Assembly: GCA_016839765.1 (NCBI GenBank)
Contig: JAEOTP010000015.1
Coordinates: forward strand, 64,001 to 128,000
Reading direction: 5' to 3'
Source: Promethearchaeota archaeon
Lineage (GTDB): Archaea; Asgardarchaeota; Lokiarchaeia; Sigyniarchaeales; SOKP01
Length of the DNA stretch: 64,000 bases
Part shown: piece after piece, positions 1-64,000 of the stretch
Layout: each line of letters starts with the position of its first letter
Numbering within the stretch: the stretch's first letter is position 1
The notes under the pieces: generated by a model
Database searches by the model: none
What the model was told of the DNA's origin: nothing
What the model saw: only the letters and a program-made list of their open reading frames with translations
Translations under genes and position numbers: made by a program

Positions 1-1
1 A

Positions 2-310
2 AAAAAACCAGAAATAGTCGCAGAAACTATGCGAATTTATGAAAAAAGGCGAGATGTATTAGTTAATGGTTTAAATAAAATGGGGTGGAAAACTGAGAAA
101 CCAAAAGCAACTTTTTATATCTGGACTCAAATTCCCGAGGGGGAAGAAAATAGTATGGAATTCACTAAAAAACTAATAAATGTGGGCGTTATTATCACAC
201 CTGGTATTGGATTTGGAAGATATGGAGAGAGATTTGTTAGATTTGCATTAACAAAATCTGTCGAAAGAATAAATGAAGCTTTAGAAAGGATTGAAAAAAT
301 AATTAATTAA
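2..310 (+). CDS. PLP-dependent class I/II aminotransferase, C-terminal part (truncated by window start; LL-DAP aminotransferase-like)
   Basis: Frame is open from position 2. Shows PKATFYIW, VIITPGIGFG..GE.FVRFAL and RI.EALERI, typical of the class I/II aminotransferase C-terminus. Confidence 0.85.
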   Translation, partial: KKPEIVAETMRIYEKRRDVLVNGLNKMGWKTEKPKATFYIWTQIPEGEENSMEFTKKLINVGVIITPGIGFGRYGERFVRFALTKSVERINEALERIEKIIN

Positions 311-332
311 AAAAGAAAGATTATATAATTAC

Positions 333-557
333 CTATTTTGAATTTTTTCCATATTTACGCCAAAGATACCCCATCTTTCTCTGATCTTCGCTTTCTATTT
401 TGCCTTGCGGAGAATTAGAGTAATCTAAAACCATTATAACAGGGGCTTTATCTGAATCCCAATCTTTATAATAATCTAATATCATTTCAGGATCTAGGTT
501 CTCTGCTAATTTTTTTTTCGTTTTTTTCCACCTCTTTTTTATTAATTGAGTTATCAC
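333..557 (-). CDS. Small hypothetical protein (GTG start; alternative ATG at 485)
   Basis: 74-aa ORF of protein-like composition (LDYYKDWDSDKAPVIMVLDY), convergent with the aminotransferase and downstream of a structured leader. Confidence 0.45.
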   Translation of the reverse strand: MITQLIKKRWKKTKKKLAENLDPEMILDYYKDWDSDKAPVIMVLDYSNSPQGKIESEDQRKMGYLWRKYGKNSK

Positions 558-559
558 GC

Positions 560-800
560 AGAGGAATCAATCCTTAACCTACCATTTTCTTAAAATTTCA
601 TGGAATATTATGTTGAGAGAACAAATCCCTAAAAGTTAAAAGAAAAGGGTAAGAAGAAGGATTTATTCTCTCTTCATAATACTACAACTGGGATAAAAGC
701 TCTCTTATAGCCTTCCCGTGGTAATGTAGTATTATGATGTGAAAATACCATTTTTAGTATGATAGATTGTTATTAAAAATAACAGGCGTAAACTTATAAA
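560..800 (-). promoter_or_regulatory. Putative structured 5' leader with two mutually exclusive hairpins
   Basis: Perfect 13-bp inverted repeat 674-686/725-737 overlaps a second interrupted stem (606-628/659-681). TATA-like TTTATAAG on the minus strand at 800-793. Confidence 0.45.
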
Positions 801-916
801 TTTACCCATTTCATTCCCATTTGTCAAGATATTAGGGCTCATAGTTTCTCTATTTTTGTCAAAACAATTATAAAGTAATTCTTTAAGGTAGTTATTATTT
901 AAAATCATGATAATTT

Positions 917-2236
917 ATGAAGAAAAAAATAGTTCTAATAGGAGCTGGTTCAACTTCTTTTGGGCCTTCAATGTTTACCGATTTATATTTAAGCAAAATT
1001 TTAGATGGTTCTACAATAATACTCCATGATATTGATAAAGAAAAATTAGAAATCATATATGAATTACTTACGATTGAAAATGAAGTGAGGAATAATAAAT
1101 TCATAATTGAACGTACAAAGAATAGAAGAAAAGCTTTAAAGGATGCAGATTTCATAATTAATTCTATTGAAGTTGGTAATCGAATAGAACTTTGGAGGCA
1201 AGATTATAAAATACCTAGAAATTATGGCTCTACACAAGTTTTAGGAGAGAATGGGGGTCCAGGGGGCATGTTTCACTCATTTAGAGTAATTCCTCCAATT
1301 ATTGAGATTGTAAAGGATGTAGAAAAAATCTGTCCAAATGCATTTTTCATTAATTTTTCTAATCCAATGTCCAGAGTATGTTTAGCTATTAAAAGGAGTA
1401 CTAATCTCAATTTTATAGGACTTTGTCACGAAATCCATTCTCTTGAACATCATATTCCACTCATATTTAATAATAAGCTTGGAGATATTAGAATGATTGT
1501 TGCAGGATTAAATCATTTTGGTTTCTTATTATCTCTTGAAGACTTAAATTCTGGTAAGAATTTATTGCCAAAATTTAATGCTAAAGCTATGGATTACTTT
1601 AAAAACCATGAAGATCGATTTGAATTTTCAGAGCTAACATTTAAAGTATTTGAAAAATTTGGATATTTTCCCCACGCAGGTGATAATCATATGGGTGAAT
1701 ATCTCCAATTTGCTGAAGAATTTACAAAAAAACAAGATATGATTGATTGGATTGACCGAACTGATGATGAAAATCAGGGTATTTATCAGCGAGTATTGAG
1801 ATATTACAAGCGACTTATAAAAGGAAGATATCCGAAAAAAGGGATGCTATCTCGAAGCCCATCTGGAGAAAGAGCTATACCCATAATAGAAGCTTTATTA
1901 ACGGATGCAAATTCTTATGAAAATTCAGTTAATATTCCAAATGACGCCCTTATTGAAAATTTGCCGCGAGACTTAGTTATTGAAGTACCTGTACGGGTTG
2001 ACAAAAATGGAGTTCATGGTATTAAAATAGGTTCAATGCCAAGAAATATTGCGGCATTATTGCGCATAGAGGCTACGATTCAAGATCTATGTGTTGAAGC
2101 TATATTGCAAAAATCACGAGATTTAGCAATTACCGCCTTAGCGCTAGATCCTAATGTAGGTAGTTTCAAAAGAGCAGAAAAAATTTTTGAAGAAATGACA
2201 GAGCTTCAAAAAGATTACTTACCTACTTTCAAATGA
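917..2236 (+). CDS. Glycoside hydrolase family 4 (NAD+/Mn-dependent alpha-galactosidase/glucosidase, MelA-like)
   Basis: KIVLIGAGS Rossmann motif, GENGGPGG, NFSNPM, GLCH and AGLNHF GH4 signatures. Confidence 0.92.
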   Translation: MKKKIVLIGAGSTSFGPSMFTDLYLSKILDGSTIILHDIDKEKLEIIYELLTIENEVRNNKFIIERTKNRRKALKDADFIINSIEVGNRIELWRQDYKIPRNYGSTQVLGENGGPGGMFHSFRVIPPIIEIVKDVEKICPNAFFINFSNPMSRVCLAIKRSTNLNFIGLCHEIHSLEHHIPLIFNNKLGDIRMIVAGLNHFGFLLSLEDLNSGKNLLPKFNAKAMDYFKNHEDRFEFSELTFKVFEKFGYFPHAGDNHMGEYLQFAEEFTKKQDMIDWIDRTDDENQGIYQRVLRYYKRLIKGRYPKKGMLSRSPSGERAIPIIEALLTDANSYENSVNIPNDALIENLPRDLVIEVPVRVDKNGVHGIKIGSMPRNIAALLRIEATIQDLCVEAILQKSRDLAITALALDPNVGSFKRAEKIFEEMTELQKDYLPTFK

Positions 2237-2447
2237 ATGACTAAAATTCATATTTCTATTTTTTCAAAATAGAAATTTTATTAAAACGATTATAGGGAAT
2301 TTAGGAAAAATAGTAGTAAATTATATATTTTAGTTGTAAAAATGTATGAATTACTAGCAAAATTGTATGAAATATTTATAAGACAAATTTATATTAATAT
2401 ATACTTAAAGGTATTAATATATTAAGTGATTTGACTTTTATTAGCTC

Positions 2448-5400
2448 ATGGAATCCAAAAATATTAAAAAATCTAGTGAAAGAATTGAAAAAGCTACCAC
2501 ATTTCTCACAAGGTTGTGGTGGTTTTTTCTTTTTCTAATCGGGATTCCTTTAGTAATTGCTACTGTTAGCTATTTTATTATCCAATATATCATAAAAGAT
2601 GTTTATTTTTCTATAGGGCTTGCTGTAATTGTATATATGTTTTCAATTTTCTTTTTCTATAAAAGTTTTGACCAATATCGAAAAAAACCTCTTTTTATTA
2701 ACAATCAAAACAACCTTTCTGCCAGAATTCACATACTTTTTATAGTTAGCATCCTATCTTTAGTGGTTACCCCTATTTTCATTTTGGTTGCACCGCAGGG
2801 ATACTATTTTGAATTATTTCCTTTAATTTCGTTCTGCCTTTTATATAACATTATTTATTACTATTATTACTTTCAACCTGTAGAATATTTTGATGTATCT
2901 GAATCAAGATTCAAGCGTAAACTTAGTTTCAAATCAACTTTAAAACAATTTCATAATATAGTGATTTTGATAAATTTCATTATCCATGTATTTTTTTTGA
3001 TTTATACTTATTATACTAAGTTATTATGGCTAATATTGGTAACTTTAGTTACCAATATATTTTTTTATATCTTTACCCTACTATCTACAATTAAGCTAAA
3101 GAAAAAGATAAGGGATGCTATCGAGAAAGGAGTACTATTTCAAGAATATATAATCAAATTTAAGCAAAAATTTTCTGTATCAATTATCAGTCTTTCTTTT
3201 TTATTATTAATACAATTACCATTTGATATCCTTCTTTTTAATACTTTATCTGGTGTTGTTTATACCAATTTAGATTATATATTATTTGCGTTTGGAGCTA
3301 TAATTTTCATTTTCTTATATTTAAAACTAAGGATTTATATTTCAATACATTACAAAAGAAATCTATTGATATTAAATGGGAATAAATTAAATAATTCAAA
3401 TCAAGAACCTTCAGATTTCTTAATTAAATATCAGAAATGGAACATGATATTATCAATATTTTTCATTGTCTTTACCTCTTTATTTTCTTTAGGAATTAAT
3501 TTCCCAATTATAATTGTAATCAGCATTCCAGTAATCATTATTTCTACTTATTTTGAGCAAAAAGCAAATTATTGCCCAAAGAAATATAGTCGATATGTAT
3601 ATCTTTTAAGTAGTGTAATATTATTGGGATTTGGTATTTTTTGGATTTTACCCTCCTTTTTCGATACTCTGAGTTTAGAGATTCAATTAATTATATTTCT
3701 TGTGAGTTTCTATTTGGATTTACAAATTTTTATTCAATATGACTATTTTGATAGGAATAAAATTATATTTATACAACACCTATTAGCTTTTACTTGTTTC
3801 TTAGTAATTACTTACTCATTTTATCCAATTATTTCATCAATTTATTTTGATTTTCTTATTGAACCCTTATTGATTAATATCGTCAATATCCTTTTCTATG
3901 CATTATTATCTCTCTTAGCATTATTAGGAACATTCTATTATTTATATTTTCGATATTTTAGGAAAAACCAATGGAAGAGTTTCAATCTAATTTTAAATAT
4001 CACTATAATCTCTATTGAAATCCTTTTATTTGCTCTTATAAGTTTGAAGATTTTCATTTCTATGGATGTGATTGCATTTATTAACTATGTTTTAGTTTTT
4101 ACTATTCTTTTACCATTAATTTTTGATTTATTTATCGGATTTAACTATATTCTTGGAATAAATACTGCTAAAAAAAGCTTCAAACAATTATATTCTTCTA
4201 GTTGGATTTTAGTTTTAATGATTTTTACTTTTATTTTTTACTTTACTTTTAATAATTTTATATTCCTAATTGCTGATTTATTATATCTCTCTGCTCTTTC
4301 TCAGATTTTATTAAAATTTGGAGAAGAAATTGACCAAATTTCTCACGAAACTTTTAGTAAGGTTATGAAATTTAATTCCGTTTTTATTATTATAGAGATT
4401 TCTTGCTTAATTTTTTCAATATCGTATATAAATTTCGCTTTTATCGGAATTATCAATAATATTTTACTCTCTTGCTATATTACATTGATTTTTAATGCAT
4501 TTTTGTGTAATATTCTAAAAGAAAAACTGTTTTCAAAATCAATAGTAGTATTAATTAATGAAATTTGTTTATTATTTACTACAGGACTCACTTTTTATTA
4601 TCTATATCAATATACTTTCGGATCTTATTATATTTATGTTCTACCAATCCTGTTTTCCAGCCTTTTCTTTTTCCTCCCAATATATTATACCAAATCCTTA
4701 AAAAAGTATCCAAATTTGATAAAAAATATTACCACCGTAGCCAGTATAGTATTTTCTATTTCTTTATCCCTCATACCCACAATCTTGAGCTTGGAATTTG
4801 TAAGATTAGGTAAATATGTTGATTTAATTACCATTTTCAATTTAACAGCTTTCATTATTTATGGAATTTTACTTTTTATTATAGCTTTCTCGCGCAAGCT
4901 GAAAATTAGGGAAAAAAGAATAAAATTAGTATTAATAATACAGATATTAATCGAATTTATTTTGGCAGTAACAGCAGTATTTTATTACGTGAGTATTGCT
5001 TTAAAGGGTACCCTTTTTGAGTATTCAGTTCCTTTAGTAGCCACCTCAGCATTTCTTTTTATTCCTTTTATATTCTTATATAAAAAGCAATTTATTGGTA
5101 TCAAAATAAATAAATTGCTTCTTTTTTCTAATTTTATTTTTCTCTGGGGTAGTATAATATCAATTCCATCCATTTATAGTATAGAATTTTTCAGATTGGG
5201 TAATTATTTGGAATTTTACTATATGTTAATAATAATTATCGTATTATTCTATGGATTTTTGAAATTTTTATATCCTTTATCTAAATACATCGAAATTAAA
5301 GATAAATTTAATTATATAATATACACATTACAAATTTTCACTTGGTTTATTATTACTATTGCTATTTCTTTAATTATTCCTTTTAACTTTTTAATCCAAT

Positions 5401-8400
5401 CGCTTAATTGGTTAAATACTTTAGTAGTATGCAGTACATTTTTATTATTTTTTGGATTAAATATTATTAATCTCCCTCAGATAGAAAATTTCAAACAGAT
5501 AGTTTTTGAAAATAAAAAAAGCAAGTTAGATTTTTATAAAATTTATAAAATTTATGAATATTACAAAAATATAATATATTTTGGGTTAATTTTCTCAGTT
5601 TCTTCCTTAATATATTCATTAATTCAATCTTTGAATTTACCCTACCTAATTTTTCAGTCTAGCAATAGTTTGATGACAATTTCTTTTGATTTAGGTATTT
5701 TTTCAGGTATTTCTCTAATTATATTTCATCTGAGTAATTTACTTATTGAAATTGAATTTAGGAAAACAAAAGAAATAATTGAAACACTTTTATGGTTAGC
5801 TATAAAATTCAATCTACTATTAATTATATCATTATTCCCTTTTCAGATCTCAATTATTAATAGGATTTTTTTAATAATTTTAATATTTACCGTATTAAGT
5901 CCAATTACGATTAAATTTTTTAGAAATCACTTTATCATTTTAGAAGAAACTTATTTAAACACTAAAAAAATTATAGGAATCTTATTTTTTATTTCATTAT
6001 TAGGTTTTTTTCTTGATTTTTTGTGGAATATTTATATAAGTGTACCATATTTTTGGAGTAATACTTATGTTTTACTTTCTCTAATCATTAGTATAGCTTT
6101 ATTATTTTCTAACTATTATTTTTCAGTTTTTAATGATTATATCGAGAAAAAATCTGAGCTTAATATTTATGGACTCTACTTTCAATCTTTTCTAATTTTT
6201 ATAATTTTATTATTCATGAATATAGGCCCCTCTTTAGTTCTTTTAGTGATCATTTTTATAATCCTCTATCGGAAAAGGATTAGGAATATATACTTACGTT
6301 TAGTCAACTACCTGGTAGGTAGCTATGTGTGTTTGATAGTAGTGAATATATTTATAATTAGTTTCGATCTACTATCTACATTTATATATATTCATCCTGG
6401 ATTTTATGTATGTGTTTATATATTATCATTTATTTTAATATTATTCATATCAATTATTCTAAATATCAAGAAGATCAATGTTTTAGAAGAATATTTATTA
6501 GATTTATTAATTCCTAGTTTAATTTTTACGTCAATATTAATTTTTAATCTCATTCCTCTTTTTTATAATATAACAGTTTCTGTTGCAATTCTCTTACTTT
6601 TATTAAGTATCTTCTTTTATCGTCAAGAAGATAAAAGGTATATATGGTTTATTCGCCCTTGTGCCTTATTATTTTTATTTGACCTAATAAGTATTAGCTC
6701 TTATTTCATAATATTTAGCTTACCTCTTTATTATGAATACAATCTGATTCTAAGCTCTACACTTACCTTTAGCATAATAGGTTTTTGTTTTGCCTTGTTT
6801 TTTCATGATTTACGAGGTAAACTAAAAAGGAGATTAATTTCCATTATTCTTATATTAAGTGTAGCTAGTTCTTTCACATTTTCTTATCTTCTCTTAAAAA
6901 TTTCGTTCTCTCTCACTCTATCTGATATTTATCCATGGATTATTGCTGGAAATATTGCTATTATTCTTTCATATATTGCCATTGGAATTTATCAATGGAA
7001 AATATCATGGGCAATTTGGAAAGCAGGCTATTGGATTTGGATATTTACCCCTATAATTAATTATTTAATAATTGCTGAATCTTTTACTGAAATTAATATC
7101 TATACCAATGCTCTGAATTTTTTTGGGATACCTATTTATGGCTCACATTTGATTGCTTTTGTTATTTGTTTATTAATATCTTTACCTTTCTGGTATACTT
7201 GGATAAAAGAACATTTTAACCAAGTCTTATTTATCATTTGGGGATTAAGTTTATTTTTGATCTATTGGTTTAGTCAAAATGCATTTTTTGGATCTACCTT
7301 TTTAATTAATTTATCATTTGTAGGAATATCTATAATCTTTTTAATGCCTATTTTTTATAGGTTAAGACTCTGGAAAATACTTTCGATTTTGTGGCTAGCT
7401 TTTACTAGTATTTTAACAATTTTCGTTTCCTATCTATTTTTAGAAACTAAATTGGGATTAGACATGATCATATCAATGGATTTAATTCTAATCGGATTTC
7501 TATTTATAATTTTCTCTTTCTTTCCAAATATAAGGGCATTAAAAAATATTGTACTAATTATCGCTTATTCTATCGCAATAACTGGTATCTTTCTAACAAT
7601 ATTGAATTTAATTTTTTCAATTACTTACAACCTGCCTGTGTCAATCAATATGTCTTTCATTATAATAGCATTTAGTCTATTTACTTCTCGAATATTGAAA
7701 TTAAATCGAAAATTATTCAATTTTTTAATTTCTACAATTTTAACTATTAACTTTTCACTTTTAACATTCTTTACTTTTAGTTTAATTCCAAATTTTGAGC
7801 TATTCGCTCTATTTTTCGCTATAAGCGTTTGTGGAGGCTCCCTTCTAATATTTAATCGCTATAGGATGATTTCCCCTATTAAAAAGATTATACCATTAAT
7901 GATTCTTTCTACTGGTGTTGCATTAACATTGTCTTCCTTAATTTATATTTTTATACCGAATTCCTTTTTTATTGTATCTGCCACATTTATTGCTGTAATT
8001 CTATTATTAAATTACCCTACTTTAGAGTATATTCGCCATATATTATTGTATTTAGTTCCAATACCTTTCTGTTTGGTTATTTTACACTTTTTGTCATTAA
8101 TAGGACTATTTCAACCATTATTAAATTTAATTTTAATTGGATTGATTTTATATACCTCAATTTTTCAAATTTTTACTTATTTGAAATATGGTACGGTTAA
8201 GATAGTTAATCTTTTGTCTTTTATATTGAATTCAACCTATCTTTCATTATTAATTACAATTCTTAGTCCTGTTACGATTTTATATCAAATTCTCGAATTT
8301 TGTATAATTTGGTCAATTTTAATAATATTTTGTATTAACTATCTTGAAAGGGCAGGTCAGGAACTTGTTAAAGAAAAAACTATTTCGACTTTTTTAAGAA

Positions 8401-10964
8401 TTAGTAGCTTAATCACAGTATTGCTTTATTTTGAAATAGCTGTTCTAATTTTTGTGGTATTAAATGAGTTCTTGGTATTAGAAATTACGATAAATATTGT
8501 AGCATTCTTTGGAACTTTATTTCTATTATCATTTCTAGATATTATTTTATTGAAAAGAGTGAATAAGAAAATAATTTACCCAATTAACATTCTCAGCTAC
8601 TTATTTATTTCAATTAGCTTTTTTATCTTTTTCAATCAATTTTTAGCTATAAATGTGCAATTAATCTTCTTAAATCTAATAATATTATTCACACTGCAGT
8701 TCTATACCGTTTATATTATTTTTGCTTTCTTAAAACAATATGAGAGTTTTGATAAGGATAAATTAAGTACTTATCGCAAAATTATTCAAACAATTCAAGT
8801 AAATATTATATTTTTCATTATGGGTTTATTTGGATCCTCTTATTTCACAACACTTATCTTAGATAGTGAACCGATTCTTAGTGGGCTGCCTTCAATTTTC
8901 CTATTCTTAATGATATTTACTTTCATACTTTTTACTCTTAATCATATAGTTAGGAATAAATTTAGGCAACACATTTTATTTGGATACTATATCATATTTT
9001 TCATTAATTTCGCATTCTTTTGGGTCTCTTTTATAATTATTTTTAATCTGATTAACACGCTTTCCATTAGTCTATTATTATTTACTATTACAATATTAAT
9101 TTCTTATCTTGTTTATTCAGTTGGTAATATTTACAAGGAAAAAGTAAAAATAGGGCAAATTAATAAAATATATTCATTAATCATCTTCTTTCTTTACTTA
9201 GAGATTTCAATAATCCTCTTTGGATTATCTTATATATATCTTAATATATTTGAAAGCATTCTTATTTCACAAATAGCCTTATTTTTGATTTCCATAATGG
9301 AAAGGTATATAATACGAAAAGTTAAAACTACTATAGTTTTTATCCTCCATACAATAAGTTATTTTAATATTAGCTGGTCTCTCTTTGTTGTTATATTTCA
9401 ATTTACTCAAAATATTTTTGATTTAAATCTAATTTTCTTTATTCTTATGCAGTTTTATACAAATAATTCGTATTTTATTACTAGATCTAAATTTAATTTA
9501 TCTAAAGAACCTGATTTTAAGAAGTGGAAGCTAATTAGACAGAAAGTAATTGGATCTTGTTTTTATTTAACTTTATTATTATATATTCTAAATTATTTAA
9601 TACTCGTTATTACCGAAATTCAATTAATTATTTTAATTTTAGGCGTAATAATTCATGGATTAATGTATATTGATAAGTTTATCTTTAAATTCTTAGCTGA
9701 ACTTTCAAAGTATGTAATAATTTTCTCAATTTTCTTGATATTAGGCACCTCATTTTTATATTCTTTAGGTTGGGTTTTTATTTTTTCATTTCAAATAATC
9801 CCCTTAATAATTCTTTTAGTTTTACTCGAAATAACATATCTCATAAAATTATTTGAATTATGGGACGTTAAAAAAGTCAACTTTTCTAAAATTAGAAATC
9901 CCTTGATAAATTTGTACTATATGAACTTTTTAATATGGCCGTTTTTTTATTTAGGCTTCGAAATTTTTAATATCTTAGCTATAATGTTGATCTTTTCAAT
10001 TATCTTGATATTTTTATCTGTAATAGATATACGTATCAATACAATTAATCAAAAATTAAGAATAACAATATTAAAGACTGGTTATATTATGTTTGTCTCA
10101 TTATTATCTTTAGAAATATTTTTCTTTCTGGAATTTGTAATTCAACCAAATCTTCTATTCAATTTTTCAGTATCAGGATTATTTTTCCTCATTACAATTG
10201 GATTCATAATAAAGCCATTCAAAAGACATAGAGCTCTTTCATTCTTTTATTGGTTATCTATTTTTTCACTGATAAGTCTAATAATATATTTTGCTTATTT
10301 AAGTGGTTGGAGTTTCACAGTATTGCTAGTGGGCATTGTATTATATCCTTTCATATTTATGCTTGAAGAATTAAAAGAATTATTTAACCATTTGTTAGAA
10401 TACCTTCATAAGTTTATTTTAAAGATTAAACGCATTATATCTTTTGTTTATAGAAAATTTATTAATTTCCTTAAAAATAACTTTAGAATAATCCAGATAA
10501 TACTCTCTATATTTATTGGAGCAATAACAGGTATAACTTTCTCAGATATGGTATTAAACATCTTAGATCTATATCATGCAACACTGCTATCTCTTGCTAC
10601 CTTTGGAATTGCTTATGCTATTACAGATTACGTCTGGTATCATACGTACGTTAAAAAATTAGGTGATATTAAACAGATATTTAGGCAAAAATTAAAAATC
10701 TTTATTATAATATGGATAAGTTTTTCCAGCTTTATTTTTGCTTTAATATTACCTATAATAGAATCTATTCTGTATCAAATTTTCCTTATTTTAATACCAT
10801 TTTGGGGATTAGGTGCGATATTAATCTGGGTCGTAAATAGAAAAGAAGCTAAAGAAAAAATTTCAGTTAAAGTGAGATTTTTTATTACCTTATCTACAAT
10901 AATCTTATTTATTGTGTGGATAGGTATTATATTGCTTTGGTACTTTACTGAGGTTCAAACTTAA
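2448..10964 (+). CDS. Giant polytopic membrane protein of unknown function (2838 aa)
   Basis: Uninterrupted 8.5-kb ORF made almost entirely of hydrophobic I/L/F/Y segments separated by short K/R-rich loops; internal repeat visible. Confidence 0.88.
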   Translation: MESKNIKKSSERIEKATTFLTRLWWFFLFLIGIPLVIATVSYFIIQYIIKDVYFSIGLAVIVYMFSIFFFYKSFDQYRKKPLFINNQNNLSARIHILFIVSILSLVVTPIFILVAPQGYYFELFPLISFCLLYNIIYYYYYFQPVEYFDVSESRFKRKLSFKSTLKQFHNIVILINFIIHVFFLIYTYYTKLLWLILVTLVTNIFFYIFTLLSTIKLKKKIRDAIEKGVLFQEYIIKFKQKFSVSIISLSFLLLIQLPFDILLFNTLSGVVYTNLDYILFAFGAIIFIFLYLKLRIYISIHYKRNLLILNGNKLNNSNQEPSDFLIKYQKWNMILSIFFIVFTSLFSLGINFPIIIVISIPVIIISTYFEQKANYCPKKYSRYVYLLSSVILLGFGIFWILPSFFDTLSLEIQLIIFLVSFYLDLQIFIQYDYFDRNKIIFIQHLLAFTCFLVITYSFYPIISSIYFDFLIEPLLINIVNILFYALLSLLALLGTFYYLYFRYFRKNQWKSFNLILNITIISIEILLFALISLKIFISMDVIAFINYVLVFTILLPLIFDLFIGFNYILGINTAKKSFKQLYSSSWILVLMIFTFIFYFTFNNFIFLIADLLYLSALSQILLKFGEEIDQISHETFSKVMKFNSVFIIIEISCLIFSISYINFAFIGIINNILLSCYITLIFNAFLCNILKEKLFSKSIVVLINEICLLFTTGLTFYYLYQYTFGSYYIYVLPILFSSLFFFLPIYYTKSLKKYPNLIKNITTVASIVFSISLSLIPTILSLEFVRLGKYVDLITIFNLTAFIIYGILLFIIAFSRKLKIREKRIKLVLIIQILIEFILAVTAVFYYVSIALKGTLFEYSVPLVATSAFLFIPFIFLYKKQFIGIKINKLLLFSNFIFLWGSIISIPSIYSIEFFRLGNYLEFYYMLIIIIVLFYGFLKFLYPLSKYIEIKDKFNYIIYTLQIFTWFIITIAISLIIPFNFLIQSLNWLNTLVVCSTFLLFFGLNIINLPQIENFKQIVFENKKSKLDFYKIYKIYEYYKNIIYFGLIFSVSSLIYSLIQSLNLPYLIFQSSNSLMTISFDLGIFSGISLIIFHLSNLLIEIEFRKTKEIIETLLWLAIKFNLLLIISLFPFQISIINRIFLIILIFTVLSPITIKFFRNHFIILEETYLNTKKIIGILFFISLLGFFLDFLWNIYISVPYFWSNTYVLLSLIISIALLFSNYYFSVFNDYIEKKSELNIYGLYFQSFLIFIILLFMNIGPSLVLLVIIFIILYRKRIRNIYLRLVNYLVGSYVCLIVVNIFIISFDLLSTFIYIHPGFYVCVYILSFILILFISIILNIKKINVLEEYLLDLLIPSLIFTSILIFNLIPLFYNITVSVAILLLLLSIFFYRQEDKRYIWFIRPCALLFLFDLISISSYFIIFSLPLYYEYNLILSSTLTFSIIGFCFALFFHDLRGKLKRRLISIILILSVASSFTFSYLLLKISFSLTLSDIYPWIIAGNIAIILSYIAIGIYQWKISWAIWKAGYWIWIFTPIINYLIIAESFTEINIYTNALNFFGIPIYGSHLIAFVICLLISLPFWYTWIKEHFNQVLFIIWGLSLFLIYWFSQNAFFGSTFLINLSFVGISIIFLMPIFYRLRLWKILSILWLAFTSILTIFVSYLFLETKLGLDMIISMDLILIGFLFIIFSFFPNIRALKNIVLIIAYSIAITGIFLTILNLIFSITYNLPVSINMSFIIIAFSLFTSRILKLNRKLFNFLISTILTINFSLLTFFTFSLIPNFELFALFFAISVCGGSLLIFNRYRMISPIKKIIPLMILSTGVALTLSSLIYIFIPNSFFIVSATFIAVILLLNYPTLEYIRHILLYLVPIPFCLVILHFLSLIGLFQPLLNLILIGLILYTSIFQIFTYLKYGTVKIVNLLSFILNSTYLSLLITILSPVTILYQILEFCIIWSILIIFCINYLERAGQELVKEKTISTFLRISSLITVLLYFEIAVLIFVVLNEFLVLEITINIVAFFGTLFLLSFLDIILLKRVNKKIIYPINILSYLFISISFFIFFNQFLAINVQLIFLNLIILFTLQFYTVYIIFAFLKQYESFDKDKLSTYRKIIQTIQVNIIFFIMGLFGSSYFTTLILDSEPILSGLPSIFLFLMIFTFILFTLNHIVRNKFRQHILFGYYIIFFINFAFFWVSFIIIFNLINTLSISLLLFTITILISYLVYSVGNIYKEKVKIGQINKIYSLIIFFLYLEISIILFGLSYIYLNIFESILISQIALFLISIMERYIIRKVKTTIVFILHTISYFNISWSLFVVIFQFTQNIFDLNLIFFILMQFYTNNSYFITRSKFNLSKEPDFKKWKLIRQKVIGSCFYLTLLLYILNYLILVITEIQLIILILGVIIHGLMYIDKFIFKFLAELSKYVIIFSIFLILGTSFLYSLGWVFIFSFQIIPLIILLVLLEITYLIKLFELWDVKKVNFSKIRNPLINLYYMNFLIWPFFYLGFEIFNILAIMLIFSIILIFLSVIDIRINTINQKLRITILKTGYIMFVSLLSLEIFFFLEFVIQPNLLFNFSVSGLFFLITIGFIIKPFKRHRALSFFYWLSIFSLISLIIYFAYLSGWSFTVLLVGIVLYPFIFMLEELKELFNHLLEYLHKFILKIKRIISFVYRKFINFLKNNFRIIQIILSIFIGAITGITFSDMVLNILDLYHATLLSLATFGIAYAITDYVWYHTYVKKLGDIKQIFRQKLKIFIIIWISFSSFIFALILPIIESILYQIFLILIPFWGLGAILIWVVNRKEAKEKISVKVRFFITLSTIILFIVWIGIILLWYFTEVQT

Positions 10965-10999
10965 GAAGGTTTTTGTATAAAAAATTAAAAATAATGAAA

Positions 11000-11161
11000 T
11001 TATAGATTTTTCTTTTTCCAATCCCTTAAAAAATCTTTAAATTCCCCATCCTTTATGCCAATAGAATTTTTTTTAGGTTTTTCAGTAACAGAATTATGAT
11101 TGGGAGCATTTTTCTTAAAATTTAATGTCCAATCATAATAAGAGACTGCTTTTGATGACAT
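11000..11161 (-). CDS. Small hypothetical protein, 53 aa (MSSKAVSYYDWTLNF...FKDFLRDWKKKNL)
   Basis: ATG 11161 to TAA 11000, translated by hand. Below the ORF-track cutoff; fills the gap between two + strand genes. Confidence 0.4.
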   Translation of the reverse strand: MSSKAVSYYDWTLNFKKNAPNHNSVTEKPKKNSIGIKDGEFKDFLRDWKKKNL

Positions 11162-11318
11162 AATTTTAGATCTCTATTTTAATAAAATAAATTACAACAG
11201 AGTGCCAGATTTCTAAAAAAATTGATAGTTACAATATTAATAAAAATAATATAAAAAGCCTAAATAGGATGTTGAATTGATATTTTATACTTTTCAAGTA
11301 TTTTAACTGTGATTTATT

Positions 11319-11864
11319 ATGGGAGAAGAACAAGATAATACGAAAATAAATGTAAAAGATTGGATAATCATTAGTACTACTATGATAGGAGCAGTTTTAA
11401 CTATTCTTGCTCTAATTTGGCAACTTAAACCCTCTTATGGGATTATTACGGTTACTTTTCTGTTATTACTTTCATTTATATTATTTGTTAACTCGGTATC
11501 AGCAAATTCTAAAGCAAATTTTGAAATTAGGGCAAAAAAGATTCCAGAAAAACAAATATATAGGTTTGTATCCTTTGCTGAATATACATTTGGCCTTGGT
11601 TTTACTTTTGTTATAACTGCATTTTCTCTGCTTGGTTACAAATATTTTATAGATTTCGTAGGACGCACTTTAATCGCATTGGTTTTACCAATTTCTTTTA
11701 TGGTAACAGCTTGGTTTATGATTTTTATATATAACACAATAAATTATTCTGGAAAGCCATTTAAGAGTATTAGAAGCTTAAAACGAAATTTATGGATAAT
11801 ACTAGAATTAAGCAGTTTAGCCTTTATAATATTGGATTTCTTTGAAATTATTTTAATTCCATAA
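11319..11864 (+). CDS. Hypothetical membrane protein (about 5 TM)
   Basis: 181-aa ORF with five hydrophobic stretches, followed by a T-tract. Confidence 0.8.
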   Translation: MGEEQDNTKINVKDWIIISTTMIGAVLTILALIWQLKPSYGIITVTFLLLLSFILFVNSVSANSKANFEIRAKKIPEKQIYRFVSFAEYTFGLGFTFVITAFSLLGYKYFIDFVGRTLIALVLPISFMVTAWFMIFIYNTINYSGKPFKSIRSLKRNLWIILELSSLAFIILDFFEIILIP

Positions 11865-11883
11865 ACTTTTTTTTATTATTAAT

Positions 11884-12042
11884 CTAAATAACAACAGAAT
11901 AAACTCGTTTTGGTCTACCTGCTTTCTCACCTTTTATAATTTCTTCCTTAATTAATCCCTGATTAATTAATAAGTCAAGAATTTCTCTTAATTTTGCGCC
12001 TCCAATTTAAATTAAATTGCCTTTTGTCAGCTCTTTTCTCAA
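11884..12042 (-). pseudogene. Remnant of a winged-helix regulator C-terminus
   Basis: Hand translation LRKELTKGNLI*IGGAKLREILDLLINQGLIKEEIIKGEKAGRPKRVYSVVI*: wHTH wing motif GRP..vY, an internal stop and no N-terminus. Confidence 0.55.
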
Positions 12043-12060
12043 TTTAAATATTGTCTGAAA

Positions 12061-12137
12061 AAAGGAAATCTTTAAATATCCTATATACGTTATATCAGTC
12101 ACTGGTAGTCCAGTAACTGGTAGTCCAATAACCGATA
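12061..12137 (+). promoter_or_regulatory. padR promoter (BRE/TATA) followed by three tandem 15-bp quasi-palindromic operators
   Basis: AAAGGAAA-TC-TTTAAATA (12061-12078), then TATCAGTCACTGGTA (12093-12107), GTCCAGTAACTGGTA (12108-12122) and GTCCAATAACCGATA (12123-12137). Confidence 0.7.
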
Positions 12138-12182
12138 TTAATACTAGTTATTAAAACAATTATCTATGAGTTTGAGTTAAAC

Positions 12183-12761
12183 ATGGTTGAAAATTATCAC
12201 AAAAATTTTGAAAAAGTGATGAAAAAAAACTTTACCAATATTTTTGTTCTTTCTATCCTTGAAAATAGTCCTTCTCATGGTTATAAAATAGGGAATGAAA
12301 TTGAAAAGCGCACCTTAGGAATGTGGAATCCGTCTGCATCGACACTATATTGGATATTAAATAACTTAAGGGAAAAAAAATTTATAAAACTCCTTGAAGA
12401 AGATAAAAATAAGAAAGTTTATGAAATTACAGACACAGGCAGAGAAACTTTAAAATTAATGAAATTAACTCAACGAAAGATAAGAAAAACTTATCGTCGT
12501 TTCCTTTCAACATCCATAACAAATGGGGGTTCAGTTGATCCAGAGGAGCTTGAGCACTTTGATGATGTTCCATCAATCCAAATGTTACCGACCGCACTAA
12601 AACCAGATAAATTTAAGGAATTAACTCTTAATGAAAGATTCCAGCTTCTAGAAGCTCAAAGAGCATCAATTATAGAAAATCGAGATCGAATGAATGATTA
12701 TATCAAGGACTTCGATGAAACAATCTTAAAAGTCAAAAGAGAATTGGAAAAAGAGGGGTAG
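12183..12761 (+). CDS. PadR-family transcriptional regulator
   Basis: VLSILE..P.HGYKI...IE......W.PS..TLY..L..L.....I and KKVYEIT..G..L PadR pattern, plus a C-terminal coiled coil. Confidence 0.9.
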   Translation: MVENYHKNFEKVMKKNFTNIFVLSILENSPSHGYKIGNEIEKRTLGMWNPSASTLYWILNNLREKKFIKLLEEDKNKKVYEITDTGRETLKLMKLTQRKIRKTYRRFLSTSITNGGSVDPEELEHFDDVPSIQMLPTALKPDKFKELTLNERFQLLEAQRASIIENRDRMNDYIKDFDETILKVKRELEKEG

Positions 12762-12811
12762 AGATCTCAACCAGGAAAATTTAGAAAAATAAAAAATAGA
12801 AGAGAGTTGAT

Positions 12812-13789
12812 ATGAAATTGAGTATTGACCAAAATAAAAAAAGAATATTTTTTCTTACTTTTCTTATCTCTTATAAATGTACAAATGAATGTAAGCATTG
12901 TGCAATTCCAGGTTCTCCAAATCAAGACGACATTTCAATGGAATTAGGGGATGTAAAAAGATATTTGGATGATATTACCTCTAATTATATAGTTGATGAA
13001 GTCGGTTTTTTTGGAGGAGAGCCACTACTTAACTTTAATTTACTAGTGAGCCTCATTGAAGAAGTGAAAAAATTTAATATTCCAAAGATTGGATTACCCA
13101 CCAATGGCTATTGGGGAAAAAATGATTTAACTGCAAAGAAATACGCTCTAAAATTAAAAGAAGCGGGGTTGAATCAAATTGGTTTTAGCGTTGACGCATT
13201 TCATCAAGAATTTATTCCACTCGATGTAGTGAGACGAGCAATAAAAGCTGCTCATGAAGTTGGAATTGAATGGATAGGTTTGGTATCCCAAATTCTAGGA
13301 CCTGAAAATGAAAATAATCAATTTAATGAACAAACCAAAAACATTACTGATATCCTTTCAAAAGAGTTTGAGTTTTGCGAAGTAATAAAAAGTGAGTTAC
13401 AAGTAAGAGGTCGAGCAGCAAACCAACTTACAGAATATTTCCCAATGATGACAATACCTTCAGATAGGTGTCTTATTTTTAAGGTTCCGATGTTTATGAT
13501 TGATCCCAATGGATGGGTTTTTCATCAATTATGTCATGGAATTTGTATCGGGAATGCCAATACAAATTCCTTATCCGAAATAATAAGTGATTTTAACTAT
13601 AGAAAACATCCGATAATAGGTAAGTTAGTAGCGAAAGGAGGACCTAAAAATCTTCTTGACATTGCGATTGAAAAAGGATATGAGCCACTAAATGGGTATG
13701 CAGACAAATGTCATCTTTGTTTTAGTGCACGGAATTTTCTCCGTCCTTTTTATCCAAATATCCTCGAACCTTCAAATTTGTACTTCTAA
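12812..13789 (+). CDS. Radical SAM protein with Cys-rich C-terminal (SPASM/twitch-like) region
   Basis: CTNECKHC (CxxxCxxC), GGEPLL, TNGYW, SVDAFHQEF; C-terminal C...C..G..IGN and CHLC. Confidence 0.9.
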   Translation: MKLSIDQNKKRIFFLTFLISYKCTNECKHCAIPGSPNQDDISMELGDVKRYLDDITSNYIVDEVGFFGGEPLLNFNLLVSLIEEVKKFNIPKIGLPTNGYWGKNDLTAKKYALKLKEAGLNQIGFSVDAFHQEFIPLDVVRRAIKAAHEVGIEWIGLVSQILGPENENNQFNEQTKNITDILSKEFEFCEVIKSELQVRGRAANQLTEYFPMMTIPSDRCLIFKVPMFMIDPNGWVFHQLCHGICIGNANTNSLSEIISDFNYRKHPIIGKLVAKGGPKNLLDIAIEKGYEPLNGYADKCHLCFSARNFLRPFYPNILEPSNLYF

Positions 13790-13930
13790 ACCTATAAAGT
13801 TAGAGAAATTATAATTTCTTAATAATCCAAGAAGAACAAATCCAAAAAATATGAAAACTATAATATAACAAGCTTTTATTTAACTCTTTTTTTTTATTAC
13901 ATTATTAATTTAAATTTGTCAAAAAGGTGA

Positions 13931-14269
13931 ATGAATATTCAAGAATTTAATAAATCAAGAAAAATAATAATGGATAAAATGAAAGAGAAAGACCAATTTT
14001 TTAAGGATTTTGGTAAGCTTGATGATAGGGCATTCTCAGATGGTTTTATCCCTAAAAAATATAAAGAATTAACTATGATTTCTATATCAATTGTTACAAA
14101 ATGTAAGGAATGTATCTCCTACCACATTCAAGAGAGTGTTAATAGGGATTCTAGCCCTTCAGAAATAGTAGACGCAATAAAAATGGGGATGATGGCAGGT
14201 GGTTCCACAACCTATCCATATGTAAGACATGCGTTTAACACCTTAATTGAATTAAAAGTATTAGAATAA
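13931..14269 (+). CDS. Carboxymuconolactone decarboxylase/AhpD-like protein
   Basis: G.IP.KYKEL..I.ISIV.KCKECISYH: CxxC...H motif of AhpD/CMD proteins. Confidence 0.88.
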   Translation: MNIQEFNKSRKIIMDKMKEKDQFFKDFGKLDDRAFSDGFIPKKYKELTMISISIVTKCKECISYHIQESVNRDSSPSEIVDAIKMGMMAGGSTTYPYVRHAFNTLIELKVLE

Positions 14270-14329
14270 TCGTAAGGGTAAATGCCTTATTTTTATATAA
14301 AATAAATTTAGGGGTTAAAATTTTAAAAG

Positions 14330-14710
14330 AGAAAAGGTTCGAGAAGCTACAATGACAACCAAAAGGTCTTCGCGACAACCAAAAGATTGTTATTGTGTGG
14401 TAATGTCTTCCTTTCCTAGGATGGGAAAGCTCAATATATTACTAATACTTCAAATCAAAATACGGTATGGAAAGAATCATCATCCGTAAGAATAATCGCT
14501 TACTCCTATGAACGATATTATCGTTTGATAACTTCACCAATTCGTTAGAATAGGCCAGATTAATATCAAATACAAACCAAAAGGCTGATATTTTTAATTC
14601 CGATCGTGTTTATAACGCACAATCACCTTTCATATCGCTATTGATTATCTGTGGACCAATGCATTGAGGTTACATTACCTCTTCTCGACGTTCACATCAA
14701 AGATGTGAAC
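14330..14710 (-). ncRNA. Candidate large structured non-coding RNA (~380 nt), family unknown
   Basis: Nested long-range helices 14681-14688/14339-14346, 14672-14679/14399-14406, 14657-14668/14430-14441 and 14641-14646/14453-14458; at least seven local hairpins; upstream TTTAAATA (14740-14733); downstream U-tract; most G-U pairs favour the minus strand. Confidence 0.65.
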
Positions 14711-14877
14711 AATTATAATTGTGATAAGTTTATATTTAAATAAACCTATTAACGGGTTATTAAAGAAAAATGTCGCTAGATCTAAACTATATTTTTTTTA
14801 AGTCGGAATTCAACTTTACTTTCTTAATCAGGATTATGTTGTCAAAAAAGACATTAACTAAATCTATCTTTAAATTT

Positions 14878-17286
14878 TTATCCAATAAAACAAGATAAAT
14901 TTCTTTGGTTAGATTTTTTCTTATAATCTCGCTTTAACAATTCCTCAAGTTCAGGAAATTTGAAAGGAAAAATATTTTCGAAAGCTCTCTTTAATAATTC
15001 AACGTACTTCTTTTGATCGTATTGATGTATCTTTTCATCATAGAGATCAGAGAGAATAACCTTCCGTTCAGGGAAATCAGGATCGGCCTCTGCATTAAGA
15101 ATAATATATCGTACATTTTTTCCAGGGGTTGCGATAATACCAGAATCTTCTAATTGTCTGGCAGCTACAGCTTGATAGGAGTTTACTTTATATGCTGATG
15201 GCTTACGAGAGATTCTTTGTTTGATTGTAAGCTCTTGGCGAGATATTTTCCCGGAATAGACTCTATCAGTATATTCATAGAGTTTTCTTTTTGCCCTTGG
15301 AATCCTTTTTATAAACTCATCAACGGTTTGAGCGCCTTTGAATACATCAATAAAGGCACATTGGGCATCTTTCACAATAGTGGGCATATCTCTGCGCCGA
15401 ACTTCGATACCCCTAACTTTAATCTCTCCTGTACTTTTTATGCCCCAATAATGACTAAGAGCAGGAATATCTGGTTCAGCTCTAGAGGGAAGAAATACAA
15501 TAATATTATATCTACCTTCCCAGCTCATTGGAATGCTTGTATGTTCCGATATTCTATCTGCAATTTTTTTAGTAATATCCTCAAATTCCTCTGGTGATTT
15601 TCCCTTTGTATCTTGAAGCCATATGGAATCAACAATACCATGAATGATTTTGCAACTGTATGCTTCGGCAATTTCAGCTGCACGCATAAGAAATTCGCGT
15701 GCAAATGCACAAACGGTTTGATGAGCTTCAATTTTACCGAAGCGGGCATTTTTAAATCCTAAATATCCAAAACTTACAACAAGCACCCATTTTAAGGCAA
15801 TATCGGTAAATTTATAGCGAAGATTTCCTGTTTTTCGAACATATTCCTTATATTGCAACCTTTTTCTTAGAGGAAGTTTTATTGATTTTGAGATTATTCC
15901 TTCTCTTTTTGAGCAGATATGAAAATCCAATCCTGGTACTTTCATCCCTGTTCCATCATCTTTGCAGCATTTACAATTGAGAGTTTCAGAAGAAATATTA
16001 TAATTGGCCATTATGGATGGATACATTGAAGAGAAATCTAACTCTACGACATTATCAAAAACACCAATTATCGGTTCAAAGATGTGACCCCCACGATCAC
16101 TTCTTATTAAATCCATTGCTGAATTAAATCCCTCAGGACTTTTTTTGAATGGAGCAATCAAATGATCAAGTTTATAAGCATTGTAGTATTGAATCGACTG
16201 TAGTGCGCCTCCAATTGTTATTCGAGATAATCTTTGTAATGATACTCGCGAAATACGGGCAACTTCAACAACACCCGGGATATTTCCTTCTGTAAAATGA
16301 AGGCTTGCATATGAGGCAGTATCTAAATGGAGCCTCCCAGCAAAATATACTTGCGTTTTCGAACGATGGAATATGATTCCGTATGACATATAATGATTTG
16401 CCCCTCCTGAGAGATTAAAAATGCATTTTTCCAATGGTATTCGATCTCGAGAAAAATAAAGCTTCCTTGATACACCATGTATTGAAGCTCGCGCTGCTAG
16501 ATATGGAAACATGAATTCATCCCCATTTTGTGTGAGAATTATATCAGGATCAAGTTTTTCGATGGCTTTACTTAATAGTTCTAAATTTTCCGCTTCATCT
16601 CTTCGACTTATAACATATGTTCGTTTTTTATACCCATCTGCGCGCGGAACATTGTTCTCATCATTTTCAACCATGCTAATCTCAATATGATCAATCGGAT
16701 CATTGTAATACGGCCTTATTCCTTGATGTTTTACTTTGACATCAATCCATACAGCCTTTAGAGGAGGTAAATCATAGAATAGTTTTTCATTGTCATCTTT
16801 CAACTCTAGCGAGACAAGCCTTGTTATACTGCCCTTTCTATTCCGATACTTTTCAACTCTCACTCTAAACTGAGAGAAAGACATTGGAAACAAGTCATTA
16901 ACGTAGTAATACATTTGAGCAATAGGAAGATCGGTATTATACAAAGTAAATAGATCGATTTCATCAATTTCTTGAATTGCTTTCTTAAATACTGAAGGCT
17001 TTATCGCTGAAACTCCAAGAATTTTTGTCTTTTTATGATCCTCGAGGCGAACATATTTCTCACAAATTCTCACTTTATTGACGTTGTGATTTTGTTGAAG
17101 GATATGTTTTAACCTTTCAAGATCATTACCTACGCTTATCTTTGGTACTGCAAAGAACTCTGGATGGAATATTTCATAAATTTTCAGAACCTTTTGCTCT
17201 TTGGTAGGTTTTACCCAAAGAATTACTCCATCTCTAAATGTAGAAACATCTAAAAGCCAGCCATCAAATTTTTTTCTTGAATTCAA
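14878..17286 (-). CDS. polB2: Family B DNA polymerase, PolB2 group
   Basis: Motif A ELDFSSMYPSIM, motif B KWVLVVSFGYLG, variant motif C HGIVDSIW (instead of YGDTDS), KVRGIEVRRRD; degenerate exonuclease motifs; overlaps the MGRT-protein stop. Confidence 0.9.
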   Translation of the reverse strand: MNSRKKFDGWLLDVSTFRDGVILWVKPTKEQKVLKIYEIFHPEFFAVPKISVGNDLERLKHILQQNHNVNKVRICEKYVRLEDHKKTKILGVSAIKPSVFKKAIQEIDEIDLFTLYNTDLPIAQMYYYVNDLFPMSFSQFRVRVEKYRNRKGSITRLVSLELKDDNEKLFYDLPPLKAVWIDVKVKHQGIRPYYNDPIDHIEISMVENDENNVPRADGYKKRTYVISRRDEAENLELLSKAIEKLDPDIILTQNGDEFMFPYLAARASIHGVSRKLYFSRDRIPLEKCIFNLSGGANHYMSYGIIFHRSKTQVYFAGRLHLDTASYASLHFTEGNIPGVVEVARISRVSLQRLSRITIGGALQSIQYYNAYKLDHLIAPFKKSPEGFNSAMDLIRSDRGGHIFEPIIGVFDNVVELDFSSMYPSIMANYNISSETLNCKCCKDDGTGMKVPGLDFHICSKREGIISKSIKLPLRKRLQYKEYVRKTGNLRYKFTDIALKWVLVVSFGYLGFKNARFGKIEAHQTVCAFAREFLMRAAEIAEAYSCKIIHGIVDSIWLQDTKGKSPEEFEDITKKIADRISEHTSIPMSWEGRYNIIVFLPSRAEPDIPALSHYWGIKSTGEIKVRGIEVRRRDMPTIVKDAQCAFIDVFKGAQTVDEFIKRIPRAKRKLYEYTDRVYSGKISRQELTIKQRISRKPSAYKVNSYQAVAARQLEDSGIIATPGKNVRYIILNAEADPDFPERKVILSDLYDEKIHQYDQKKYVELLKRAFENIFPFKFPELEELLKRDYKKKSNQRNLSCFIG

Positions 17287-17561
17287 CTTTCAATCTTATT
17301 ACTTATTTCTTCCTCTAATTCTGTTATTCTACTCTCCAAAAGCTCAATCTTTTTCTCTTGTTCTATGGCGAAGGAAATAAAAAGAATCTCTGAAAGGATA
17401 GGGCGTCCAGCTAAGCTGCCAGCATCAGCATGGATTCGTGCATAATTCATCAGTTTGTCAAAAAATCTTCGCTCTTCTGGTCGAAGAGCACGTTTGAAAT
17501 CTTTCCAACTCTCAATTTCGTGTTCAAGTGCAGGTCGGAATGAAGGTACAGTTCTACCCAT
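17283..17561 (-). CDS. PolB2-associated small helical protein (arCOG07300-like)
   Basis: MGRTVPSFR...W..F.RAL..EER..FD.L pattern; 4-nt ATGA overlap with polB2. Confidence 0.85.
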   Translation of the reverse strand: MGRTVPSFRPALEHEIESWKDFKRALRPEERRFFDKLMNYARIHADAGSLAGRPILSEILFISFAIEQEKKIELLESRITELEEEISNKIES

Positions 17562-17761
17562 TTTTTTTTAACCAAAACTTTGTTTTAAATCCCTAGAAGT
17601 GAAGGAATTCGGATAATTAAAAAGAAGATACATCAAGTGTTTTCTGATTTTTAACTTAACTGTTAAAATGAGAAGAATTAAATGATATATAGATCTTCTT
17701 TACATGATAATGCGGCAAAACTTCTAAAAAGAAAGTAATAAATAGTTTGTTAATATCTAAT

Positions 17762-18250
17762 TTATCCTAATTCTGCACCGCACGCCCCACAAAATTTTTC
17801 TATTCCCCTCAGTGGCGTTCCACAATGTGGGCAATATTCCTTTTGTTCACCGACGGTAGGTTCCGATTCTGTTGGTTGTGGTTCCGTAGGAGGTTGTGCT
17901 TCAAGTTCTTTACTAGAAATTTCATTATAAACAGAATTCCAAATTTTATAGAAGGGCAGTTTATTTTTATGAGTGGGACAAGAGCATCTGATTAAGCTCC
18001 AAGGCCCTTTTACTTTCACATAATCTGCTATAGCTTCTTGTCCGCATTTATAACAACGAAAAACAGCATCACGAATATACGGCATAAATTCGTCTTTTTT
18101 CATTAAAGGAACTACATATTTTCGTCCTCCATGTGTTGGACATCTTTGTTTTATTAGGATTTGAGATCCAGTAACTTTTAAAAGAAATATGGCACCTATA
18201 GTTCCACAATGAGGACAACTAAACATTTTACTATAATCTTGTTGAGTCAT
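17762..18250 (-). CDS. Multi zinc-finger protein (two CxxC..CPxH repeats plus C-terminal double zinc ribbon)
   Basis: CPHCG...RCPTH, CYKCG...SCPTH, a P/E/T-rich linker, then CPHCG...FCGACG. Confidence 0.85.
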   Translation of the reverse strand: MTQQDYSKMFSCPHCGTIGAIFLLKVTGSQILIKQRCPTHGGRKYVVPLMKKDEFMPYIRDAVFRCYKCGQEAIADYVKVKGPWSLIRCSCPTHKNKLPFYKIWNSVYNEISSKELEAQPPTEPQPTESEPTVGEQKEYCPHCGTPLRGIEKFCGACGAELG

Positions 18251-18403
18251 TAAATTTCCTCTCTAATATTAATTTTTTATGAAAAATGAGATATTAATCA
18301 CTTAAATTTTTATTGTTTTAAAATCGAAGATAAAATTTTGAAAAATTGAAAAATTTTTTATAAAATTTGATACAATTAACTACTAAAGTAAATCTGGAAA
18401 AAA

Positions 18404-18838
18404 ATGAATGGGAGATATTGTTATATGTCTGTTTATCGCGAGCCACATGCTCCGTGCGGGATTTTCTGCCCTCAATGCCCTGGAGTAAAAATTTTCAATT
18501 GCAAAGGCTGTAGAGAGCAAAAAGGTCAAATAAAGGATTTTCCTGTATGTAAAACCTATGAATGTGTTACAAGCAGGGGCTTTACTTTCTGCTATGAATG
18601 TGAAGATTTTCCGTGTGAAAAGTTACAACCTATAGTTAATTTTGAGATATTTTTACCTCATAATTCAAAGATTTATAATTTACTTATGATAAAAAAGTTA
18701 GGAATTTCAAAATGGAATGAAGTTTGTGAAGAAAAATCGGATTTATACTATAAAGGGCGAAAAATTCACTATGGCGGTGATCCTTTAACTCTTGAGGAAA
18801 AAGACCCAAATATGTATAAAAAGAAGAATAATAAATAA
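18404..18838 (+). CDS. DUF3795-like Cys-rich protein (start may be ATG 18425)
   Basis: APCGIFCPQCP, CKGCR, C..Y.C and FC.EC.DFPC..L pattern. Confidence 0.8.
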   Translation: MNGRYCYMSVYREPHAPCGIFCPQCPGVKIFNCKGCREQKGQIKDFPVCKTYECVTSRGFTFCYECEDFPCEKLQPIVNFEIFLPHNSKIYNLLMIKKLGISKWNEVCEEKSDLYYKGRKIHYGGDPLTLEEKDPNMYKKKNNK

Positions 18839-18865
18839 GTTTGGGGGAATAGTGAGGATTTTATC

Positions 18866-19636
18866 TTAAGAGAACCAACAATCTAAAGTTTTAGTTCTTG
18901 TAGCATTTGCAAGACTCTTCTTAGGTTTTCGAGGTCTCCATTTCAAAAGGCGTCTTTCTGGTAAAAATGGATGCTGAACAATAATATATTCTACATATCG
19001 TTCCTCATCATTTATAAGTACCAATACATTTCCAAAATGGGATAAAATTTTCCCTCCTTTAGGGCGAAATGAGCTGCATTCGTTTAAAGGAGCAGTTATT
19101 ACTATTAATGGTTTAGTTTTTTGAAGTATCTTTTTGATACCATTTATAGCTTTTAACAAATCTTCAAAGGTTTGTTTTTCATAACTTTGAAACAATGTAG
19201 TAATCCCTGAGATTAAAACAACTTTAACTTGTTTGAGTTTAGAAAGTCTGTGTTCTAAAAGCTCGATCATTTGATCCCAGGTAAAGGCTCGGGCAATCAA
19301 GATATTTTCTAAAACTAAGCGAGGCGATAAATTTTGGGAAACCGCGAATTTGCTCACATTATAAGGATTGAAGCGATTATTTCCATCAATAAAAGCTACC
19401 TTTACTTCTTCTCCTCCTAAACCCCCGTATGCATATGATTTCTGTGATATGACCGCTGTTGTTAGCAGAATGTTAGTAGTCACTTTTTTATCCCCGTAAA
19501 GGAGATAAACTAGATTTTTATGAAACCCCTCTCCTCCCAATAACTCATCTAGCGTTGAATCTCCACTTGAAACGAGTGGAATTTCCCGATTTTTCCTGTA
19601 AAAATTGAACCCCGAATTAAATGAATGAAATGACAT
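18866..19636 (-). CDS. Inactivated RadA/RecA-like protein of the PolB2 cluster
   Basis: SSGD.TLDELLGG.G, degenerate Walker A (YGDKKVTT), FIDGNNRFNPY, ENILIARAFT..Q, GGKILSHF; C-terminal TLDCWF PIP-like tail. Confidence 0.85.
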   Translation of the reverse strand: MSFHSFNSGFNFYRKNREIPLVSSGDSTLDELLGGEGFHKNLVYLLYGDKKVTTNILLTTAVISQKSYAYGGLGGEEVKVAFIDGNNRFNPYNVSKFAVSQNLSPRLVLENILIARAFTWDQMIELLEHRLSKLKQVKVVLISGITTLFQSYEKQTFEDLLKAINGIKKILQKTKPLIVITAPLNECSSFRPKGGKILSHFGNVLVLINDEERYVEYIIVQHPFLPERRLLKWRPRKPKKSLANATRTKTLDCWFS

Positions 19637-19948
19637 CAGATGCAATATTTTTTTCTTCAAAAAAAAGTTGGGTTACTCCGACAATTTTCTAAATTCTACT
19701 TTTTTGTTTTGATTTAAATGGAAAGGATTGCATTTGCTAGAAACTTGATTATTATTAAAAGAAAAAATGGTATAGAGACAGAGAGAGGTCATTAAAAGTA
19801 AAAATTATTATTTTTGATGAAAAATTTCTATTTAATTTTTAAAATGCGAAATAAAAAGGTGTTAAAAGTTTTTAACTGAGGGTAACAATAATAATATTTA
19901 GCACTTCTTGATCATTTAAATTTTATATTTTAAAGGTGTGAAATCAAA

Positions 19949-21676
19949 ATGGAAATAAAAATGGAAAGTCCTTATTCGAGTAGATTCTGGAAAAAAAGTT
20001 GGGATCCTGGATTGGATGATATTGATCCTAAGGAATTTGAAACAACATATCCTGCAATGATAAGAGAAGCGTTTAAAGAGTTTCCAGACAAAATGGCTTT
20101 AGAGTTTCTAGGAGTTGAATTGACTTTTAGAGAATTAGACGAATATTCCAATCAATTTGCTAATATGCTAATAGATCATGGTTTTAAGAAAGGCGACGTC
20201 GTGGGTATAAATTTACCTAATACACCCCAATATATAATTGCTTTAGTTGGAACACTAAAAGCAGGTTGTATTATTTCGGGGGTATCACCGCTACTTTCTG
20301 CAGTTCAGATCCAATATCAAATTAATGATTTGGGATCGGGAGGAAAGCAAGTTGCATTGATAACTCTTGATGCCATCTTTGCAGGACATATTATTAAAAT
20401 TGCTAATAAAATGCCCCAATTAAAATTGGTAATTACTACTAATGTAGCAAGCTTTTTACCTAAAATTAAACAAGTTTTGGGTAAAGCTTTAGGGAAAGTT
20501 CCCAAAGGAAAGGTTACTCCTTTAGAAGGCAAAACTGTCCTTGATCTTCATAAAGATGTCTTTGGAAAATATTCTACTGATCCTGTGAATGTTGATATAA
20601 AAACTGATGACATTGGATGGATTCAATACACTGGCGGAACTACGGGGCCCCCAAAGGGTGCAGTATTAACCCATAGAAATTGTATTTCCAATATGAAAAG
20701 TATAATTGCGTGGCTTCAATGGGAACGGGGTAAAGGCATTTTATGTAGTGGTTTTCCTTACTTTCACATTGCAGGTTTAACAGTTTGTGAAAGCTCTCTT
20801 TGCGCTGGATTTGGGCAATTAGTAATTCCAAATCCAAGAGACACTGATCATATAATAAAAGTGATGAAAAAATATCACCCAACAAATTTAGTAAACGTTC
20901 CCTCATTATATCAACTGCTTATAAAGAATCCTAAATTTAGAGAAATAGACCATTCAGAGTTAGGAACTTGTATTTCAGCAGCATCTCCTTTCCCTAAGGA
21001 ATCTCAAATTAAACTAGAGAGTATTATTGGAGAGAGAAAGCTGTTAGAGCTTTATGGAATGACTGAATTATCACCTGTTGTAACAATGAACCCTTCCTTA
21101 GGTAGGAAAAAATTAGGTACTGTTGGAGTACCATTTTTGAACGTAGAACTTAAAATTGTTGACCCTGATACAGGAGAAGAAGTTGCATTAGGAGAACCTG
21201 GAGAAATATGTGTTCGCGGGCCTTTAGTGATGCGAGAGTACTATAATAAGCCTGAAGAGACTAAGAAAGCAATCGATGTTGACGGTTACATGCATACTGG
21301 TGATGTCGGATTTATGGATAAGGATGGTTTTATTAAAATCGTTGATCGTACTAAGGACATGTTAATTGTCGGTGGTTTTAAGGTTTTCTCCTCTAAAGTT
21401 GAAGATACTTTATCGAAACATCCAGCAATTGGCATGATCGCCCTTATTGGAGAGCCAAACCCTGATCGCCCTGGTTCTGAGATAGTAAATGCTCATATAC
21501 AGATTGATCCTGCATATCCTTATGATGGTGATGAAGGCAAACTAAAACAAGATATTCTAGCATTTGCCAAGGAACATTGTGCTCCGTATGAGGTGCCAAA
21601 AAAAATTCATATTTTGACAGACATTCCATTAACAGCAATAGGAAAAATTGATAAGAAAGTTCTGCGTCAACAGTAA
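19949..21676 (+). CDS. Long-chain fatty-acid--CoA ligase (paralog 1; start may be 19961)
   Basis: IQYTGGTTGPPKG, ELYGMTE, GEICVRGP, MHTGD, DRTKDM and GKIDKK ANL-family motifs. Confidence 0.93.
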   Translation: MEIKMESPYSSRFWKKSWDPGLDDIDPKEFETTYPAMIREAFKEFPDKMALEFLGVELTFRELDEYSNQFANMLIDHGFKKGDVVGINLPNTPQYIIALVGTLKAGCIISGVSPLLSAVQIQYQINDLGSGGKQVALITLDAIFAGHIIKIANKMPQLKLVITTNVASFLPKIKQVLGKALGKVPKGKVTPLEGKTVLDLHKDVFGKYSTDPVNVDIKTDDIGWIQYTGGTTGPPKGAVLTHRNCISNMKSIIAWLQWERGKGILCSGFPYFHIAGLTVCESSLCAGFGQLVIPNPRDTDHIIKVMKKYHPTNLVNVPSLYQLLIKNPKFREIDHSELGTCISAASPFPKESQIKLESIIGERKLLELYGMTELSPVVTMNPSLGRKKLGTVGVPFLNVELKIVDPDTGEEVALGEPGEICVRGPLVMREYYNKPEETKKAIDVDGYMHTGDVGFMDKDGFIKIVDRTKDMLIVGGFKVFSSKVEDTLSKHPAIGMIALIGEPNPDRPGSEIVNAHIQIDPAYPYDGDEGKLKQDILAFAKEHCAPYEVPKKIHILTDIPLTAIGKIDKKVLRQQ

Positions 21677-21853
21677 GAGCTACTAACTACTATAATATCA
21701 ATTTTTTTAAATCAAATTTTATATTTTTTTTTACTATTAAGTAAAATTTTTAATCATTTTAATAAACATTTTTAATGGAATACAGCCTAAATAATATCAA
21801 ATTAAAATTCGGAAAAATAATAATATAATCAAAAATATAAACGTGAATTTAAA

Positions 21854-23572
21854 ATGGAAAGTCCCTATACAAGTCGTTTCTGGAAAAAGAATTGGGATGA
21901 GAATCTCTCGGATTTAGATCCTAATATATTTGAGACCTCATATACTGAAGCAATTAAAGATACTATTGACAAATTCTCAGATAAAATGGCTTTTGCATAT
22001 CAAGGATTAGAAATCAGCTTTGGCGAAGTAGATACATATTCAAATCAATTTGCTAATATGTTAATTGAGAATGGTTTTAAAAGAGGAGATGTCGTTGGAA
22101 TTAATTTAGCAAATATTCCTGAATATGCTTATGCCCTTATTGGAACATTAAAGGCAGGATGCATTGTTTCAGGGGTAAGTCCATTAATGTCAGATGTACA
22201 AATGCACTATCAAATAAATGATTTAGGATCTGGAGGAAAAAATGTAGCTTTAGTAACTCTTGATGCAATTTTCGAACATAGATTAAAAAAAATAGCTGAC
22301 AAATTACCTCAACTTAAAGTTGTTATAGCCACCAGTGTTATTGGTTCATTTGATAAAGAATCACGAGAAAAAGTAAGAGCTGTTAGGGAAATACCTTATG
22401 GCGAAGTTACTCCCTTAGAAGGCAAAGTTGTTTTGGATTTTCAAGATGATGTTTTAGCGAAATATTCTTCTGATCCTCCTAATGTTGATGTTTCCCCAGA
22501 TGATATCGCATTCATTCAATATACAGGAGGAACAACCGGTCCTCCTAAAGGAGCTGTGTTAACTCACAGGAATTGTGTATCAGATTTACTTATTGTACAA
22601 AGATGGCTTAACTGGCAGAAAGGTAGGGGTGTTGCATTATCTGGTTTTCCCTTTTTTCACATTGCAGGAACTTTCTTCTTAGAAAATTGTATTTATCTAG
22701 GTTGGAGTCAAGTTTTAATTGCTAATCCTCGCGATGCATTACATATATGCAATGAAATAAAAAAATACCAACCAACTGCCTTAGTAAATGTACCATCTTT
22801 ATATCAAATTTTAATAAATTTCCGTAAATTCAAGAGATTAGATCATTCTAAGCTAGAAGTCTGTATTTCTGCTGCCTCTCCATTTCCTGTAGAATCCCAA
22901 AAAGCCTTGGAAAGTATAGTTGGTGAAAGAAAGTTATTGGAAGTTTATGGCATGACTGAATGCTCACCCTTAACAACCATGAACCCAATGTGGGGCAAAA
23001 GAAAATTAGGATCAATCGGCTTACCATTATTAAATACAGAATTAAAACTGATTAATCCTGAAACTGGTGATGAAGTACCTCTAGGAGAGGCTGGTGAAAT
23101 ATGTGTTAGAGGCCCTATGGTAATGAAAGGATATCATAATAAACCCGAAGAGACTAAAAAAGCCATTGATGAAGAAGGTTTTATGCATACTGGAGATATA
23201 GCAGTGATGGATGAAAATGGATATTTAAAAATAGTCGACCGAACAAAAGATATGATTATAGTCAGCGGTTTTAAGGTTTTTTCTGCTAAAGTAGAAGATA
23301 CTTTATCCAAACACCCTGCAATAGGCATGATTGCTTTAATTGGTGAACCTAATCCGGATCGCCCTGGTTCTGAAATTGTAAATGCCTATATTCAAGTCGA
23401 TCCAGAATATACTTATGATGAAGATGAAGAAAAATTAAAAGAAAGTATTCTCGCCTTTGCTAAGGAACATTGTGCTCCGTATGAAGTACCTAAGAAAATT
23501 CATATTAAGAAAGATCTCCCATTAACAGTAGTAGGCAAAATTGATAAGAAAATTTTAAGAGCGGAAAAGTAA
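21854..23572 (+). CDS. Long-chain fatty-acid--CoA ligase (paralog 2)
   Basis: Same ANL motifs; clear tandem paralog of 19949-21676. Confidence 0.93.
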   Translation: MESPYTSRFWKKNWDENLSDLDPNIFETSYTEAIKDTIDKFSDKMAFAYQGLEISFGEVDTYSNQFANMLIENGFKRGDVVGINLANIPEYAYALIGTLKAGCIVSGVSPLMSDVQMHYQINDLGSGGKNVALVTLDAIFEHRLKKIADKLPQLKVVIATSVIGSFDKESREKVRAVREIPYGEVTPLEGKVVLDFQDDVLAKYSSDPPNVDVSPDDIAFIQYTGGTTGPPKGAVLTHRNCVSDLLIVQRWLNWQKGRGVALSGFPFFHIAGTFFLENCIYLGWSQVLIANPRDALHICNEIKKYQPTALVNVPSLYQILINFRKFKRLDHSKLEVCISAASPFPVESQKALESIVGERKLLEVYGMTECSPLTTMNPMWGKRKLGSIGLPLLNTELKLINPETGDEVPLGEAGEICVRGPMVMKGYHNKPEETKKAIDEEGFMHTGDIAVMDENGYLKIVDRTKDMIIVSGFKVFSAKVEDTLSKHPAIGMIALIGEPNPDRPGSEIVNAYIQVDPEYTYDEDEEKLKESILAFAKEHCAPYEVPKKIHIKKDLPLTVVGKIDKKILRAEK

Positions 23573-23634
23573 AGTCTTTTCTTTTTAAAATATATTCATT
23601 TTTTTTTCTTTTTATTGATAAAAATTAAATATTT

Positions 23635-24414
23635 TTAATTCGATACTTTAAGGTTCTTTTCAACAATTTCAATTATTCTGGGAAGGATGTCTCCAATTTT
23701 TTCATGGATGACTATCTCAGCATAATCGTCCATATCAGTTTGCTGAATATTAATAATGGCTAATTTTGCCCCAGCAGATAAAGCTTTACGGGGATAAAAA
23801 GCAACTGGATATATTAAAAGACTACTTCCTAGTACAATTAAAAGATCACATGCTTCAATCATCTCATCCGCTCGCATAAGAGTCTCAGAATGTAATGGTT
23901 CTCCAAAAAAAATCGCATTAGGTTTTAATAACCCCCCACAAACTTCACAAGAAGGTGAATAAAATCCTTTTAATACTTGATTGATCATTGTAGTGATTGG
24001 ATATACTTCTTTACACCTCATACATATTGCTTCATTTACAGTTCCATGAAGTTCTACAATATTGTTTGTATGTGCTTTATGATGAAGCCCATCAATATTT
24101 TGCGTTAGTATTCCTTCTAACTTTCCTAATTTTTGAAGTTTTGTTAATGCTCTATGTCCTTTATTAGGTTTTGCCCTAAATATATTCATTCCCATCTCTA
24201 ACATGAATTTAAGATTCTTTTGAGTATCAGATACATAGGAGTGAATACTTGCAAACTCATTTGGGTCTACTTTTTCCCATAAACCAGTACCAGGGCTTCG
24301 AAAATCGGCAATTCCAGATTCAGTACTCATTCCTGCACCAGTTAAAACTACAATGTTTTTAGCAGCAATAATGAGTTGAGCAAATTTCCTAATATCTTCA
24401 TCTAAATCATTCAT
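23635..24414 (-). CDS. cobB: Sir2-family NAD-dependent protein deacylase
   Basis: GAGMSTESGIADFRS, TQNIDGLH, ELHG, two CxxC, KPN..FFGE, LGSSL and IIN motifs. Confidence 0.93.
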   Translation of the reverse strand: MNDLDEDIRKFAQLIIAAKNIVVLTGAGMSTESGIADFRSPGTGLWEKVDPNEFASIHSYVSDTQKNLKFMLEMGMNIFRAKPNKGHRALTKLQKLGKLEGILTQNIDGLHHKAHTNNIVELHGTVNEAICMRCKEVYPITTMINQVLKGFYSPSCEVCGGLLKPNAIFFGEPLHSETLMRADEMIEACDLLIVLGSSLLIYPVAFYPRKALSAGAKLAIINIQQTDMDDYAEIVIHEKIGDILPRIIEIVEKNLKVSN

Positions 24415-24606
24415 CTATTTATTTTCCCCTAATTCATTTTAAAATTACGAAAAAAATAGAAAAAATATTTAATATTATTATTTTTATTTATTGATTATAA
24501 TATATATTATTATAATTCATCAAGTTATAACTTAATTATTATTTAAGCAATATATCTATTAGTTTTAAAGGGGAATTAAGAAAAATTTAAGAGGAATTAT
24601 TCGGAA

Positions 24607-25167
24607 ATGGTGAACGGGCAAATTTCATCGATAAAATCTTATATATATAAAATCTGTGTTGTTGGGAATGGAGGTGTAGGTAAAACTTCTTTGGTTTTAC
24701 GCTATTGTGAGAATACTTTCAAAGAGAATTATATCATGACCATTGGGTCTAATTTCTCAACTAAAACTGTTGACTTACAAGATTACCCGCAGTTCCAAGT
24801 CAAGTTACAGATTTGGGACCTCGCTGGACAGAAGCATTTCAGCTTTGTGCGCCCCCCATTTTATCGTGGAGCTACAGGGATTATTTATGTATTCGATTTG
24901 ACGCGTAGATCATCATTTTCCGATTTAATTGAATGGAAAGCTGAAGTAGAAAAAGTAGTCACTCAAAAACCTACTTTATTAATTGGAAATAAACTTGATT
25001 TAGCCAATGAAGGTAATAGAGAAGTTTCAGAACAAGAAGGAGATTCTTTAAAATCTGAAATGGGTGCAAGAAGATATTTCGAAACCAGTGCTAAACAAGG
25101 AAACTCCATTGAAGGAGTATTTAAGCTTTTAACCTTAGAAATTTTGAAAACATCTGGCAAAATTTAA
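24607..25167 (+). CDS. Rab-like small GTPase (Ras superfamily)
   Basis: G1 GNGGVGKT, G2 TIG, G3 WDLAGQ, FYRGA, G4 GNKLD, G5 ETSAK; no C-terminal Cys prenylation motif. Confidence 0.93.
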   Translation: MVNGQISSIKSYIYKICVVGNGGVGKTSLVLRYCENTFKENYIMTIGSNFSTKTVDLQDYPQFQVKLQIWDLAGQKHFSFVRPPFYRGATGIIYVFDLTRRSSFSDLIEWKAEVEKVVTQKPTLLIGNKLDLANEGNREVSEQEGDSLKSEMGARRYFETSAKQGNSIEGVFKLLTLEILKTSGKI

Positions 25168-25250
25168 TTTTTAATGTTCTATAATCATTAAATTAAAATT
25201 GAGTATTATATTTTTAAAATTAATTATTTAAATAATTTTAGGTTTATATT

Positions 25251-25967
25251 ATGTTTGGCGGAGGTCAAGTTAAATATGATCGCGCGCTTACTGTTTTTAG
25301 TCCAGAGGGGCGCTTATTCCAGGTAGAATATGCTCTAGAAGCAGTTAGGCGTGGAACTCTTGCTGTAGCTGTGAAATCTAAAGAGGGTGTGTGCCTTGCA
25401 GCTCAAATTAAGATACCATCTAATTTAATGGATGCAGATTCGATTGATAAATTATTTCAAGTTGATGAGCATATTGGAGTAGCTATTTCAGGATTACATG
25501 CCGATTCTCGAATGTTAATTAATTATGCTCGTGTACAAGCACAGTCTTTTCGTTTAACTTATGATGAGCCTGTTCGGCTTAATATGCTGGTAAAGACCTT
25601 AGCAGATATCAAGCAACAGTATACACAATTTGGAGGTATAAGACCATTCGGATGCGCTCTTTTCTTTATTGCTATTGATGCTGGAGGTACTCAGATTTAT
25701 ACAACCTCTCCAAGTGGAATTTATCGTGCATTCAAGTCCTATGCATTAGGAAGTGGAGAATCAACAGCAAGGGAATACCTCACTCAGAACTATAAGGAAG
25801 GATTAACTTTTGATGAAGTGGTAAAATTAACGCTTAATACTTTAAAGGAATCTATCGATGAAGAAGCTACAAAAGAAAATATTCGAGTAGCTTACGTTAA
25901 ATCAGAAGATAATACATTTCACATGTGCTCTAAAGAAGAGGTTGAGAAATTTTTACTCGAATTATAA
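25251..25967 (+). CDS. psmA: Proteasome alpha subunit
   Basis: YDRALTVFSPEGRLFQVEYALEAV signature, ISGLHADSR, YTQFGGIRPFG. Confidence 0.95.
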   Translation: MFGGGQVKYDRALTVFSPEGRLFQVEYALEAVRRGTLAVAVKSKEGVCLAAQIKIPSNLMDADSIDKLFQVDEHIGVAISGLHADSRMLINYARVQAQSFRLTYDEPVRLNMLVKTLADIKQQYTQFGGIRPFGCALFFIAIDAGGTQIYTTSPSGIYRAFKSYALGSGESTAREYLTQNYKEGLTFDEVVKLTLNTLKESIDEEATKENIRVAYVKSEDNTFHMCSKEEVEKFLLEL

Positions 25968-26011
25968 AAAAAAAATTTAAATTTAAGTATTTAAAAAAAT
26001 ACCTAAATATT

Positions 26012-26509
26012 CTATTCTACTGATTCCGACTGGAGATTCATAAACGACATATATACGTTATATACTGATATTATTCCAATTGTAGATTCATAAAATATTT
26101 CGTCATCGATTATTAACGTCCATTTGTAGTAGATTACTATACTTCCTTTTGAAGTATTTAAAAACCCAGTTAATGTAATACCTTGTCCAAAATAGAGGAT
26201 AGTGTCTACTAATGTAAAATTCACACCAGTAAAACCCCCTTCGATATAGGTAGAGTTTTCAATCGGATACATATTCGGTGGTAAAATTAAGCTAAAATTA
26301 ACATTATGAGTAGTAAGCGTATAAACAGATAGATTTACTTTCACATTTAATCCTGGGGCAGAGAAATTAGTATCTAAGTTTTGTAATTGAATGATAAATT
26401 CAGCAGGATCATCTGGGTAAGTCATTAGTGATTCGATGTCGAATTCATATGAAATTGATATATTTGAAGGTGGAACTACGCCTGAAATGTTCAGATTATT
26501 ATAAGCAAT
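26012..26509 (-). pseudogene. Orphan 3' fragment of UPF0182 gene (divergent second copy of the C-terminal domain)
   Basis: Reads IAYNNLNISGVVPPSNISISYEFD...YPDDPAEF...YKWTL, matching the C-terminus of 26782-29745. No native 5' part; in-frame stop just beyond the junction. Confidence 0.85.
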
Positions 26510-27234
26510 TAGGAAGCGGGGAAGCTACTGCCAGAGAATACTTAATCGCAAATTATAAGGAAAGAATGTCCTTTGAAGACCTAGTTAAATTAGCATTAAA
26601 GGCTTTAAAAGAATCTATTGATGAGGAAGCCGCTAAAGAGAATATTCGGTTAGCTTATATTAAATCAGAGGATAAAGCGTTTCATATGTGCTCGAAAGAA
26701 GAAGTTGAGCAATTCTTAACCGAATTAGAAAAAAAAGTTTAGATTTTAATTAAAGTCTTTTTTTATCTATACCTTAAGACTTTATACGTGTACATCAATT
26801 GTTCCAACCGGAGATTCAAAAAAGAGATCTCCATTAACTTTTAAAGTCCACTTATAAATGATAACTATTAGTTCCTTTGAAGAATTTAAGAATCCAGTAA
26901 GAGTAAGACCTTGTCCAAAGTAGAGAGTTGTATCTATAATAGTAAAATTAATTCCGCTATAAGCCCCCAATGTAAAGGAAGAGTTTGTAACTGAATAAGT
27001 TGGAGGTAATATTAAACTGAAATTAGCATTATGACTTGTTAAGGTGTAAACTAATAGGTTCACTGTGACATTTAATCCTGGAGCTGAAAAGTTAGTATTT
27101 AAATTTAGTAATTTGATGGTAAATTTCGCTGGATCTGTTGGGTATATCATTTCTGATTCCATGTCGAATTCATATGAAATTGATATATTTGAAGGTGGAA
27201 CTACGCCCGAAATATTCAGATTATTATAAGCAAT
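26429..27234. repeat. 81-bp near-identical direct repeat (26429-26509 and 27154-27234)
   Basis: tgattc(g/c)atgtcgaattcatatgaaattg...ttattataagcaat; 3 mismatches in 81 nt by eye. Confidence 0.9.
26505..26742 (+). pseudogene. psmA: Orphan 3' fragment of psmA (divergent second copy)
   Basis: LGSGEATAREYL...LKESIDEEAAKENIRLAY.KSED..FHMCSKEEVE aligns with the last ~73 aa of psmA. The ORF-track N-terminus is antisense UPF0182 sequence. Confidence 0.88.
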
Positions 27235-29745
27235 CTCAACATTACTACCATAACCAACATTTCTAATAAACGCTTCTACAAAACCTACTAGTTTTAATTG
27301 TTGTAGGTCTCCTGCTGTACTATAAGTGGGTATATAATAATATAGGGAACCACCGAGTGGATATAAAAGGATATTCCCGTTTCTGGCACCTGATATTAAA
27401 GTTATTTCTTGCGTTGCTTCAGAAAGATATGTCTCATTCGCAGTTTTTGGGCCAATTAGAGTTTTAACACTTGCATCATAAAATATTGCTTCGCCAAAAT
27501 GAACTCCGTGCCTAATAACATACATACCAGCAAGTACAATTGCTGAACGTCCCTTATACTCTACCAAATCCAATCCAATATACTCAATACCCTCGCCTAA
27601 ATCAGTTTCAATATAAAATAAGTCCCCGTTTACAGGTCTTTCATGGAAATCATCCTCTCTTCTCCATGTTGTTGGATTTTCAACATGATAAATATAATTA
27701 GCTTCTAATTGTAATTCAAATAAATCTTCAGGATATCTTAATTGCTTTTTTAACCAGTTAGGGGCGTCTTGCCAATTATATTTACCAATAGAGGTATAAA
27801 TCCTCCAAAGTGGATAGGTAGGATCATTAGCAGCATTCAAAACAGGGTTTTTATAGAATTCTAATTCTCCAGTTTTCACATCTATTAAGCATACACCTAG
27901 AAATCTTAAGATAGGATATTTTGCATAAGAACCTAATTTAATATGTGTATAAATCGAAACTGCATAGTACATCTCTCCCGCGGCTATATTAAAAACTAAA
28001 TAAGGATCATTATCAATTTTAAGATTTGGAAAGAGAATATTTTGTACTCGTGTTTTAACATTCCTATTATATAAATACTCATGTAATTCTTGAGTTGAAT
28101 AGGCCAATAAGCCCAAATTTATTGTTGTCCAAAAACCCTCTAACCCTGTAAGTGTTCCATCAGGCTCTCCTGTGTAAACAAAATCATTATTTTCTATTCC
28201 TTTGGACCATTCAGTTCCTAATAAAATGTTAGAGTCATAAGCTCCTAAGGCACCCTCTTCATAATAACCTTGAGTTTTTTCTAAAAATATTTTACTCTCG
28301 CTCTCACCAAAAAATATTGGATAATTCTCTGTTATATTGAAAGTGGTATAGACGTTCACTAAATCACCCGAAAAGGTATCCATCGCTAAAAATCCTTCAA
28401 CATGATCATATAATTCTGTATTTGTTTGTACTGGATCTCCTGTTATTTGAGAAAACCTGACTGTTTTAGGGGATACCCAATATTCAGTACCATTAATGTA
28501 TATAATATCAGAATCTGCTAACCCCTCAAAAGTAGACCCTATTGAAGCAGCTAAATAATCTACTGCAAAGTCTTGGTCAAATTGCCTGATCTTTGTTCTA
28601 ATCGTTGCATCATCAGTTATTGTAGATTCTGTGAAATTTTCAATTGGACGCTCTTCAAATATACTTAATCCCGCACATTCTCTTGTCCAATCTATCTCTC
28701 TACTAATTTTTTTATTCCACTGTTGTTCAATCCAAACATCAGTGTTATTTAAAGTTAATGCTGGTCCAACACTTATTAGTAAAGGAACGATTATAAAGAT
28801 TACAATTACGGCACCAATGACCATAATTTTTTTCCTTTTTTGCCTTGAAAGAATATAATTTTTAGTATCTTTAGAATATTTTCTTTTTCCATATATATAA
28901 AAAAGGATACCCAAAATATTTAGAACTATAAACGCAAACAAGACAGACCAAGATTGAATAAGATTTATTCCATCTAATGCTTGTGTTGGCAAGATAAAAA
29001 ACCAAATTCCAAAAAGCAAACCGATAATTATTAATGCATTTGCTAAAATGTAGAAGTCATTTCTACGAAGATAAAAATTTTTAACAATATTAAGACCTAT
29101 TCGAAAGATTAGAACACAAAATATAAAAATAATGATTGGAACGAGTAGTTTCCCATAGGTAAATATGGTTAAAAAATCTTTATTGGTTTCATTGAAAATT
29201 ACATTAAAAGCATCAAATATAATAGTGGGAGATAACTGTATTTCTCCATTTTCAATTAAATATGCTGTCCACGCAAAAGACTGATCACCAATATTAAGGG
29301 TAAAACCTAATAAGTAGAAAATTACAAATCCAACAGTCCACCAAAAAGCAAGCGACTTGATATAAGAAGGTTTACCAAATCGTAAGCGCGTACCAATTAC
29401 AGTAAGTAAAATTCTATCTGGAGGCAAACTCATTATAACACAACCAGTTAAAGCTCCAATCAAAGCTGTTTTATTGAAAAAGAAATTTGAAGACCAAAAA
29501 TTTAGAAAATGTATATCAACGAAATTGGCATTCGCCTTATTTCCATATAATTGAATTTGAAGATTTATTGGACCAATCCAAGCCGGCCAAAACCAGAAAA
29601 TAGTTAAAGCTATTAAAATTCCTACAATTAAGAGAGAAGCTATTAATATTTTTTTTATTTTTGGTTTTTTTTTGAAGGGGCGATACTTAAATCTAATATG
29701 ATTATCATCAAAATTATCTTCTAAACGTGAGGGAAAAAATCCCAT
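26782..29745 (-). CDS. UPF0182 (COG1615) family membrane protein
   Basis: About 8 N-terminal TM segments, then RNV..RV..I.P.L..D.DPYLV and QLRYPEDLF..Q.....YHV.NP family pattern. Confidence 0.85.
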   Translation of the reverse strand: MGFFPSRLEDNFDDNHIRFKYRPFKKKPKIKKILIASLLIVGILIALTIFWFWPAWIGPINLQIQLYGNKANANFVDIHFLNFWSSNFFFNKTALIGALTGCVIMSLPPDRILLTVIGTRLRFGKPSYIKSLAFWWTVGFVIFYLLGFTLNIGDQSFAWTAYLIENGEIQLSPTIIFDAFNVIFNETNKDFLTIFTYGKLLVPIIIFIFCVLIFRIGLNIVKNFYLRRNDFYILANALIIIGLLFGIWFFILPTQALDGINLIQSWSVLFAFIVLNILGILFYIYGKRKYSKDTKNYILSRQKRKKIMVIGAVIVIFIIVPLLISVGPALTLNNTDVWIEQQWNKKISREIDWTRECAGLSIFEERPIENFTESTITDDATIRTKIRQFDQDFAVDYLAASIGSTFEGLADSDIIYINGTEYWVSPKTVRFSQITGDPVQTNTELYDHVEGFLAMDTFSGDLVNVYTTFNITENYPIFFGESESKIFLEKTQGYYEEGALGAYDSNILLGTEWSKGIENNDFVYTGEPDGTLTGLEGFWTTINLGLLAYSTQELHEYLYNRNVKTRVQNILFPNLKIDNDPYLVFNIAAGEMYYAVSIYTHIKLGSYAKYPILRFLGVCLIDVKTGELEFYKNPVLNAANDPTYPLWRIYTSIGKYNWQDAPNWLKKQLRYPEDLFELQLEANYIYHVENPTTWRREDDFHERPVNGDLFYIETDLGEGIEYIGLDLVEYKGRSAIVLAGMYVIRHGVHFGEAIFYDASVKTLIGPKTANETYLSEATQEITLISGARNGNILLYPLGGSLYYYIPTYSTAGDLQQLKLVGFVEAFIRNVGYGSNVEIAYNNLNISGVVPPSNISISYEFDMESEMIYPTDPAKFTIKLLNLNTNFSAPGLNVTVNLLVYTLTSHNANFSLILPPTYSVTNSSFTLGAYSGINFTIIDTTLYFGQGLTLTGFLNSSKELIVIIYKWTLKVNGDLFFESPVGTIDVHV

Positions 29746-29878
29746 AATATCACCAAATAGTTAGTACTTTATTACTTAAAATTAAAAATATAAATTTATT
29801 TTAGATTATAAAATGCTTTAATAATTAAGATAATTACCATTATTAAGGATTTTTGTTATAAGAAATGAAGTGAATTAA

Positions 29879-30274
29879 ATGGGGAAAAAAAAGAAAATTC
29901 GCGAGGAATTTGACGAAATCTTTAAGAGTGGCAACGAAAAGGCTATCAAAAAAATGTTAGACAAATTTCCGTGGTTACTCGATGAAGTATCTACTGAAAT
30001 GAACAAATTAATGGAAGATCAACACCAAGTCATTTCTGCTTTAGGTGTAATGGAAGATGAGCTTGGTGGTTCGGTCCCTATTGATGAAATCGTATTTTCT
30101 CTAAGAGTTGATTTTGATATTCGTATGTCTGAAGAAAATGTATTGAAAATTTTAACTGAAATTGAAGAGCTTGGATTAGTAAAAAAAGATGTAAATGGTT
30201 GGTTATTAACAAATGAGGGAGGAAAAATTTGCGATGATTATCTTAATAAAAATATTCATAAATTAGAGCTCTAA
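29879..30274 (+). CDS. Hypothetical protein with C-terminal winged helix
   Basis: V..IL..IEELGLVKK..NGWLLT.EG..I wHTH-like ending. Confidence 0.75.
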   Translation: MGKKKKIREEFDEIFKSGNEKAIKKMLDKFPWLLDEVSTEMNKLMEDQHQVISALGVMEDELGGSVPIDEIVFSLRVDFDIRMSEENVLKILTEIEELGLVKKDVNGWLLTNEGGKICDDYLNKNIHKLEL

Positions 30275-30426
30275 TGAAATTTGATATTTTCCTTAAGAAG
30301 AATAAATATAAATCTAATTTTAAAATGAGTTTTTAAATGGGTATTGAATTATATTATTTAATTTGGATATAATAATTATTTTATGAGAATTTTGCGATAT
30401 TCTTTTCAAACAGATTTTTAAATTTG

Positions 30427-33400
30427 ATGGTTAACATGAATAATCAAAACAAAGATAAGGATTCAAAAGAAAAGCTTGATGCAAATGATGATGAAATTCG
30501 GGAAAGTGATTTTGATACATTTTTTGCTGATTTAGATAATATAGAAGAGGAAATATCATCTGAAGCATATGAATTAGTAGTACACGCATTATCCTTAATT
30601 GAGGGGCATTACTATGACGATGCAATAGAAGTTTTACGTCAAGCAATTGGTTTATACAGTCAGATTAATAAAAATGCTGAAATAGAAGCCCTCAATAAAA
30701 AAATTTCTGAGATATATGTATTAAAAGAGGAATATTTTCGGGAAACTGAGACGGAAACAATCATTGAAGTATTTGAAAAAGAGGATGATAAGAAAGAATT
30801 CTTCAATAAAGCTTATGAGATAATAGAAAAGGGTAAAGAGTTTATGAATCTGGAAAAATTTGAGGACGCACTTGACAAATATGATGAAGCAATTGAAATA
30901 TTTCAAAAAATAAATAATAATGATGAAATTGAGAAGGTAAATAAATTCATTGAGGAATGCTACAATAAAAAAGCTGAATATCTTAAAAGGTCTAAAAAAG
31001 AACCCGTCCTTATACAAGAAACTATAAGAATCAAAGCCCAAACTGAATTGAGTGAAGAAGAATTAAAGCAACAAAGAATTATGGCATTTGAAGAAGCTAA
31101 AAGACGAGAAGAAGAAATATCGAATAAAGCCTTCGAAATACTAGGTAAAGCTTCTGAACTTGCTAAAATCCACCAATACGATCAAGCAATTAACTTATAT
31201 TTACGAGGTTCGACATTATTTGAGGATATTAGCTGGTTAAATGAATCTAAAAAGGTAAGAAATACAATTGAACAATTAGAAAAACAAAAAGCTAAATTTA
31301 ATGCAGAAATGGAAGTAAGAAAAGCCCAAGAAGAGAAAATACTTGAAGAACAAAAAGCAGCAGAAATGATTGAAAAAGCTCAAATTGAAGAACAAATCAG
31401 ATTTCAAGCTCAAGCAGAAAAATTAGCAGATATAGAAAAAAGGAAAAGGGAAGAGGAACTATTTAAAAATCAGATTACGGAAATGATCGATAATGCGGAG
31501 AATTTAGCTAGAGAATATGATTTAGCAATGAAGAAAGCAATTAAAAAAGGTTATTTATTAGAAAATTGCGTGTATCCAGAGGTTATGGCTATCTATGAAG
31601 AAGTAAAGAAAAAGGTAGCCGAGAAGGGTTGGATAGATCAGATAAAAATTTATACTAATCAAATAAGACACTACGAAGACTTATTAGATAAAGATAAAAA
31701 ATTACGTCAAATTGAGGCTCAGAAACTTGAAAAACAAAGGCAATATGAAGATTTACACAAAATTAAAAAAGAAGAAAGAATTTCAGACTTAGATAATGAT
31801 AGATTAAAAATATTAGAACAACAACGACGATTGGAAGATGAAGAAGAAGAATTTAGAAAAATGGTTGATCAAATGATCAATAATGCGGAAAAGTTAGCGC
31901 GGGAATATGATATTAGCTTTAAAAAAGGTATAAAGAAAGGGAATTTAAATTTTGAGTCAAAATATCCCGAGATTATAGAAAACTATACCCAAGCTAGAAA
32001 TTTAGTCTTAGAGAAAGGATTAGATAGAGAAGGAGCTATCTATTCGAACCAAATCCGTAAATATTCAGATTTATTTGAAAAAGAGAAGAATGTACGAGAA
32101 TTAGAAGCCCAAAAAGCTAAAAAACAATTAGAATTTGAAGAAATGAAAAAAGTAAAAAAAGAGGGTGAGATTCTTGGAACAGATACTCAAAAAATTAAAC
32201 AAATTGAAGCAAAAAAGAAATTAGAACAAGCTGAAGAAATCTTTGAAACTGAAATTGATCAAATGATAGATGTTGCAGAAAAAGAAGCACGAGAATATGA
32301 ACTTGCTATTAAACGCGGTAAATTTGAAAATGAATGCCCCTATCCTAAAATTATTGAAATTTATAAAAATATTAGAGAAAGAGTCTATGCAAAAGGTTGG
32401 ACTGAGGAAGCAAAACTCTATACTAATCAAATTATACTTCATCAAGAAAAATTAAAAAAAGATAAAAATTTGCGTGAATTAGAAGTAGAAAAAGTAAGAA
32501 AACAGCAAGAATTTAAAGAATCATTTAAGAAACCTAAAATGGTTAAACTACCAAAAATGGCTAAATTAGAAGAAATTGAAAAGAGAGATACGCAGGATGA
32601 ACAGTTGCTAGATGAAGCAATGATTCTTATAAATGAGGCTGAGAATGAGGTAAAAAGTTATGAATTAAGCTTGAAAAAAGACATTCTTATTTACCAAAGT
32701 CCTTATGATAAAGCTATTTCTAATTATAAAAGAGCAAGAAATCTATTTAAACAAGTAGGATGGTCAGAAGAAGCACATAGATTACTTAACACCATCAACT
32801 TTTACAAAGAGAAGAAAGCAAGAGATGATAATTTAAGAGAAATTGAAAAACAAAAATTAAAAAAAGTAAAATTAGAGGAAGCAAGAGCTAAATATATACC
32901 TGAACAAGAACCATTTGCTAGAGAGCAAAAAATTATCGATCTTGAAAAGTTTAAGAAAGAGAAGACTAAAGATTCTGAAGCTATATTTAATTTAATCAAT
33001 AAAGCTGAGAGATTGGCTCAAGAATATGAAGTTAAAAAGAAGGATGGAATTTTAAATATTGATTCTCCATTTCAAGAAATAATTAATATTTATAAAGATG
33101 CGAAAGAACGGTTTGTAGTAATAGGATGGAATGAACAAGCAGGGCAATTAACTAATTCAATTAATTATTATAAAGAAAAATTAGAAGCAGATAACAGATT
33201 GAGAGCTTTAGAAACTCAAAAGTTAGAGCAAGAAAAGAAAAAAGAAACAAAAAGAAAGTTAGAAACACAATTAGCACGAGAAGCTGAAGCTGAGTTATTG
33301 AAGCAAAAAACACAATCGCTCGATTTAAAAAGAAAGCAAGCTTTAGAGTATGAAGCAAAAAAAGAGCAAGCTTTCAATTTCATGGATCTAGCAAAAAAAG

Positions 33401-34557
33401 AAATGAAGCATAATAAATTTGAGAAAGCTATAAGATTTTATAAAGATAGTGAAAAAATCTTTGCTGAAATCAATTGGCCAGAAGGAATACGGATGGTAAA
33501 CGAGTCTATAAAAGTAATAAAAAAGAAAGAGGAAGCTATTGAAAGAGATAAGAAGATTTTAAGACAAAAAGAAGAGGTGAAGTTGAAGATGGAAGCCCAA
33601 TTGGAGGAACAAATTACCAAAGCTCAAGATCTTAAAGATTTGCAAGAAAAAAAACGAAGAAAAGAGATATTAGCAATACAACAACAGCAAGAATATGAAA
33701 AAGGAGTATCAGAACAAGCATATAGGTTATTAGAAGATGGAACTGCATTAAAAAAGATAAAGAAATTTGAGGAAGCTTATGAAAAATATATTATGGGAAG
33801 AAATCTCTTTGAAAAAATTGGTTGGGTCCATGAGGTTAGTCGTATTAACAATGATCTTTTATTTATTCTTAAAAAGGAGATGAAACAAACAGAAAAAATC
33901 AGAGCCATGCAAAAACGGAAACTAGAAGAAGAAAAAGAGCTTGAAGTTCTATTAAAGGAGGCTGAAGAAAAACGTAAAGAACTTGAAAAAGTTAAAAAAG
34001 AAGAAAAAAGAAAGCAGAGAGAATTAATTATACAAGAAAAACTAGATGAGGCAAATAATATTATAAAAGATTTGAAATATAACGAAGCAATCTTAAAATT
34101 CAAAAAGGTTATTAGAAAATTGGAAAAAATCGGTCAAAAAAAACAAATAAAACAAATAAATAAACAAATTGAGGTATTAAAGAATGCTAGTCAAGTCCCT
34201 TTAATTACTGTGGATGATGTTGAGAGTAATGAAAATATGGGTAAATTTAAAATTACTTATGAGGCTTTAGATAGAGCACAGATATCTTTATCGGGAAATC
34301 AATTTATGAAAGCTATCTCAGAACTAAACGAAGCTAACTTCAATTTAAAAGAGACGATCATTGGAACAAAATATATTCCGATAATTAAAGAGAAAATTAA
34401 TGCTTTTAAGAAAGAATTAGGTATTAAAGTAGAAACAGAAGAGAAGGTGAAAATTGAAAAAGCTGAGGATGAAGAAGATTTTCTGAGAGTAAAAATCGCT
34501 GCTCGAAGAGCCGAACGTAGAAAAAGAATAAAAGATTTGTTAGAAAAAAAGGAATAA
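30427..34557 (+). CDS. Large helical-repeat/coiled-coil protein (TPR/MIT-like modules with charged linkers)
   Basis: About 10 modules ending ...A...Y..A...F....W..E and five copies of I..AE..A.EY...Y..II..Y......GW......N.I..Y..K...D..LR.LE..K; E/K-rich spacers. Confidence 0.85.
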   Translation: MVNMNNQNKDKDSKEKLDANDDEIRESDFDTFFADLDNIEEEISSEAYELVVHALSLIEGHYYDDAIEVLRQAIGLYSQINKNAEIEALNKKISEIYVLKEEYFRETETETIIEVFEKEDDKKEFFNKAYEIIEKGKEFMNLEKFEDALDKYDEAIEIFQKINNNDEIEKVNKFIEECYNKKAEYLKRSKKEPVLIQETIRIKAQTELSEEELKQQRIMAFEEAKRREEEISNKAFEILGKASELAKIHQYDQAINLYLRGSTLFEDISWLNESKKVRNTIEQLEKQKAKFNAEMEVRKAQEEKILEEQKAAEMIEKAQIEEQIRFQAQAEKLADIEKRKREEELFKNQITEMIDNAENLAREYDLAMKKAIKKGYLLENCVYPEVMAIYEEVKKKVAEKGWIDQIKIYTNQIRHYEDLLDKDKKLRQIEAQKLEKQRQYEDLHKIKKEERISDLDNDRLKILEQQRRLEDEEEEFRKMVDQMINNAEKLAREYDISFKKGIKKGNLNFESKYPEIIENYTQARNLVLEKGLDREGAIYSNQIRKYSDLFEKEKNVRELEAQKAKKQLEFEEMKKVKKEGEILGTDTQKIKQIEAKKKLEQAEEIFETEIDQMIDVAEKEAREYELAIKRGKFENECPYPKIIEIYKNIRERVYAKGWTEEAKLYTNQIILHQEKLKKDKNLRELEVEKVRKQQEFKESFKKPKMVKLPKMAKLEEIEKRDTQDEQLLDEAMILINEAENEVKSYELSLKKDILIYQSPYDKAISNYKRARNLFKQVGWSEEAHRLLNTINFYKEKKARDDNLREIEKQKLKKVKLEEARAKYIPEQEPFAREQKIIDLEKFKKEKTKDSEAIFNLINKAERLAQEYEVKKKDGILNIDSPFQEIINIYKDAKERFVVIGWNEQAGQLTNSINYYKEKLEADNRLRALETQKLEQEKKKETKRKLETQLAREAEAELLKQKTQSLDLKRKQALEYEAKKEQAFNFMDLAKKEMKHNKFEKAIRFYKDSEKIFAEINWPEGIRMVNESIKVIKKKEEAIERDKKILRQKEEVKLKMEAQLEEQITKAQDLKDLQEKKRRKEILAIQQQQEYEKGVSEQAYRLLEDGTALKKIKKFEEAYEKYIMGRNLFEKIGWVHEVSRINNDLLFILKKEMKQTEKIRAMQKRKLEEEKELEVLLKEAEEKRKELEKVKKEEKRKQRELIIQEKLDEANNIIKDLKYNEAILKFKKVIRKLEKIGQKKQIKQINKQIEVLKNASQVPLITVDDVESNENMGKFKITYEALDRAQISLSGNQFMKAISELNEANFNLKETIIGTKYIPIIKEKINAFKKELGIKVETEEKVKIEKAEDEEDFLRVKIAARRAERRKRIKDLLEKKE

Positions 34558-34603
34558 TTAGTTCTTTATTTAATTGAATCATAAGAAGAAAAAAAGAAAA
34601 AAA

Positions 34604-34819
34604 TTATATTAATTCTTGAATTTGGTTTTCTATATCTGTTTGGATAATACTAGGATTGAGATTCCTTTTTACAGATTCTTCTATTAGATATTCTGTTTTT
34701 ATTAAATCTCTAATCCCCACTCGTATAGCTTCTGAGCGATTTGGGAACTTACCTTCTGCAACTAGTATCTCTAAAACTTTTAAATATGATTCTGGCAAAT
34801 TAACTGAGATTAACCTCAT
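34604..34819 (-). CDS. Ribbon-helix-helix (CopG-type) regulator, CdrS-like
   Basis: ISVNLP...L..LE.LV..G.FPNRSEAIR..IRDL; FPNRSEAIR is shared with archaeal CdrS. Confidence 0.85.
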   Translation of the reverse strand: MRLISVNLPESYLKVLEILVAEGKFPNRSEAIRVGIRDLIKTEYLIEESVKRNLNPSIIQTDIENQIQELI

Positions 34820-35105
34820 ATACTTTCACACTAGTATATCTGTTTATTTATATTTGATATTACTGACGTATTATATTATTATCACGCTCATATATAAAGT
34901 TTTCAATGGAAAACGACCCCCAGAAATCCGACAAAAAAAACCTCACTATTTAAAATGAAGTTTACTTAAATTTGGTTAATAATTTTCTTATTTTAAACCA
35001 AGAAATTGAAATATTTAAATATTTTTTTATAGAATTAGAAAAATATATATATATGATATTATATGTAACATGTAACATAATATAAATTATAAGGAAAAGA
35101 TAAAA

Positions 35106-35429
35106 ATGTCAAGTATTCAAAATCAATTAAAAGATCATTTAGCTAAAGGCGCCGATTGGGAAAAGATGGAAACCCCAGTTCCAGGAGTATATGTAGTTAA
35201 AGTCCCTGCAACTAAAACAAGACCAGCATTATTATTTTTAGAGGTTAATCCATTAAAAGATGACGGATCACCTATGAAACGTAAAGGATTATTTGTAGGA
35301 TCTAAAGAAATGTTGATTAAATTCGGTGAAGCTTTAAATGATGATAAGGTTTTTCAATTAATTGGAGAAGTTGAAAAAGTTAATCCTAAAGAAACAAAAG
35401 TTAATTCTACTAAGAAGCTTGAAATGTAA
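35106..35429 (+). CDS. Conserved hypothetical archaeal protein
   Basis: Well-formed 107-aa ORF (DWE...T..PGV..VK.P, LEVNP....G.P.KRKGL); function unknown. Confidence 0.8.
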   Translation: MSSIQNQLKDHLAKGADWEKMETPVPGVYVVKVPATKTRPALLFLEVNPLKDDGSPMKRKGLFVGSKEMLIKFGEALNDDKVFQLIGEVEKVNPKETKVNSTKKLEM

Positions 35430-35566
35430 TTTCATTTATTTGTAAATTATTTTCTATTTTATTTCAAATTAATTATGTAAATCATTTAATTTTAAAAGAT
35501 ATGCTCTATTAATAATTTAAAGAACAGTTATTATTAATACGTATTTAATAAAAGCGAGGAGAAAAA

Positions 35567-35848
35567 ATGACCGAGGATTTTGATGGAAAACACTGCCAGC
35601 AGTGCGGTAGTGAATCATTTCGGCTCGTACATGACGAGTGGATGGCCAGAGCATTTCGATTTGTTGAAAAAGGACAATTAAAAATGTGTGATAGCTGTGG
35701 TGCAAAATATTTGATTTGTCAACAATGTGGATCATTATTTACACGGGTACATCCAGCCTTAGAAGCATGGGAGGTCAACCAAAAGTGCGCAGTATGTGGT
35801 TATGAGGATCCTGAAGTAAAAGCTTGGGATGGCGTATCTGCTCGCTGA
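35567..35848 (+). CDS. Small zinc-ribbon protein (four CxxC)
   Basis: CQQC, CDSC, CQQC, CAVC; GAGGAG ribosome-binding-like motif upstream. Confidence 0.82.
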   Translation: MTEDFDGKHCQQCGSESFRLVHDEWMARAFRFVEKGQLKMCDSCGAKYLICQQCGSLFTRVHPALEAWEVNQKCAVCGYEDPEVKAWDGVSAR

Positions 35849-36064
35849 ATGGTTAATCCAAAATTATTGCATTACTAGTTATTTTCTTTTTCTTATTTTC
35901 TATTAACTTTTTGAATGGGTTATTAAATTTGATATAAATTGATTAACTGAAAAAATTAAAATTTATAAAAGATTAGGAAATAAGTAATTAATTAAAGGTC
36001 AAGTAAATTTAAATTTTGAAGGAGTATATAATATTTTATTATCCATAAAAGAAAAGAAAAAAAA

Positions 36065-36538
36065 ATGTCAATAAAAATAGATCTTGCCAGTCCTGAACAA
36101 ATTGATGCCTTAAGAAAACTTACTAGGCAGCTTGTGGAAGGGTTGGGCCAAGAATTTGATCATAAAAGATTTGATTGGGGCATCTCTAGGAGAATTTATG
36201 ATAAATTGCAAAGGCATGGAATATTAATTGCTATTGATGAGGATAAAGACGATGAAGTAATAGGTATGATTGTGGCTGAATTGCGAATTGATCCTTTTGG
36301 AACCTCTGAAGGATATATTAAACAAGTATTTCTTAAGGAGGATTATCGGGGAAAAGGTATTGGAGAATTGCTTATAAAAAAAGCCATTGAACATTTACAA
36401 AAAATCAAAGTTGAGAAAGTAAAGGTAAATATTAAAGAGAAAGCAAAAGTAGCAGCCAACCTCTATTCTAAAATGCATTTCAAAAAGGTTTATGAAGTTT
36501 TAGAATTGGATTTATCAAAAGAAAGATTTGACGATTAA
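36065..36538 (+). CDS. GNAT-family N-acetyltransferase
   Basis: YRGKGIGELLI acetyl-CoA motif and A.NLY.KM.F. Confidence 0.9.
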   Translation: MSIKIDLASPEQIDALRKLTRQLVEGLGQEFDHKRFDWGISRRIYDKLQRHGILIAIDEDKDDEVIGMIVAELRIDPFGTSEGYIKQVFLKEDYRGKGIGELLIKKAIEHLQKIKVEKVKVNIKEKAKVAANLYSKMHFKKVYEVLELDLSKERFDD

Positions 36539-36564
36539 ATAAATAATATTAAAAAGTTATAATT

Positions 36565-37542
36565 TTGAATAAATTAGAAAAACCCTGGGTAGAAAAGTAC
36601 AGACCAAGGAAATTCGATGAAATTGTTAGTCAAAGCATAGCAGTAAATAATTTACGTAAGTTTACTAATTCTGGAAATATGCCTCACTTGATTTTTTCTG
36701 GACCGGCTGGCACTGGAAAAACAAGCACTGCATTAATTATTGCAAGGGAGATGATTAAAGGGGAGAAGTATATTAGAAATGTGCTTGAATTAAACGCTTC
36801 AGATACAGTTAGAATGGACTATGTTAGGAGCGTAATTAAGGATTTTGTAAGTCAAAAAATGATAATAGAGGAAAATTCTTTAAAATTTATAATCCTAGAT
36901 GAGGCAGACAATATTCCAGGGCAAGTTCAGCAGGCTCTTAGGAGAATAATAGAACAAGCGTCTAGCAATGTTAAATTTATATTATTGTGTAATTATATTA
37001 ATCGAATTATTGATCCGATTGTTTCTAGATGTGCTGTATTTAGATTTGTTAATCTGCCTGAAAGTGAAATAACTGAAAGATTGAAATATATTACTAAACA
37101 AGAGAAAATTAAATTTCCACAGGATAAGCAGGAAATCTTCTATAAAATGCTTTTCTTTATATCTGGTGGTGATCTAAGGAGAGCAATTAATACTCTACAA
37201 ATGTCTGTAGCACTTGAATTAATAGAGAATTTAGATCTGAATGAAATTTTAAGAATATCAGGTTTCTTAGATAATACAACTTTAGATAAATTAATTAACA
37301 CAATTAAAACTAAAGATTTTAAAGCTTCTAAACAAATTATTGAGGGTGTAGGTAATTTTGATAGTCGCAATTTCATAAAACAGCTAATAAACGTCCTTCC
37401 CAAACTTAACATTAATCATCAAAATTTGAATTCGATATTATCATATATTGGTACTATTGATTATCGAGTAAATCAAGGTGGAGATAAAAATATTCAATTA
37501 ACCTCTCTTATTGCTGAAATAATTAAAAGTATTAATAATTAG
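36565..37542 (+). CDS. rfcS: Replication factor C small subunit 1 (TTG start)
   Basis: PWVEKYRP, GPAGTGKT, LELNASD, ILDEAD, Q.ALRR, SRC, GDLRRAIN. Confidence 0.93.
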   Translation: MNKLEKPWVEKYRPRKFDEIVSQSIAVNNLRKFTNSGNMPHLIFSGPAGTGKTSTALIIAREMIKGEKYIRNVLELNASDTVRMDYVRSVIKDFVSQKMIIEENSLKFIILDEADNIPGQVQQALRRIIEQASSNVKFILLCNYINRIIDPIVSRCAVFRFVNLPESEITERLKYITKQEKIKFPQDKQEIFYKMLFFISGGDLRRAINTLQMSVALELIENLDLNEILRISGFLDNTTLDKLINTIKTKDFKASKQIIEGVGNFDSRNFIKQLINVLPKLNINHQNLNSILSYIGTIDYRVNQGGDKNIQLTSLIAEIIKSINN

Positions 37543-37560
37543 CCTTTTATAGTGTTTTAA

Positions 37561-38607
37561 TTGAGTAAAGAAATTCCGATTTGGCGAGTTAAATATTTTC
37601 CAAACACATTAGAACAAATATGTGGAAGGGAGAAATTAAAAGGAAGGTTAAATAGTTTTATTAAATCAAACAACTTTCCTCACCTATTACTAGCTGGTCC
37701 AGAGGGTATTGGAAAAACCACTATAGCTACATTATTTTCAAAAGCATTTTTAGGTGATTTATTTAATCCAAATTTCAGGATAGTATACGCAGATATACCT
37801 CTGACAAGCGAAGAAAGGAAACAAGCTCGGACTGAAGCATATGTTTCAAAAAGCAAAATTGGGAGCTTAGCAGGAAGGACAATTACTACTCCCGCATTTT
37901 TACAATTGAAAATTAAACCATTTATCCAATTAAAAGTATTTGGAGGTGCTTCGTTTAAAATCTTAATTATAAAAAATTTTGAAGCGTTGGGTTCAAATCA
38001 GCAAGGATTTCGACGTTTAATGGAGAGTTATGGGACTAATTGTCGTATGATTTTAATCACAACTAACATTTCAAGTATTATTGACCCTATTATCAGTCGT
38101 TGCCAACTTTTAATAATTTCTGCAGCCGATTATACCTCGTTTAAAAATCTAATTCTTGATATTGCTAATAAGGAATCATTAATCGTTAAGAATAAAACGA
38201 TTGAATTGCTTTATAGAATAACCGAGGGTAAAATATCTAATGCTATTGATTTATTGCAACTAAGCAGCATAAATAGTAAAAATGTTGATCTAAATAAACT
38301 ATATGATAATTTAATTAGCTCACAAAACGAATTAATTAGAAGTTTATTATTATTATCCTTTAAGGGAGATTTTTCAAAAGCAAGAGAATTATCTCGTAAT
38401 ATTCAAGCTAGTTACAGATATACAGCTCATGAAATTTTTAAATTATTACTCAATGAGTTATTAAAGCTACCACTTAGTACGTTTAGCAAGTGTAAATTAA
38501 TTGATTTAATTGCAAACGCAGATTTTAGAGCAATTGATGGTTTAGATTCAGATATTCAAGTCTCTAATCTAATAGCTAAAATTTGTTATTTTTCAGAATT
38601 TATATAG
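37561..38607 (+). CDS. Divergent RFC small subunit 2 with degenerate Walker B (TTG start)
   Basis: W.VKY.P, PHLL.AGPEGIGKT; Walker B replaced by IIKNFEAL; Q..FRR.ME and IIDPIISRC retained; insertion in place of ELNASD. Confidence 0.85.
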   Translation: MSKEIPIWRVKYFPNTLEQICGREKLKGRLNSFIKSNNFPHLLLAGPEGIGKTTIATLFSKAFLGDLFNPNFRIVYADIPLTSEERKQARTEAYVSKSKIGSLAGRTITTPAFLQLKIKPFIQLKVFGGASFKILIIKNFEALGSNQQGFRRLMESYGTNCRMILITTNISSIIDPIISRCQLLIISAADYTSFKNLILDIANKESLIVKNKTIELLYRITEGKISNAIDLLQLSSINSKNVDLNKLYDNLISSQNELIRSLLLLSFKGDFSKARELSRNIQASYRYTAHEIFKLLLNELLKLPLSTFSKCKLIDLIANADFRAIDGLDSDIQVSNLIAKICYFSEFI

Positions 38608-38615
38608 GTGATTTA

Positions 38616-39977
38616 GTGCCAAGTAAGCTTAAAAAAAATATTCCTTGGGTAGAAAAATACCGTCCTCAATCTATTAATGATATGGCTTTACCGACAGCTA
38701 AAATTAAAGGGCATAAAGTAAAACTAAATGAAGATTTAAAAAATTTCATCGAGTATTTCTTCAAAGAAATAGAGCAAATTAATATTAAGAATAGAAAAAT
38801 TAGGCAATTTAATCGAACTCATCTGGAAAAAGAGCAAAAAGAGGTATTAAAAATTGCCCCAGAAAAAGCCGCAATCCTTCTTGAGGGGCCTCCAGGAGTC
38901 GGTAAAACTTCTATAGTGTATGCTTTGGCCAATGATTTAAATATGCAGGTCATCGAAACTAATGCCTCTGATACTAGGACAAAAGCTAACTTAGAAGCTA
39001 AGTTAAAAGAAACTGTAAAAACTAGAGGAATAATGGATTATATTATGGAAAGTAAACGTAAATTAATACTTATTGATGAGGTTGATGGTATTTATGGAGT
39101 TTCTGATCGAGGAGCATTACCTACTATTTTAAATTTAATTGAAAGCACTCAGTTTCCAATAATTTTATGTTCAAATGAATATAAACAGAATTTACAACCA
39201 ATATATAATAAAATTAAAAAGTATGAGATTAATCCTCTTCCAGATCAAGAAATTTTAAGAGTTGCGAAAAGAATACTTAAAGAAGAAAAGATTTCTGATT
39301 TAAGTGAGGAGGATTTACATTTAATTATTGAAAAAAATAATGGAGATCTTAGAGGAACCATTAATGATATACAAGCATTAAGTCAGGGGGTTATGGATAA
39401 AGAATATAAAGATTTAATATTGAAATTACACAGAGATAGTTATGAAGAGATTTTTAAATTAATAAGAGATTTATTTCAAAAAGTAAGAACCCTTAAGGAA
39501 GCTCGCGGTTTAACTGATAAATCTGATGTTGATTATAACTTTCTTTATAAATGGGTGAATGAAAATCTACCTAATTTTATTAATCTTAAGAATGAAATTA
39601 CCAATGCATATGATAATCTATCAATTGCAGATGAAATTTTTGGGAGAATAAGGAGAAATCAATATTGGTCACTTTTACCTTATTTCTACGATCTTTTTGC
39701 TGGGGGTGTTGCTTTATCCAAGTCTGATAAATCTTCCAAACCCGGATTTCGAAGAGTTTCCTTTCCTCGATATAGAACCTCTGGGTTTTTCGCAGTAACA
39801 GCCACTGAAAAATTATTTACTGAAAAAATACAAGAAAAATATAATATTTCTGAGAGGGAAATAATTCAGGATTTTCTCCCATTTTTAAGGACACTTTGTA
39901 GAAGCTCAAGAAGACAGTTAAAAGAGATAGCAGAATGGCTAGAATTAGACGCAAAAGAGAAAAAATTATTAAAATAA
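38616..39977 (+). CDS. rfcL: Replication factor C large subunit (GTG start after AGGTGA)
   Basis: PWVEKYRP, GPPGVGKT, ETNASD, LIDEVDG, GDLRG.IND, WVNEN, LS.AD....RI.....W.L..Y. Confidence 0.9.
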   Translation: MPSKLKKNIPWVEKYRPQSINDMALPTAKIKGHKVKLNEDLKNFIEYFFKEIEQINIKNRKIRQFNRTHLEKEQKEVLKIAPEKAAILLEGPPGVGKTSIVYALANDLNMQVIETNASDTRTKANLEAKLKETVKTRGIMDYIMESKRKLILIDEVDGIYGVSDRGALPTILNLIESTQFPIILCSNEYKQNLQPIYNKIKKYEINPLPDQEILRVAKRILKEEKISDLSEEDLHLIIEKNNGDLRGTINDIQALSQGVMDKEYKDLILKLHRDSYEEIFKLIRDLFQKVRTLKEARGLTDKSDVDYNFLYKWVNENLPNFINLKNEITNAYDNLSIADEIFGRIRRNQYWSLLPYFYDLFAGGVALSKSDKSSKPGFRRVSFPRYRTSGFFAVTATEKLFTEKIQEKYNISEREIIQDFLPFLRTLCRSSRRQLKEIAEWLELDAKEKKLLK

Positions 39978-40243
39978 AGAAGAGTAATTTTTGAATTTAA
40001 TTATCTCTCCATTTATGAGTAGATGCAAATTTATATTTTATTGCTGAAATAATTATAAAGAATAAATATTTCAACACTTTCAATTAAATATATGCCCTTA
40101 TTATAGATAATATAAAAATATTCAATAGATTTTTAATTTAAAATCTTTTCGAGAATATAATTAAAAAGTTTTAACTACCCAAATTTTTTTAAATATTGTA
40201 TTTATAACTTCAATTAATACAAATCAATTTTCTTAAGCTTAAA

Positions 40244-40921
40244 ATGCAAGTTAAAATAAAAGAAACCAAAGAAAAAGAGGCTAAGAGATCGATTAGGTCT
40301 CAAACTACTTTGCAAATTTCCGGAGCCGCCTTATTTGGTGCTCTTTCAATTGTTGTTGGAGCATTAATAACTCCAACTTTGACTGAATTACTAAGAGTTC
40401 CAGGTTGGCATATTGCAATCATTGATTTAATATCTTTAATATGGGTTACATGTTTCTTTTTATTTGGGGAAAAAGCAGGATTATTATGTTGTGTAATTGG
40501 TGCATTAGGATTAATGCCATTTGATACTACAGCACCTATAGGGCCTTTAATGAAGCTAGCAGCTACTGTTTCTTTAATAATTGTCCCAATTTTGTTTTTA
40601 AAATTGTATAGAAAGGAAGAAGGAATAAGAAAAAGTCAAAAATTGAAAAATCCCCGAAATATTATTATTTATGGATTATTAGGTACAGCACTTCGAATTA
40701 TTATTATGCTCTTATTAAACATTTTAATAGGTTTGACAATTTATTCAATGTTTCTTGATTCTATCACACTTGAGTTTATGGGCTTACCAGGAATTACTGG
40801 CATAACGGCAATTATTATTGGAGCTCCGATAATTAATGCTTGGCAAAGTGGCTTAGATTTAATTATTCCTTATATAATTGTATTTGGGACTAAACTTGAT
40901 CAAAAGTACGAAATTTGGTAA
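40244..40921 (+). CDS. Membrane protein, ECF-transporter S-component-like
   Basis: About 6 TM segments; ALFGALSI, ..ID....W..FF.FG...G and GP.MK..AT pattern. Confidence 0.6.
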   Translation: MQVKIKETKEKEAKRSIRSQTTLQISGAALFGALSIVVGALITPTLTELLRVPGWHIAIIDLISLIWVTCFFLFGEKAGLLCCVIGALGLMPFDTTAPIGPLMKLAATVSLIIVPILFLKLYRKEEGIRKSQKLKNPRNIIIYGLLGTALRIIIMLLLNILIGLTIYSMFLDSITLEFMGLPGITGITAIIIGAPIINAWQSGLDLIIPYIIVFGTKLDQKYEIW

Positions 40922-41002
40922 TCTATTCCTTAAATTCTCTCTTTTTTTCTTCTATCATATTATTAAATCAATTTTTTATTTCGATTATATTTAAAAAATA
41001 TT

Positions 41003-41070
41003 AGAACTCATGATTTTGGGGATGGTGAGAAATCATTTTTAAAAAAAGAGAACCCAAATTTAAAGGAAGA
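41003..41070 (+). pseudogene. Tiny remnant of an enoyl-CoA hydratase C-terminus
   Basis: RTHDFGDGEKSFL, then after a 1-nt frameshift in an A-run KREPKFKGR; resembles the crotonase tail TED..EG..AFLEKR.P.FKGR. Confidence 0.45.
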
Positions 41071-41115
41071 AAGAAAATTTATTAATAATATCTTTAAAAC
41101 TAAGAATGATTTATA

Positions 41116-42378
41116 ATGATTGTATCAAAAGAAATTCAAGATTTTTTATTAAATGATGCATTAGAAAGATTTTTAAGATATGTTAAGGTATGGACAACCT
41201 CGGATGAGAGCTCTACTTCTTTGCCATCGACAAATAATCAATTAGAACTTGCAAAAAAGTTAGTAGAAGAATTAAAACAACTTGGTTTAGAAGATGTTAT
41301 TCTAGATGAGTTGGGATTTGTTTATGCTTATCTTCCACCAAATCAAGGTTTTGAACACGCTAAGCCTATAGGTTTTTTAGCACACTTAGATACCGCCTCT
41401 AGCGTAAGTGGTAAAGACGTAAAACCTGTTATACATAGAAATTATAATGGAAGTGAAATTAAATTTGCTGCTGATAAGGAGTTACTCTTAACTACTAATG
41501 ATTCACCTCAATTAAAGGAATATATTGGTCTAGATATAATTACCACACAAGGAGATACTCTGTTAGGAGCTGATGATAAAGCTGGAATTGCTGAAATTAT
41601 AGCCGCGTGTTCCGCTTGGAAAAAATTCCCAGAATTAAAGCATGGTCCAATAATTATATGCTTTACTCCTGATGAGGAAATTGGCAAAGGTATTGATAAT
41701 ATCAATGAGAAAAAATTAGCTAAAATTTGTTATACAATAGATGGAGGAGAAATGGGAGAATTAGTATTTGAATGTTTTGATGCATGGCTCGCTACTATTA
41801 AATTTAAAGGTTTAAGTGTTCATCCGGGGTATGCTAAAAGTTTGATGATTAATACAATCCAAATTGCTAGTAGATTTTTTAGTGAACTTCCTGAATCTGA
41901 ATCACCTGAGCATACAGAAAATAGAGAAGGTTATTTTTATTTAACAAGATTGCAAGGAACAACTGAGGAATCAAATGCGCGGTTATTAATTAGAGATTTT
42001 GAACAAAAAAATAACCAGAGACGAGTTGATTATCTAAAAAATTTAAAAAAGACTTATGAAATACGCTATCCTGGTTTAGTTATCGAAATAGATTTTCTTC
42101 ATCAATATGAAAATATGTTAAAATTTATAGAAAAGAAACCAATTATTGTTAATTTAGCTAAAAAAGCAATTGAAAAAACAGGGTTAAAAGTAAAACTTCA
42201 ACCAATAAGAGGAGGAACAGATGGAGCTCGATTGAGTGCAAAAGGAATTCTTACGCCAAACATTTTTACAGGAGGATTATTTGCTCACTCCAGAAAAGAA
42301 TATATACCAACTCTAGCCTTACAGAAAACTGCTGAAGTTATACTTTATTTAGCTGAATTATGGACTGAAGATCAATGA
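41116..42378 (+). CDS. pepT: Peptidase T (M20B tripeptidase)
   Basis: RFLRYVK, AHLDT, LLGADDKAG, FTPDEEIG, VHPGYAK, PIRGGTDG, PNIFTGG...HS..E. Confidence 0.95.
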   Translation: MIVSKEIQDFLLNDALERFLRYVKVWTTSDESSTSLPSTNNQLELAKKLVEELKQLGLEDVILDELGFVYAYLPPNQGFEHAKPIGFLAHLDTASSVSGKDVKPVIHRNYNGSEIKFAADKELLLTTNDSPQLKEYIGLDIITTQGDTLLGADDKAGIAEIIAACSAWKKFPELKHGPIIICFTPDEEIGKGIDNINEKKLAKICYTIDGGEMGELVFECFDAWLATIKFKGLSVHPGYAKSLMINTIQIASRFFSELPESESPEHTENREGYFYLTRLQGTTEESNARLLIRDFEQKNNQRRVDYLKNLKKTYEIRYPGLVIEIDFLHQYENMLKFIEKKPIIVNLAKKAIEKTGLKVKLQPIRGGTDGARLSAKGILTPNIFTGGLFAHSRKEYIPTLALQKTAEVILYLAELWTEDQ

Positions 42379-42398
42379 AAATAGAAAAAATTATTTTA

Positions 42399-43622
42399 TT
42401 ATTCTCCTTTCTTAATAATTTTAGAGAAATCTGTAAGGACAAATATTATAATACAGATAAATAATAGAATTGATATATATATAAATGCCCATGTAAAAGA
42501 AAATATATCATAAATTAAGCCAAAAATTAGAGATTCTGCCAAAGATATAAGGCCTACTGAGAGATAATAATATCCATAAGCACGTCCCCTTTTTTTCTTA
42601 CCTGATAAATCTGCAATATAAGCTCTTGAAATTGGATCTACAGAGGCTAAATAATATCCGTATACAATGAAAATGATAAATATCAATATTATTGAAAGAA
42701 AAGAAATTTCAATAGGAAAAGCCAAAAGAATACAGGAGATTAATAATACCGACAAACCAATTATAATAATTGGTTTACGACCAATTTTATCAGAAAAAGT
42801 TCCGGTTATAGGAGAAAAGAATGCATAAACAACATTGCTAATTAAGTATAAGATAGGAATAAAAGAAATTCCTGGGATGTAATTTAAAGCTCTGATTTGG
42901 AGGAATGCGATATCTAAGCTAGCAAATTCAATAACTCCTAAAACAATAATTAATTTAATAAAATTTCTATCAATTTTTTCATCTTTAGGTTTTTCTTCCT
43001 TAAAACCTAAAATTTTATCAATTTCATTAGGATCGACATCTTTTACTGTAAATATCAAAGCAATTGCCAGAACACCCGGTACGATTGAAAAATATATAAT
43101 TTGTGAAAGTGACCATGTTAAATATATGAAAATAAATGCTAAAAGTGAACCTATTACTGCGCCTAATGTATCCATTGCCCTATGTAAACCAAATGTTTTA
43201 CCCCTATCAATAGCATAGTAAGATATGAGGGTGTCTCTTGAAGAAGTTCTGATTCCCTTTCCAAAACGATCAATAGATTTTAATCCTAACACAAATTCCC
43301 ATGATGGACTCAAACCGATAAGAGGTTTGGATAAATTAGAGAGGGTATACCCGGCAACAACAAAAGGTTTCCTTCTATTTATCTTGTCACTTAACCACCC
43401 TGTAATACCTTTTAAAATATTTGAAATGGCAATAGTAACACCTGAAATTAAGCCAATAATTACAACAGTCCCCCCAATTTCCCGAATAAATAATGGCAGG
43501 ATACTTTGGATCATTTCACTTGAAATATCTGTGAATAAAGACACCAATCCCATGATAAATACTTGAACAGAGACTCCCAGAATTAACTTTTGTGAACGAT
43601 GAGAATTATTCCCTTGTGCCAT
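42399..43622 (-). CDS. MFS transporter
   Basis: SLFTDISSEM, G.LSDKI.RRK, DRFGKGIRT..RD, FGLHRAMDT.GAV.G; 12-TM pattern. Confidence 0.92.
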   Translation of the reverse strand: MAQGNNSHRSQKLILGVSVQVFIMGLVSLFTDISSEMIQSILPLFIREIGGTVVIIGLISGVTIAISNILKGITGWLSDKINRRKPFVVAGYTLSNLSKPLIGLSPSWEFVLGLKSIDRFGKGIRTSSRDTLISYYAIDRGKTFGLHRAMDTLGAVIGSLLAFIFIYLTWSLSQIIYFSIVPGVLAIALIFTVKDVDPNEIDKILGFKEEKPKDEKIDRNFIKLIIVLGVIEFASLDIAFLQIRALNYIPGISFIPILYLISNVVYAFFSPITGTFSDKIGRKPIIIIGLSVLLISCILLAFPIEISFLSIILIFIIFIVYGYYLASVDPISRAYIADLSGKKKRGRAYGYYYLSVGLISLAESLIFGLIYDIFSFTWAFIYISILLFICIIIFVLTDFSKIIKKGE

Positions 43623-43680
43623 TTTTAGTAACTTTTTTTATTAGAATAAATATATTAAAAATAATTGAAAAAAAAAAATT

Positions 43681-44316
43681 ATGATTCCAATGTCTGAAAA
43701 AAATACTTTAATGATTATTGATGGAACGCTTAAAAGTGTAGAAGACAATTTTAAACAATTTATTGATGTTTTGGAAACCGCAAAGAATGAGTTAATTAAT
43801 TTTGAAGAGGCTACTAAACTGCTAGAAACTGAAAAGCTAGCACTGGAGCGAGAAAAAGCAGAATTAGAACTAGAAAAGCAAAAGTTAGAAGCTGAAAAGG
43901 CAGAAAAAGAACAAAAAATAGGGGAATTAACGAGTGAACAGTTACGATTATTAGATGAATATAAGAATTTAAAAATTGAATTAAAAAAATTTATGAAAAT
44001 TGCTCAGGATCAAGAAGAATCTGAATATAATTTTGATAGAATTAAAGCTTTATTATCCATTACTATGTTACTAATACAGGAAATATGGCAGGGCCAGCCT
44101 CATTATAGAATTCTATTGACACTCCATGGTGATAAAGAAGAAATGACACGCGAAGAAATAAAAAATACTACTGGGATTTCTGGAGCAATGGTTCTAAGGG
44201 CTGTTCATGAATTAGCAAATATAGATGTATTGCAATACGATGAGGAAAAATCTCTCGTTAAATTGAAAAGAAGACTATTTGCAAAAAAAGCTTTAGAAAA
44301 AAAACCAGAACAATAA
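43681..44316 (+). CDS. Coiled-coil protein with C-terminal winged helix
   Basis: LE.EK heptad repeats, then P.YRIL..LHG....MTREEIKNTTGISGA.V..A..EL. Confidence 0.75.
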   Translation: MIPMSEKNTLMIIDGTLKSVEDNFKQFIDVLETAKNELINFEEATKLLETEKLALEREKAELELEKQKLEAEKAEKEQKIGELTSEQLRLLDEYKNLKIELKKFMKIAQDQEESEYNFDRIKALLSITMLLIQEIWQGQPHYRILLTLHGDKEEMTREEIKNTTGISGAMVLRAVHELANIDVLQYDEEKSLVKLKRRLFAKKALEKKPEQ

Positions 44317-44345
44317 AAAATTTCTTTCTTTTATTTAAGGATTTA

Positions 44346-45410
44346 TTATTTTACTATTACCATCTCATGCAAGGTATTTCCCTGTTCTTTGTAACGCGTA
44401 CCATTATGAGTCAATTTTATCTCAAAATCTGAATTGAATCTGAAATATCCTGGGTTTAGTTTTAAAATATTTTTTGCTAAAAACCGTAATATAGGATTAA
44501 ATTCGGAAAGTAAATGATCAGCATCAATAATTTCATTAACATTGAGAATAATTTCATTTTGTTCAGAAAGTTTGAACTTTAAAGTTTTGGGATAATTATT
44601 TCTTGCTTTTTCATTATATTGAAAATTTTCTTCTATCAATTCATATTCACCTGTGCTAAGAAGGATATCCTCATTTTTTGCGAGCATAAAAACTTTAATA
44701 GCATAGTCATCCATTTTCTTATTACATTTAATATGTGCATATATGATAGTAAAATTTTCTGAATAAACACGCCCCCAATGCCAATAATCAACAACTTTAA
44801 TAAGATTAAAATTAATCCAGTTGTGGTCGTGGTACCCAATCCCTTTCACTGATATTGTCTTACTATGTATTTTAATTGTTCCTTCTACTCTTGCTCTTGG
44901 TAAAGGTATAACCCATCCAAATTCACCTAAAGTACCAAATAGAGTATATCCACTACCAGGCATCCATCCAGGAACTTGAGCAGTGTATTTTAAATGCAAA
45001 CCAAATTCACCTTCATCTATAAGTATTTCATAAGCAGGGAATTTCTCATTTGAATAATCAACTTTTATATAATTATTTCCAATTCGCACATCTGCGATTT
45101 CACGAGACACTTTCAAATCAGAACGGCTATAATTGTATACATTTTGTATTTTTTCTCCATTGGGTTTATAGATTGTGATTTCTACCCCAGTTTTCCCTGT
45201 ACGTTCATGTTTTGCTCGAAAAAACCCAACCACAGTATAGCCTCCTTCAAGTCGAGCATCAAAATACCACCATTCAGTATTCCCTCTTTTTTTCATATTA
45301 ATATGCAAAGCATCAAATTCGGGTTTAAAGACAGCTATACTTTTGTCTTTTCTTCCTGGTCCAGACCATGCTTCAAGTACTTTAGGCTTATTATTTTTCT
45401 TTTTTCCCAA
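44346..45410 (-). CDS. Lipocalin-fold CrtC/AttH (hydroxyneurosporene synthase/tocopherol cyclase-like) protein
   Basis: EWWYFDA, W...PRA.V.G, G.GYHDHNW, W.WGR motifs. Confidence 0.8.
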   Translation of the reverse strand: MGKKKNNKPKVLEAWSGPGRKDKSIAVFKPEFDALHINMKKRGNTEWWYFDARLEGGYTVVGFFRAKHERTGKTGVEITIYKPNGEKIQNVYNYSRSDLKVSREIADVRIGNNYIKVDYSNEKFPAYEILIDEGEFGLHLKYTAQVPGWMPGSGYTLFGTLGEFGWVIPLPRARVEGTIKIHSKTISVKGIGYHDHNWINFNLIKVVDYWHWGRVYSENFTIIYAHIKCNKKMDDYAIKVFMLAKNEDILLSTGEYELIEENFQYNEKARNNYPKTLKFKLSEQNEIILNVNEIIDADHLLSEFNPILRFLAKNILKLNPGYFRFNSDFEIKLTHNGTRYKEQGNTLHEMVIVK

Positions 45411-45449
45411 TTTTTATACACCTTTAGTTATTATTTAATTAAAAAAATC

Positions 45450-45866
45450 TTACTTTTTTATAAGTTCAAAAATTTTTAGTAGAGAGAGTAATTTCAAAAT
45501 CCCCTTCATTTTCACTTTTCCTAATAACCAGCTACTTACTATATTTAATAAGGAAATTCTATCCATTGCTAGCGCGAGAAATATTTGTGAGTCCATAGAG
45601 ATAAAACCATCCCATCCAATAATTTTCTTCTTCAAATTAGATTTGGGTTTATTTGGAATACTTTCAACCTTTAGACGCCCCTCATTGATAGTTACTAGTG
45701 CGGCATGATTTAAATTAGAAGCATTGATTAGATATTTTTTCTTAACATTTTTGAACTTTTTTTGGAATTCTCGATTCTCATTTAGAGGTTCCATTATATT
45801 TTTTATAAGTCCTGCAAATCCTCTTGCTTCTGGATTAATTAATTCATTTTTATTCATTTGTTTCAC
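45450..45866 (-). CDS. SCP2 sterol/lipid-carrier-like protein
   Basis: Small alpha/beta protein ending FL.LA.......W..GKVKMKG..KL, the SCP2 tail pattern. Confidence 0.7.
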   Translation of the reverse strand: MKQMNKNELINPEARGFAGLIKNIMEPLNENREFQKKFKNVKKKYLINASNLNHAALVTINEGRLKVESIPNKPKSNLKKKIIGWDGFISMDSQIFLALAMDRISLLNIVSSWLLGKVKMKGILKLLSLLKIFELIKK

Positions 45867-45885
45867 TTACTTTATATTTTACTTT

Positions 45886-47445
45886 TTATTTTGCAGAAAT
45901 ATAAAATCCCGAATCGGCAATTCCATTCGGATCAAAAGCTTTCTTTATTTTTCTTAACCATTTATGATAATCCATCATATGTGGACCAAACTTATCATGC
46001 ATCCTATCACCTTCTACGAAAAATGGAGCTCCAAGATGTTTGATTAAATCAAATTGATAGTTTTCTTCCATATTTTCAGCCATTCCCTTAACGCTTTTCT
46101 CAGTGGTTTGATCAAACAATGTAGGAGATTCAACATGGAAATAATGTCCTGATTCGTAGGAAGTCATCCATACACCCTCTCCAAAATCATTTGCAATTAC
46201 TCCTTTCTTTATATATTTCTTTTTTAAAGGGATACTCATTTTGGTAGTATTTAAACACAATGGTGCTGAGTCGCATTGACCCTTCGAGGATTGAAAACCT
46301 CCTGTTGCGATAAATCCGTGAAGACCTAAATTTGAACGTAATGCTTCTGCATAAAATAAGGAATTGGGAGTATATTTAGTTCCAATTATATTTTCTAATT
46401 TAAATTCTGCCATTATCTTATTCATTACTTTTTGCTTATATTCAAATTCACGACTAGTTCTTGCTGCTATGACTATTACCAAGGGTGCGTGGGTACTAGC
46501 GATTGGGATTTTATCCATTAATGATTCAATACTATTAGAAAATATTGCTCCTAAACCATAACCTGATAAATGACTACAAATGAATGAGATTTCCTCCTCT
46601 TCAACCGCTAAAAAGACTTTTTCAAGATATTTATAGTTTTTACAATCCATAACGTATAATTTCATAAAATCAGGAATTTCAAATTCATAATTAGGAGAAA
46701 TTCCTTTTAATTTAAACTTGGTACTGCATGGATACGGAAAGAGTTTAAAAGCAACCTTTGTAAACACACCTATACCTGATTTTGCTCCCGCCCAACCACG
46801 CATAATTCCTCGCAAACTTGGTCCCGGCCCGTCTCCACTAAACCAATCGGGATGGTTTTTAAGGCCAGTAGACCCTAACCTTAAGATTTCTCCATCAGGT
46901 AATACCCATTCAACACCTAAAACATTTCGAGCACTGTGTCCTGTGTGAGGAGAGGTAAATCCTGGTCCATTCATGCTAGTAGCGCTAGCTAAGGGTGAAA
47001 CTTGAGGTCCTGCTCCCGGCATATGAACAGTTAAATCATATTTCATAGTTTCTGCTTGTAATTGTGCGCCACTTACATACGGCTCAACAACAGCATAAAG
47101 ATTTTTATCATCAATTTTTACAATCTTATTCATTCTTCGTAAATCAAGAATAATGCAATTTTCTGATGATGGTTGATTCCATGGACCGAGTCCAGTAGAT
47201 TGAGCTTTAAATTGAATATGATATTTATTACAGAGTTTAACAATTTGTTGAACTTCTTCTACACTAGAAGGTAATATTATGGCTTTTGGAATAGGAGAAA
47301 AAGGAATAGGCTCTTTTTCTTCCATACAATTTACTAATTCCATACACCAATTATATGCATATGCATTTGTCATTACTTCACTATCATCTATGTTTTCTGG
47401 ACCAACTAAGTTTTGAAATTGTTCTAATATCTGTTTTTTTAACAT
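45886..47445 (-). CDS. FAD-binding oxidoreductase (VAO/PCMH, GlcD-like)
   Basis: P..IILP.SVEEVQ.IVKLCN, LDLRRMNKI, AVVEP.V, LGVEWVLPDGE, GVFTK, KIKKAFDPN. Confidence 0.88.
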   Translation of the reverse strand: MLKKQILEQFQNLVGPENIDDSEVMTNAYAYNWCMELVNCMEEKEPIPFSPIPKAIILPSSVEEVQQIVKLCNKYHIQFKAQSTGLGPWNQPSSENCIILDLRRMNKIVKIDDKNLYAVVEPYVSGAQLQAETMKYDLTVHMPGAGPQVSPLASATSMNGPGFTSPHTGHSARNVLGVEWVLPDGEILRLGSTGLKNHPDWFSGDGPGPSLRGIMRGWAGAKSGIGVFTKVAFKLFPYPCSTKFKLKGISPNYEFEIPDFMKLYVMDCKNYKYLEKVFLAVEEEEISFICSHLSGYGLGAIFSNSIESLMDKIPIASTHAPLVIVIAARTSREFEYKQKVMNKIMAEFKLENIIGTKYTPNSLFYAEALRSNLGLHGFIATGGFQSSKGQCDSAPLCLNTTKMSIPLKKKYIKKGVIANDFGEGVWMTSYESGHYFHVESPTLFDQTTEKSVKGMAENMEENYQFDLIKHLGAPFFVEGDRMHDKFGPHMMDYHKWLRKIKKAFDPNGIADSGFYISAK

Positions 47446-47447
47446 GA

Positions 47448-48767
47448 TTATGCTACCTCTGCTAATACGTGTTTCAATTTTTCAGGTTCTAAGCCCAAGG
47501 CCATTAATATTAATTCACTAATATCATAATATTTTAATTTTGAACCGCTCTCACTTATTCCATCTTGTAAATTTGTAGAGCAAAATGGACAAGCAGATAA
47601 TATAACATCAGCTCCAGTATCTTCCGCCTCTTCTATTCTTATTTTTGCGGTATTAAGTGCCATTTCAGGAAATGCGGATTTTACGCCTGCTCCAGCTCCA
47701 CAACAGTAAGCATATTCTCTAATTCTTTCCATTTCTATAAATTTTAATCCAGGAATTTTTTTTAGGATGTTTCTAGGAGGATCGTAGATACCAGCTTTAC
47801 CAGTACGTTTGGGTTTAGGAGGTATGTTAATAGATATTAAAGGTATTAATTTAACCTCTTCTCCATCCCATTGTTCATATCTCTCTGCATTCCTTCCTAA
47901 ATGGCAGGGATCATGATAAGTTGCTGATATTGGTATTTCTTTAGTTAACTTTAATTTACCCGCTTCAAGTAACTCATTAAAGAATTCTACAGTATGACAC
48001 ACTTTAAAATCATAATCTCGATATAAGGGATAATCAACCTTGAAAGTATCGTAACATCCTGCACAGCTGAATACAACTGTTTCTATTCCTTTTGATTCAA
48101 TGATATCGACATTCTTATTTAGAAACTCTTGAAAAGTATGGATTTCACCGGTTCTTAATATTGGACTACCGCAGCAATATTCTTCGTCTTGTAAAATACG
48201 AAATGCTACTCCTGCTGCGTTCATTATTCTAGCTGCAGCTATTGCCATTTCTTTTCTCCTATATGATGATGTACATCCAATGTAATAGAGTAATTTGGCA
48301 TTAGGATCAATTTTAATATCATCAGGGAGCCACTTCATTCTATTTTCATGCGGTTCGCTATATGGATTGTTAACATTTTTAACTGCGTCGGTATAGGCTT
48401 TCTGTTTTGGCATTGGACCACAACCAGCTTCAACTAATTTCTCCCTTAGTCTCATTATTATTTCAAGTGGTTCTAATGTATTAAGAAATTTACAAGCAAT
48501 AGCACAATTACCACATTCAGTACATTTATATACGATATCACGTAGTTCCTCAGAGGGTTTAATTCTGCCCATTTCTAACGCTAGAGCTAAAATAATCTTT
48601 CCACCTCCACTATAAGGATGATAATTATAAAGATCAATAGCAGGGCAAGCTGTTGCATACTTTTGACTCTTAATTTGGACTTGAGGAATCCATTTACAAA
48701 TAGAACAGCGCAAACAACGTTTTATCATTTTTTGATATTCTTTTTCATCCATCTTTATCCTATTCAT
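47448..48767 (-). CDS. Fe-S oxidoreductase with CCG domains (GlpC/GlcF/HdrD-like)
   Basis: CLRCSIC, CTECGNCAIAC, YIGC, EYCCG, CAGC, YHDPCHLGR, CCGAGAG, ACPFC. Confidence 0.92.
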   Translation of the reverse strand: MNRIKMDEKEYQKMIKRCLRCSICKWIPQVQIKSQKYATACPAIDLYNYHPYSGGGKIILALALEMGRIKPSEELRDIVYKCTECGNCAIACKFLNTLEPLEIIMRLREKLVEAGCGPMPKQKAYTDAVKNVNNPYSEPHENRMKWLPDDIKIDPNAKLLYYIGCTSSYRRKEMAIAAARIMNAAGVAFRILQDEEYCCGSPILRTGEIHTFQEFLNKNVDIIESKGIETVVFSCAGCYDTFKVDYPLYRDYDFKVCHTVEFFNELLEAGKLKLTKEIPISATYHDPCHLGRNAERYEQWDGEEVKLIPLISINIPPKPKRTGKAGIYDPPRNILKKIPGLKFIEMERIREYAYCCGAGAGVKSAFPEMALNTAKIRIEEAEDTGADVILSACPFCSTNLQDGISESGSKLKYYDISELILMALGLEPEKLKHVLAEVA

Positions 48768-48794
48768 TTTCTTTTTTTTTGATAAAATCTAGAA

Positions 48795-50264
48795 TTAATC
48801 ATCAAAACAGAGAACCCCGGGATTTAAAACATTATTTGGGTCAAAAATACGTTTAATTTTTTTTAAAGCTATCGATGTTTGTTCAATATGTCTTGAATAC
48901 ATTTCTTTTGCCCAATAACCATATGGGCGATTAAAGAACGCTCCAGAATCCATTAAATCAATGCTAATTTCTGAGAATTTCCTTTTGATTTCATTTAATT
49001 TAATATCATTGTTTGGATCGTAAAAATAATCAAATTCACAATGGTATGAAGTCCCTTGATTAATAGGTTGAATATATATACCTAAATCTTCAGAGTAATT
49101 AGATTCTACCATCAAGATATAATTAGAGATATTCTCAAAATTACTAAGAAAGAAAAGATCTTGATAATAACCTTTATATCTCGTTCTCCATGGTTTTGAA
49201 GTAGATTCATTTACACACCTTAAAATAACGTCGGAATTAATTAGATCAGATTTCTCTAAATGGACCAAATTAGATTCTCTTATAAGATCATTAATATCTC
49301 CTTCAAGATAATCCAATTTATCCTCAGCCAAATCTCCTCTCCCAGATATTATAAAAATCATATTCCATTTTAAAAGAGATTTGGCTAAATTTTCTATTTC
49401 TTCACTTGTGTTTCTAACTAAACTTGCTAAATTTAAATTATTTAAAATAAAAGTTTCATCACATAATCTATACTTTGCTAGTTGTTTTTGAAAATTTAAT
49501 AATTCTTCAATATTATTCGATTGATAATGGAATACTTTTTGGATTGTAGGAATTAATTCTAATTTCAAAGTAGCCCATGTGACAACTCCTAAACTACCTT
49601 GTGCTCCTTGTATCACTCTAAAGGGGCTAAATTGTGTAGGTCCCATAGGATTCAATTGAGCTTGCCCAGCTTTTCGTTGCTGAGAGATTGTTCCTGGTCC
49701 TGCAGCTGTTCCCGTTCTAAACAAATCTCCTGTGCCAAAAACGACTTCCGTACACAACAATGGATCTGAGCTATCCCAATGATAACGAGGGATAACGATA
49801 GGTTCCCTTTCTAGTGCGCTTGTAAGTACTGATTTTGTTCCAGTAGGATAGAGCGGTAATAATAATCTCAAACCTTTTTGCTTAAGTTTAGGGATTAGAT
49901 CTCTAAAAGTAACGCCTGGTTCAATCATAACAACACGATTTTTCTTATCAAGGGAAATTATTTTATTCATCTTAGATAAATTAATAATAACACAATTATC
50001 TTTCCTAGGAACTGTATCTCCATGTTGCTTAAGTTTAGAGCTTGAGCTTACAGGAATGATATAAAAATTCATTTGATTGGCTAATTTTAAAATTTTTAAT
50101 ATTTCTTGCGTTTTAGACGGCCAAATAACAAATTTTGGCACTTCTCCCATAAAAAAACTCATATCTGTAGAATATTCCTTTAAAATCTCTGGATTATTTG
50201 TAATTTTTTTAGAACCGCAGATTTTAGCTAATTGTTGAGATAAAATAAGCTCGCTTATCTTCAT
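48795..50264 (-). CDS. FAD-binding oxidoreductase (VAO/PCMH family, second subunit)
   Basis: P..VIWP, INLSKMNKI, IEPGVTF, EVVFGTG..FRTG, GAQGSLGVVTW, KKIKRIFDPNNVLNPG. Confidence 0.88.
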   Translation of the reverse strand: MKISELILSQQLAKICGSKKITNNPEILKEYSTDMSFFMGEVPKFVIWPSKTQEILKILKLANQMNFYIIPVSSSSKLKQHGDTVPRKDNCVIINLSKMNKIISLDKKNRVVMIEPGVTFRDLIPKLKQKGLRLLLPLYPTGTKSVLTSALEREPIVIPRYHWDSSDPLLCTEVVFGTGDLFRTGTAAGPGTISQQRKAGQAQLNPMGPTQFSPFRVIQGAQGSLGVVTWATLKLELIPTIQKVFHYQSNNIEELLNFQKQLAKYRLCDETFILNNLNLASLVRNTSEEIENLAKSLLKWNMIFIISGRGDLAEDKLDYLEGDINDLIRESNLVHLEKSDLINSDVILRCVNESTSKPWRTRYKGYYQDLFFLSNFENISNYILMVESNYSEDLGIYIQPINQGTSYHCEFDYFYDPNNDIKLNEIKRKFSEISIDLMDSGAFFNRPYGYWAKEMYSRHIEQTSIALKKIKRIFDPNNVLNPGVLCFDD

Positions 50265-50400
50265 AACATCCCCTTTAAAGTGCAATAACTAACAACATTT
50301 TTTAATCAATAAAGATGTTTTGATTACTATAATTAAGTGAATTTTATATATAGATTAAATCTAATTCTTTTTATACTAAAAAAATGTGGGTGGAAAATGA

Positions 50401-51807
50401 TTGAAAACTTATGACTTAATTATTGTTGGTGCTGGACCTGGTGGTTCTATGGCAGCTAAAACTGCTGCTGAAAATGGGCTTAAAACAATATTTTTTGAAA
50501 GAGGTAGAAAGCCTGGTGAAAAGAATTCTTCTGGTTGTGGATTAGGACCACGTATGTGGAAACAATTCCCATCCATGATGAAAGATTTAACTCCAGAAAA
50601 ATGTCCTTCTCTGAGAGCAGGAGCAGCGGCTAGAAATTATTTCATTAATGAAGAAGGCATAGTTGTTGGCTATGTTATGACGCGTCCAACTGAATCAGTA
50701 TCTTATGAACCGGCCAAAAGCTGGATTACAATGAATTGTTATAGAAGCGAATTTGACCCATGGATTGCTGAATTTGCTACTTATGCAGGTGCTGAGTTAA
50801 AAAATTCAACTCTAATTGTGAATCTCTTAAAAAAAGATGGAAACATTTGTGGGGTGGTTGATGAACACGGAGAAAAATATAAAGCACCTATTGTTATTGG
50901 AGCAGATGGTGCTGTTTCAATGGTTGCGAAACAGAGCGGTTTAAGGACAAGATGGGCTCAGGATCAAATTACAGTTACTCCCCAATATGATTTTTTTGCT
51001 CCCCCAAATAAAATTGATGATATTATGGGAGATGAAGCACTTGCTGTTTGGTGGTCTGCAATATTCCCCGCATCATATCAAGTTTTCTTTCATGATGGTT
51101 TTCATCAAGGTTTAGGAAATTGGTTGAATAAATGGGATAAGAATCCGTTATTTTATCTAAATCGTGTTATAAACCTGAAATATTATCAAAGATTATTAAA
51201 AATTCTAGATGCTAAACCAAGAGAACTACAATCGCATCTTCTTCCTTGGTTAAAATATCCCTACAACACACACACCGATGGTGTTATTTTAATTGGAGAT
51301 GCTGGCGGATTTCCTTGCCCTCTCGAAGCTGAAGGAATTTATCCTGCAATGGTGACAGGAAAAATTGCAGCAGAAGTTGCTGCTGAAGCAATTACATCTG
51401 AAGATATCTCAAAAAGTGCCCTCTCCAAATTTGATGAAATGTGGAAAAAAACAAGTGTTGGGGAAGAATTTGAAGCGGGAGAGGAATTATATAATATCTG
51501 GAAAGCATTGCCCTTTAGTCCTAAGGAGACGATGAGTTGGTTTGTACCGATGTTCATGGAAGTAATGGGAGGGATTTATGATTGGTCCCAGCCACACGCG
51601 AAGCGGGTTCGCCAGATTGCTGCTCATGTCAAATCATATATGCCAAAAGCTTTACCGTTCATTATGAAATATGTATTTCCTCTAGTGGCAAAAATATTTG
51701 AGAATGATCTTGATAAAATAATGGACCCCCAGAAGTTAATGTCTGTAATTCCAAAAATTATGGATTTGCTCCCGAAAAAGAAAAAGCAAAGGAGGGAAAA
51801 ATTATGA
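50401..51807 (+). CDS. FixC/geranylgeranyl-reductase-family flavoprotein (TTG start)
   Basis: YDLIIVGAGPGGS.AA, ERG..PGEKN, R..FD.W.A, VIGADG, LIGDAGG.....AEGI..A...G..AAE. Confidence 0.85.
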   Translation: MKTYDLIIVGAGPGGSMAAKTAAENGLKTIFFERGRKPGEKNSSGCGLGPRMWKQFPSMMKDLTPEKCPSLRAGAAARNYFINEEGIVVGYVMTRPTESVSYEPAKSWITMNCYRSEFDPWIAEFATYAGAELKNSTLIVNLLKKDGNICGVVDEHGEKYKAPIVIGADGAVSMVAKQSGLRTRWAQDQITVTPQYDFFAPPNKIDDIMGDEALAVWWSAIFPASYQVFFHDGFHQGLGNWLNKWDKNPLFYLNRVINLKYYQRLLKILDAKPRELQSHLLPWLKYPYNTHTDGVILIGDAGGFPCPLEAEGIYPAMVTGKIAAEVAAEAITSEDISKSALSKFDEMWKKTSVGEEFEAGEELYNIWKALPFSPKETMSWFVPMFMEVMGGIYDWSQPHAKRVRQIAAHVKSYMPKALPFIMKYVFPLVAKIFENDLDKIMDPQKLMSVIPKIMDLLPKKKKQRREKL

Positions 51808-52073
51808 AGATTGAAATTGATGGATTAACGAAACATATTCTAGGAACTGGTGATTTTATTTCAATCGATATTAGTAAATGTAATAATTGCGGTAGTTGTA
51901 TTCTTGTTTGTCTGGTAAATTTATGGGGTAGAAAAGATAATAGGATATATATTTCAGAGGATTATAAAGAGAAATGTTTAGAATGCGCTGCTTGTTATCA
52001 GGTTTGCGATGCTGGTGCTATAAGTTTCCAGTATCCAGCGGGTGGTACAGGAGTGATTTATGAAAAAGGCTAA
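51804..52073 (+). CDS. Ferredoxin, FixX-like
   Basis: CNNCGSC...C, CLECAAC..VC and FixX-type tail YPAGG.GV.Y..G; ATGA overlap with the upstream gene. Confidence 0.85.
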   Translation: MKIEIDGLTKHILGTGDFISIDISKCNNCGSCILVCLVNLWGRKDNRIYISEDYKEKCLECAACYQVCDAGAISFQYPAGGTGVIYEKG

Positions 52074-52180
52074 TTTCCTTTTTAACTCTATTTTTTTACA
52101 AGAATCTAATTTTAAAATAAACAATTAAATAAGATATTAATTAATTTAAATTAATTTAAAACCAAATTAATGGGGATTTT

Positions 52181-52561
52181 ATGAATAAAAAATTGTACTA
52201 CAAATATTTGTTTATTGTTGCTGCCCTTTATAACATAGTGAATTCAGTGATTTTTATATTTATTTCTATTTTTGCTACTGAGCTCTTTCCTCTATTTGGA
52301 GTAGCTCTTCCACCTAGTATGATCTGGTTGCAATTATCTCTGATTTTAATTTTAATTTTTGGAATAGGGTATTTTATAGTAAGTAGAGATTTAGAGAAGA
52401 ATCATGGACTTGTTCTTATTGGTGCTTTTGCTAAACTAATGTTTTTCATCTTAACATTAATGTATTTCATATTGGGAGATGTAAATATTCTAATTGTTTT
52501 ATTAGGTGGTATTGATTTAATAATGGTATGTTTATTTATTGAATTTCTATTGAAATTTTGA
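52181..52561 (+). CDS. Small 4-TM membrane protein
   Basis: AALYN, FGIGY..V.RD...N..LV.IG..AKL, ID...V.LF.EFL. Confidence 0.8.
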   Translation: MNKKLYYKYLFIVAALYNIVNSVIFIFISIFATELFPLFGVALPPSMIWLQLSLILILIFGIGYFIVSRDLEKNHGLVLIGAFAKLMFFILTLMYFILGDVNILIVLLGGIDLIMVCLFIEFLLKF

Positions 52562-52575
52562 AATTCTTGATTACG

Positions 52576-52680
52576 ATGAATTATCCAAAAAACAAATTTA
52601 AACTTTTATTTTTTACTCCACATGCAGATGATATTGAGCTAGGCACACCTTTTATGTATTTAGATGCTTTAAGCTTCTAG
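52576..52680 (+). pseudogene. N-terminal remnant of a PIG-L/LmbE-family deacetylase
   Basis: MNYPKNKFKLLFFTPHADDIELGTPFMYLDALSF* carries the PHxDD.E.G motif but stops after 34 aa. Confidence 0.7.
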
Positions 52681-52731
52681 GATTATAATATTTAATAAAA
52701 TAAAATTAATTTATTTTATATAAAAAATAAA

Positions 52732-53715
52732 TCAGCTTATATATTTTGCTTGTCCTGAAGAGCCTAAGACTTCTTTATTCTTTCTTATTATCATTTCAAT
52801 TAATTCTTGACGCGCAGTTCCAAGATACAGTCTTGGATCAAAATGATCTACGTGTTCTTTAAAATATTTTCTTATCATAGCTGTAAAAAGTATGCGGCTA
52901 TCTGTAGCTACATTAATCTTACATACACCATGTTGCGTCGCTTTTCTTAATTGAGTTTCTGGCACTCCAAAACTCTTTTTTAAGGATCCTCCATAATTAT
53001 TAACTATGTCAACATATTTTTTTGGGACTGAGGATGCTCCATGAAGTACTATTGGAAATTTTCCTAATCTCTTTCTTATCTCTTGGAGAATATCAAATCT
53101 TAGTTCTGGTATATCTTCTGCTCTTTCTACCTTAAATTTATAGGCCCCATGAGATGTTCCTATAGCTATTGCCAAGGAATCACATCCCGTTCTATTTACA
53201 AAATCTTCCACTTGTTCGGGGTCGGTATATTGTTGAATTTCTACTTCTTTACCTTTATCTTCTCTGCCTATAATCCCTAATTCTGCTTCTACATTAACGT
53301 TTCTTTGATGAGCATAATTTGCTACTCTTTTTGTTATCATAACGTTCTTCTGATATTCTAAATGACTTCCATCAAACATTACACTAGAAAAACCGATATC
53401 AATACATGCTTTACACGATTCAAAGGAACTTCCATGATCTAAATGTAGTGCAATTGGAATATCATACCCTAAATCTTTTGACATTTTAACGCATCCTTCT
53501 CCCATATATCGAATCATTGTTTTATTTGCATACTTTAAGGAAGTTTGGGTAATCTGAATAATGACGGGTGAATTTGAATCTCCACAACCAATAATAATTC
53601 CTTGTAATTGCTCAAGATTACTTGCATTATATCCAGGTATAGCGAATTTCCTTTCCAAAGCTACTTCAAACATTTCTTTTGTATTTGAAAGCCCCAATTC
53701 TTCAAATGAAACCAT
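52732..53715 (-). CDS. fba: Class II fructose-1,6-bisphosphate aldolase
   Basis: ALHLDHG, GFSSVMFDGS, VEAELG, SLAIAIGTSHGAYKF, IVLHGASS, CKINV.TD.R, FDPR.YL. Confidence 0.93.
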   Translation of the reverse strand: MVSFEELGLSNTKEMFEVALERKFAIPGYNASNLEQLQGIIIGCGDSNSPVIIQITQTSLKYANKTMIRYMGEGCVKMSKDLGYDIPIALHLDHGSSFESCKACIDIGFSSVMFDGSHLEYQKNVMITKRVANYAHQRNVNVEAELGIIGREDKGKEVEIQQYTDPEQVEDFVNRTGCDSLAIAIGTSHGAYKFKVERAEDIPELRFDILQEIRKRLGKFPIVLHGASSVPKKYVDIVNNYGGSLKKSFGVPETQLRKATQHGVCKINVATDSRILFTAMIRKYFKEHVDHFDPRLYLGTARQELIEMIIRKNKEVLGSSGQAKYIS

Positions 53716-53816
53716 ATTTATCACTTTTTATATTGTTAAAATTAATTATATAATATCAGTATAAAAAAGCTTAAAAATTGAAGAGTTAAATTTAGATTAA
53801 GTATAATTTTGTAATT

Positions 53817-54746
53817 ATGATAAAACCACATCGAATTGATATTCATCATCATATTCTCCCTCCAGAATATTTAAAATCATTAGCTAATATTGGAATTACT
53901 ACTGTCACTAATATATCTTTTCCTAAATGGGATCCAGAGCATAGCCTTGAGTTAATGGATCGCCAAGGTATTGCAATAACAATAACCTCCATATCTTCCC
54001 CAGGTATATATTTTGGAGATATTGAATTTACAAGAAATCTTGCGCGCATTTGTAATGAATATTCAGCCAACTTAATAAAAAAGTATCCAGAGCGTTTTGG
54101 GGGTTTTGCCACCTTACCTATTCCTGACTTTAAGGCTTCACTACGAGAGTTGGAGTATGCCTTAGATACATTAAACTTAGATGGGGTTGTACTACTCACA
54201 AATTTTAATGGCAAATATATTGGGGATCCTGAATTTGATGAGCTCTTTTTAGAGCTGAATCGGCGAAATACAGTAGTGTTTATTCATCCAGATATTCCCC
54301 CTAAAGAAAAATTACCTAATCTTAAATTACCATCCTCTGTTTTAGAATTTGTTTTTGATACAACACGAGCAATTTCAAACCTTATGCATCAAGGTATTTT
54401 TAAAAAGTATCCTAAAATTAAATTTATTTTTGCCCATGCTGGAGGAACAGCGCCCTATATCGCATGGCGAATTACCTTTGGAAATAAAAGATTAATTAAA
54501 CAATTCAAGGAACTCTATTATGGTACAGCATTAACTGCAACAAGGAATGTTTTTCAATCTATCATCGAATTAGCGGATCCTTCTCATCTACTCTTTGGCA
54601 GTGATTTTCCATTTGTGCATGAAATAAAGATAAAAGAAATGATTCAAGGAATTAAAAACTATAGTGAATTTAACGAGCAAACACGCCTAGCTATAGAACA
54701 AGAAAATGCATTATTACTTTTCCCTAGGCTTAAATCTTATCTCTAG
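53817..54746 (+). CDS. Amidohydrolase_2-family protein (aromatic decarboxylase-like)
   Basis: RIDIHHH, SISSPG, AR.CNE, VFIHP, FDTTRA, AHAGG..PY, LFGSDFPF. Confidence 0.88.
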   Translation: MIKPHRIDIHHHILPPEYLKSLANIGITTVTNISFPKWDPEHSLELMDRQGIAITITSISSPGIYFGDIEFTRNLARICNEYSANLIKKYPERFGGFATLPIPDFKASLRELEYALDTLNLDGVVLLTNFNGKYIGDPEFDELFLELNRRNTVVFIHPDIPPKEKLPNLKLPSSVLEFVFDTTRAISNLMHQGIFKKYPKIKFIFAHAGGTAPYIAWRITFGNKRLIKQFKELYYGTALTATRNVFQSIIELADPSHLLFGSDFPFVHEIKIKEMIQGIKNYSEFNEQTRLAIEQENALLLFPRLKSYL

Positions 54747-54815
54747 AAATTATACTAAAAATTATCTTGAGATTTTGATAAAAACTCTCAATTAAAAAAA
54801 AGAAGATTGTAAATT

Positions 54816-55703
54816 TTACAGAGAAATATTAAGTTTTTGTCTTAATTCTTTATATCTTGAACGAAGTGTTACCTCAGTCACCCCAATTGAATCTGCGATT
54901 TGTTTCTGAGTATAACTTTTATTCTTTATTTTACATGCTAGATAAATAGCTCCACCAACTATCCCTTTCGGATCTTTTCCACTACTAGAAAATTTGGAAA
55001 TGAAAGTTTTTACTATTTTTGTAGCTAAATTTTCAACTTCTGAAGATAATCCTAATTCAGCAATATATCTTGGAATTAGAGCACTTGGTTTAGTATTTGG
55101 TGCTTTTAAATTTAATTCTCGAATTAAAACTCTATAACATCGTCTAACATCTTTATCCTTTTCAGCAGTTTCCTCTAAGATTTCGTGCAGAGTTCTAGAC
55201 AACCTATATTTTCTAATTGCATAATATAAACACGCTGCAATCATAGAGTTTATTGATCTACCTCGAAGTAATTTTTGCTTGAATACCTCTCTATAAAGGC
55301 GCATTGCTTCTTCTTTTATATGATTTGGTAAATTCAAATTAGTACTAATTCTTTTGAGTTCTGTGGTGGCAATTAGCATGTTTCGCTTTTTCCAAGGCAT
55401 TCTAGTATCCCATTTTGCTGCTCTTTTTAAATCAGGATTATCTATTTTTTTTTTATCTATTGTAGTAGTTAATCCAATATCTGGGACAAGACTTGAAATG
55501 GGTGACCCGGTTCTTTCCCTTTTGGATTTTTCCTCATTACTATAAGCTCTTCTCCCACTATGAGAGAAGTCAACATTTCTTTCTTGCAAAACTAAACCAC
55601 ATTGATTACAAACAACATCTCCAGTTTCCTGGAGTGAAATAATATTACCCCCACATTCTGGGCATAAATTGATGGTTTTATTCAAATTATAAACAACATT
55701 CAT
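54816..55703 (-). CDS. tfb: Transcription initiation factor IIB
   Basis: CPECG...VVC..CGLV zinc ribbon, RTGSP, LLRGRS....AACLY, GKDP.G....IY.A, TQ..IA...GVTEVTLR.RYKEL. Confidence 0.95.
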   Translation of the reverse strand: MNVVYNLNKTINLCPECGGNIISLQETGDVVCNQCGLVLQERNVDFSHSGRRAYSNEEKSKRERTGSPISSLVPDIGLTTTIDKKKIDNPDLKRAAKWDTRMPWKKRNMLIATTELKRISTNLNLPNHIKEEAMRLYREVFKQKLLRGRSINSMIAACLYYAIRKYRLSRTLHEILEETAEKDKDVRRCYRVLIRELNLKAPNTKPSALIPRYIAELGLSSEVENLATKIVKTFISKFSSSGKDPKGIVGGAIYLACKIKNKSYTQKQIADSIGVTEVTLRSRYKELRQKLNISL

Positions 55704-55764
55704 TTCAACATCACTTTAATTATTTTATAAAAAAAATTATAAAAAACAACAAAAAAAATTAAAT

Positions 55765-58386
55765 TTATAATGATAAATCCCTCGAAATTTTACCTATTTT
55801 TTCAAAAACAAAAGCTCCATGTTTATTTAAATCGACTTTAATAAGATCTTCGTCATCTATATCTCCTTCTAAAATCTTGAGTGATAATGGATTTTGAATT
55901 AAATTTTGAATTGCTCTTTTTAGAGGCCTTGCTCCATAATCAGGATCAAAACCTTTTTTAGCGAGCACCCCTTTTGCTGCATCTGATAATTCTATTTGAA
56001 TCTTTTGTTCTGAAAGAATTTTATTTAAATTCTTGATTTGTATATCTACAATAAACTTAATTTGTTCTTCTTCTAAAAAGTTAAATATGACAATCTCATC
56101 AACTCGATTCAAGAATTCTGGTCTGAAGTAATTTTTTAGAGTATTTAATATCAATTCTTTGTTCTGATCTTTATCCTCCTTCCTTGATTCGAGGATGTAT
56201 TGACTACCGATATTACTAGTCATAATAATTATTGTATTCTTAAAATCTACAGTCTTTCCATGTCCATCTGTCAATCTTCCATCATCCATAATTTGTAGAA
56301 GAATGTTAAAAACTTCAAGATGTGCTTTTTCAATTTCATCAAATAAAATTACTGAGTAAGGTCTCCTTCTAACTGCTTCTGTTAAATATCCTCCTTCTTC
56401 AAATCCCACATAACCAGGAGGAGCTCCTATTAATCTAGCTACACTATGTTTTTCCATAAATTCTGACATATCAACTCTTACCATGGCATTTTCATCATCA
56501 AATAAAAATTCGGCTAATGCTTTTGCGGTCTCGGTCTTCCCTACTCCAGTAGGACCCATAAAAATAAATGTCCCAATTGGTCTATTTGGGTCTTGAATCC
56601 CAGCTCTTGCTCTTCTAATAGCATTTGAAATTATGCTCAATGCTTCATCTTGACCAATTACTCTTTTTCTTAAACGATCCTCCATTTTTAATAATTTATC
56701 ACGCTCACCTTCTAACATTCTTGAAACAGGAATTCCTGTCCATTGCGAAACAATTTTTGCGATGTCTTCCTCATCAACTTCTTGCTTTAACATTACTTTA
56801 TTTTCTTGAATCTCGTTTAATTTAGAATTAGATTGCTCTAAATCTTTTTTTAGTTGGTTTAAAACTCCATAGGTTAATTCCGCAGCTTTTTCAAGATCCC
56901 CTCTTTTTTCAGCTCTTTCAGCCTCAATCTTAGTCTCTTCCATTTTCTTTTTAATTTCATTGATTTTTGATATGAAATTTTTTTCATTATTCCATTGAAT
57001 CTTTAGCTTATCACTTTCTTCTCGAAGATTATGTAGTTCCTCATCCAATTTCTTCATCTTTTCTTTTACTGATTTGTCGCTCTCTTTTTTTAAAGCTTCT
57101 TTTTGAATTTCTAATTGAATTATTTTTCGCTCTATTTCATCTATCTCCGTTGGCATACTATCAATCTCAATTCGCAATCTTGATGCGGCCTCATCCATTA
57201 AGTCAATAGCTTTATCTGGTAAAAAGCGATCAGCAATATACCTATGTGATAACATAACAGCTGCTATAATTGCTGAATCAGTTATTCTTACTCCATGATG
57301 GATTTCATACTTCTCTTTTAATCCCCTCAAAATAGCTATTGAATCTTCTACATTAGGTTCTTCTACAAACACAGTCTGAAATCTTCGTGTTAATGCGGCA
57401 TCTTTCTCAATATACTTCCTATATTCATCTATAGTAGTTGCTCCTATTGCCCGTAATTCTCCTCTTGCTAATGCCGGTTTTAACATGTTTGATGCATCAA
57501 TAGCCCCTTGAGCAGCACCTGCTCCGATTAAAGTATGCAATTCATCAATAAATAATATATATTTTCCTGCTCCCTTTTCTACTTCTTTAATAAATGCTTT
57601 TAACCGATCTTCAAATTCTCCGCGATACTTAGCGCCCGCAACCATCGCTGCTAAATCCATCGCAATTATATCTTTATTCTTTAAAGATTCTGGAATATCA
57701 TTATTAGCAATGCGTTGGGCTAATCCTTCTACAATTGCAGTTTTTCCTACACCAGCTTCTCCTATTAAAACGGGATTATTTTTGGTTCTTCTTGAAAGTA
57801 TATGCATTACTCTTCTTATTTCATCATCTCTTCCAATAACAGGATCAATTTTCCCTCTTTTCGCTAAATCCGTGAGATTGCGACTATATTTTTCAATTGC
57901 TTGATACTTCCCTTCTGGATCTTGATCATTGATAGTTTGGCTTCCTCGTATAGAAGTTAATGCTTGTAAAATCCTACCGTTAGTTATTCCAAACTTTTTT
58001 AAAATGGAGTATATAGGTAAAGATTGGTCTTTAGACATAGCTATTAATAAATGTTCTGTGCTTAGATATTGATCTTTCATAGATTCAGCTTCTTTCCAAG
58101 CATTATCAAATAATTTTCCAGAATTTCGTGATAAAACTACATCAGTTGCTCCTGATCCAGTAACTTTCGGTAATTTCTCTAAATCTTTATTCAAATCGTG
58201 CAATAATTGTGATATATTAATTCCTAGTTTCTGTAATAAGGGAGTTGTGATACCATCTTTTTGTTCTATTAAGGAGATTAATAAATGAATTGGTTCAATT
58301 TGCTGATTATCATTAGTTTGAGCTAATAATCTTGCAGCCATAAGAGCTTCTTGTACTTTTATCGTAAATTTATCAAATTTCATCAT
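55765..58386 (-). CDS. clpB: ATP-dependent disaggregase ClpB
   Basis: Clp N-domain, [14 protein letters not shown], long middle coiled coil, [32 protein letters not shown]. Confidence 0.96.
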
Positions 58387-58402
58387 TTTTTTTATCACCT
58401 AT

Positions 58403-59416
58403 TTATAATCCCGCTGCTTTTAATTGTTCAATTATTTGTTTTTGAGTTTTATTTAATCTTTCAGGAACTTGAATTTTTATTCTAATTAATAAATTCCCTC
58501 TTTCATTTGAATTAATTTTGAAAAATCCTTGATTTTTTAATCTTAATGTGGATGAATCGCTTGTTCCAGGAGGTACTGTTACATTTAACGTTTTTTCAAT
58601 ACCAGGAACTTGAATTTTCCCTCCCAAACTTGCAACTGAGAAAGGAATTTTATGTTCTATAGAAAGGTCATCACCTCTTCTTTCAAAAAGAGAGTGATTC
58701 TTTATGTGAACTGCAATATACAAATCTCCAGGAAAACCTCCATTTTCTCCTGGCATTCCCTTTCCCTTTAATCGTAATTTTTGGTCATCCCTAATACCTT
58801 TAGGTATATTAACTGTTAAGTTCTTCATTTGACCAGATAATGGATCTTTATATTGAATCTTCTTTTTTCCACCATAGAACGCATCCATAAAATCAATCTC
58901 CATATCATATCGTAAATCATCTCCTTCTCTTGGATAATTATATGATGGGGAACGAGCTCTCGTACTACCAGTGCCTCTTTTCGTAAAAACATCAAAAATA
59001 TCTCCCAAATCGTTGAAAAAATCAGAACCTCCAAATCCCCCTCTTGAAGTTTTATTATTTCCAAAAATTTCACTAAAATTAAATCCTCCTGGGTTACCAG
59101 CGGTTGAATAGTAATACGTTGTACTTCCATTTGGACTTCTATTTGTTCTTCCGCTCCCAGGAAACCCCTGCGCCCATTGTTGATATGTTGATGGATCCCC
59201 ATCTACTACGCCAAATTTATCATACATTTCTCTCTTTTTATCATCACTTAAAATACTATAAGCCTCGTTTATTTCTTTAAAAGTTTCACCTGATTTTAGT
59301 TCATCTGGATTTACATCTGGGTGATATTTCCGAGCCATTTTTCGAAATGCTCTTTTTATTTCTTCTTTTGTAGCATTTTTTGGGATCCCTAAAATTTTAT
59401 AATAATCTTTAGCCAT
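58403..59416 (-). CDS. dnaJ: DnaJ-class co-chaperone, type II (no zinc finger)
   Basis: DYYKILG, KYHPD J-domain, G/F-rich region and C-terminal domain; no CxxCxGxG repeats. Confidence 0.9.
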
Positions 59417-59496
59417 TTTTAACCCCTTTATTTAATAATTATCATAATAATCGTGAATTAATATAAAATAAAAAAATAAAATTAAAAAAAATGGAA

Positions 59497-61383
59497 TTAT
59501 TCATATTCTGCATCTACAACGTTATCTTGACCAGTAGCACGTCTAAATTGCTCTTCTTCAATTTCATCTTGAGATTTTCCTTGATGTTTTGGACTTGTTC
59601 CACCCATACCTCCAGGTGGGACTCCCTGATGTGCAGTTTGCTGTTGTCCATAAATCCGAGCTGAAACTTCATGTAATGAACTTTGCAAAGCTTCTGTTGC
59701 GCTTTTAATCCTGGAGACATCATCTGATTCCATAGCACTTCGCAAATCTGAAATTTTCTCGAGAATCCTTGATTTCAAATCTCCGATTACAGCCTCGTTT
59801 TCTTTAATAAGTTTCTCCGTTTGATATATCAGAGCTTCTGCTTGGTTTTTAGCTTCTGTTAGTTCTTTGAACTTCCTATCTTCTTCAGCATTTCGCTCCG
59901 CTTCTCTTACTTTTTGTTCGATATCATCTTCAGACATTTTTGTTGAGGCTGTAATAGTTATACTTTGACTTTTTCCCGTTCCTTTATCTTTTGCAGATAC
60001 ATTTAAGATACCATTTTGATCTATATCAAAAGTAACTTCGATTTGAGGCATGCCCCTTGGTGCTGGAGGAATACCGGTCAAATGAAACTTACCTAATGTT
60101 ATGTTATCTGCAGCTCTAGGTCTCTCTCCCTGTAAGACATGAATTTCTACTGCAGGTTGATTATCAGCAGCTGTACTAAAAATTTCAGTTTTTTTAGTTG
60201 GAATGGTAGTATTTCTTTCAATCAATTTAGTAAAAACTCCTCCTAATGTTTCAACTCCTAATGATAATGGAGTAACATCTAAAAGTAGCAAATCTTTGAC
60301 TTCACCAGTTAAAACTCCACCCTGAATTGAAGCACCAATAGCAACACATTCCATAGGATCGATACTTCTTTCCGGTTTTCTACCTAAGAATTTCTCAAAC
60401 TTCTCTTGAATACTTGGCATTCTTGTGGGTCCACCTACTAATATTACTTTATCAACTTCACCTTTCTTCAGATTTGCATCGTCCAGAGCTTTAATAATTG
60501 GAGCCTCTAATCTTTTCAAAACAGTTTCAATCAATTGTTCTAATTTTGCTCTTGTAATTGACATATTAAGATGTTTAGGCCCTGAATCTGTGGCTGTAAT
60601 GTATGGTAGATTTATATCAGTTGTAATTGAAGTTGATAACTCAATTTTAGCTTGTTCCGCAGCTTCTCGTATTCTTTGCATTGCCATTGAATCTTTTCTC
60701 AACTCAATACCTTCTTTAGCTTTAAACTCATCAATTATGTAGTCAACAAGAATTCTATCCATGTCTGTGCCACCAAGTTGAGTATCTCCAGCCGTGGAAA
60801 TAACTTCGAATACTTGATTATCCATTTCCATTATAGTGACATCAAAAGTACCGCCACCAAGATCTAAAACAGCAATTTTTAGCCGAGCGTCTTTCTTATC
60901 TAATCCATAAGCGACGGCGGCGGCAGTAGGTTCGTTGATTAAACGCTTAACGTTCAATCCCGCGATCCTTCCCGCATCTTTCGTAGCTTGTCTTTGATTA
61001 TCATTAAAGTAAGCTGGAACAGTAATTATTGCCTCAGTAACTTCTTCACCTAGGTAAGCGCTAGCATCCTCTTTGATCTTTCTTAAAATCATTGCTGAAA
61101 TTTCTTGTGGTGTATAATCCTTTCTATCAATTGTTACCTTGTAAGAAGTGCCCATTTTACGTTTAATAGCTGTTATAGTGCGATCTGGATTTGAAATAGC
61201 TTGTCTTCGTGCGGGTTCACCAACTAATCTCTGTCCATCTTTCGTAAATGCTACAACTGAGGGAAATGCCTTACCTCCTAATGTATTACCTTCTGCACTA
61301 GGAATAATGGTTGGTTTACCACCAATCAATACGGCAGCAGCAGAATTTGAAGTTCCTAAATCGATACCAATTATTTTTCCCAT
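59497..61383 (-). CDS. dnaK: Molecular chaperone DnaK (Hsp70)
   Basis: [54 protein letters not shown]. Confidence 0.97.
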
Positions 61384-61413
61384 ATTTCTTCACTTTTTTC
61401 TTTTTTTTCGTTT

Positions 61414-62088
61414 TTAATTTTTTATATTAAATTTTAATTTTGATACTTTAACCCCTGCGGGTTTCAATATAGCGTTATTAAAATAATAACCTTTATCTAA
61501 TTCTTCAATAATAGTATTTTCAGGGAGATTGTCGTTCGCTTCAACCATAAGAGCTTCATGTTTATAAGGATCAAATTTTTGTCCTTCACATTTCATCTCT
61601 CTTACTCCCTCTACTTCGAGAAATTTTTCAAAGTTCTTCATAATCATCTCAAACCCTTTTTTTACTTGCTCACTATTTTCTAAGGTTTCTAAGATTTTTA
61701 ATGCCCGTTGTAAATCTTCATAATGTTTAATCAATTTTTTTAGTATTTCTTCCTTTATTCTCATCTTGTACCTTTCATTTTCACGATGATTTGATTTCTT
61801 ATAATTTTCGAAATCAGCTTGTACTCTTACGAGTGAATTTAAATATTTTTCTGTCTTCTCCTCTAAATCTTTAAGCTTTCTACCATCATCTCTCATTTCC
61901 TCAAGTTGTCTGTGTAATTCTGATTTTTTAGCTTCGATGTCTTTAAATTTCTTAACTAAAGTCCCATATTTTTCAGCAATTTCTCTCAATTGCCTATATT
62001 GGTTTTTAGATATTGTAATCTTGCTATAAGGGTCCTCTAATGACCTCCGAGCATTGGAAAATTCATCATAAAAGTCTTCAAATACCAT
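61414..62088 (-). CDS. grpE: Nucleotide exchange factor GrpE
   Basis: R.QADFENYKK, FDPYKHEAL, I.EEL.KGY......L.PA.VKVSK. Confidence 0.92.
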   Translation of the reverse strand: MVFEDFYDEFSNARRSLEDPYSKITISKNQYRQLREIAEKYGTLVKKFKDIEAKKSELHRQLEEMRDDGRKLKDLEEKTEKYLNSLVRVQADFENYKKSNHRENERYKMRIKEEILKKLIKHYEDLQRALKILETLENSEQVKKGFEMIMKNFEKFLEVEGVREMKCEGQKFDPYKHEALMVEANDNLPENTIIEELDKGYYFNNAILKPAGVKVSKLKFNIKN

Positions 62089-62104
62089 TTTTTTCAATTT
62101 ATTT

Positions 62105-62177
62105 TTGTCAATTAACTTTTATTGTCAATTCATGGTTGACAATTAATGTATGTTGAAATAAGTATTTAAAGGTTTCG
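62105..62177 (-). promoter_or_regulatory. Chaperone-operon promoter (BRE-TATA) with palindromic operator
   Basis: Minus strand CGAAACC-TTTAAATA (62177-62163); ATTGTCAA-N7-TTGACAAT at 62121-62143; extra half-site TTGTCAATT at 62105-62113. Confidence 0.7.
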
Positions 62178-62488
62178 ATTTTAAAAAATAATGCGTAAAA
62201 AGTTGCTTTTTGATTAAGATTAATACGTTTTTGAATATATCTTAAAAGATATTATTTAAAATTTTAAAATGTATTTTATATATTAAAATTAATAAACTTT
62301 TAATCGATTAATGTTTTCAATTAAACAGTAAGAAAAACGAAGTAGTTTGATTCCTCTTTTTGATTATTATTTTGGAATTATAATTTATGGTAAAAATATA
62401 ATAGAACTTTTAAGTTTTTACAATTTTTATAGATTTAATAATATAGTTATATAATATAAGATAATGATTAGGAAAAAAGAGAAGAAAA

Positions 62489-62659
62489 ATGAAGGTTAAA
62501 TGGAAAACATTTAGGAAATCATATCCATATATTTGTACTAATTGCGGAGAGTTTTCTAATATGGAAAGAGAATATTGTGAAAACTGCGGTCAAAAAGATT
62601 GTCTTAGGGATACCAATAAAGAAGATTATGAGAAGCATCTAGGGATAATAAAAGAGTAA
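62489..62659 (+). CDS. Small zinc-ribbon protein, 56 aa
   Basis: Hand translation MKVKWKTFRKSYPYICTNCGEFSNMEREYCENCGQKDCLR...; two CxxCG motifs; missed by the 60-aa cutoff. Confidence 0.75.
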   Translation: MKVKWKTFRKSYPYICTNCGEFSNMEREYCENCGQKDCLRDTNKEDYEKHLGIIKE

Positions 62660-62707
62660 ATCATTAAAACTATGAATATGATTATAATTTACTTCTAATT
62701 TATATTT

Positions 62708-62830
62708 TTATGGAAATCTTTTTGTCAATTTCAGGTCTATGTTTTTTTTTCCCACGAATTTTAGAAAAACGCTTATATCTTCAGTTCTACTAATTGGTGG
62801 ATAAAAGTTATCCCAATGTATAAGAATCAC
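62708..62830 (-). pseudogene. C-terminal remnant of an MBL-fold metallo-hydrolase
   Basis: (KK)VILIHWDNFYPPISRTEDI resembles the terminal ViPiHWD.F motif of MBL-fold hydrolases; upstream coding part absent. Confidence 0.5.
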
Positions 62831-62895
62831 TTTTTTAGAAAATAAAAATTATTATTAGTAATTGGTGAAATTATAATAGTCTTGTATACTTTCGT

Positions 62896-63729
62896 TTAAT
62901 CAACCCAAAAATGTCTCGCTAAACTTCTTCTTTTTTCCCATAATTCATTTTTTTTAGAGAAAGCTATAATCCCTAACCCTTGATCTGCATCTTTTATTTT
63001 CCACATACCGCTTACAGCACCAGTAAGACCTGCTGATAAAACTTCAAATCCTTGAGCAGTATAAAGATCACACTCAACTCCACGGTTTATTATGAACTTT
63101 AATTGTCTTAAACCCTGTTGATTTTTAGATTTAAGCACTTCTAGTAATTTATTTACTTCAGCATCAATTTTATCATTTGGAACTATTCGATTCCAGAGAT
63201 TCCATTCTACAGCACATTTTGCAGTATGTAAAGCACCAATAAGGTTTATTTCTTTTGCTCTACGTCTTCCGATTAAACGTGCAAGTCTAGTAGTGCCACC
63301 CCAACCTGGAGTGATTCCTACATCTACCTCAGGCATTCCCCATTTAGCTCGCTCTGTGGCAATAACAAAATCACATGCCATAGTTATTTCTAAACCACCG
63401 CCAACAGCATATCCATCTACAGCAGCAATTGTTATTTTATCTAATTCTTCAAGTTGGTTGGCCATATTTTGATAATACCTAGCTCTTCTAGTAATATCGT
63501 TCGCATCACCCCAGTTTATCATTTCAGTAATGTCATCACCTACACAGAAATTATTTCCAGCTCCTTTAATCACTAAAAATTTTATTTTGGTAGATTGTCG
63601 TACTAATTCTATTGCGCTTACAATTTCGTCAGAAAGTTTCATACTTAAGGCATTTAAAACTTTAGGGCGATTTAGGGTTATATATGCTACTTGTTCTTTT
63701 TCTTCATAAATTAATTGTTCAAAATTCAT
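62896..63729 (-). CDS. Enoyl-CoA hydratase/isomerase (crotonase)
   Basis: ITLNRP..LNAL, FCVGDDI, IAAVDGYAVGGGLE, PEVDVGITPGWGGT.RL.RLIG. Confidence 0.93.
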   Translation of the reverse strand: MNFEQLIYEEKEQVAYITLNRPKVLNALSMKLSDEIVSAIELVRQSTKIKFLVIKGAGNNFCVGDDITEMINWGDANDITRRARYYQNMANQLEELDKITIAAVDGYAVGGGLEITMACDFVIATERAKWGMPEVDVGITPGWGGTTRLARLIGRRRAKEINLIGALHTAKCAVEWNLWNRIVPNDKIDAEVNKLLEVLKSKNQQGLRQLKFIINRGVECDLYTAQGFEVLSAGLTGAVSGMWKIKDADQGLGIIAFSKKNELWEKRRSLARHFWVD

Positions 63730-63815
63730 GAAATAAAATTGAATTCATATAAATATAAGCCTTTCTTTATTCAGAACAATTATAGTTAAAAAAAAAAAGT
63801 TTTAAAAAAAGTTTA

Positions 63816-63998
63816 CTATTCTTTTTTCCAATTATACTTCTTTGGACCAGCAAACAATAGCAAGAATGCTGGAACTAAAATAAGTATACCTGCCCATCCC
63901 CACATACCAAATATAGTGATAATAACGCCCCAAACTAACATCCATGGCATTCTAAGTTTCCCAAGATTTAGTACCCAATCATATAAAGCATCCCAATC
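63816..63998 (-). CDS. Membrane protein C-terminus (truncated by window end)
   Basis: Hand translation ...DWDALYDWVLNLGKLRMPWMLVWGVIITIFGMWGWAGILILVPAFLLLFAGPKKYNWKKE*. Confidence 0.7.
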   Translation of the reverse strand, partial: DWDALYDWVLNLGKLRMPWMLVWGVIITIFGMWGWAGILILVPAFLLLFAGPKKYNWKKE

Positions 63999-64000
63999 TT

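Follow-up and report, generated by a model that had tools for sequence, protein, structure and literature searches.

To our knowledge, large structured RNA classes are rare, and those orphan classes that have been described are almost all bacterial. CsrB/RsmZ and the 6S-type RNAs are regulated, stand-alone RNAs that sequester proteins, and the Y RNA/Ro60 system is linked to the damage response in some bacteria. Among the large classes, ROOL is abundant and non-essential, and the cages of ROOL and GOLLD rely on kissing loops (10.1101/2024.12.08.627333). Here we describe an RNA of Lokiarchaeia that is, like ROOL, GOLLD and OLE (10.1101/2024.12.08.627333; PMC12265935), a large, highly branched and stand-alone orphan RNA. 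Unlike these RNAs, it is archaeal rather than bacterial or phage-encoded, shows no similarity to any Rfam family, has neither a tRNA island nor a partner resembling oapA as far as could be detected, was not found in viruses, and is built of repeatable units of ~250 nt in which no conserved kissing loops or pseudoknots were detected.

Other known systems resemble this RNA in part. With CsrB/RsmZ and the 6S-type RNAs, it shares the stand-alone, regulated character, the repeated hairpin modules and the variable valency, but no single-stranded loop motif comparable to GGA is repeated in it, and its long-range structure is far more extensive. The archaeal RNase P RNA (RF00373) and SRP RNA (RF01857) are of similar size and are likewise closed by a helix that pairs the 5' end with the 3' end and is accompanied by side hairpins, but their signature motifs are absent here and both RNAs are encoded elsewhere in the genome. 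As in Y RNAs, the 5' strand of the terminal helix is GUCGA-like and the tail is rich in U, whereas the lokiarchaeal RNA is much larger and has no tRNA-like domain, and no TROVE/Ro60 gene (PF05731) was found in the genome (G000; 96% complete), the control genomes being positive. Neither a description of this RNA nor one of any large orphan structured RNA class of Asgard archaea was found in the literature.

The locus and the predicted fold

The window, that is, the whole stretch of 64,000 nucleotides that was analyzed, corresponds to G000:C64:64001-128000. The element, present in a single copy in G000, lies on the minus strand (14710-14325) within a 608-nt gap that separates polB2 from a carboxymuconolactone-decarboxylase (AhpD-like) gene. 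As had been claimed in the initial annotation, this gap contains no credible open reading frame (none of at least 60 aa at 14269-14878) and is richer in GC than its neighborhood, albeit by a small difference (31-35% vs 18-26% in the adjoining spacers). The nearby genes of the PolB2 module are as follows.

14878-17286, minus strand: polB2 (Pfam DNA_pol_B; GIVDS motif)
17283-17561: PPB2, with the start MGRT, adjoining polB2
18866-19660: RadA-like gene (Pfam Rad51)

The PolB2 operon or module has been described earlier (PMC11791011), and the polB2-PPB2-RadA arrangement found here is a split version of it: upstream of polB2, two intervening genes, one encoding a zinc ribbon and the other, on the opposite strand, a DUF3795 protein, separate the RadA-like gene from PPB2/polB2 (window 17283-19660). 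Elsewhere in the window, a plus-strand open reading frame of 2838 aa extends over 2448-10964.

On the minus strand, the minimum free energy (MFE) of the element is -108.2 kcal/mol (z -4.26), and none of the 100 shuffles folds equally well, in agreement with the closed, nested minus-strand architecture that had been proposed by eye. The plus strand reaches a z-score of -4.18, yet with a weaker energy and an unstable centroid; because it scores nearly as well, as expected of helices, folding alone leaves the strand open. The minus strand was assigned because the promoter lies on it and because, in the model-fitted alignment of the homologs, G-U cells outnumber A-C cells (473 vs 147), the initial annotation having noted that most G-U pairs work on this strand; the z-scores are better on the strand of the element in all 9 homologs tested. 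The helices H0 and P1 to P4 are all found at the positions originally given for them, with pair probabilities of 0.91-1.00, and the fold comprises the following parts.

14710-14702/14698-14690, minus strand: H0, the 5' hairpin (pair probability 1.00; covarying; optional module)
14688-14681/14346-14339, minus strand: P1, the closing helix (pair probability 0.97)
14679-14672/14406-14399, minus strand: P2 (pair probability 0.99; double-sided changes in 4 of 9 pairs)
14668-14655/14443-14430, minus strand: P3 (pair probability 0.91; one C-A mismatch; double-sided changes in 6 of 12 pairs)
14646-14641/14458-14453, minus strand: P4 (pair probability 0.92)
14638-14626/14475-14462, minus strand: P5 (covariation; conserved AUA internal loop)
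14339-14688, minus strand: folded core closed by P1, a coaxial trunk P1-P2-P3-P4-P5 with side hairpins
14399-14679, minus strand: outer scaffold of P2 and P3, common to every size class
14453-14646, minus strand: type-B inner domain, with P4, P5 and a multiway junction with five hairpins
14625-14601, 14593-14568, 14557-14534, 14532-14517 and 14516-14479, minus strand: the five junction hairpins
14411-14429, minus strand: He, at the P2/P3 junction, a side hairpin of variable length that is missing from the third units of tandem forms
14349-14396, minus strand: Hf, at the P1/P2 junction, a side hairpin that is longer in the clade of the window

Two of the local stems that had been drawn initially, 14505-14554 and 14461-14488, are not conserved and give way to the covarying P5 and the hairpins at 14557-14534, 14532-14517 and 14516-14479. 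The loops are mostly of the stable cUNCG, cUAACg and GNRA types rather than pairing loops, and a UAUC-N4-GAUA hairpin recurs in types A and B (34 of 51 homologs under the strict pattern; the types are defined below). No covarying pseudoknot was detected in the homolog alignments. Pairing of the H0 loop with the strand that follows P2 on its 3' side, a pseudoknot that could form in some members from genus g18, was rejected: it is possible neither in G000 nor in most type A sequences and competes with P2. A thrice-repeated CUUUUGGUU motif is not kept in the homologs.

Promoter, terminator and transcripts

The element is flanked by the following signals, including the TATA-like box and the U-rich tract that had been reported previously.

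14805-14802 and 14775-14772, minus strand: two CGAC boxes, exactly 30 bp apart, each followed by an A-rich tract
14733-14762, minus strand: core promoter block, TAATAA-N4-TTAATAG and then the TATA box TTTAAATA (14740-14733)
14325-14338, minus strand: CC and then a U-rich tract (14336-14325), with a similar tract in the homologs

The promoter block precedes nearly all intact copies at a fixed spacing and has no second occurrence in G000. Among 71 collected promoter sequences, which include about 7 false captures, 39 have the CGAC boxes at -65/-35 relative to the TATA box, and another 5 have them at -66/-36; these boxes are putative operator or activator sites. The family promoter weight matrix scores 42 at the site in the window, itself part of the training set, and at most 16 elsewhere in G000. 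As judged from its sequence, the promoter block suggests a dedicated regulator. A CGAC-box regulon was sought upstream of the G000 genes, where the box shows no clear enrichment over shuffles, and a DNA-damage regulon defined by this box was rejected on the same grounds. A good match to the CGAC box with its A-tract (G000:C73:8129, minus strand) precedes a TFB-like gene by ~55 nt. Transcription probably starts at 14710, and the U-rich tract is likely to be an archaeal terminator.

The stretch was found in 24 sequencing runs filed as metatranscriptomes, from 20 studies, mostly of sediment, marsh and estuary; 3 of the 24 runs were flagged as probably DNA. When four runs from four studies were compared with positions 13501-15900, near-identical contigs were found only within 14340-14694. 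The contig from run X2, 348 nt in length, covers 14342-14689 without loose ends and thus spans the P1-closed core almost exactly, and another contig has a depth of about 930. The contigs start at 14685-14694, near the boundary of H0 and P1, and not at 14710. Loose ends of contigs match other type-B members exactly, that is, other variants of the family are present in the same runs. The contig from run X1 has a 26-nt loose end at the 3' border of the RNA (14340) that matches neither the genome nor the other loci and may be a chimera, a library artifact or a different flank. Assembled contigs give no strand, ends or level, the runs were chosen because they contain the stretch, and the contig gap over polB2 and the AhpD-like gene is unsuited to expression ranking; the contigs are good evidence of a discrete RNA and weak evidence of its abundance and ends.

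Distribution, covariation and selection

A search with BLAST and three covariance models identified homologs in 59 of the 135 genomes of family f1 of the Lokiarchaeia, namely, in genera g1 (21 of 42), g18 (37 of 54) and g23 (1 of 6), and in none of the ten other genera; among the 59 positive genomes, a few copies are decayed or partial. Outside this family, no homologs were detected in 19 genomes from other families of the same order with model R3 or in 126 genomes of the phylum sample with model R2. There is none in the closed genomes G044 and G055, a match in G050 at an E-value of 0.35 was not reproduced, and a match in G001 is false and lies within an open reading frame. No homolog was found in plasmids. 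In viral contigs, one P1-like match inside a long open reading frame and three promoter-like matches were discarded, all being negative with model R3. These negative results are bounded by the sensitivity of the searches and do not prove absence.

The predicted structure is supported by compensatory changes. In a structure-blind MAFFT alignment of 16 sequences, 96.4% of the cells pair and 25 of the 86 pairs show double-sided changes, a result that was matched by none of 500 shuffles; in slid controls, the paired cells drop to 34-46%, although this control is lenient because the structure was predicted from the same alignment. The model-fitted alignments, which are biased in favor of the structure, contain 64 covarying pairs out of 120 for type B and 61 out of 86 for type A (0 of 500 shuffles in each case).

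In the comparison with G020 and G018, identity is 76-78% for the RNA and 72-79% for the promoter, whereas it is 51-52% at the fourfold-degenerate sites of polB2; because the identity of the RNA exceeds that at these sites, the RNA is under purifying selection. The closing helix is nearly invariant, with 4 of its 7 pairs never varying among 41 homologs, and this invariance exceeds what pairing alone requires. Few unpaired residues are invariant across both types A and B. Taken together, the covariation, the conservation above the level of the polB2 fourfold-degenerate sites, the dedicated promoter and the discrete contigs support the original proposal of an independently transcribed large non-coding RNA, and we consider it almost certain that the element is a genuine non-coding RNA gene. 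Of the outcomes that had been named as arguing against it, namely, a match to an Rfam family, a poor z-score, a lack of compensatory changes and an absence of transcription, none was observed.

The RNA is dispensable, given that both clean losses and decaying copies exist among the genomes. In one g18 genome (G146), a three-unit array located away from polB2 (L054:1501-1751) has a first unit that is nearly identical to that of a g1 genome (G002), apparently as a result of either horizontal transfer or binning contamination.

Modular forms

All forms of the RNA have in common the outer scaffold P1-P2-P3 and Hf. Type A is 237-293 nt in length, its P3 junction bearing three or four hairpins, and type B, the form found in the window, is about 330-385 nt in length, with a P4-P5 arm carrying five hairpins. 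In a 665-nt form (G032 and G026), a single P3 encloses sets of type-A hairpins together with the arm of type B. Finally, arrays of ~735 nt, present in at least 8 genomes, consist of three units under one promoter, which are only 47-58% identical to each other and nevertheless keep the fold. Model R3 was trained without the second units and without the stand-alone type B; because it detects both, they are homologous to the rest of the family. The natural deletion variants define a minimal unit of ~240-260 nt.

Smaller modules vary as well. The number of H0 copies is 0, 1 or 2: H0 is absent in G123, where the spacing to the TATA box is unchanged, and doubled in G124, G138, G117, G141 and G158. 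The He hairpin and one inner hairpin are also optional. Two complete genes are found in tandem in G124, and H0-like hairpins are located between tandem units. In the MFE folds of some arrays, the outermost P1 strands pair in a ring-like manner; in the G024 array, P1 is self-closing in units 1 and 3.

Comparison with known RNA families

Searches of the window and 15 homologous loci against Rfam 15, including ROOL, GOLLD, OLE, HEARO and the ribozymes, and with relaxed E-values, yielded only chance matches (E-value of 0.97 or worse), none of which spans the RNA. The signatures of RNase P, SRP helix 8, tRNA and group II domain 5, which were reported missing from the sequence in the window, are likewise absent or sporadic among 51 homologs, as is the hammerhead motif; the count of 51 of 51 for the P1 motif in this set is circular because the motif was required for extraction. 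In particular, the P4 pseudoknot with the CR-I/CR-V motifs of RNase P RNA is found in 0 of 51 homologs, and the true RNase P RNA of G000 is encoded at C6:6091-6415 (126 bits). The helix 8 motif of SRP RNA is also found in 0 of 51, and the SRP RNA of G000 is a separate gene at C33:47569-47807. The latter covers model positions 67-307 only and scores below the gathering cut-off; with a partial match and a sub-cut-off score, its Alu domain is therefore divergent or missing.

ARAGORN finds no tRNA or tmRNA in the window, and the T-loop pattern is present in 1 of 51 homologs; elsewhere in G000, the program calls one tRNA Pyl and two SeC (C40:41242; C67:62059, 68294). Group I and group II introns were rejected, the S element and domain 5 patterns each being found in 0 of 51 homologs of an element that is intergenic and has its own promoter. 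A C-box-like sequence occurs in 5 of 51, within a helix in the RNA of the window, and a terminal D box in 0 of 51, which argues against a box C/D sRNA. As for the RNAs of retrons (msr-msd), DGR and DRT, no PF00078 reverse transcriptase was found in G000, and no RT-like recurring neighbor was found within 1.5 kb of about 54 loci. Both ends of the RNA are conserved, with no variable guide, and the TnpB locus (C96) is dissimilar, which argues against a TnpB/IscB omega RNA. Cage-type kissing loops would require conserved loop-loop complementarity; in type B, the best conserved pair is found in 27% of the sequences. A self-complementary loop is present in 58% of the type A sequences. Thus, by every test applied, the RNA apparently represents a new class, the newness being that of an RNA class and not of a demonstrated mechanism, in line with its initial description as undescribed.

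Relation to polB2

About 27 loci follow polB2 on its strand, either immediately or with a single gene in between, and about 30 intact loci are located elsewhere, many of them behind a gene for a small membrane protein. In family f1, polB2 is found in 115 of 135 genomes and the RNA in 59 of 135. Two genomes, G032 (100% complete) and G066 (99%), carry the RNA and lack a match to polB2; in G014, each of the two polB2 copies carries an RNA locus. No RNA was detected downstream of polB2 in 28 RNA-negative genomes, and polB2 in such genomes usually abuts the next gene. In L143, L139 and L145, all RNA-negative, only the first CGAC-like box and its A-tract remain just after polB2, apparently as a deletion scar. 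No consistent co-travelling neighbor gene was found among the loci. The 3' flank of polB2 is a variable site for accessory genes, and we read the linkage as positional because the site behaves as a hotspot of this kind; on this genomic evidence, a functional link between the RNA and PolB2 is disfavored.

Possible functions of the RNA

For this stand-alone, non-essential RNA gene we favor, tentatively and at somewhat less than even probability, a role in trans as a multivalent scaffold or decoy for protein. Such an RNA would be a compact binding platform or trap for a host protein, recognized through its near-invariant P1/P2/Hf region and through the small hairpins that recur in it; duplication of hairpin sets, as in the 665-nt form, or of whole units, as in the arrays and tandem genes, would provide more binding sites per transcript or per cell, the CGAC boxes would render the RNA inducible, and H0 would be a dispensable leader that may be removed. 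The invariance of P1, the repetition of modules at every scale, the stable capping loops and the recurring hairpins are all compatible with a scaffold, whereas no protein partner was found, no gene is consistently located alongside the loci, and the repeated modules would suit an RNA-only oligomer equally well. An oligomer of this type, similar to ROOL, GOLLD and OLE, held together by A-minor and loop-receptor contacts and represented in the arrays by covalently linked trimers of an assembly that is normally non-covalent, is the main rival, although an unlikely one. Every unit of the three-unit arrays keeps the fold, many of the loops are GNRA loops or an A-rich hexaloop, the outermost P1 pairing is ring-like in the MFE folds of some arrays, and ROOL is likewise abundant and non-essential (10.1101/2024.12.08.627333); however, the cages of ROOL and GOLLD use kissing loops and the best conserved loop-loop complement is confined to 27% of type B, P1 closes on itself in units 1 and 3 of the G024 array, and there is no covarying pseudoknot. 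We give a similarly low estimate to the broader proposal that the ~250-nt unit is a self-assembling block and the arrays are fused, diverged subunits of a ring or cage made of RNA only or of RNA and protein. If true, this would be the RNA counterpart of pseudo-symmetric proteins, which arise when a gene is triplicated, and the archaeal relatives of eukaryotes would have yielded their first RNA particle of this kind.

The remaining explanations are improbable to different degrees. The "ribozyme-like" character ascribed to the RNA originally is not backed by any motif: despite the large multi-junction fold, the H0-like hairpins that divide tandem units and the contig starts at 14685-14694, near the H0/P1 boundary, a new ribozyme that cuts off H0 or separates tandem units seems a poor candidate, with no RNase P, group I/II or hammerhead motif, no Rfam match, few invariant unpaired residues common to types A and B, an H0 that can be missing, and contig ends that are not to be equated with transcript ends. 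We are just as skeptical of a role in the PolB2-PPB2-iRadA damage-tolerance complex, be it as RNA subunit, as primer or as regulator. The position of about 27 loci after polB2, the loci carried by both polB2 copies of G014 and a reverse CCGACA (19676-19683), which resembles the promoter box of the RNA, immediately precedes the RadA-like gene and is also retained in G020, are opposed by the about 30 intact loci elsewhere, the different distributions (115 vs 59 of 135 genomes), the presence of the RNA in G032 and G066 without a polB2 match, the variability of the 3' flank and the lack of clear enrichment of CGAC boxes upstream of genes; furthermore, models of the PolB2 mutasome need no RNA (PMC11791011). 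A selfish or passively mobile cassette of little function for the host, such as a non-autonomous element or an orphan guide RNA, could explain the patchy distribution over several genomic sites, the decaying copies and the g1-like triple array in a g18 genome; the strong structural selection, the single copy in G000, the absence of a variable guide at either end, of similarity to the TnpB locus and of a detectable reverse transcriptase, and the failure to find the RNA in viral contigs or plasmids make this, too, quite improbable. Least plausible by far is that the element belongs in cis to the polB2 mRNA, as its 3' UTR, as a terminator or as a SECIS-like structure: the RNA is on the same strand, 167 nt past the polB2 stop, but its own promoter moves along with it, about half of the loci have no upstream polB2, the contigs end at the borders of the RNA, and polB2 lacks an in-frame stop that could be recoded.

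The narrow distribution and the dispensability of the family limit its bearing on the origin of eukaryotes. With covariation from about 60 genomes, transcripts from the field, deletion variants and tandem fusions, the RNA is directly testable in vitro.
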